Below, in pieces: positions 1 through 32,000 of a stretch of DNA of 32,000 bases; the first letter of the stretch is position 1, and every line of letters starts with the position of its first letter. Source of the stretch: Candidatus Saccharimonadota bacterium (GTDB taxonomy: Bacteria > Patescibacteriota > Gracilibacteria > Absconditabacterales > Absconditicoccaceae); contig OZ246420.1 in the NCBI GenBank assembly GCA_965231145.1, positions 1,050,001 to 1,082,000 of the forward strand. The letters are read 5' to 3'. The position numbers and the translations under genes are program-made. The notes beneath the pieces were generated by a model. The model made no database searches and was not told where the DNA came from. It saw only the letters and a program-made list of their open reading frames with translations.

Positions 1-10
1 AGGCATAGAG

Positions 11-622
11 ATGATGCAAAAAGCCTGAGACGAAAAAGGTCTCGCAAAGGCAAGAAAAAGTTTTCTGTACATCCTCTTTGGATGTTTTCTTGTCTGGGGA
101 GTTACGTGGATTCTTGGAACAGCATTACAAATCGATACCGTTCAATGATCGCAGTGACTACTCAACAATCTGCAAAACAATGCACTGTTTCAGATATTAG
201 CCTTCCTGAAGGGTCTCGCATTCTTCTATGCAATCATCATGTTCATCTACTATGGCTTCCAATTTATGAGGGCACTCGAAGAAGAATCAAAGATCAAAGC
301 AGCAAGAACGGGTATCGTCAATGTGATCGTTGCTCTTATCCTCATCAAGATCATCGACTTCATCTACTATCTCGCACAGCAACAAAACTTCGCTTCTCAG
401 TTCCAAAACTTCCTCATCAACGCAGCAAGAATATCGGCGTATGTACTTGGATCTATCATGGTCATCATGCTGATCCGAGGGGGTGTCAAATATCTTACAG
501 CACAAGGAGATGAGGCAAAAGTGAAAGACGCACAGAAAATCATTACCACGAGTTTCTTTGTTATCCTTATTATCTTCTTATTCCTCCTTATAGCATATCA
601 AATTATTGCAGAATTTACCTAA
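11..622 (+). CDS. Multi-pass membrane protein with two TrbC/VirB2-like (T4SS-pilin-like) hydrophobic repeats; possibly 5' partial
   Basis: Frame 2 is open from base 2 to TAA 620-622 if TGA at 26, 146 and 155 are sense. Track ORF 239-622 is its C-terminal part. The pattern hydrophobic helix, charged loop (e.g. TAQGDEAKVKDAQK), hydrophobic helix occurs twice, resembling pilin-like proteins common in CPR. The family call is by eye only, and the start (ATG 11) cannot be distinguished from a gene continuing off the window. Confidence 0.4.
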
Positions 623-624
623 TT

Positions 625-679
625 AGCTAAAACCTTAAAACTAAAGACTGCTCTCAGTTTTGAGATTTAAGTTTTACCC
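625..679. repeat. Imperfect palindrome built from CTAA/TTAG-type words (second palindrome type, copy 1)
   Basis: agctaaaaccttaaaactaaagactg / cagttttgagatttaagttttaccc. By my alignment the arms are complementary at about 20 of 26 positions. It starts 2 nt after the stop at 620-622 and lies upstream of murF. Confidence 0.4.
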
Positions 680-708
680 TATCTGTATTTAATAGCTCGA
701 ATTTCTCG

Positions 709-2061
709 ATGAAAGATAAAATACTGAAATTATTCTATAAGCTACTGTGAGCGCTTGCTCGCCGTTATGTGAAAAAACGAAAACCTATCATCATCGGGAT
801 TAATGGAAGCGTAGGAAAAACGTCATGCAGGATGATCATCTCCGATATCTTGAAGAAATATGCACCAGACGATGTGATCTACACTTCTCCGAAAAATTTC
901 AATGGAGAACTATGAATGTCTCTTGCTATATTTAAAATTGAACACCGAGGCGCAAGTATAGGAGCTATGATTTCGGTTCTTTGTAAAACTATATGACTTG
1001 TTTATCTTTCATCTCGCAAGCCATATGACGTCACCATACTTGAATACGGTATAGACACCCCTGGTGAAATGTCCTTTCTAGTTTCTATCGTCAAACCACA
1101 CATCAGCGTTCTGACAAAAATAGACGCAGTACATTCTTTGCAATTTGGCGATCCTCAAGCGATCGCCAAAGAAGAAACAAAGTTACAGAAAGCGACACTT
1201 GAGACATGTATCATCAATCACGACGACGTCTATGGACGTCAATTACAATGAAAGACTGATGTCGACCTTCTTCGATATGACACAAACGAAACTGACAATA
1301 CAAACCTTACTATTCGCTATAATAATTACGAATTGGAGATGAACAAAAAGACACTTCAATCAGCATCTCACATGCATGTCGGCAAAAAGTCTCTTCGTGT
1401 CTCGACAAATATACTTGGGAAAAACAATCATGGCTATATTGCAGTGGGATTGGCTATAGCTGACATCGTCTCATATAAACTGCATGGCAAGGAGGCCATT
1501 CCGCAGACAGGAGATCTCTTCCTCGATCTCCATCTACAGTCGTGAAGAATGACAGTCTTTGAAGGGATACACAACAGCATCATCCTCGACAGTTCATATA
1601 ATGCCTCTCCTCTGAGCATGGAAGCGGCGATCAATGACACTTATCGCATCCAGCGTACTACTCTACCTGACTATAAAGTTATCCTCGTACTAGGAGACAT
1701 GCGTGAACTTGGTGAGCGAGAAGAAAAACATCATCGCGAACTTGCCGCATATCTTTCACAGTATGGCGACAGCATATTTCTTCTAGGAGCATCTACAGGA
1801 AAATATACAGTAGATGAACTACGCAAAATCTGACACGACATGAAAAACATTCACCACTTTATGCACTATGACACCCTGGGACAAGCAGTCAAAGATACGA
1901 TTGAAAAGCATCCTGATGATAATTTCCTTCTTCTGTTTAAATGAAGTCAAAATACTATCTTCCTTGAAGAGGCGGTAAAACATGTTCTTAAAAACAAGGA
2001 AGACGAAAAGAGACTGACCAGACAAGGAGCGTGGCGAGCAAGCAAGAAGCATATCGCCTAA
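709..2061 (+). CDS. murF: UDP-N-acetylmuramoyl-tripeptide--D-alanyl-D-alanine ligase (MurF)
   Basis: Track fragments 1069-1251, 1333-1545 and 1549-1833 plus flanks form one frame-1 reading from ATG 709 to TAA 2059-2061. This requires 7 in-frame TGA (748, 913, 994, 1249, 1543, 1831, 1942) to be Gly. Motifs: Mur-ligase P-loop GINGSVGKTS and MurF-type C-terminal DSSYNASP and VLGDMRELGE. Confidence 0.75.
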
Positions 2062-2151
2062 AATGGTGGTTACAATAAAGCATTAATATTGCATTAGAAC
2101 CAGCAGATCGCTATAGTTTCTTTTATATTTAATTTATATATCATTCTTTCC

Positions 2152-2460
2152 ATGAGAAAAATCGCTTTTTGGTTTATGATAGCTATCGTTATCTTTTTAG
2201 CTGTCGTACTTGTTGTGGCTGCACAAAAAAATACTTCTCCGAAGGCTCTCGTTCAAAGTTGGTTTACCAGTTCTCCTACTCAACCTATGGAGACCGAAGC
2301 ACAGAGAGCTAAACGCGAAGCAATCGAAGAAAAGCTGAAGAATATGCCTTCTCGCGAAGAGACAAGCGCTGCCGTTACTGTCAGCTCAACAGGAGAACTT
2401 TCCGCAAGCGATAAAGTACAAACTGAAGACTTTTTGAATAGCGTTATACAAACTCCTTAA
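2152..2460 (+). CDS. Hypothetical membrane-anchored protein (102 aa)
   Basis: Uninterrupted ORF ending in TAA. It has an N-terminal hydrophobic helix (FWFMIAIVIFLAVVLVVAA) followed by a charged, Ser/Thr-rich tail. No family recognised; not GatC-like. Confidence 0.5.
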   Translation: MRKIAFWFMIAIVIFLAVVLVVAAQKNTSPKALVQSWFTSSPTQPMETEAQRAKREAIEEKLKNMPSREETSAAVTVSSTGELSASDKVQTEDFLNSVIQTP

Positions 2461-2467
2461 TACTTAT

Positions 2468-2578
2468 AAAGTGTAACATAGTGTAAAGCTTCGCGTATAA
2501 TAGTGGTGTAATTTTGGGAAGCAACTATGGATACTACCTTACACTATATTACACTACTGTTACTCAATTTTACACAAC
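2468..2578 (+). promoter_or_regulatory. gatA upstream region: GTGTAA/TTACAC word palindrome enclosing a consensus -10 box
   Basis: GTGTAA occurs at 2471, 2481 and 2506, and TTACAC at 2539, 2549 and 2570. The 17-nt arms 2470-2486 and 2539-2555 are complementary with one mismatch. A perfect TATAAT (2496-2501) lies 17 nt after GTAACA (2473-2478), between the arms. AAGGA (2581-2585) precedes ATG 2589. Confidence 0.4.
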
Positions 2579-2588
2579 CCAAGGATAT

Positions 2589-4010
2589 ATGAGCCTCACG
2601 CTAAGACAATACATAGACTGAGTAGAAAACGGATCGCTACAGCCGCAGAGTGTAATTTCTGCATACTTGGAAAAAGCAAAGGAGCACTGCGGAAAGTGAA
2701 CAAACGCACTTATTTCTGTTACCGATGAATATGCAGCACAGCACCAAAAGGATGTTGTCACATGACCATTGCATGGGGCCCCTCTCATCATTAAAGACAT
2801 TATTCTTGTTGAAGGCACTCGTACTACATGTGCGTCAAAAATGCTAGAAGATTTTGTTGCGCCCTATACAGCCACATGTCGAAAAAGACTCGAGGAAAAA
2901 GGCGCAACGCTTATCGGCAAAGCGAATATGGACGAATTTGCGATGGGAAGTGGTAACGAAAATTCGTACTTCGGACCCGTGAAGAATATCTATGGAAACA
3001 ATAAGATCCCTGGTGGAACCTCAGGAGGGTCAGCTATCGCAGTAGCTGCAGATCTCTGCCTTGCTGCGCTCGGAACAGATACTGGTGGATCTGTCAGACA
3101 ACCAGCAGCCATGTGTAATATCGTTGGACTCAAACCAACATATGGAAGAATCAGCAGATATGGTGTCCAGTCTATGTCGTCGTCATTTGATCAGGTTGGC
3201 GTACTCACAAAAACCGTAGAAGATGCTGCAATCCTCTTGGATATCGTTGCATGAGCAGATGAGAATGATGCGACCAATGTTGCACAAGATGACCATGGTA
3301 CATGGTTTGAAGCACTCAAAAAAGATTCGCTGAAGTGAGTAAAAATCGCTGTATTAAATGAGTTTTTCGCCGAAGGCGTCGATCCCCTGATCGAAAAAAA
3401 GACTCGTGAAATGATAGCAAAGGCGGAAAAACTTGGAGCGACTATCGAATATATGAATTTTCCACTTTTACAATATGTTGTTCCTACCTACTATATCATC
3501 ACTCCTGCAGAAGCATCGACCAATCTTGCAAGATTTGATGGTATAAGGTATGGGCTACAGGATGATCCTAGTAATTTTGGATCTATCCATGATTATTATT
3601 CACATATCAGAGATCAAGGATTTGGCGATGAGGTGAAAAGAAGAATCTTAGTAGGAACCTATGTACTTTCTGCTGGTTACTATGATGCATATTACCGCAA
3701 AGCGCAGCAGGTCAGAAAAAAGATCAAAGATGCTTTCGATGTGCTCTTTCAAACATATGATGTAGTATTAGGCCCAACTTCTCCTGAGCTTGCATGGACT
3801 ATCGGCGAAAGACTCGACGATCCTATCAAGAACTATCTTGCAGACATCTATACAGTACCCGCAAGTCTCTGTGGTTATCCTGCCATCAACATTCCTGGTG
3901 GTATGGTTGAAAAAGACGGGGAACCATTTTCTGTGGGTATCCAACTCATGGCTCAGCAATGGCGCGAAGATGTCTTGTTTCATGTGGGAAATCTATTATA
4001 TACTAACTAA
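2589..4010 (+). CDS. gatA: Glutamyl-tRNA(Gln)/aspartyl-tRNA(Asn) amidotransferase subunit A (GatA)
   Basis: Track ORFs 2769-3254 and 3411-4010 plus the upstream segment are one frame with 5 in-frame TGA (2619, 2697, 2763, 3252, 3336). It carries the amidase signature [13 protein letters not shown] and has GatA-like N- and C-terminal regions. Ends TAA 4008-4010. Confidence 0.9.
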
Positions 4011-4012
4011 TT

Positions 4013-4078
4013 AGCGGTTAGATTATAGATATTAGATTGCAGTACCTTGCTAACATCTAATATCCAACTCTAAGTGCC
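4013..4078. repeat. TAGAT-word palindromic element, copy A (66 bp)
   Basis: agcggTTAGATtaTAGATatTAGATtgcagtaccttgctaacATCTAAtATCCAActCTAAgtgcc. It starts 2 nt after the gatA stop and ends 36 nt before the next start. It shares architecture and length with copies at 7567, 17183, 20177 and 29966. Confidence 0.85.
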
Positions 4079-4114
4079 AAAACTTTCTGCTTTAGTAATA
4101 TTAATACATATGAG

Positions 4115-4573
4115 ATGGCTAGCGTTATCGTTCACAACGGAGAACATTTCGAAAGAGGGAAACTCTGGTACGTTATATTTTCCCTGACGCTCGTAGCGCT
4201 CATCATCGCTTCAGTGCTTTTCGAGAACTTCTTCGGAGCCATCATCCTCTTCCTCCTCGTCGGAGGATATATCCTTTTCGCTCTTATGAGAAACAAGAAG
4301 ATCGTACTAACAACTTCTGACCAAGGATTGATCATAGGTGAAAAGATTATTTCCCGAATGCAGCTTGTAGGACGAACTATAGAGGCAGATGCTGCCACAG
4401 CAGAATGGAAAAATCTCGTTATTATAGCAAAAGCAGATAAATTCATCTTCACACTTGACGATACGAAAAACAACATAGACTATTTCTTGGCATCCATCAG
4501 CCAAAATGTGCCCATGGTAGAAAATGTTGCTTATTCATTTACCGAGAAACTTATCAGAAAACTAAAGTTGTAG
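4115..4573 (+). CDS. Hypothetical two-helix membrane protein (152 aa)
   Basis: Uninterrupted ORF ending in TAG. Two adjacent hydrophobic helices (about residues 18-60) are followed by a soluble domain of about 90 aa. No family recognised. Confidence 0.55.
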   Translation: MASVIVHNGEHFERGKLWYVIFSLTLVALIIASVLFENFFGAIILFLLVGGYILFALMRNKKIVLTTSDQGLIIGEKIISRMQLVGRTIEADAATAEWKNLVIIAKADKFIFTLDDTKNNIDYFLASISQNVPMVENVAYSFTEKLIRKLKL

Positions 4574-4710
4574 AATCTTGTCACAAAAGCATATATCGAT
4601 CGTATCCTATAGTAAGTGGTTAACATCCCCACTTAAATCAATCCCAAGAAACAACACTCAGGAAAATGATAGAGAAAACCTATAGGTCTCTATCATTTTT
4701 TTATATACGA

Positions 4711-4730
4711 AAAAGGGGCTCCCCCTTTCC
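4711..4730 (-). terminator. Putative intrinsic terminator after the small membrane-protein gene
   Basis: Minus-sense AAGGGG-gag-CCCCTT followed by TTT, beginning 4 nt after the TAG at 4734-4736. Confidence 0.5.
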
Positions 4731-4733
4731 TCT

Positions 4734-4892
4734 CTACTTTTCGCCACCAAATGGCTTGTCTCAGCGCATAAGTCTGACCGCAACCACTACCACTGCAATA
4801 ACCAGTAATATGTGGATAAGTGCTCCACCAACACTAAATAAGAGACATAAAATCCAGATAATAAACAATATAACCGCAACTGTATAGAGCAT
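4734..4892 (-). CDS. Lmo0937-family small membrane protein (52 aa if UGA is read through)
   Basis: Below the track's length cutoff. The minus-strand translation MLYTVAVILFIIWILCLLFSVGGALIHILLVIAVVVVAVRLMRGDKPFGGEK closely matches the lmo0937-type pattern (..GG.LIHILLVIAV...). There is one in-frame TGA near the C-terminus. Plus-strand ORF 4666-4887 is its antisense shadow. Confidence 0.6.
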
Positions 4893-5124
4893 ACAGGAAA
4901 ATAAGGAAATAAATACTTCCCTATGCCTACTCCTCTAGACAGATAAATCAAGACTAAACAGTCTACCCATCCCAGTTAGAATGATTTTTCTCAATGGATT
5001 ACTCTTAAAAGCACAAGAATAACTGAGATAGTGCAGAACCTAGAATATTAGTTAATATCTACATATCCTTTGACGATCGGAATGCACCTCAAAAAATCAT
5101 AAAATAAAGAGAAAAATGAAAAAA

Positions 5125-5535
5125 TTAGAATATTCCAGCTTCTATAAGTTCAGGAATTATTATATTTTTAGTGACTGCGAGAATCGGATATTTATTATCC
5201 TCAAATTCTTCCCTAGTTATCCAAACGAATGATTCAATTTCAGCAGCAGGGATTATTTGTCCTGAAATAGTTGCTATATAAACTCTTTGTATAGTCATGA
5301 CTGATTCAGGATTGAATGGAGATGGATTTACATACTCTTTAAAGAATATTGCACTTCCCATTTTTACTCCCAGTTCTTCCTTTAGCTCTCTTTCAAGACA
5401 TTGTTCGTCTGACTCTCCCTCATCAATCTTCCCTCATGGAGTCCGTAATTCCTCATATCCTCTTCATTTAAGGAGTAAGAGTCTACCATCTTGAATAATC
5501 ATTCCCGCTATCCTTGTTCTGTATATAAACACCAT
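5125..5535 (-). CDS. NUDIX hydrolase (136 aa)
   Basis: Track ORF 5125-5361 extends in frame to ATG 5535 through 2 TGA. It has a full Nudix box, GGKIDEGESDEQCLERELKEELGV, whose first Gly (P-G-G) is TGA-encoded. Confidence 0.8.
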
Positions 5536-5629
5536 ATTTTATTCTCAATAATAAATTAATAAACTCTTTTTATCTATCTAACAACGTTTAACAAATAAAA
5601 AAATAACAACATTGCTGCTGTTATTTTTT

Positions 5630-5701
5630 TGGGTCGGGAGGGGATCGAACCCTCGACCAGTGGCTTAAAAGGCCATTGCTCTACCACTGAGCTACCGACC
5701 C
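5630..5701 (-). tRNA. tRNA-Lys (anticodon UUU)
   Basis: Reverse complement: GGGTCGG TA GCTC AGTGGTA GAGC A ATGGC CTTTTAA GCCAC TGGTC GAGGG TTCGATC CCCTC CCGACCC A. This gives a clean cloverleaf. CCA is not encoded. Confidence 0.9.
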
Positions 5702-5778
5702 ACAAAGTATAAAGTCAAAAGTCCATAAAGTTAAAACTATTTATGAACTTTCTACTTTACAAACTTTATGAACTTCTT

Positions 5779-5967
5779 TTAGAGTTCAGCTTTATACTTC
5801 TTGTACATATTTGCAGCCATCTTGATCTTTACTTTTACTCCATCACCAAGATCTACCATCTTTGTAATGAGATTTGGCTTGAAGGTTCTTGAAGTGGCTC
5901 TCATAGAATGAGATCTGCTGTTTCCAAAAACTGTTTTCTTACCTGATATTTGACATACTCTTGCCAT
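5779..5967 (-). CDS. rpmB: 50S ribosomal protein L28
   Basis: [33 protein letters not shown] is a typical L28 N-terminus. The track ORF starts 10 codons upstream, so I trimmed it to ATG 5967. Confidence 0.9.
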
Positions 5968-6003
5968 CTTTCGGTTGTATACTACGCAAAACTGCAAATA
6001 AAA

Positions 6004-6672
6004 TTATTTCTTTTCTTTATCTTGTTTGTTCTTTTCAGCTTCCGCAGCTCTTGCAGCAGCTTCTTCAGGAGTGAGTCCTGCTGTACCAGCAGCATTTTGT
6101 TCAGCGCCTGGTACTTCTTCCGGCTCATCTTCAAGAGCAACAACTGAAACGATAGGAAGATCTGCATCATCGATGATCTCAACCTTATCAGACACCTGAA
6201 GATCTCTCACGAAGATACCATCCTGAAGTGTTGCAAGCCCTGAAATATCAACTTTGATATCATGAGGAAGATCTCTTGGGAGAGCTTCTACCGTCACATG
6301 ATCTTTCACAAGCTGTACTCTACCGAGTCCATCTTTTTCAGCTGGAGATGTTCCAATCATCATAATAGCAACAGATGCTTGTACTTTTTCATCGGCTTTT
6401 ACCGCGAGAAAGTCAACATGCGTTACCATATCAGTAACAGGATCTACATCTATCTGATGAATAAGTACCAAATGAGTTTCATCACCAGTAAGATCTACTG
6501 GAGTTGATTCACCCGCATGCTTATATGCTCTCAAAAAACTATTTTTATCAAACTGTACTACTGCTGGAGCAGAAAGATGCTTTCCATATACCACACCAGG
6601 TATGATGCTCTCTTTTCTCAGAGTGTGCACCTTCTTTCACGTCAATGTACGCTTTGCTACTATAAGTTCCAT
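6004..6672 (-). CDS. rplY: 50S ribosomal protein L25/general stress protein Ctc
   Basis: Track ORF 6004-6630 extends in frame to ATG 6672 (MELIVAKRTLTGKKVHTLRKE...) through one TGA (6637-6639). The core is L25/Ctc-like and the tail is acidic, Ala- and Lys-rich. Confidence 0.85.
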
Positions 6673-6700
6673 AGTATAATGACTGTAACCAAAGATAAAA

Positions 6701-7072
6701 TTATTTTGCTAGGAGGTTCGTATCTTTACGATCAGACGTGATCTTGCTTTTGAATTTTGCATCCTTACCTACCTTATCTCTAATGTAGTAGAGCTTCGTT
6801 CTTCTTGTTTTGTACTCATCGAGAAGAATCACTTTTTCAAATTTTGGAAATGACAAAGGATATATTTTTTCGATAGTATGACCAGCAACAGATCCTCTAA
6901 TAGTAAAGGTTCCATCTGGATGTGCAGGTTTTCGCACCTTCACCACAAGTCCCTTAAATTTCCATATTCTATCACCCATTTTTTCATGTATTTCAAGATG
7001 CTGTCCTGTCTTTATAGCAGGAATAGCATATCATTTTGCTTCATATATTGTCTGTAATCTTTGAAAATCCAT
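6701..7072 (-). CDS. rplS: 50S ribosomal protein L19
   Basis: Track ORF 6701-6979 extends in frame to ATG 7072 through one TGA (7031-7033). L19-like: ...GDRIWKFKGLVVKV...TFTIRG...IEKIYPLSFP. Confidence 0.9.
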
Positions 7073-7106
7073 GGTAGTCACCAAGTGTTAATAAAGGTAA
7101 ATAATA

Positions 7107-7271
7107 CTAGAGAGCCGTAGACGTCTGTGATCTTGCTTTTGAATTAATCACCTTCGCTTTCCATTTCTTCTGTTGCTCAAGGTTTTTTCTTGTGTCCATG
7201 ATCACAACCTTCTCTACTCTTACCAAGGCTTTGTTAAGCTTTTTCTTGGCGTTTGTTTTTAATCTTGACAT
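7107..7271 (-). CDS. Hypothetical small basic protein (54 aa)
   Basis: Below the track cutoff; ATG 7271 to TAG 7107-7109. Translation: MSRLKTNAKKKLNKALVRVEKVVIMDTRKNLEQQKKWKAKVINSKARSQTSTAL. It is Lys-rich and fills the gap between two genes on the same strand. No family recognised. Its 3' end carries the 19-nt repeat also found in rplS. Confidence 0.3.
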   Translation of the reverse strand: MSRLKTNAKKKLNKALVRVEKVVIMDTRKNLEQQKKWKAKVINSKARSQTSTAL

Positions 7272-7286
7272 AATAGAATCGCCCGA

Positions 7287-7538
7287 TTAGTGAGATAAAA
7301 CTCCTTTTCTTTCTATAGCTTTTTGCACCATTGCATCAGAGATACCCATACTTTTGAGTCTCGCATCAATTTTCTGCATCGCATTGATAATCCACTTTGT
7401 TTCCCCTTCTTTCTCTTTTCTTTTCAACAAAGCGATCTTCTGTTCAACAGCTTTTTTACTCTTCTCGCCAGATTTTACTCTTGCTCTGTTGAAGTTATAT
7501 AAGACGTGATTGTAATCTGATCTATTACACTTACCCAT
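7287..7538 (-). CDS. Hypothetical small basic protein (83 aa)
   Basis: Uninterrupted track ORF ending in TAA. It is Lys/Glu-rich and has no recognisable r-protein signature. Confidence 0.45.
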   Translation of the reverse strand: MGKCNRSDYNHVLYNFNRARVKSGEKSKKAVEQKIALLKRKEKEGETKWIINAMQKIDARLKSMGISDAMVQKAIERKGVLSH

Positions 7539-7566
7539 TTTTACTTATAAGCTAATAAAACTTATC

Positions 7567-7633
7567 AGCAGTTAGATGTTGTGTTTTAGATATTGGCATC
7601 TTGCGAACATCTAAAATCTATAATCTAATTGCT
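7567..7633. repeat. TAGAT-word palindromic element, copy B (67 bp)
   Basis: agcagTTAGATgttgtgttTTAGATattggcatcttgcgaacATCTAAaATCTAtaATCTAAttgct. It lies 14 nt below the rpsG stop and 28 nt above the start at 7538. Confidence 0.85.
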
Positions 7634-7647
7634 ATTTCGTTAGGGAG

Positions 7648-8118
7648 TTATTTAACGTACTTTGCAAGATATGAGAATGCTTTATTAGCTTCTGCCATCT
7701 TGTGTACTTCTTCTTTTCTCTTGATAGCAGGACCCTGATTTGAATATGCAGCCATAAGTTCTTCTGCAAGCTTCTTATACATAGGTTTTCCTTTTTTACT
7801 TCTTGCAGCGTCAAGGAGCCACTTTGAAGCGAAGAAAAGCTTCTTATATGCTTTTACTTCGAGTGGTACCTGATAAACAGCACCTCCAATTCTCTTTGAC
7901 TTTACCATGATATCTGGAGCAGCATTTTCAAGTGCCGCCTCAAGTACAGCCGAAGGATTAAGATGTCCATTTGCCTTGATCTCGTTCATTGTGTCATTGT
8001 AGATCTTAAGAGCAACTGTTCTCTTTCCTTCTTTCATGATATAATTGATGAACTTTTGAGCTTTTTGATCGCTCGTTGGAAGTCCAAGATATGCTGGCTT
8101 TTCGTACTTTTTACCCAT
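7648..8118 (-). CDS. rpsG: 30S ribosomal protein S7
   Basis: Uninterrupted track ORF with typical S7 sequence (..KRIGGAVYQVPLEV.., ..EVHKMAEANKAF). Confidence 0.95.
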   Translation of the reverse strand: MGKKYEKPAYLGLPTSDQKAQKFINYIMKEGKRTVALKIYNDTMNEIKANGHLNPSAVLEAALENAAPDIMVKSKRIGGAVYQVPLEVKAYKKLFFASKWLLDAARSKKGKPMYKKLAEELMAAYSNQGPAIKRKEEVHKMAEANKAFSYLAKYVK

Positions 8119-8242
8119 TCTTCGTAAGAAATGCTATATAATAAAAGCGTGTTGCGGACAGCCATATCCACTTGCTGCCTTCACTGGCAGGTTCTGAACC
8201 TTCATATGTTATTGTATTCTCCAAATCTAACGAATGTCTAGA

Positions 8243-8662
8243 TTATTTTTGCTTAGGTCTCTTGTTTCCATAAAGTGATCTACTCTGTCTTCTTGCTTCT
8301 ACTGGATTTGAGTCGTATACACCACGAACGATATGGTACTTCACACCCGGGAGGTCTTTTACTCTTCCTCCACGAACAAGAACCACACTATGTTCCTGAA
8401 GCGTGTGCTTTTCACCTGGGATGTAAGCGATCACTTCCATACCATTTGAAAGTCTTACCTTCGCGATTTTACGCTGCGCAGAGTTCGGTTTCTTAGGTTT
8501 CTGTACAGTTACCTTAAGACATACTCCTCTCTTGAAAGGCGCAGAAATAGCGACCTTCTTGTTTGATTGCAACTTGTTTACACCAAACTGAAGCGCAGGC
8601 GCTTTAGACTTATATTTTTTCTTCTCTCTTCCGTTCTTAATAAGCTGATTGATAGTAGGCAT
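8243..8662 (-). CDS. rpsL: 30S ribosomal protein S12
   Basis: [12 protein letters not shown]... and [11 protein letters not shown]...[20 protein letters not shown] are S12 hallmarks. The track ORF was trimmed to ATG 8662. Confidence 0.95.
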
Positions 8663-8819
8663 TTGAAAGCCAAAAATAGAATAAAAAACGTGCTCTCGAC
8701 GAGCGTCTTTGATCAACTATATGATTTCGCCTGGTGATTTCAAGACAAAATGAGCTCTGATGAGGACAATCTCAGAAGTATGCAAAAATATGTCGTCACT
8801 TTTCTTTATAAAGTCAAAC

Positions 8820-8840
8820 AAAAAAGGGCCTTATGGCCTC
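8820..8840 (-). terminator. Putative intrinsic terminator after the DUF1003 gene
   Basis: Minus-sense GGCC-ataa-GGCC followed by CTTTTTTGT. The stem is short, so this is tentative. Confidence 0.4.
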
Positions 8841-8850
8841 TTTTGTATTT

Positions 8851-9420
8851 TTATGACTCTTGTGTGTTAGCTTTATTTTCTATAGAAATGTTATTGTGTT
8901 GTATCATATTCAATTGAATTTCTTGTATCTCCATAAGCGTTTGCCATTTCTTCATAAGGAGATGATCTAGTTTTTCGTGAAGCGTGCGTATTTCAATTTC
9001 CGCTTTCAGGTTTACCTTATAATCATTTTCTGCGCGAAGACGATCTCTTGCTGCTTGTCTATTTTGACTCATCATAATGATAGGAGCCTGAAGCGCTGCT
9101 ATACATGAGAGACACAGATTGAGCAGGATAAATGGATACGTATCCCACGCCCTTTTACCGAGCATAACATTGAGGGTCATCCACAGAACTAGCACAGAAA
9201 GAAAAATAATAATGAATGTTCGACTACCCCCAAATGTAGCTACCTTATCCGCAATGCGCTGGCCAAATGTAAGCTCTTCGTCGTAATTGTCATTTATATT
9301 TTCAGAAAGCAGTTCTTTTTCCTTAATACTACGAAGTACCTCATCAAGATCTTCCTTGTCGGCAGTGAGGATGCTTTTGATATATTCCGACTGATTGTGT
9401 GAAAACTCTTCGAGATTCAT
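8851..9420 (-). CDS. DUF1003 domain-containing membrane protein
   Basis: Uninterrupted track ORF. The stretch FGGSRTFIIIF...WDTYPFILLNLCLSCIAALQAPIIMMSQNRQAARDR matches the DUF1003 core. Confidence 0.8.
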   Translation of the reverse strand: MNLEEFSHNQSEYIKSILTADKEDLDEVLRSIKEKELLSENINDNYDEELTFGQRIADKVATFGGSRTFIIIFLSVLVLWMTLNVMLGKRAWDTYPFILLNLCLSCIAALQAPIIMMSQNRQAARDRLRAENDYKVNLKAEIEIRTLHEKLDHLLMKKWQTLMEIQEIQLNMIQHNNISIENKANTQES

Positions 9421-9553
9421 TGGGATTACTGATGTATAAAATATCTATAGACTAAGTATATGAAGATCGTCAAAAAATGCAAAAAATGAATAGAAAAAAT
9501 GACCTAAAACAAGTCGCTTTGTAATGTCAATGTTGTGTGCTATAGTTTTTTGT

Positions 9554-9583
9554 ATAAAAAAATCCTGGCATTACAACCAGGAT
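9554..9583 (-). terminator. Intrinsic terminator after rseP
   Basis: Minus-sense AATCCTGG-ttgtaatg-CCAGGATT followed by TTTTTTT, 13 nt after the TAG at 9596-9598. Confidence 0.7.
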
Positions 9584-9595
9584 TATTAATGCGAG

Positions 9596-10798
9596 CTAGA
9601 AGCCCCAAATATGCACACCCCACGCTCTGACAAGATCAAGCAAAAGAATATACACTCCAAGCCCCATAAGGAGGATAAAGAATGTGAGATTGATCCGACT
9701 TTCGACTGCGAAGTATTTCGCCGGGCGAAGCCCAAACACCTTCTGGATGATAACACCGAGCAGCCTTCACCCATCGAGCGCAGGTATCGGTAAAAGATTG
9801 AAAAATGCCAATGCAAGGGAGATAAGTCCCCCGAACATAAGGAACTGGATCCATCCACCACTCTGGATGATGAATTCGCCTACGCGAGCCGCGCCAACTG
9901 GTCATGAGAGGTTTTGGAGCGCTTGTTGTCTGTCTGCTTTCTTCGATGATACCGCATTGGTAATAATGCCGCCAAGAGCTGGAAAGGTAAGTTTTGCTTG
10001 AGCAACGATCTCATGAGCTGCTTTACCCATAGCGATGTGCGGTGGATATTTGATAGGAAGTATTTGTTCTGTCGAATTGTTTTCCATAAAGATGCCAAGT
10101 ACACATGTTTGTGTAGGACACGGAAGTGAGATAGTCTGCTCTGCGTCTGCTCTGCGATACGTCAGCGGTACTGTTTGCCCTATCTGATCTTTCAACACCT
10201 GAGAGATATTTTGATTGTTCACTGGCCTTCCGTTAATAGAAAGGATAGCATCTCCAGAAACAAGACCAATTGTCGCACCAAGCTGTCCAGGAACCACCTC
10301 TATGATTTGTGCCGTACCCGTCACCACAGTTCATGAGATAAGTCACTGACTGTGAAGATATGAATATGTTGGCATGAGAAGACTTTCTGATTTGCCAACA
10401 ATGAAGTTATCCGGTATAACTTGAATTGGCTGCACGCCATGCCGGAAGCCTATCGTAAAAATAAGCCATGCTGCGATAAAGTTCATGATCACTCCTCCAA
10501 GCAGAATAATCACTTTATTCCAAAATTTTGCTTTCAGAAAACTATCTTTCTCGCTAAATGCTCCATCATCATGTGGGCTTTCACCCTTAATGCGAACAAA
10601 ACCTCCGAGAGGCAAAAGACGAAGATTGAAAGTTGTACCCTTCTTATCTTTTCACAATGTTAATACTTTAGGTCACATCCCGACCGCAAACTCGTGCACA
10701 GTTACTCCTGACTTACGTGCCGCGATAAAATGTCCAAATTCGTGGATAACGACAAGCACCACGAGTAATATGATGAACGCTATAATTGCTACTGCCAT
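9596..10798 (-). CDS. rseP: RseP-type site-2 zinc metalloprotease (M50) with PDZ domain
   Basis: Track ORFs 10343-10615 and 9902-10327 plus flanks are one frame from ATG 10798 to TAG 9596-9598. There are 6 in-frame TGA (upper coordinates 10675, 10654, 10345, 10333, 9904, 9769). Motifs: HEFGHF, a central PDZ-like segment, and [11 protein letters not shown]. Confidence 0.85.
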
Positions 10799-10876
10799 AT
10801 ACTATCTGATCTAATAAAGCAAATGAAATATCAATATATTGAAACACAGCCTACAATCAATAACTTATTAACACAG

Positions 10877-10921
10877 AACCTAAGCCTAATAGAGAAAAAT
10901 CAGTTTTTAGTTTTAGGATTT
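10877..10921. repeat. Imperfect palindrome of CCTAA/TTAGG-type words (second palindrome type, copy 2)
   Basis: aaCCTAAgCCTAAtagagaaaaatcagttTTTAGttTTAGGatt. Its right arm (cagtttttagttttaggatttta) resembles the right arm of the 625-679 element (cagttttgagatttaagtttta). It lies in the divergent rseP/tatD spacer. Confidence 0.3.
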
Positions 10922-10943
10922 TAATTTTCAGTTTATGCGCTAA

Positions 10944-11771
10944 ATGAGATATTATGACAGCCACACACATTTGAATAGCGATGCACTCTATCTAAACTGG
11001 AAAGAACATCTGCAAAAGTTTATTGATATATGATGAAAAGGATTGGTGAATATTTGAGTAGATGAAGAATATAATACGAAGGCGATCGAGATAGCTCGCG
11101 AAGCGAAAGATGCGAGGATGGACTGTCGAGTGAAAGCAACCATGGGATATCATCCGAGTGAAGTGTGTTTCGGAAATATTACTGAAGAAAATATTATTCA
11201 AAAAATATCTGACCTTCGTTCTCAATTCAAAAGCCTCAATTCTCAATATCTCATTGCAGTGGGAGAATGCGGCATAGATACGCACTATGAGTGAGATCCA
11301 CAGATCGAACTGCAGAAGAAATTATTTCGTATGCAATGTGAACTGGCGAAAGAATTTCAATTGCCAATCGTCATACACTCACGCGATGATTTTGAAAGTA
11401 CGTTTGATGTGATAAAAGATTTTAAAGAAGAAAAAATATATTTTCACTGCTTTGGATATAGTGCAGAGGAAATAAGAAAGCTTCAGGAATATTTTCCACA
11501 TATTCGATTTGGGTTTTGTGGAAATATAAGTTATCCGAAAGCACAGTCCCTGCGCGATGCGCTGCTCGCTTGTGATGTGAATAATATCGTCTTGGAAACA
11601 GATGCCCCTTGGCTTTCGCCACAAGCAGTGAGATGAGAAATGAATGAGCCGGCGAACGTGAAATATATTTATGAGTATATCGCACAGCTATTAGCAATGC
11701 CTTTAGAGGAGCTCTGTAACGCCGTTGAAAATAATATAAACAATTTATATAACATACAAGATAATTCGTAA
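10944..11771 (+). CDS. tatD: TatD-family metal-dependent hydrolase/DNase
   Basis: Track ORF 11331-11636 plus flanks are one frame from ATG 10944 to TAA 11769-11771, with 5 in-frame TGA (11031, 11034, 11055, 11292, 11634). Motifs: DSHTHL, GECGID, IHSRDD, HCF, ETDAPWL. Confidence 0.85.
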
Positions 11772-11796
11772 TTTTTAATTCGTAATTCGTAATTGA

Positions 11797-12183
11797 ATGA
11801 ATAGGCCTGTACACTTTGAAATACACGCGGACGACATGGATCGCTGCGAGAAATTTTATACAGAACTCTTTGGATGGAAGTTTACCAAGCGGGAAGGCGG
11901 TGATGCCGAGTATAGAATGATCGTCACAGGAGAAGGAATTGGCATCAATGGAGGTATGGTAAAACGCATTGGTCGTACTCCAACACAAGACGATCCCGTA
12001 AAGGGAAATGTCTGTACTATGGAAGTAGAATCTGTTGACTCTATGACGGAGAAAGCAGTTGCTCTTGGAGCCATCGTTGCAGTTCCCAAGATGCCTATCC
12101 CGGGGATGGGATGGTTAGCATATCTTATTGATACAGAGAAAAACATCTTCGGCATCATGCATAATGATACAAGTGCGAAGTAA
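11797..12183 (+). CDS. VOC-family (glyoxalase/bleomycin-resistance fold) protein
   Basis: Uninterrupted track ORF. The N-terminus VHFEIHADDMDRCEKFYTELFGWKF and C-terminus GMGWLAYLIDTEKNIFGI are typical of small VOC proteins. Confidence 0.7.
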   Translation: MNRPVHFEIHADDMDRCEKFYTELFGWKFTKREGGDAEYRMIVTGEGIGINGGMVKRIGRTPTQDDPVKGNVCTMEVESVDSMTEKAVALGAIVAVPKMPIPGMGWLAYLIDTEKNIFGIMHNDTSAK

Positions 12184-12202
12184 CAGCCATCCATACTACA
12201 AT

Positions 12203-12244
12203 AAAATAGAAGATCAAAAAATGATTTTCTATTTTTTATTTTTT
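12203..12244 (+). terminator. Intrinsic terminator after the VOC gene
   Basis: AAAATAGAAGATCA-aaaaa-TGATTTTCTATTTT forms a 14-bp AT-rich stem, followed by a T-rich run. Confidence 0.6.
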
Positions 12245-12258
12245 ACAAAATTTTCGAT

Positions 12259-12279
12259 AAAAAAAACGCCCAAGGGCGC
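12259..12279 (-). terminator. Intrinsic terminator after the spermidine-synthase-like gene
   Basis: Minus-sense GCGCC-cttg-GGCGT followed by 8 T, starting directly after the TAA at 12280-12282. Confidence 0.55.
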
Positions 12280-13722
12280 TTAATTCTTATGACCATAGAA
12301 CATTTTTACTTTATCTATCTCTACTGACTCTCTGTCATCGGTATATACATCTTTATTATTATCTCATGTATAAGAGATCGCATCGCTAAATGGTCTTGAA
12401 GTAACAAGAAAATTAGTAAGATATGCTGGGCTATTTGAAACATCCTTATACCACACAGAACCCCATGCATTATGGATCGTTTGCAAAGCATGCTGCGCAA
12501 AGTCACTTTTTAGCTCTGTATCCATGATCATATTAAGGATAACACTATCCGAGATTTTCTTCAGATCAGTGAAAAACTCCCTTGTCATAAGCTCTTCCGG
12601 AACCGACGTTCCTATATATGCATCGACTAGTATCGTATCGTAATGCTTTTTCTGAGCTATTGCATCTTTCAAAAAACCCCTTGCTGACTGAGGGAAAAAT
12701 GCAATCTCCTCGTGAAGCGGCTTCTGAAGAAAATATTTTTCTGCAATAGGTTTCACAGATGGATCCACATCCACCGTATCTACCTTTACTATTTCGTCCC
12801 TGCGAGCCATCTCTTCAGGATAGGTAAATCCAGCTGCTCCTATGACTAATATCTTTTTTTCTCATGACACTGCAGATAGCTTATTTCGAGAGTCAGTGAC
12901 CTCGACCGCAGAACGGACATATCCAAACCAGCTACTGTTGGTTTTGGTGTCTATAGAACTCGCATACCCACCATCCAAAAGCATGATACGAAACGTACGG
13001 TCACCACGCCACTGCTCCTGAATCTCAATATGCTGATATGGACTATCATGCGTATAGAGCGCCTCGACCTTCGGCCTTCCTATGAACAAGATTAGAGCTA
13101 AGATGAGTCCGGCAATTCCTATTCGTGGGATGCGTTTCTGGTAGATTATCATGGCAATATGACACACCAGCAACAAACCAGCGGTTAGATAGCCTACCTG
13201 CGTCACCCCAAGTGACGGAAATAAGACAGTCGTCGTCAGCACACTTCACAGAAATGAACCAAGCGTCGAGACAAAAAGGATTTTCCCGGCTGCAAGTCAC
13301 TTATTTCCGCTGGTAAGCTGGGTTATCATAGGCATCGTATGCGATGCGGCAGCAACTGGCAGAAAGAAAAACAGCAGAGCAAAGACAAAAAGCGCTGGTA
13401 TATAGCTCATTTTCTGCATAAGACCGAGCAAAAGTTCATGCTGAAGCGGGAAAACCAAGCATATATAATAGATTGCTGCTGCAAAAAGAAGCCATGAAAG
13501 CACCTTTGCAATCTTATGCTCAGACAAGCGAGCCGTCAGTTTTCCCCCATACCAATAGCCCACGGCCAAAGCAAGGAGTATAACCCCAATCACTACTGAT
13601 GTCAGTACAATGCTTGATCCCACTAAAGGCACGGCGCTTCTTAGCGCTACCAACTGCATAGCTAGCGTCGTAAAACCCTCGACAAGAACAACAAAAAGTA
13701 ACAAATATGCCATAGAAATCAT
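12280..13722 (-). CDS. Membrane-fused spermidine-synthase-like protein (polytopic N-terminal domain plus aminopropyltransferase/SAM-MTase fold)
   Basis: Track ORFs 13297-13788, 12862-13242 and 12364-12810 share one frame, continued to TAA 12280-12282, with 4 in-frame TGA (lower coordinates 13297, 13246, 12862, 12364). The N-terminal ~200 aa is hydrophobic. The C-terminal part has KILVIGAAGFTY, VDTVDVDP and YDTILVDAY. The start is uncertain: 13722 preferred, 13788 or 13713 possible. Confidence 0.7.
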
Positions 13723-13792
13723 GCTTACAAAACAAAAGACTCCTCTTCTATACAAAATCGCTGCAGAAAAACAATATCTCGCGCGCAAAAAT

Positions 13793-13821
13793 TTGCAAAA
13801 AAAACCGCTTGCCGGTATAAT
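13793..13821 (+). promoter_or_regulatory. Sigma70-like promoter for the 753-aa ORF
   Basis: TTGCAA (13793-13798), a 17-nt spacer, then a perfect TATAAT (13816-13821). It lies 38 nt upstream of ATG 13860. Confidence 0.45.
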
Positions 13822-13859
13822 AAATACATATTAATTTAGTGTTTTCTCCTCACTCTCCG

Positions 13860-16121
13860 ATGGAACCACAAGTGCAAACAGCCGAACAAGAAACAAAGAA
13901 AATTATCGCGACATATCAGAAGGTTTATGATCTTATCTTTACCTATAGTATTTTCGTGGTGATGATCGTGCTGAGTTTCATCGCAGCCCTACTCCTGAAA
14001 CCAAGTTCTTTTGCAAGTACTACAAATGAAATTTCAATCCTTTCTATCCAAAAACCGTTTACTCCAACCCTTCTGCAGTCAGGAGACGCATATATTGCAA
14101 AAGGGATCATGCTCAATCCACAGATTGACAATATTCCTTTTTCCCTTTCGATCCTTCAAGGGTTCATCAGCGTTTCTCCGGAAGCACAAATGGGATATGG
14201 CGCACTAGGTTATCATAGCGGCATCATGCTTCCCCTTTCTATCAATCTTATCAACCACGAAAACAGCAACTACACAAGAGAGTTCTTTGCGACAGAGAGT
14301 TATCCTGCAGAGGAACTTGATAATTTCATCAAGGATACCATCCTCACTTATCCAGTAAAAAACATCCAGACAAGCCTCTACCAATATAAACCAGGAGATA
14401 TAGGACTGACTGACGCATCTATACCTAAGAACGTCAACATGAGCACAGAAAATTCACTGAGCGATCTTTTTGGTCTCAAGTGTCTGACAAGCTGGCACCT
14501 TACCAACTATTTTTGTTATAAAAATACTGAGCACTTCGTTTCGCGCATCCCCTATATGGCGTTTGACAAAAATCTGAGTGAACTCTCATCACTCGTAGGC
14601 GACATACTGAAAACTCCTTACAAGAAAAGCTTCTGTGATAATCTTCTGTATACATTCAGCAGAAGCGCAACCAGCGCAAGAGAATGGGAACTAATGTTTT
14701 CAGAATGTGGAGACACATATACACAAGCGTATCATAGAATAACTGATTTTGCTACCGCGACATATGAACTGCAGGGAATCTCAAATACCAAGCTCTATGC
14801 GGATGACGATATCAATATTTTCAAACTTCTTTCGCTTCAGCAGAAGATCTACCAAAACACACTACAGAAAAACTATGATATCAGCACTATCGATGTCTAT
14901 CTTTCATTCGTACAAGATCTTCTTACCAAAAGACCAAATATAGAACAAATCTATAAAGACATCGTCTATGTGTACAACAATAAATATCTCCAGTCTATAT
15001 TGACTCAAATCGCCATACGCAACAACAATACCAAAGCAATGCTCAGACTGACAGACGTCATAAAGTCTATCAACGATGGAAGCATCCATCTCAAAAGAAT
15101 GATCAATAATACAGGACTGATAGCGTATATCGAATCTGCCAAAGGAGAGACAGTCTCACAGCCTAATCTTGTCACCTTCCAGGATCTTTTTGCAAGCAAG
15201 TTCACGACATTTGAAAACTTTATTGTGACCAACCAGAAGGTAGACAACGCTTCGTTGGAAGCGGAAATAGAAGGATATTTTGTAGTGAATACCGATGGAA
15301 GAGAAAGAAAAGTGCTCTTTATAGGAAACTATATTTTCAGCAACGATAGCTTTATCCTTACTTCTGCATCGTTCCCTCAAAACACCTATCTTGAGGTAGC
15401 ACTCAATAAGCTTATTCGCGAACAACAAGCTAGATCGATCGACATACCATTTGTATATGAGTATATCAGAAACAACAGTAGCGACTCTCAGGTTGTGCAA
15501 ACAGTAAGTATCTGTGATCTTATCAGCGCAAGGATAGCATGGACAGAGTGTAATACAACAAGCGCCCTCTTTGAAGAAGACACCTACCGCGTGGTATTTA
15601 TGTTTGAGGGATATAAGATCGCGTCTATCTCAGCACAAGAAGACAAGCTCACAGACACACTTACTTCTACCCTCAATGGAAAGATCACTACGCAAGAAAA
15701 CATAGGGACTGTTATTAGAGATCTGATCAAGCTCGCATCAAATTATAATAGTGGACAACAGCCCACTGACGTAGCAACAGGTGTTGATACCAATCAATTT
15801 ACTATCATTAGTAAGTTTAGACAATTCTTTGGTATCGCTCCAGAAAGCATCACACTCAATAGCGGCAAGTATCTGACAGAGTTTAAGCTCGGCGACATGC
15901 ATATTATCACAGCCATCGACGTGCAAAGCAACTATAAGATGTTTCCTATAGGTATAAAAAGAGGTGGTCAGGTCATAAGAATCAATAACTTTTCTTTGAA
16001 CCTTACCAATGCCTCCCTGACCGACATTAATCAATTCAAGGCAAGTCCTTGGGAGTATGTCAAGAAGCTTGATCCCGCAGCGTACGAACTTGCCTATCCA
16101 AAAGCTGCCGGACAGCAATAA
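13860..16121 (+). CDS. Orphan large membrane-anchored protein (753 aa), function unknown
   Basis: Longest ORF in the window, with no in-frame TGA, ending in TAA. The track starts it at GTG 13839, and I prefer ATG 13860. It has a single N-terminal hydrophobic helix (IFVVMIVLSFIAALLL) followed by about 700 aa that are Asn/Ser/Thr/Ile-rich with scattered Cys. I recognise no motif. Confidence 0.75.
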   Translation: MEPQVQTAEQETKKIIATYQKVYDLIFTYSIFVVMIVLSFIAALLLKPSSFASTTNEISILSIQKPFTPTLLQSGDAYIAKGIMLNPQIDNIPFSLSILQGFISVSPEAQMGYGALGYHSGIMLPLSINLINHENSNYTREFFATESYPAEELDNFIKDTILTYPVKNIQTSLYQYKPGDIGLTDASIPKNVNMSTENSLSDLFGLKCLTSWHLTNYFCYKNTEHFVSRIPYMAFDKNLSELSSLVGDILKTPYKKSFCDNLLYTFSRSATSAREWELMFSECGDTYTQAYHRITDFATATYELQGISNTKLYADDDINIFKLLSLQQKIYQNTLQKNYDISTIDVYLSFVQDLLTKRPNIEQIYKDIVYVYNNKYLQSILTQIAIRNNNTKAMLRLTDVIKSINDGSIHLKRMINNTGLIAYIESAKGETVSQPNLVTFQDLFASKFTTFENFIVTNQKVDNASLEAEIEGYFVVNTDGRERKVLFIGNYIFSNDSFILTSASFPQNTYLEVALNKLIREQQARSIDIPFVYEYIRNNSSDSQVVQTVSICDLISARIAWTECNTTSALFEEDTYRVVFMFEGYKIASISAQEDKLTDTLTSTLNGKITTQENIGTVIRDLIKLASNYNSGQQPTDVATGVDTNQFTIISKFRQFFGIAPESITLNSGKYLTEFKLGDMHIITAIDVQSNYKMFPIGIKRGGQVIRINNFSLNLTNASLTDINQFKASPWEYVKKLDPAAYELAYPKAAGQQ

Positions 16122-16142
16122 TCGGTGTTGTTTTTCAGCAAG

Positions 16143-16185
16143 GTTTCCTTATTACAGCCTCATGGTATCCGGTAACTAAGGAAAC
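16143..16185 (+). promoter_or_regulatory. Hairpin sequestering the Shine-Dalgarno sequence of the exonuclease gene
   Basis: GTTTCCTTATTAC (16143-16155) pairs with GTAAcTAAGGAAAC (16172-16185), with one bulged C. The 3' arm contains AAGGA and ends 1 nt before ATG 16186. No T-run follows. Confidence 0.4.
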
Positions 16186-17181
16186 ATGTACAAGAAACTG
16201 TCACTCAGCGAACTTAGCAAATTACATACAGGATTTTTTGAGCACCTACAATCACTCTACAAGAAAGAAAGATGTCAGCTTTTAAAAGAATACCTGAAGA
16301 TAGCATTTAAAGATGGGGACGATCTCTACTATTTCAGAGAGTGAAGCCCTTATTTTAGGTTAAGCAAAAAGGCAGATAGTTCTATCATCTTTGCCGACGA
16401 AGTAGAAAAGATCGAGCTACATGCATCGGCTGACGATATTATGCAATTGCACAACCTTCTGAAAGCAGAAAAAGCTCTGACAAAAAACATGAAAGCAAAC
16501 CTGAGCATCAGAGAAATCCTCGAGGAAGAATTTTCAAACAACGAATGGAGAACCATTAACGGCAAGCCATATATCGTCTACGATATCGAAACAGAAAATG
16601 TTACCAGTACGAACCTTGCGACACATCAATTTACTATAGCATATGTCATGTTCTCGGAAACAGGAGAATACAAGCTTATTACCCAAGAAAACATGAAGAA
16701 ATTTATGGATTTTCTCCTCAACTTTGATGGATATATCATTGGATTTAATCATATATGATACGACAATATCGTTATGGCCTACAATGCGTGATATAGTCAC
16801 GAAGAAATAGAAACACTCAATCATAAAAGTATCGATCTCTTTCTCTTTGTCTACCGCCTTATCCAAAGAAGAATGAGTCTTAATAAGCTTGGCGCTGCGT
16901 TGGTAGGAGCAAAAAAAACATTAGAGTCAGGCATGGAAGGAATAGCCCTCTGGAAGAAATATAAGGAAGAGGGAGACGAAAAAGCATATGCAGCGTTTAA
17001 AAAATATTGTAAGAACGATGTCACTCTTACCCACCTCATCCTCCTGTACTTCCTTAAGTACCAAAAACTTTCAGGAGAGTGACAAGACATCACCTTTGAT
17101 GAAAGCATGCTTCTTTCTCTGAGCAAAGCATCGAAAGAAGAAGCGACAAAGGTAACAGCACAACAATCTATGTTCTCGTAA
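16186..17181 (+). CDS. DEDDy-type 3'-5' exonuclease-like protein (RNase H-like fold, YprB/PolB-exo-like)
   Basis: Track ORFs 16441-16758 and 16873-17082 plus flanks are one frame from ATG 16186 to TAA 17179-17181, with 4 in-frame TGA (16342, 16756, 16789, 17080). Motifs: Exo I IVYDIETEN, Exo II IIGFNHIGYDN (its G is TGA), Exo III KYCKNDV. The first ~130 aa have no recognisable motif. Confidence 0.55.
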
Positions 17182-17182
17182 T

Positions 17183-17249
17183 AGCAATTGGATTCTAGAT
17201 TTTAGATGTTGGCAGGATGCTATAATCTAAAATCTAATATCTAACTGCC
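17183..17249. repeat. TAGAT-word palindromic element, copy C (67 bp)
   Basis: agcaatTGGATtcTAGATttTAGATgttggcaggatgctataATCTAAaATCTAAtATCTAActgcc. It starts 1 nt after the exonuclease stop and ends 21 nt before the methyltransferase start. Confidence 0.85.
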
Positions 17250-17270
17250 TCTTTATTACTATATAAGTTA

Positions 17271-18041
17271 ATGAGCTTTCTCGACGACCTTGCCTCGTAT
17301 TACGATCATGAAGCTGATAAATTTCACCACACACGCCAACGCCACTGGCCAGAATTTGACGTGCTTGTTGACGAAATAAAGACTCATTTTGCAAAAAAGA
17401 AAACACTTCGTGTGCTGGAAATATGATGCTGAAGTGGCAGGCTGTATGCTCATCTATGTAAGGCTCTACCAACAAAAACCTTCTCTTATACATGAATAGA
17501 TATTTCTAAAAACCTTATCCAGAAAGCAAAAGCAGAATATCCAGACACAACATGGAAAGTGGGGAACATGACAGAATTTCTACAGGGTGTAAAACAAGAA
17601 GAATATGATCTGGTAATAGGTATAGCTAGTTTTCATCACCTTCCCTCATCGCGCATGAGAATCACCACAGCAAACCATATCTACAGAGCACTTTCTTACG
17701 AAGGCATTTGTTTTTTAACCAATCGGTCGGACAGCGAGCGATTTCGCAAAAGATTTCGCAAAAGCATTGTGCTAGCGCGACTTAAGAGCGTAGTTTCTCT
17801 GGGCATTTACAGACCAAACGATCTTTTTCTCCCATGGAAAAACGACACACACAAAAAGGTCTTTCATAGATATTATCATATATTTTCGCCTCAAGAGCTT
17901 CTGAATATCGCAAAGATAAGCTGATTTTGAGCCATGGAACAGTTCTATATTACCAGTGAATGAGAAAGGACTCCGGACAAGAAACATAGCAGAAACCTCT
18001 GCAGCATCCGAAAAAAGTCTGTCTTTCTCAATCAATCATAA
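17271..18041 (+). CDS. Class I SAM-dependent methyltransferase (small-molecule/RNA type)
   Basis: Track ORF 17559-17924 plus flanks are one frame from ATG 17271 to TAA 18039-18041, with 6 in-frame TGA (17424, 17430, 17493, 17922, 17928, 17961). Motif I is VLEIGCGSGRL with two TGA-encoded Gly. The post-I/II region reads DLVIGIASFHHL. No (D/N)PP(Y/F) DNA-MTase motif is seen. Confidence 0.8.
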
Positions 18042-18059
18042 CCGTCTTTTTTCTTTTCC

Positions 18060-18081
18060 CCCTCTCCGGAGGGCTTTTTTA
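18060..18081 (+). terminator. Intrinsic terminator after the methyltransferase gene
   Basis: CCCTC-tccg-GAGGG followed by CTTTTTT. Confidence 0.65.
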
Positions 18082-18084
18082 TAC

Positions 18085-18109
18085 AAAAAAAGCCCTCGAC
18101 ACGAGGGCT
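18085..18109 (-). terminator. Intrinsic terminator after dcd
   Basis: Minus-sense AGCCCTCG-tgt-CGAGGGCT followed by TTTTTTT. It is convergent with the previous terminator. Confidence 0.75.
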
Positions 18110-18131
18110 TATAGTCCTATTAATACGATAT

Positions 18132-18716
18132 TTATTCTTTCCACACGGGATCCTTACCAAAATTCTTCCACATCCTGCTTTCTACGGGCTTTCTATTTCT
18201 ATTCGCATATGAATTCGCGTTATATTTCTGCCCAGGTTTTTGGCCATACAAGTTATTTATTTCTCCTTCAACAACCTGATAAATAAGTTGGCCGATAGGC
18301 ATTCCCTTATAGACGCGAACCGGCTCTGTAACAGTAATTTCAAGGGTCCATGTATTGCAAAAACCCACATCACCCTTTCCGGCCGTATCGTGAATTTTAA
18401 GACTGAGCCGCCCCGTTGACGACTTGCCCTCCAAAAAAGGAACATATGGCGCATGTGTTTCTGTATATTCATGCGTAATTCCAAGGTAGAACCTGTTTGG
18501 CATAAAGACAAATCCCTCTTTTTTAATTTTCGTATAGCGGATCTCCAATGGCTTCTTAGCATCTAAGATGCCATCTGCCGGTCGCACATATTCAGCTATC
18601 CATTCCCCCAGATGAACATCATAGGAGTTAGAGCCGAGACATTGTTTATGAAAAGGTTTGATCACTATCGCCCCTTTCTTTATTTCCTCTAAAATTCTGC
18701 TGTCTGAGAGTATCAT
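18132..18716 (-). CDS. dcd: dCTP deaminase
   Basis: MILSDSRILEEIKKGAIVIKPF...GSNSYDVHLG...LEGKSSTGRLSL...NTWTLEI is typical of Dcd (dUTPase-like fold). The track ORF was trimmed to ATG 18716. Length is ordinary at 194 aa. Confidence 0.9.
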   Translation of the reverse strand: MILSDSRILEEIKKGAIVIKPFHKQCLGSNSYDVHLGEWIAEYVRPADGILDAKKPLEIRYTKIKKEGFVFMPNRFYLGITHEYTETHAPYVPFLEGKSSTGRLSLKIHDTAGKGDVGFCNTWTLEITVTEPVRVYKGMPIGQLIYQVVEGEINNLYGQKPGQKYNANSYANRNRKPVESRMWKNFGKDPVWKE

Positions 18717-18742
18717 TTCATTGTATTTTTGGTTACATAGAT

Positions 18743-18770
18743 ATTGTATAAATCTTCCTTCTGTTTTCAA
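18743..18770 (-). promoter_or_regulatory. Putative sigma70-like promoter for dcd
   Basis: Minus-sense TTGAAA (18770-18765), a 16-nt spacer, then TACAAT (18748-18743). It lies between the secY terminator and the dcd start. Confidence 0.35.
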
Positions 18771-18776
18771 TGTATA

Positions 18777-18806
18777 ACAAAAAGAAAAGCCGCAGACAAT
18801 GCGGCC
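18777..18806 (-). terminator. Intrinsic terminator immediately after secY
   Basis: Minus-sense GCCGCA-ttgtc-TGCGGC followed by TTTTCTTTTT. Confidence 0.7.
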
Positions 18807-18826
18807 TTTCAATATGTTTAATAGTT

Positions 18827-20152
18827 TTATACTCTGTCATATTTGTGCATGAGAAGCTCTGACTGAGCTTTGTTGACGATCTCCTGTACAACACCTACGA
18901 TGATGATGATACCCGAACCAGTTACGATAACTGGAAGCGTACCAAGCGTTTGTGTGAGTTGCTGGATAAATGGAATGTAAGTAAGTACATATGAGTAGAT
19001 ACCTACGAGACCAAGACCAATCCCTCCCCAAAGGCAGAGATGAGAAAGTACTTTGTTCAAGTATTTCGCTGTTTCTGCTCCTGGTCTAATACCTGGTGTA
19101 AATCCGCCTCTCTTTTGGATATTGTCTGCGATCTTCTCAGGATTGAACACGATCATCGTATAGAAGAACGTGAATGCGATGATAAGAAGGAAATAGACAA
19201 CAATAGCGAGAATAGAAGGCTGTTGATTGTAGATATTAAAGTTTCTTTCTATCCACTGAGCAACCTGCATAACAGTCTGGTTTTGTGTACCAAACTTAAT
19301 CACAAGCTGAGAAAGAAGGTATGGGAATGTCGCAAATGCAATAGCGAAGATGATAGGGATCATTCCTACTGGATTGAGGGGGATAGGAAGCGATGAGCTT
19401 TCCTGAACCTTTCCTTGTTTCGCGTAGATGATAGGTATCTCCTTGATCGTTTTGAGAAGGAAGATCGAAAGGATGATAAGACCCAATACGATAATAAGCA
19501 TGAAAAGAACTACGCTTATCCAGTCACTTCCTGCAGCAGATATGTCATTGTATACCTTAGAGACGATACCTGAAACGATAGAAGCAAAGATGATAAGAGA
19601 AATACCATTGCTGAGACCTTTTTCCGTAATACGCTCACCGATGTACATAAGCATGATGGCTCCGATAGCAAGCACACCAGCAGCCATACATACAAGACCA
19701 AAATTAGTTGTATCTAAGAGCTGACCTCCAAGAAGGTAGTTCATGAAGTATGTCATACCAATACCCTGAAGGAATGCGAGAGGGAAAGCAATCCATCTTG
19801 TATACTGCTGGATCTTCATCGTTCCCTGCTCACCTTGTTCCTGAAGCTCTTCAAGCGAAGGAATAATAGCAGTAAGAAGCTGCATGATGATCGAAGCATT
19901 GATGTATGCCCCAAGACCCACCGCAATGATAGAAAATTGATCAAGCGATCCTCCAAGAAGCATGGCAAAGTACTGGAGACCTCCGGCATTTCCCAGAGAT
20001 GTTTGGCTTAGCAGGTTTGTAATATTAACAAATGGAACCGGCATAAACACAAGCAATCTGTAAAGCGCCAAAAACACTAACGTCCACAATATCTTTGTTC
20101 TGATAGTCTTACTACGAAATGCATCACCGATACTCGTTAATATATTGCTCAT
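18827..20152 (-). CDS. secY: Preprotein translocase subunit SecY
   Basis: Uninterrupted 441-aa track ORF. It is a 10-helix protein with a typical SecY N-terminus (..LRKILFTL-like KILWTLVFLALYRL) and sits in the canonical position after rplO. Confidence 0.95.
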   Translation of the reverse strand: MSNILTSIGDAFRSKTIRTKILWTLVFLALYRLLVFMPVPFVNITNLLSQTSLGNAGGLQYFAMLLGGSLDQFSIIAVGLGAYINASIIMQLLTAIIPSLEELQEQGEQGTMKIQQYTRWIAFPLAFLQGIGMTYFMNYLLGGQLLDTTNFGLVCMAAGVLAIGAIMLMYIGERITEKGLSNGISLIIFASIVSGIVSKVYNDISAAGSDWISVVLFMLIIVLGLIILSIFLLKTIKEIPIIYAKQGKVQESSSLPIPLNPVGMIPIIFAIAFATFPYLLSQLVIKFGTQNQTVMQVAQWIERNFNIYNQQPSILAIVVYFLLIIAFTFFYTMIVFNPEKIADNIQKRGGFTPGIRPGAETAKYLNKVLSHLCLWGGIGLGLVGIYSYVLTYIPFIQQLTQTLGTLPVIVTGSGIIIIVGVVQEIVNKAQSELLMHKYDRV

Positions 20153-20176
20153 GACAAAGTGTCTAAGATCTTAAAA

Positions 20177-20243
20177 AGCAATCAGATTATAGATTGTAGA
20201 TGTCGGCTTGCTGCTAAAATCTAACATCTATCATCTAATTGCT
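20177..20243. repeat. TAGAT-word palindromic element, copy D (67 bp)
   Basis: agcaatCAGATtaTAGATtgTAGATgtcggcttgctgctaaaATCTAAcATCTAtcATCTAAttgct. It lies 15 nt below the rplO stop and 24 nt above the secY start. Confidence 0.85.
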
Positions 20244-20258
20244 ATATGTAACATATAT

Positions 20259-20705
20259 CTATTTAACGGTTCCTCCTGCTTTTTCAATCTTTTCCTGTGC
20301 TGACTGAGAAATAGCGTCCATACCTGTAAGTGAAATCTTCTTTGTGAGTTCACCATTACCAAGTACTTTTACCTTCTCTCCCTTCTTGATAAGTCCAGCT
20401 TCAATAAGAAGTTCTTTTGTTACTTCTCCTTTGATCTCTGGATGGTTCTCGAGCGATGAAAGGTTGATAGCAACGAACTTATTAACAAGCTTGAATGGTT
20501 TCTTGAAACCCCTCATCTTAGGAAGTCTTTGCACGAGAGGCGTTTGTCCACCCTCAAACCATGCAGGCATACCAGCTCCAGCTCTTTGTCCTTCACCTTT
20601 ATTTCCTCTTCCTGAGGTATTTCCTCTTCCAGAGCTGTCTCCTCTTCCTCTTTGGATTCTAGGATCTTTAAGGCCTTTACTTCTTTTAAGTGTATATCCA
20701 AACAT
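20259..20705 (-). CDS. rplO: 50S ribosomal protein L15
   Basis: Uninterrupted track ORF with a Gly/Arg-rich N-terminus (RGRGDSSGRGNTSGRGNKG) and FEGGQTPL motif. Confidence 0.95.
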   Translation of the reverse strand: MFGYTLKRSKGLKDPRIQRGRGDSSGRGNTSGRGNKGEGQRAGAGMPAWFEGGQTPLVQRLPKMRGFKKPFKLVNKFVAINLSSLENHPEIKGEVTKELLIEAGLIKKGEKVKVLGNGELTKKISLTGMDAISQSAQEKIEKAGGTVK

Positions 20706-20733
20706 TGTGATATCTCTGTAAGATTAAAATAGA

Positions 20734-21471
20734 TTATTTCTTAGGAGCAGGCTTCTTTGCTGGAGCACCCTTCTTGTCACCAGTTGGAGCAGTTCTTCTT
20801 GGTGCTCTCTTTGCCTTTTCTTCTTCAGCCTTTTCCGCCTTTTGATTTTGCATAGTCTGCATAGCATCGTGCTTTGGAAGCGTTGATCTGTCTACCTTGT
20901 ATGAACTAAGAGCCTGGATAGTAGCAAGCGCATTATTGAGTTTATTATTAGTACCCATGATCTTTGAAAGCACGTTTGTATAACCAGCAAGCTCCATAAC
21001 AGAACGGAGAGCAGATCCTGCCTTCAAACCCGTACCAGGCGCAGCAGGGATAAGCTTAATCATTGCTGACTTATACTTATGTGACACTGTATATGGAACA
21101 GAACCTGAAGCTGTGATAGGAGCAACCTTGATATTTTTGTATGCTTCATGTGTCGCTTTTCTTACAGCAATAGACACGTCCGCACCCTTTGAGATACCAA
21201 GACCAATCTTACCTTTCTTATTACCAACTAAGATGATTGCTCTGAAAGAAAGCTGACGTCCACCAGTATTTACTCTGGTAACCCTTCTTACCTCCAAAAG
21301 AATCTCGTCGAACTCTTTCTTTGGCTTATCTTTCTTGTCTCCTCTCTCAGATCTGTCTCCTCTTGGGTGTCTTGGAGCTCCGTGAGTCGCTACAGCTTCA
21401 GCAGGCGCTGCAGAAGATGTGATGTTTTCATCTCCTCCAGTTTCTAATTGCTTTTCTTCTGTCATAGACAT
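20734..21471 (-). CDS. rpsE: 30S ribosomal protein S5 with N- and C-terminal extensions (245 aa)
   Basis: Uninterrupted track ORF. The S5 core (LEVRRVTRVNTGGRQLSFRAIILVGN...GTGLKAG) is flanked by a ~55-aa N-terminal tail and a ~45-aa Lys/Ala/Pro-rich C-terminal tail. Confidence 0.9.
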   Translation of the reverse strand: MSMTEEKQLETGGDENITSSAAPAEAVATHGAPRHPRGDRSERGDKKDKPKKEFDEILLEVRRVTRVNTGGRQLSFRAIILVGNKKGKIGLGISKGADVSIAVRKATHEAYKNIKVAPITASGSVPYTVSHKYKSAMIKLIPAAPGTGLKAGSALRSVMELAGYTNVLSKIMGTNNKLNNALATIQALSSYKVDRSTLPKHDAMQTMQNQKAEKAEEEKAKRAPRRTAPTGDKKGAPAKKPAPKK

Positions 21472-21527
21472 GTTACTTATATACTATAAAACATAAAATG
21501 CATGTAGATATTGATTGCTATAATGAA

Positions 21528-21887
21528 TTAGTTTTTGAGTCCTCCTTCATTTGCTCCTACGGAAAGGTTTTTTACTCTTCCATGGAATCTGTATCCATTT
21601 CTGTCAAAAACAACCTCAGAGACACCTTTGTCTGTAGCCTTCTTCGCGATAGCTTTTCCTACCTCCATAGCTCTCTCTGTCTTTGTTCCTTTCTTCATAT
21701 CTCTATCATCTGCAGCGGCAATTACCTTTCCTGAAAGATCAATCACTTGCGCGTAGATGTACAGATTTGACTTATTAATAACAAGTCTTGGAAGAGAAGC
21801 TCCAGCTTTGATAGCCGTATTTACTCTTCTTTTTCTTTGTGCGTATCTTCCAGCTTTTGCTTGTAGTGCACGAGTTAGATTTTTCAT
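21528..21887 (-). CDS. rplR: 50S ribosomal protein L18
   Basis: Uninterrupted track ORF with L18-like sequence, in operon position between L6 and S5. Confidence 0.9.
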   Translation of the reverse strand: MKNLTRALQAKAGRYAQRKRRVNTAIKAGASLPRLVINKSNLYIYAQVIDLSGKVIAAADDRDMKKGTKTERAMEVGKAIAKKATDKGVSEVVFDRNGYRFHGRVKNLSVGANEGGLKN

Positions 21888-21926
21888 GACAGTACCACTA
21901 ATAAAAATGATTAAAAAGATATATTA

Positions 21927-22472
21927 TTATTTCTTCGCAGCCTTACCAGCCTTGAGTTTTACTACTTCGTCTATGTATCTAATACCCTTTCCTTTGTATG
22001 GTTCAGGAGCCTTAAGAGCTCTGATTTTTGCTGCGGTTTCGCCGATCACTTCTTTATCTATACTTACCAATGTAATAATATCATTACCCTTTGCATCTTT
22101 TTCTATCGACGCAGTAACAACCTTTGGTACGTTAAACATAACTGGATGAGAGAAACCAAGCGCAAACTGGATGTTTGTTCCCTGCATCTTTGCAGTATAA
22201 CCCACTCCGAGCACCTGAAGCTTCTTTTGATATCCGTTGCTTACTCCTTCTACCATATTTGCGATAAGAGTTCTTGAGAGCCCCCAGAGATTCTTCTTAC
22301 TATCGTCCTCTATAGTTACCACAACTTCACCCTCCTGCACAGTAGCAAATACACCATCAAGCAATGTATATGAAAGCGATCCTTTCGGTCCCTTTACCGC
22401 AACAGTCTTTCCTGTGATAGTCACTTCAACTCCACTAGGAAGCGCGATACTTTTTTTACCTATTTTTGACAT
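21927..22472 (-). CDS. rplF: 50S ribosomal protein L6
   Basis: Uninterrupted track ORF. MSKIGKKSIALPSGVEV...GKTVAVKGPKG is a typical L6 start. Confidence 0.95.
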   Translation of the reverse strand: MSKIGKKSIALPSGVEVTITGKTVAVKGPKGSLSYTLLDGVFATVQEGEVVVTIEDDSKKNLWGLSRTLIANMVEGVSNGYQKKLQVLGVGYTAKMQGTNIQFALGFSHPVMFNVPKVVTASIEKDAKGNDIITLVSIDKEVIGETAAKIRALKAPEPYKGKGIRYIDEVVKLKAGKAAKK

Positions 22473-22503
22473 TGTATAGCCGAGTAGATAATAATAAAAA
22501 CGA

Positions 22504-22908
22504 TTAGTAGATTTCTGCTATAAGCTCACCTCCTATTTTCTTCTGTTTTGCCACATGAGTAGGCATAAGACCTTGTGAAGTCGACATGATACCTATACCG
22601 CGCCCGGCTGCAACAGGTTTAATTTCCTTATAAGAAACATACCAGCGTCTTGATGGTCTTGAGTAAAACTTGATCACCGGTATATCGTTGATCTCGTCTT
22701 CTACCTCCTTCAAGGTGATGCTGATAGTTTTTTTTGCGCCTTCAGTCACGACATCATACGAAAGTATGAAACCGTACTGCTTCAATAGCTCAAGCACGTT
22801 TACCTTAAAATTAGAATAAACAACACCGTCCACCTGCGTTCTTCTCGCCATGTACGCGTTTTTTATTCTAATCAGGAGATCATGTATAGGAGCGTTCACA
22901 AAACTCAT
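22504..22908 (-). CDS. rpsH: 30S ribosomal protein S8
   Basis: APIHDLLIRIKNAYMAR and ...GGELIAEIY are S8 hallmarks. The track ORF was trimmed to ATG 22908. Confidence 0.9.
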   Translation of the reverse strand: MSFVNAPIHDLLIRIKNAYMARRTQVDGVVYSNFKVNVLELLKQYGFILSYDVVTEGAKKTISITLKEVEDEINDIPVIKFYSRPSRRWYVSYKEIKPVAAGRGIGIMSTSQGLMPTHVAKQKKIGGELIAEIY

Positions 22909-22943
22909 GGAATAGTTAACAGAAAAATATAAAGAAAGGTATA

Positions 22944-23168
22944 CTACCAACTTGCTTTTTTCAGACCAACAATCAGTCCTTCTCTTGCGTACTTTCTTAG
23001 GCACACTCTGCAGATACCAAAATCTCTGAAGTAGCTGTTTGCTCTACCACAGAGTTTACATCTGTTGTAGTACTTTGTAGCATCTTTCATAGGCTTTCCG
23101 TCTGCGATAGCTTTTACTCTGCGCGCATCAAGCTTGGCTTGCTTTACCTTAAGTGCATTTCTTGCCAT
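22944..23168 (-). CDS. rpsN: 30S ribosomal protein S14 (zinc-binding CxxC...CxxC form)
   Basis: Uninterrupted track ORF with CKLCGR...CRVCLR and a C-terminal GLKKASW. Confidence 0.9.
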
Positions 23169-23198
23169 GGATATGGTATGATATAGAGTATTAAAAGA

Positions 23199-23744
23199 TT
23201 ATTTTTCAATGAAGATGAATCCGAGTGCTTTCATCATAGCGACAGCATCTTCTCTTGTGAGCGCATTAGTTACAATATTTACTTGTATACCCATAACCGC
23301 ATTTGCGTCGTCACCAAGAATTTCAGGGAAGATTGCTTGTGATGGAAGACCGATATTATAGTTGTTATTCGGGTCAAAGCTTTTTGGACTCAATCCAACG
23401 AAGTCTCTTACACGAGGCATAACCATCTTTGTCAGTTTATCAAGAAACTCGTATGCTTTTTCTCTTCTGAGCGTCACTTTAAGCATAACAGGCATATCTT
23501 CTCTTAACTTGAAGTTCGAGATAGCCTTCTTAGATCTCACCATAACAGGCTTCTGTCCTGTAATAGCAGCAAGGTTTTTTTCGATGTCAGTGAAATCCTT
23601 CACACCTTTCCTTGTTGCAAGAGAACCGATACCAACACTTACTATGACCTTATCAAGGGTCGGAACTTCATGAATATTTTTTTTCTGAAGATCTTTCTTT
23701 AGTGTCAATCTTGTCTCTGATTTATATTGTTGATAGATACTCAT
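23199..23744 (-). CDS. rplE: 50S ribosomal protein L5
   Basis: Uninterrupted track ORF with L5-like sequence, in operon position. Confidence 0.95.
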   Translation of the reverse strand: MSIYQQYKSETRLTLKKDLQKKNIHEVPTLDKVIVSVGIGSLATRKGVKDFTDIEKNLAAITGQKPVMVRSKKAISNFKLREDMPVMLKVTLRREKAYEFLDKLTKMVMPRVRDFVGLSPKSFDPNNNYNIGLPSQAIFPEILGDDANAVMGIQVNIVTNALTREDAVAMMKALGFIFIEK

Positions 23745-23788
23745 CTGAGTAATAAACTATAAACTAAATATGTTGCTTCTTTTTCTTA

Positions 23789-24079
23789 TTACTTAACCGC
23801 TTTTCCTGTCGATTTAAGCGTTCTTGTTTTCTTTCCGCTCTTGTCAACACTGATACCCACTCTTGAAGGCTTCTTTGATTGTTCATCATAAAGCATCACG
23901 TTTGATATATGAATAGGCTTGATCTTGTCAACAAATCCTTGTCCTTTCACAGCCTTTTTCATTACGTTGATTCCTTTGACAACAACCTTGTCTCCGCTTA
24001 CAGATTCTACTGTAGAGTTTTTTCCTTTAAACTTTCCAGCAATGACCATAACAGCATCTCCGGTCTTAATTTTTTTCAT
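23789..24079 (-). CDS. rplX: 50S ribosomal protein L24
   Basis: Uninterrupted track ORF. MKKIKTGDAVMVIAGKFKGK is the L24 KOW start. Confidence 0.95.
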   Translation of the reverse strand: MKKIKTGDAVMVIAGKFKGKNSTVESVSGDKVVVKGINVMKKAVKGQGFVDKIKPIHISNVMLYDEQSKKPSRVGISVDKSGKKTRTLKSTGKAVK

Positions 24080-24124
24080 GGTAGGCTTCTATAAAAGTAA
24101 AGTAGTGTAAAATATGGTAGATAA

Positions 24125-24493
24125 TTAGATGACTTCTTCAGCAAGCGAAGCAACGTCTTTAAACCCAACTTCTCTGAGTTCTCTTGCTACAGGTCCAAAA
24201 ATTCTTTTTCCTAGTGGCTCACTATCTTTATTGATAAGAGCAACTGCGTTATCATCAAATCTTACATAAGTTCCATCTTTTCTTCTTATCTCTTTTCTTG
24301 TTCTTACGACAACAGCCCATGAAGTTTCACCCTTCTTGAAGTTAGAGCTTGGAGCAACATCTTTGAACGCCACAACAACCTTATCTCCAATAGTAGCCTT
24401 ACTCGCAGAAGAACCTTTCAAGATACGAAAAATCTGTGCTCTTTTAACTCCTGTGTTATCAGCAACGATAACTTCCGATTCATTTTGCAACAT
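24125..24493 (-). CDS. rplN: 50S ribosomal protein L14
   Basis: Uninterrupted track ORF. MLQNESEVIVADNTGVK is the L14 start. Confidence 0.95.
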   Translation of the reverse strand: MLQNESEVIVADNTGVKRAQIFRILKGSSASKATIGDKVVVAFKDVAPSSNFKKGETSWAVVVRTRKEIRRKDGTYVRFDDNAVALINKDSEPLGKRIFGPVARELREVGFKDVASLAEEVI

Positions 24494-24526
24494 AGTAATT
24501 CAGGATTATGATGTATAAAAGAAATG

Positions 24527-24790
24527 TTATGCAGCGTGAGCAACTACCTCAACAAGTGCCCGTCTTTTAGTCTTGCTGACAGGATTGTTTTGTCTTATTC
24601 TTACTGTATCACCAGTCTTGGCACTATTATTCTCATCATGAGCATAGTACTTAGTTCTTACAGTAAATCTTTTTCTATACAAAGGATGCTGTTTAACGGT
24701 TTTCGTCACTACGACAATAGTCTTGTCCATCTTGTCACTCACAACAGTACCCACCAACTCCTTGATACTTTTTCCTCCGATGATAGTCAT
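24527..24790 (-). CDS. rpsQ: 30S ribosomal protein S17
   Basis: Uninterrupted track ORF with [14 protein letters not shown].. and HPLYRK motifs. Its start overlaps the rpmC stop by 1 nt (TAATG). Confidence 0.95.
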
Positions 24791-25002
24791 TATTGAGCGA
24801 GAGATTTAGAAGATAAAACCGTATTTACTCTTGCAATGTTTCTTCTCACATTGCGGAGCTGATGCGTCTCCTTGAGAGCCTTCACATGATTCTTCATCTT
24901 CAGCTCAAAAAGCTGCTTTCTAAGATCATTGCGCATAGCAACAAGGTCTTTGTATGATTTTCCTGTCAGTTCACTCGTAACGAGTATTGCTGATTTTGCC
25001 AT
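24790..25002 (-). CDS. rpmC: 50S ribosomal protein L29
   Basis: Uninterrupted track ORF with L29-like sequence, in operon position. Confidence 0.9.
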
Positions 25003-25043
25003 GGTTATATTCTATACTAATAGACAATAAAAAATGTAGTTGA

Positions 25044-25466
25044 TTATCTCACCTCTCCTTTTTCTACCATTCTGGTTGTCAAAGGAAGCTTGTATGATGC
25101 CATCTTAAGCGCCTCTTCTGCAGTTGCTCTATCGAGACCACTTACTTCAAAGAGAATTCCGCCTTTCTTGATTCTTGCCTGGTAGAAATCTACATCACCC
25201 TTACCAGAACCCATCGGCATTTCTAGACCCTTTTTTGTGTATGGAACATCCGGAAACACTCTAAACCAGAGCTTACCAACTTTTCTCGTATATCTTACGA
25301 TTACTTTTCTGGCAGCTTCTAGTTGTCTGTTAGTCACATAAGCGCTCGTAGTAGCTTTGAGTCCAAAGTCTCCGAAAGAAACCTTGTTTGCTCTTGTAGC
25401 AACCCCGCTTATACGACCTCTCATTTGTTTCCTATATTTCCATCTCTTTGGCGTTAAGATAGACAT
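25044..25466 (-). CDS. rplP: 50S ribosomal protein L16
   Basis: Uninterrupted track ORF. LTPKRWKYRKQMRGR is the L16 start. Confidence 0.95.
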   Translation of the reverse strand: MSILTPKRWKYRKQMRGRISGVATRANKVSFGDFGLKATTSAYVTNRQLEAARKVIVRYTRKVGKLWFRVFPDVPYTKKGLEMPMGSGKGDVDFYQARIKKGGILFEVSGLDRATAEEALKMASYKLPLTTRMVEKGEVR

Positions 25467-25498
25467 CGTTGCTTATTGTTGGATATAAATTAAATGAT

Positions 25499-26200
25499 TT
25501 AGTTAGCGATCTTATTCATAGCTTGTTGCTTCTTTACCTCTTGAGTTTCCACTGGCGCAGACTTTGCCTTTACCAATATATCTCCTTTTGAAATCCATAC
25601 TTTTACACCTATGATTCCATATTTTGTAAGAGCTGTTGTATAATGATAATCAATATCTGATCTTAATGTCTGGAGCGATACTCTTCCTTCTGAGAATTTT
25701 TCACTTCTTGAGAGATCAACACCACCAAGACGACCTGAAACCTGAACCTTTATACCCGTTGCTCCCTTTTCCATTACTTTCTGGAGAAGAGTTTTTGCAA
25801 CGCGTCTAAATGGCATACGAGCTTCTATCTGACTTGCAGCAAACTCAGCCATGATCTTAGCTGAAAGCTCAGGGAGTCTTACATCTTTCAATGCAACTTT
25901 AAACTCACGACCGAACTTTTTCTGCAGGAGTTTTGTGAAAGCATCAAGCTTTGCTCCGTCTTTTCCGAGAATAACAGCTGGCTTTGCAGTAAAGATGATC
26001 ACTTCACCTTCTTTATCGGTTTTTCTGATCACCGTCTTTGCAATACCCGCTCTCACGAAAGTAGACTCAACAAGAGCTCTTATCTTGATATCCTCAACAA
26101 AGAACTGAGCGCCTTGAGACTTAGTTTTTGCAAACCACTCTGAAGACCACGCTTTCGTGATACCCGCTCTAAATCCTCCTGGATGTACTTTTTGTCCCAT
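25499..26200 (-). CDS. rpsC: 30S ribosomal protein S3
   Basis: Uninterrupted track ORF. MGQKVHPGGFRAGI is the S3 start; KH and S3-C regions are present. Confidence 0.95.
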   Translation of the reverse strand: MGQKVHPGGFRAGITKAWSSEWFAKTKSQGAQFFVEDIKIRALVESTFVRAGIAKTVIRKTDKEGEVIIFTAKPAVILGKDGAKLDAFTKLLQKKFGREFKVALKDVRLPELSAKIMAEFAASQIEARMPFRRVAKTLLQKVMEKGATGIKVQVSGRLGGVDLSRSEKFSEGRVSLQTLRSDIDYHYTTALTKYGIIGVKVWISKGDILVKAKSAPVETQEVKKQQAMNKIAN

Positions 26201-26212
26201 AAGAATGAAAGT

Positions 26213-26551
26213 TTATTTAGTATCTAAAACAACTCTAACAAATGCTCTATGTTTCACATATGCGTGTATTCTTGATCTACCAACAAATCTATTTCTTTTG
26301 ATCTCCTGGCCGCGACCCACATTGATATGTGAGATATAGAGCGCCTGTGCTTGCTTCCCGGCATTGGTGATAGCATTAGATTGTGCTGATCTTACGACCT
26401 TCCAGAGCATCTTTGCTGCTGCTTTTGGCGTATGTTCAAGAACATTGAGAGCTTCATCAACTTGTTTTCATTGGACGAGTCTCGCTAAAAGCTGCATCTT
26501 CTTGTAAGATGTTAGTGCGTATTTAAGCGTTGCTGTAAGACTTTTATTCAT
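26213..26551 (-). CDS. rplV: 50S ribosomal protein L22
   Basis: Track ORF 26213-26410 extends in frame to ATG 26551 through one TGA (26468-26470). That TGA encodes the conserved Gly of ..LVQGKQVDEALNVL... Confidence 0.9.
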
Positions 26552-26593
26552 GATATCACTACAATAACAATCGGATAAAAACAAACGAATACT

Positions 26594-26851
26594 TTAGAAT
26601 GGATGCCCTTTAAACGTTCTTGTGAGGACAAACTCACCGAGTCTATGACCTATCATTTCTTCATTGATATAGAGACTCACAAACTGCTTTCCATTATGGA
26701 CAGCAAAAGTGAAACCAACCATCTCTGGAAGAATTTGAGATGCCCTACTCCACACTTTTATCACCTTTTTATCTCCGCTCTCATTCATCTTCTGTACTTT
26801 TTTTAGAAGAGATTCAGCGACGAAAAAGCCTTTTTTGAGTGATCTTGTCAT
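26594..26851 (-). CDS. rpsS: 30S ribosomal protein S19
   Basis: Uninterrupted track ORF with [11 protein letters not shown]... and GHRLGEF motifs. Confidence 0.95.
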
Positions 26852-26968
26852 TACTTATAGACTATAAAGCTAAATATATTACATAATTCATAATTCAGAG
26901 ATCAAGTTCAGAATGAAATACGGAGTAGATCCTTATTTAATTTTGCTCTCTAATTTCTGCTTTTTGAA

Positions 26969-27814
26969 TTAATTTTTAGTTCTTTTAGATACAATAAACT
27001 TGTTAGACCACTTCTTACTATTTCTTGTTTTCTTACCTGCAGGTACTGGACGCCCACTAAATGTCTTAGGGAACCTCAAACCAATCTCTGCATGTCCTTC
27101 TCCACCTCCGTGCGGATGGTCAACCGGGTTCATTGATTTACCGAGTACGTGAGGTTTTCTACCCATCCATCTCTGTCTTCCCGCTTTTCCGATAACAACG
27201 TTCTTGTGATCTTCGTTACCAAGCTGACCGATAGTTGCAAAACACTTCTCATCAAACTTTCTTACTTCACCAGAAGGAAGTTTTACGAATACAACACGAA
27301 GCGCCTCATCTTTACCAACGATCTCTCCATATGAACCAGCAGACTTAATGATCTTTCCTTTCGTGAAAGGAGTAAACTCAAGATTGAATACCTGAAATCC
27401 TTCTGGAATATCCTTAAGCTGTTTTCTGTTTCCAGCACTAAGAGTAGCCTGGTCTCCTGTCATGAAGGTATCTCCTACCGAAACCCCTTTCCACGCCAAC
27501 ACATATCTTTTTTCTCCGTCAGCATAGTTTACGAGAGCAATTCTTACTGTTCTATATGGATCATACTCGATCTCCGAGACTTTTGCAGGGATATTCAACT
27601 TATCATATCCTCTGAAATCTACGATACGATAGAGTCTTTTATGACCTCCTCCCATAAACCTTGACGTAACTCTACCGTATTGATTTCTTCCGGCAGTTGC
27701 TCCAAGAGTTTTCACAAGAGACTTTTCTGGTCTCTTTTTCGTAATATCGGAAAAGTCATATCATACCATAGAACGTCTAGATGGAGTATATGCTTTATAC
27801 GTTTTCACAGCCAT
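26969..27814 (-). CDS. rplB: 50S ribosomal protein L2
   Basis: Track ORF 26969-27715 extends in frame to ATG 27814 (MAVKTYKAYTPSRRSMVGYDF...) through one TGA (27761-27763). The GGGHKR and HPHGGGEG motifs are present. Confidence 0.95.
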
Positions 27815-27850
27815 TGTTACGAGAATGCGTTGATGAAAAATAAAGAATAA

Positions 27851-28192
27851 TTATTCAGCAATAGAGAGAGTTTCTCCCTTCTTAAGAGCTACGACAGCTT
27901 TCTTGTACGCGCGTCTTACGAGGGTTCTATTTGCTCTTCCCTTTTCCTTTACCCATGCCACATTTACTGAGACTGGAGTAACATTGTATACGATCTGTAT
28001 AGCGTTTTTCACATCTATCTTGTTAGCACCTGCATGTACTTTAAATGAGTACTTCTGAGCATCATCCGACCCCTTATACGCCTTTTCTGTAACAATAGGC
28101 GCCAAGATAATCTGATAAGGACTAAGCTTAAGCAGAGCTTTTGGAGAAGACGACTTCTTTGCTCTCTGTCTGAGTATTTGCTTAAAGGTCAT
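27851..28192 (-). CDS. rplW: 50S ribosomal protein L23
   Basis: Uninterrupted track ORF with an L23-like core (..PIVTEKA...KYSFKV..) and an N-terminal extension of about 20 aa. Confidence 0.9.
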   Translation of the reverse strand: MTFKQILRQRAKKSSSPKALLKLSPYQIILAPIVTEKAYKGSDDAQKYSFKVHAGANKIDVKNAIQIVYNVTPVSVNVAWVKEKGRANRTLVRRAYKKAVVALKKGETLSIAE

Positions 28193-28249
28193 GGTAACAC
28201 ATAATACGAGTAATAAATATATTCAGATGTTTCACAATCAAATGCTCTA

Positions 28250-28885
28250 TTAAGAAACCAGTGCTTCAATTTTTTCAAGAGATCCATCAAGAAGAAGAAC
28301 CTTATCATACTGAAGAAGATCTACTGGGTTGATATAATCAGCGAGGATATACTTTGTGCGAGGAATGTTATTCAACGATTTCTCGATTACCTCATTCTTT
28401 TCAGACATAACGATGAGTGTTTTCTTCTCAGCCAATCCAATCTTACCAAGCATAGTTATAGCAGACTTCGTCTTGATAGCTGCAAGAGGATTTGCCTCGA
28501 GCCCAAGAAGTTGATCGTTCTTTGCCTTAAGAGTGATGATACCACACAATGCAAGCTTCTTCATTTTCTTATTCATAGCTTTACCGTGATTGACATCGTT
28601 TCTTGGTCCAAACGCCACACCTCCGTGCTTTCTTATAGGAGAACGGCTTGATCCAGCTCTCGCACTACCAGTACCTTTTTGTCTGAATAGCTTCTTTCCA
28701 GAACCAGCAACCTCTGCTCTCGTTTTTGTATGAGCAATAGGATTGCGGGCATTAGCCTGCTGAAGAAGGAAGAACTCATGGATAAGGTCGTCGTTGATTC
28801 TTTCATCATTGAAAAGAGTTTCATTGAGCGAAAGCTTTCCTGTTGCCTTTCCGTCTTTATTGTAGACTTGTATCGTATATGTCAT
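28250..28885 (-). CDS. rplD: 50S ribosomal protein L4
   Basis: L4-like sequence (..RQKGTGSARAGS.RSP....GGVAFGP). The track ORF was trimmed to ATG 28885 (MTYTIQVYNKDGK). Confidence 0.9.
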   Translation of the reverse strand: MTYTIQVYNKDGKATGKLSLNETLFNDERINDDLIHEFFLLQQANARNPIAHTKTRAEVAGSGKKLFRQKGTGSARAGSSRSPIRKHGGVAFGPRNDVNHGKAMNKKMKKLALCGIITLKAKNDQLLGLEANPLAAIKTKSAITMLGKIGLAEKKTLIVMSEKNEVIEKSLNNIPRTKYILADYINPVDLLQYDKVLLLDGSLEKIEALVS

Positions 28886-28937
28886 ACTTACACACAAAAG
28901 TAATTTAAATAGAAAAGTGTTCAAACCATGATATCGA

Positions 28938-29543
28938 CTATGCTACATACACAGCCACGAGACTATTATATGCACCAGGAACAGACCCTCTTATAGCAAT
29001 GAACTTATCATCACCCACGGTAATAATATCTGCTATAGGTCTATGCTGCAAGGTAACAGTCTCGGTACCCATATGTCCAGCATGAGGATGTCCTTTCTGT
29101 ACTCTTCTTGGCTTTCTATTACCAAGAGATCCCACGTGTCTATGAAACTTTGAACCGTGTGTTTTTGGACCTCCAGCAAGATGAAACCTCTTTACAGCAC
29201 CTTGAAATCCTTTACCCTTTGAGATTCCCGTTAGAGAGACCTCCTCAACCCCTTCGAGAAGAGAAATATCAACAAAAGAACCCTCAGAAAACTTCCCCTT
29301 GAACATATCGCTCGTAGGAAACTCCTTCATCCAAGCATAGCTTACCTTCTGCCCCTTTTCCTTTGAGAGTTCTTTTTTCCCTCCGGCAAGTACGACAGCT
29401 TCGTAGCCATCCTTTTCTTCTGTCTTATATCTAACGACCTCCTGTGGAACAAGCTGCAAAAGCGTCACCGCTACATGCGCATCGCCGATCCAGAGCTTAG
29501 TCATTTCTTTTTTTCTGACCATAAGTCACCCTTTTTTCCCCAT
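28938..29543 (-). CDS. rplC: 50S ribosomal protein L3
   Basis: Track ORF 28938-29522 extends in frame to ATG 29543 through one TGA (29526-29528). This gives MGKKGGLMVRKKEMTKLW, which aligns with the usual L3 start (KGxLGxKxGMTxxF). Confidence 0.9.
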
Positions 29544-29601
29544 TATAGTTAACGAGATTATTAGCGAGAATAAAATATTTCGTTCGTATTGCACACAAAA
29601 G

Positions 29602-29922
29602 CTAGAATACTTTCACCTCTACTGAAACACCAACAGGTATTGAGAGATTTTGAAGATACTCTATCGTTTTTGCTCCAGTTTCCACAACATCAATAAGTCT
29701 TGCGTATGTTGTTCTCTCAAATTGTTCTCTTGCGTTTTTATACACAAAATTTGACCTGAGCACCGTATAAAGCTTTCTTTGCTTAGGAAGTGGTATAGGT
29801 CCCTTCATCGTTGCTCACGATTTCACAAGGAGCCCTATAATCTTGCTCGCAGAACTTTCGAGCATCTTTACATCATAGCTTTTAAGCTTTATCCTAAGCT
29901 TTGGAGATTTTACTTCTGCCAT
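29602..29922 (-). CDS. rpsJ: 30S ribosomal protein S10
   Basis: Track ORF 29602-29808 extends in frame to ATG 29922 (MAEVKSPKLRIKLKSYD...) through one TGA (29815-29817). That TGA encodes the Gly of KSGATMKGPIPLP. Confidence 0.95.
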
Positions 29923-29965
29923 ACCAGTTCGTTGTTGTGAGGAAAACTAAATATATTTAATATGC

Positions 29966-30032
29966 AGCACTTAGATGCTAGATGTTAGATTATGACATAC
30001 TGTCAACCTCTAACATCTCCGATCTAAATGCT
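29966..30032. repeat. TAGAT-word palindromic element, copy E (67 bp)
   Basis: agcacTTAGATgcTAGATgtTAGATtatgacatactgtcaaccTCTAAcATCTccgATCTAAatgct. It lies 12 nt below the tuf stop and 43 nt above the rpsJ start. Confidence 0.85.
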
Positions 30033-30044
30033 ATTATTAATGAA

Positions 30045-31217
30045 TTATCCGATAATCTTAGTAATAACTCCGGCACCTACAGTTCTACCACCTTCACGGA
30101 TAGCAAATCTGAGACCTTCTTCCATAGCGATCTTGTAGATAAGTTCTACTGAGATCTTAGCATTGTCACCAGGCATAATCATTTCTCTTCCCTCCATACT
30201 TACAGTTCCAGTTACGTCAGTTGTTCTTACGAAGAACTGAGGCTTGTAACCAGCCATAAATGGAGTATGTCTTCCACCTTCTTCCTTCTTCAATACGTAT
30301 ACCTCAGCTTCAAATTTGCTGAAAGGCTTAACAGATCCTGGCTTAGCAAGAACTTGTCCTCTTTCTACCTGGTCTTTTTCAATACCTCTGATAAGAAGAC
30401 CAACGTTCATACCTGCATCAGCAGACTGATGTTGCTTGTGAAACATTTCAACTCCTGTTACTACTGTTGGAGTTGGCTCGTCCTTAAGACCAACGATTTC
30501 GATAGGATCATTCATATTGATAACACCTCTTTCAATTCTACCCGTAACCACAGTACCTCTACCCTTAATAGAGAATACGTCTTCAACTGGCATAAGGAAA
30601 GGCTTAGCTGTATCACGAACTGGATCAGGAATGTAGCTATCAAGAGCAGCGAGAAGATCCCACACACACTTAGCAGCACCAGCTTCGTCAGTTGAGTTTT
30701 CAACCGCCTTAAGAGCCGAACCTCTGATGATAGGAGCGTTAGCACCATCAAATCCGTTCTTAGTAAGGAGATCTCTGATTTCCTCTTCTACGAGGTCAAC
30801 CATATCTGCATCCTCCACCATATCACACTTATTGAGGAACACAACGATGTATGGAACATTTACCTGCTTAGCAAGAAGTACGTGCTCTCTTGTTTGAGGC
30901 ATTGGTCCGTCTGTAGCAGCAACCACGAGGATAGCTCCGTCCATCTGAGCAGCACCAACGATCATGTTCTTGATATAGTCGGCATGTCCTGGACAGTCGA
31001 TGTGAGCGTAGTGTCTTGTGTCTGTTTCATACTCTACGTGTCTTGTGTTGATAGTAATACCTCTTGCTTTTTCTTCTGGAGCATTATCGATATCACCATA
31101 GTTTTGCGCCTTTGCAAAACCTTTTGTAGCAGCTACTGTTGTGATAGCAGCAGTCAAAGTTGTTTTACCATGATCTACGTGACCGATGGTACCTACATTA
31201 ACGTGTACTTTAGACAT
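30045..31217 (-). CDS. tuf: Elongation factor Tu
   Basis: [21 protein letters not shown]... is unmistakable EF-Tu, 391 aa with no in-frame TGA. The track ORF's 58-codon N-terminal extension runs into tRNA-Pro and is rejected. Confidence 0.97.
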
Positions 31218-31332
31218 GTCGGATGTATAAGTATAAAAGATAAATATAAGATCCATCGCTGAAGCGACATAACGATCAAGATTCTTCCTTATCGTCATGT
31301 CGCCCCTTCGATATCGAGTGCTGTATAGAATT

Positions 31333-31406
31333 TCGGGGATGCGGGACTCGAACTCGCGGCCTCTTGGTCCCAAACCAAGCGCTCTAGCCATCTGAGCTAA
31401 TCCCCG
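31333..31406 (-). tRNA. tRNA-Pro (anticodon UGG)
   Basis: Reverse complement: CGGGGAT TA GCTC AGATGGCTA GAGC G CTTGG TTTGGGA CCAAG AGGCC GCGAG TTCGAGT CCCGC ATCCCCG A. There is one A-C mismatch in the T stem. CCA is not encoded. Confidence 0.85.
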
Positions 31407-31413
31407 GTAGTAG

Positions 31414-31490
31414 TGGTGGGCATAGGTGGACTCGAACCACCGACCTCGTCCTTATCAGAGACGCGCTCTAACCAACTGAGCTATATGCCC
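31414..31490 (-). tRNA. tRNA-Ile (anticodon GAU)
   Basis: Reverse complement: GGGCATA TA GCTC AGTTGGTTA GAGC G CGTCT CTGATAA GGACG AGGTC GGTGG TTCGAGT CCACC TATGCCC ACCA. CCA is encoded. Confidence 0.9.
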
Positions 31491-31502
31491 ATATAAATTT
31501 CG

Positions 31503-31577
31503 TGGTGCCGGGGGGCAGAATTGAACTGCCGACACAGGGCTTTTCAGGCCCCTGCTCTACCACTGAGCTACCCCGGC
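31503..31577 (-). tRNA. tRNA-Phe (anticodon GAA)
   Basis: Reverse complement: GCCGGGG TA GCTC AGTGGTA GAGC A GGGGC CTGAAAA GCCCT GTGTC GGCAG TTCAATT CTGCC CCCCGGC ACCA. CCA is encoded. Confidence 0.9.
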
Positions 31578-31936
31578 TCAATATAATAAGTGTTCAATTG
31601 CCAATTAACCATGTACTCTTTTTTCTGTCCATCTATTTAATAGACAAAAAAAAACAGTGTAAATGACACGTAGAGGCAGTGAGTTGTCCAATGACAGCTT
31701 TTACCCTACACATTTACTTTAGTAAGTTTCCACCTATGGTTTTTCAAGACCTTAGGCTTGCGATAACCAACCCTTAGCGGGTAGCTCGAATTGAATTTAT
31801 ATCGTTTTCCTAGCCAATTGCAAGAGAAAAAGAGAGCAAAATAAGACACAAACTATCCATGGATTTTTCACCCGACATCCGTACATAGTTAATACAATAT
31901 TTTTGATTCTCTTTTTTGTGTTACTTACCCGCAGCC

Positions 31937-32000
31937 ATGTTACACAAACTACGCTTACATGACGCACCCTTTCGCAATATAAAAAAAGGCATCAAGAACG
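31937..32000 (+). CDS. 5' end of a possible ASCH/DUF3850-like protein (partial, runs off the window)
   Basis: ATG 31937 is followed by MLHKLRLHDAPFRNIKKGIKN. This resembles the H-x-L-K/R-x-x-x-x-x-F-x-x-I-x-x-G-x-K start of ASCH/DUF3850 proteins. Only 21 codons are visible. Confidence 0.3.
   Translation, partial: MLHKLRLHDAPFRNIKKGIKN

Follow-up and report, generated by a model that had tools for sequence, protein, structure and literature searches.

Short palindromic repeats built from heptanucleotide words in the gene spacers of an SR1/Absconditabacteria-like bacterium

What are five nearly alike palindromes doing between the genes of a bacterium whose group, the CPR/Patescibacteria, is regarded as having streamlined and repeat-poor genomes? 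The question is raised by a stretch of 32,000 nucleotides (hereafter the window), whose genes are coherent only when re-translated with genetic code 25 (TGA=Gly), the ORFs of table 11 being fragmented. This reading rests on the S10 gene, where protein comparison places an in-frame TGA exactly at a glycine conserved in other S10 proteins. The window SecY is 62-63% identical to SR1/Absconditabacteria proteins, including that of Absconditicoccus praedator, and this resemblance together with the code points to an SR1/Absconditabacteria-like CPR bacterium. DNA identical to the window is present in Logan assemblies of ERR4405439/40.

Five copies of the element, A to E, and one relic lie in the window; the gene upstream of each copy is given before the gene downstream.

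4012..4078, + strand: copy A, between an amidase gene (GatA-like, 2586..4010) and hyp152 (4115..4573); sense 5′ arm TAGCGGT TAGATTA TAGATAT TAGAT
7567..7634, − strand: copy B, between S7 (7648..8118) and hyp83 (7287..7538); sense 5′ arm TAGCAAT TAGATTA TAGATTT TAGAT
17182..17249, + strand: copy C, between an RNase_H_2-like gene (16186..17181) and a methyltransferase gene (17271..18041)
20177..20244, − strand: copy D, between L15 (20259..20705) and SecY (18827..20152)
29966..30033, − strand: copy E, between EF-Tu (30045..31217) and S10 (29602..29922), with the conserved S10 leader downstream
21499..21521, − strand: relic copy in the L18|S5 spacer, reading ATAGCAAT|CAATATCTACATGCA, with an internal deletion

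The preliminary description of this DNA had listed five copies of 66-67 bp at these places, and a repeat finder groups all of them as one family of about 69 nt. This family is non-random, and chance predicts none. A 21-position pattern derived from the five copies, with up to two mismatches allowed, gives nine matches in the window and none in 100 dinucleotide-preserving shuffles; the nine correspond to the five loci, four of which match on both strands, the element being a palindrome. Run without filters, a covariance model trained on the five copies (R1) recovers them and no others at 75-90 bits; the match ranked after them reaches 13.8 bits. The latter, at 2499-2561, was considered as an extra copy and rejected, being a different hairpin made of GTGTAA words, and the R1 scan reveals no degenerate copy in the window beyond the five and the relic. 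In the relic, head and last heptad are retained and the deletion lies between two CAAT/CAAC microhomologies. Altogether, the density is about one element per 6 kb, all intergenic and some inside ribosomal-protein operons.

The placement first described, between co-directional genes, 1-15 nt past a stop codon and 21-43 nt before the next start, holds for all five copies under code 25. On this map, the distance from stop codon to element is 2 (A), 14 (B), 1 (C), 15 (D) and 12 nt (E), and that from element to next start codon 36, 28, 21, 24 and 43 nt, respectively; in copy C, the TAG of the head abuts the TAA stop of the upstream gene. In the ribosomal-protein operon, spacers without the element are mostly 28-56 nt long and unstructured, and the element thus resembles an inserted piece of about 67 bp.

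The element is built of words with a period of exactly 7 nt. Each arm comprises 3-4 imperfect heptads, the 5′ arm of the sense strand reading TAGCAAT-TAGATNN-TAGATNN-TAGAT and the 3′ arm being its complement, and the apex is a small stem-loop of the GGCA-GGA-UGC type. The TAGAT/ATCTA palindrome recognized initially is thus retained, whereas the word spacing, given as 7-8 nt, is exactly 7 and the ‘AGC’ clamp turns out to be part of a fourth heptad, TAGCAAT. The arms form terminal inverted repeats as in MITEs, with 74-83% complementarity over about 31 nt. The head, (A/T)TAGC, is asymmetric and lies partly within the stem; the opposite end reads GCC, or GCT followed by any base. In copies A and C, the UAG of the head is retained where its pairing partner has been lost. 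Outside the words, the copies are constant in length and alike in their head, ATAGCAAT, and their apex, GTTGGCAGGATGC, which favours copying over independent local origin.

All copies form a single long, imperfect hairpin (z-scores of −3.9 to −7.0 against shuffles), in keeping with the stem of about 25 bp proposed at the outset. Which strand would be the functional one had been judged impossible to infer; we find it tentatively inferable, since all informative copies carry their TAGC head on the gene-sense strand, the T of the head being on this strand in A to E and in an independent copy from the L18|S5 spacer of a relative (L013, see below). Folding energy alone does not decide the strand, as C, D and E are more stable when folded as sense strand but A and B as antisense strand. 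TAG fills the register at 18 of 20 positions in the sense 5′ arm versus 11 of 20 in the antisense arm (Fisher p = 0.03), the R1 score is higher on the sense strand for 8/9 copies outside the training set, and stem mismatches on the sense strand are more often G.U (26) than A.C (14). Moreover, the cumulative GC skew falls steadily over nearly the whole window, which places all copies on one replichore. Within this replichore, A and C, associated with + strand genes, are flipped relative to B, D and E, associated with − strand genes; as the flips follow the gene strand while the skew falls steadily, orientation tracks transcription and not replication. In all informative copies the TAGC head faces the upstream gene; with about six independent copies, this relation to transcription is suggestive only.

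If these sequences were old conserved leaders, the same spacer would carry the same sequence in relatives. We compared the syntenic regions of relatives, taken from contigs encoding SecY and S7 homologues, with SecY identity to the window as a scale of divergence. The sequences differ: copies are present, absent, relocated, internally deleted or replaced. In the closest relatives, L013 and L017 (SecY 98.9%), E is present with a re-paired apex, and A is present in L017, diverged and with a C-type apex. The D copy of L013 is a hybrid with TAGAT-type outer ends and TCGAT inner words on both arms. The B and C sites of these genomes hold TCGAT/TCGA-word hairpins instead, that at the B site of L017 being a short TCGAT-word hairpin. 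On the other hand, the L18|S5 spacer of L013 contains a full copy of 76 nt (57 bits with R1), where the window keeps only the relic. At 96% SecY identity (L014 and L019), C (diverged in L014) and D (with TAGAT words in L014) are present; in L019, the A site is an empty spacer of 29 nt and the B site is occupied by an AACG/CGTT-word hairpin. These two genomes carry extra copies after L28 and near a Mur ligase gene, absent from the window, which after L28 has a GTTCATAA-type hairpin in place of the element, and the L18|S5 spacer of L014 is without a copy. L016 contains a copy identical to window B.

Farther away, L009 (SecY 91%) harbors three related copies with TAGATTA/TGGATTA words at L4|L23, L18|S5 and S5|L15 and none at the window sites, and no copy was found in up to 21 kb of syntenic DNA of L008, L010, L011 and L012 (SecY 88-90%). 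The D site is occupied by an unrelated GTTCATAAGG...CTTTATGAAC hairpin in L008, L009, L010 and L012 and by nothing in L011. Two other unrelated hairpins fill the E site, upstream of the conserved S10 leader, in L008/L012 and in L011. The C site is without hairpin in L008, L009 and L010, with a short spacer in L008 and L010.

Thus, the copies have been dispersed by copying to different spacers in sister genomes, and they then change fast, by conversion between copies, heptad slippage, microhomology deletion and decay. Orthologous copies diverge far faster than their flanks: copy A is 66% identical between the window and L017, while window and L013 agree to 94.6% over 520 nt at the E site. Persistence of the copies is confined to short transcribed spacers immediately 3′ of a stop codon, the TAGC head pointing to the upstream gene. 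The most unusual observation is a switch of whole words from TAGAT to TCGAT, in concert on both arms, at three orthologous sites of genomes with 98.9% SecY identity. Since the same spacer is found full, hybrid, deleted, replaced or empty, these sister genomes constitute a natural time series that can be used to study the birth, conversion and loss of palindromic repeats.

How far is the hairpin itself maintained? Twelve sense-oriented copies were aligned with MAFFT, an alignment not fitted to structure. In this set, 83% of cells are paired, compared with only 27-42% in slid registers, and 13 of 28 pairs change on both sides versus 6.7 ± 1.6 in column shuffles, none of 500 reaching 13. Substitutions in the arms are therefore compensatory more often than in shuffles, and the pairing proposed from five copies extends to this larger set. 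The E apex provides an example: between the window and L013 it differs at six positions, with two pairs fully compensated and two changed to G.U on the sense strand only. The 3′ half of this L013 apex is that of the C-type apex, and apparent compensatory changes of this kind could arise by conversion between copies. Some copies of relatives no longer fold better than shuffles (A in L017, z = +0.5; L18|S5 in L013, z = −1.1), and some orthologous spacers are without any hairpin (the D site of L011, the A site of L019), which implies that any RNA function is weak or dispensable. Pairing thus characterizes the element while it is young and is not kept at all sites.

Neither the family nor any palindromic repeat family in SR1/Absconditabacteria was found described in the literature, where no paper joins this group with palindromic intergenic repeats and the word string retrieves nothing relevant. 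No Rfam family reaches its gathering threshold for any copy, only tRNAs passing in the window, and with a permissive E-value only sub-threshold miRNA-hairpin matches appear around copy C. Searches of phages, plasmids and viral contigs gave nothing beyond one chance match of 26 nt. The initial view that REP, BIME, Correia and BOX elements are analogies and that this is no described family is in agreement with these searches. The word structure had also been said to be unrecognized; although no described family corresponds to it, it is not unique, as TAG-heptad palindromes occur in Pseudidiomarina and other bacteria. When one genome for each of 185,579 species was searched with the 21-position pattern, matches were obtained only in three Pseudidiomarina species (five loci), in which R1 finds further, unselected copies at 33-40 bits. 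The Pseudidiomarina palindromes are longer, combine the same TAGC head with ATTAGAT/ATTGGAT heptads and are set apart by an outer GCGATAT clamp and another conserved apex; one of them has a slipped (ATATCCA)n arm.

A metagenome scan with a one-arm pattern found no relatives of the window; it revealed TTAG-heptad hairpins and arrays in unrelated bacteria. L040 and L060 have TTAGATG/TTAGCAA words between co-directional ORFs, their nearest named homologues being from Methylobacter (about 56%). Related arrays are found in L034, L057 and L023, with a GC content of up to 0.63, and long (TAGATGT)n arrays in L065. In L020, TTAG-heptad arrays lie beside TCAGTTA arrays; read on the other strand, the latter correspond to the TAACTGA repeats known from Beggiatoaceae, Cyanobacteria and Bacteroidetes (PMC4679880). 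Within the clade of the window, the spacers contain TAGAT, TCGAT, AACG, GTGTAA/TGTGAA, AAAACYT, TAATTCG and AATTACG words. The element belongs to a broader and poorly understood world of spacers structured by heptanucleotides; heptamer-built structured spacers have been described in cyanobacteria, and stem-loops at nif processing sites are reviewed as stabilising transcripts.

Could the hairpins then have arisen in place, without any mobility, by heptanucleotide slippage and inverted duplication as for STRR/LSSR, such arrays simply building up in spacers behind genes and similarity between loci being due to convergence or gene conversion? The many different heptad words in the spacers of the clade speak in favour of such an origin, as do the D copy of L013 with its TAGAT-type ends and TCGAT inner words, the slipped arrays in Pseudidiomarina (L003) and in the metagenome (L065), and the published ranking of heptamers as the most frequent long simple repeats of bacteria, no mechanism being given (PMC4679880, citing Mrazek 2007). 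However, the window copies are constant in length and share a head and an apex that are not repeats, and new-spacer copies exist in sister genomes while orthologous spacers are short (C site of L008/L010) or empty (A site of L019, 29 nt). Such a pattern is hard to reach unless a whole unit is copied, and we consider slippage in place fairly unlikely. The hairpins could also act as atypical attenuators or terminators, stopping or pausing RNA polymerase between cistrons (after tuf, L15 and S7). They come directly after stop codons, and T5-T7 runs follow D and its orthologs; the unrelated D-site hairpin of L008, L009, L010 and L012 is succeeded by a short TTT, and the copies at L18|S5 in L013 and at L28 in L019 by T-rich tails. 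Yet D is the sole window copy with a T-run directly after the stem (sense strand), the other four having none at the stem base, and copies occur inside essential ribosomal-protein operons. Their stems of 25-28 bp are AU-rich, whereas the clear terminators of the organism combine GC-rich stems of 5-11 bp with T-runs. In a terminator scan, all five copies go uncalled, and canonical terminators are found elsewhere in the window (after RseP, DUF1003, NUDIX and SecY, and in the methyltransferase|DCD spacer), so that the preliminary description was right to set the elements apart from ordinary intrinsic terminators; attenuation by an atypical hairpin seems to us decidedly unlikely.

A role in binding a protein, as RNA or as DNA, can be considered as well. 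HutP reportedly reads a (UAG-N4)3 motif, and an oligomeric RNA-binding protein of this type would read UAG at a 7-nt register in the element, its binding to the 5′ arm opening or locking the hairpin. The sense 5′ arm has the form (UAGNNNN)4 with UAG at 18/20 positions, the head UAG is kept in copies A and C despite the loss of its partner, and the same TAG register is encountered in the Pseudidiomarina and L040 elements. Conservation argues against this riboregulator: at sites B, C and D of the 98.9% relatives, TCGAT/TCGA words are used and it is the hairpin that is conserved, not UAG. Besides, the adjacent genes are functionally unrelated and no candidate binding protein was identified, which leaves it very improbable. 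For DNA, the inverted word arrays look similar to the paired uptake sequences of Neisseria and Haemophilus, likewise located after genes, and three heptads make 21 bp, about two turns of B-DNA; an uptake signal, an array for a nucleoid or regulator protein, or a cruciform would make the hairpin potential incidental. We give such functions the faintest of chances, as TAGAT word pairs outside the elements number 4 against 4.4 expected, orientation tracks transcription, G.U exceeds A.C on the sense strand and the words differ between close relatives; the uptake signal in particular was discarded because the words are not enriched outside the elements. Two other ideas were abandoned. No sense-strand promoter-like site was detected by a scan in or beside the copies, and a module providing stops in all frames, suggested by the period-7 UAG hitting all three, is not sustained as the main function by the words of relatives, which lack stop codons.

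We favour, with moderate confidence, a young and lineage-specific element of REP/REPIN/MITE type, dispersed by copying, which would be co-transcribed and probably acts as an intercistronic RNA hairpin. The dispersed family of palindromic repeats advanced in the preliminary description is supported both by the copy set and by presence and absence among relatives. The element would be transcribed together with its neighbours and fold in the mRNA as a long, AU-rich, imperfect hairpin of about 25-28 bp. By analogy with REP, Correia and T7 hairpins, it would most likely serve as an intercistronic 3′-end barrier or as a processing site of the RNase III type. Such a role would be dispensable and could be taken over by other hairpin families, and a useful but replaceable role is in keeping with the other hairpin families that fill the same spacers in relatives. 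Mobilisation would probably depend on a trans-acting enzyme recognizing the hairpin. The window showed neither a transposase nor another mobilising gene, the Pfam matches of ten of its ORFs not coding for ribosomal proteins being free of transposases, and no transposase Pfam family occurs among the called genes of the relatives' loci; a parent IS sharing the ends is absent from these loci and from the window. The six copies show no target-site duplication to the eye, in spacers that are too diverged to fix empty-site junctions. Single-strand transposition of the HUH/RAYT kind would fit this absence of visible duplication.

Short palindromic intergenic repeats form the class to which the family belongs, and its heptad construction links it to STRR-like repeats. 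With REP/REPIN sequences, moved by RAYT (a Y1 HUH transposase), the family shares short imperfect palindromes (about 35-110 bp), an extragenic, multicopy (five and the relic in 32 kb) and lineage-specific distribution, and an asymmetric conserved 5′ head next to the stem. REPs leave no target-site duplication, and none is visible here. REPs also fold in mRNA and can stabilise the upstream cistron, as may be the case here. In REPIN systems, the cognate RAYT gene (Y1 transposase, PF01797) is usually flanked by REPs, whereas neither the window nor the loci of the relatives revealed a RAYT gene. Furthermore, the head is TAGC instead of GTAG/GTGG, the arms are AU-rich heptads instead of GC-rich stems, and the host is a CPR bacterium of about 1.1 Mb, REPINs being known mainly from Proteobacteria (PMC3116915; bioRxiv 10.1101/2022.05.22.493013).

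MITEs such as Neisseria Correia, pneumococcal RUP/BOX and Rickettsia RPE are likewise non-autonomous inverted repeats, variably present between close relatives and co-transcribed, as the elements here would be. Correia elements are RNase III targets. The present element is much shorter (67 bp), is one hairpin over its whole length, shows no detected duplication of TA or another target, and has no known parent IS with matching ends. The intercistronic RNase III hairpins of the T7 type and 3′ stabiliser hairpins offer a functional analogy only: they have long imperfect stems of at least 20 bp with internal loops and lie between co-directional cistrons, but their sequence is unrelated, while the elements here are repeated and turn over rapidly.

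The likeness to heptanucleotide repeats (STRR, TAACTGA type) is of another nature. These have a 7-nt period, are intergenic, including in ribosomal-protein operons, and exist as several word families per genome; close relatives differ in the sequence of the spacers, yet hairpin-forming potential recurs in them, and the spread across phyla is patchy, with no known mechanism (PMC4679880; title of Jackman & Mulligan 1995 as cited in PMC4284476). The family described here has the same period of exactly 7, and slippage is seen in L003, in the D copy of L013 and in L065. It differs in having only 3-4 imperfect heptads per arm, a unit of fixed length (equal in the five window copies) with conserved head and apex, and in the recurrence of the whole unit at different loci. 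Moreover, TAACTGA repeats are direct and lie just upstream of starts, whereas the window elements are inverted and lie just downstream of stops.

Heptad-word hairpins could also represent a distinct class of intercistronic elements that is actively homogenised, a dedicated mechanism working in a 7-nt register to write, convert and re-pair words on both arms. Such a mechanism may lie in a system of copying or repair templated by the hairpin, or in an oligomeric protein that binds nucleic acids. Although unlikely in our opinion, it would explain the TAGAT to TCGAT change at three orthologous sites, the near-identical palindromes with TAGC head and TAG heptads in CPR, Pseudidiomarina and other Gram-negative metagenomic bacteria, and the patchy distribution of STRR-like heptamers. 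As for the preferred reading, a family of this density inside ribosomal-protein operons shows that invasion and rapid turnover of miniature repeats are possible even in CPR genomes. It bears on whether operon spacers of these organisms need hairpins for mRNA processing or stability, and on the unexplained preference of bacteria for heptanucleotide repeats. Gene callers using code 11 fragment genomes of this kind and would misplace elements of this type.

In the relative whose SecY is 98.9% identical (syntenic loci L013 and L017), the palindromes at sites D (L15-SecY), C (RNase_H_2-like-methyltransferase) and B (S7-hyp83) carry TCGAT/TCGA words on both arms, while the outer ends of the site-D copy are still of the TAGAT type. 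The elements with switched words are:

L013 9907-9976, site D
L013 ~12897-12932, site C
L017 10472-10510, site B

This change from TAGAT to TCGAT/TCGA words is concerted across both arms in L013/L017.

Another hairpin occupies the spacer between L28 and tRNA-Lys:

5703-5778, minus strand, hairpin with GTTCATAA...TTATGGAC words (dG -20.7, z -4.4)

It belongs to a dispersed family distinct from the TAGAT family of the window. The same family fills the L15-SecY spacer of four relatives (L008, L009, L010 and L012), and the L28 spacer of L019, from a relative with 96% identical SecY, harbors a TAGAT-type copy instead.

Heptad words are also found in further structures of the window, at 2461-2585 (+), 623-708 (+) and 11762-11795 (+), and the following arrangements were recorded:

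plus strand, GTGTAA/TTACAC-word hairpin 5' of the amidase gene
plus strand, AAAACYT-word hairpin 3' of a pilin-like gene
plus strand, four TAATTCG direct repeats between TatD and a glyoxalase gene

Relatives contain arrays of TGTGAAA, AATTACG, AGATAAA and AATTTTG. Outside this clade, the window-family pattern matched Pseudidiomarina woesei, P. tainanensis and P. donghaiensis (L001-L005), where palindromic repeats of one family are densely spaced, reaching 3 copies per 8 kb, and have the approximate consensus GCGATATTAGCTATTAGATATTAGATATTAGATCTGATGTTT...TCTAATATCTAATATCCAATAGCTAATATCGC. Both families share the TAGC head and TAG heptads, and one Pseudidiomarina copy, adjoining a tRNA gene, has a slipped (ATATCCA)n arm.

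Several spacers and leaders of the window are structured in other ways:

8119-8242, minus strand, 124-nt S12-S7 spacer with a structured segment (GGTTCAGAACCTGCCAGTGAAGGCAGCAAGTGGATATGGCTGTCCGC...)
31218-31332, minus strand, tRNA-Pro-EF-Tu spacer with a very stable tuf-leader hairpin (-35 kcal/mol)
4574-5124, 551-nt gene-free region between convergent genes

The S12-S7 segment, which is near-identical in L017, may be an S7 leader or a regulatory RNA. Conservation as strong as in this spacer is unusual among spacers of this clade. The gene-free region includes a strong bidirectional terminator-like hairpin (~4660-4705), also kept in L017. Rfam gave no match in this region or in the tRNA-Pro-EF-Tu spacer.

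A recurring motif, TTTATTAG(T/C)(A/T)TATAAGT(A/T)A, ends 0-2 nt 5' of the ATG of several window genes, for example:

7539-7565, directly upstream of ATG
17250-17270, directly upstream of ATG
21472-21495, directly upstream of ATG
26852-26875, directly upstream of ATG

Found as well in relatives' spacers devoid of the palindromic element, it may constitute a leaderless-mRNA promoter or a non-SD initiation signal.

Genetic code 25 is used throughout the window. Many genes contain 1-8 in-frame TGA codons, and in the S10 gene (29602-29922, minus strand) TGA stands at a conserved Gly. ORF calling under table 11 breaks up such genes, also in the annotations that accompany the Logan contigs.

Two relatives possess a 589-aa ORF, without Pfam match, that is missing from the window:

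L017 6732-8501 and L011 20996-end, 589-aa ORF present as an insertion that separates the M50 protease gene from the DUF1003 gene
L017 5007-5303, 23S_rRNA_IVP-family gene adjoining this ORF
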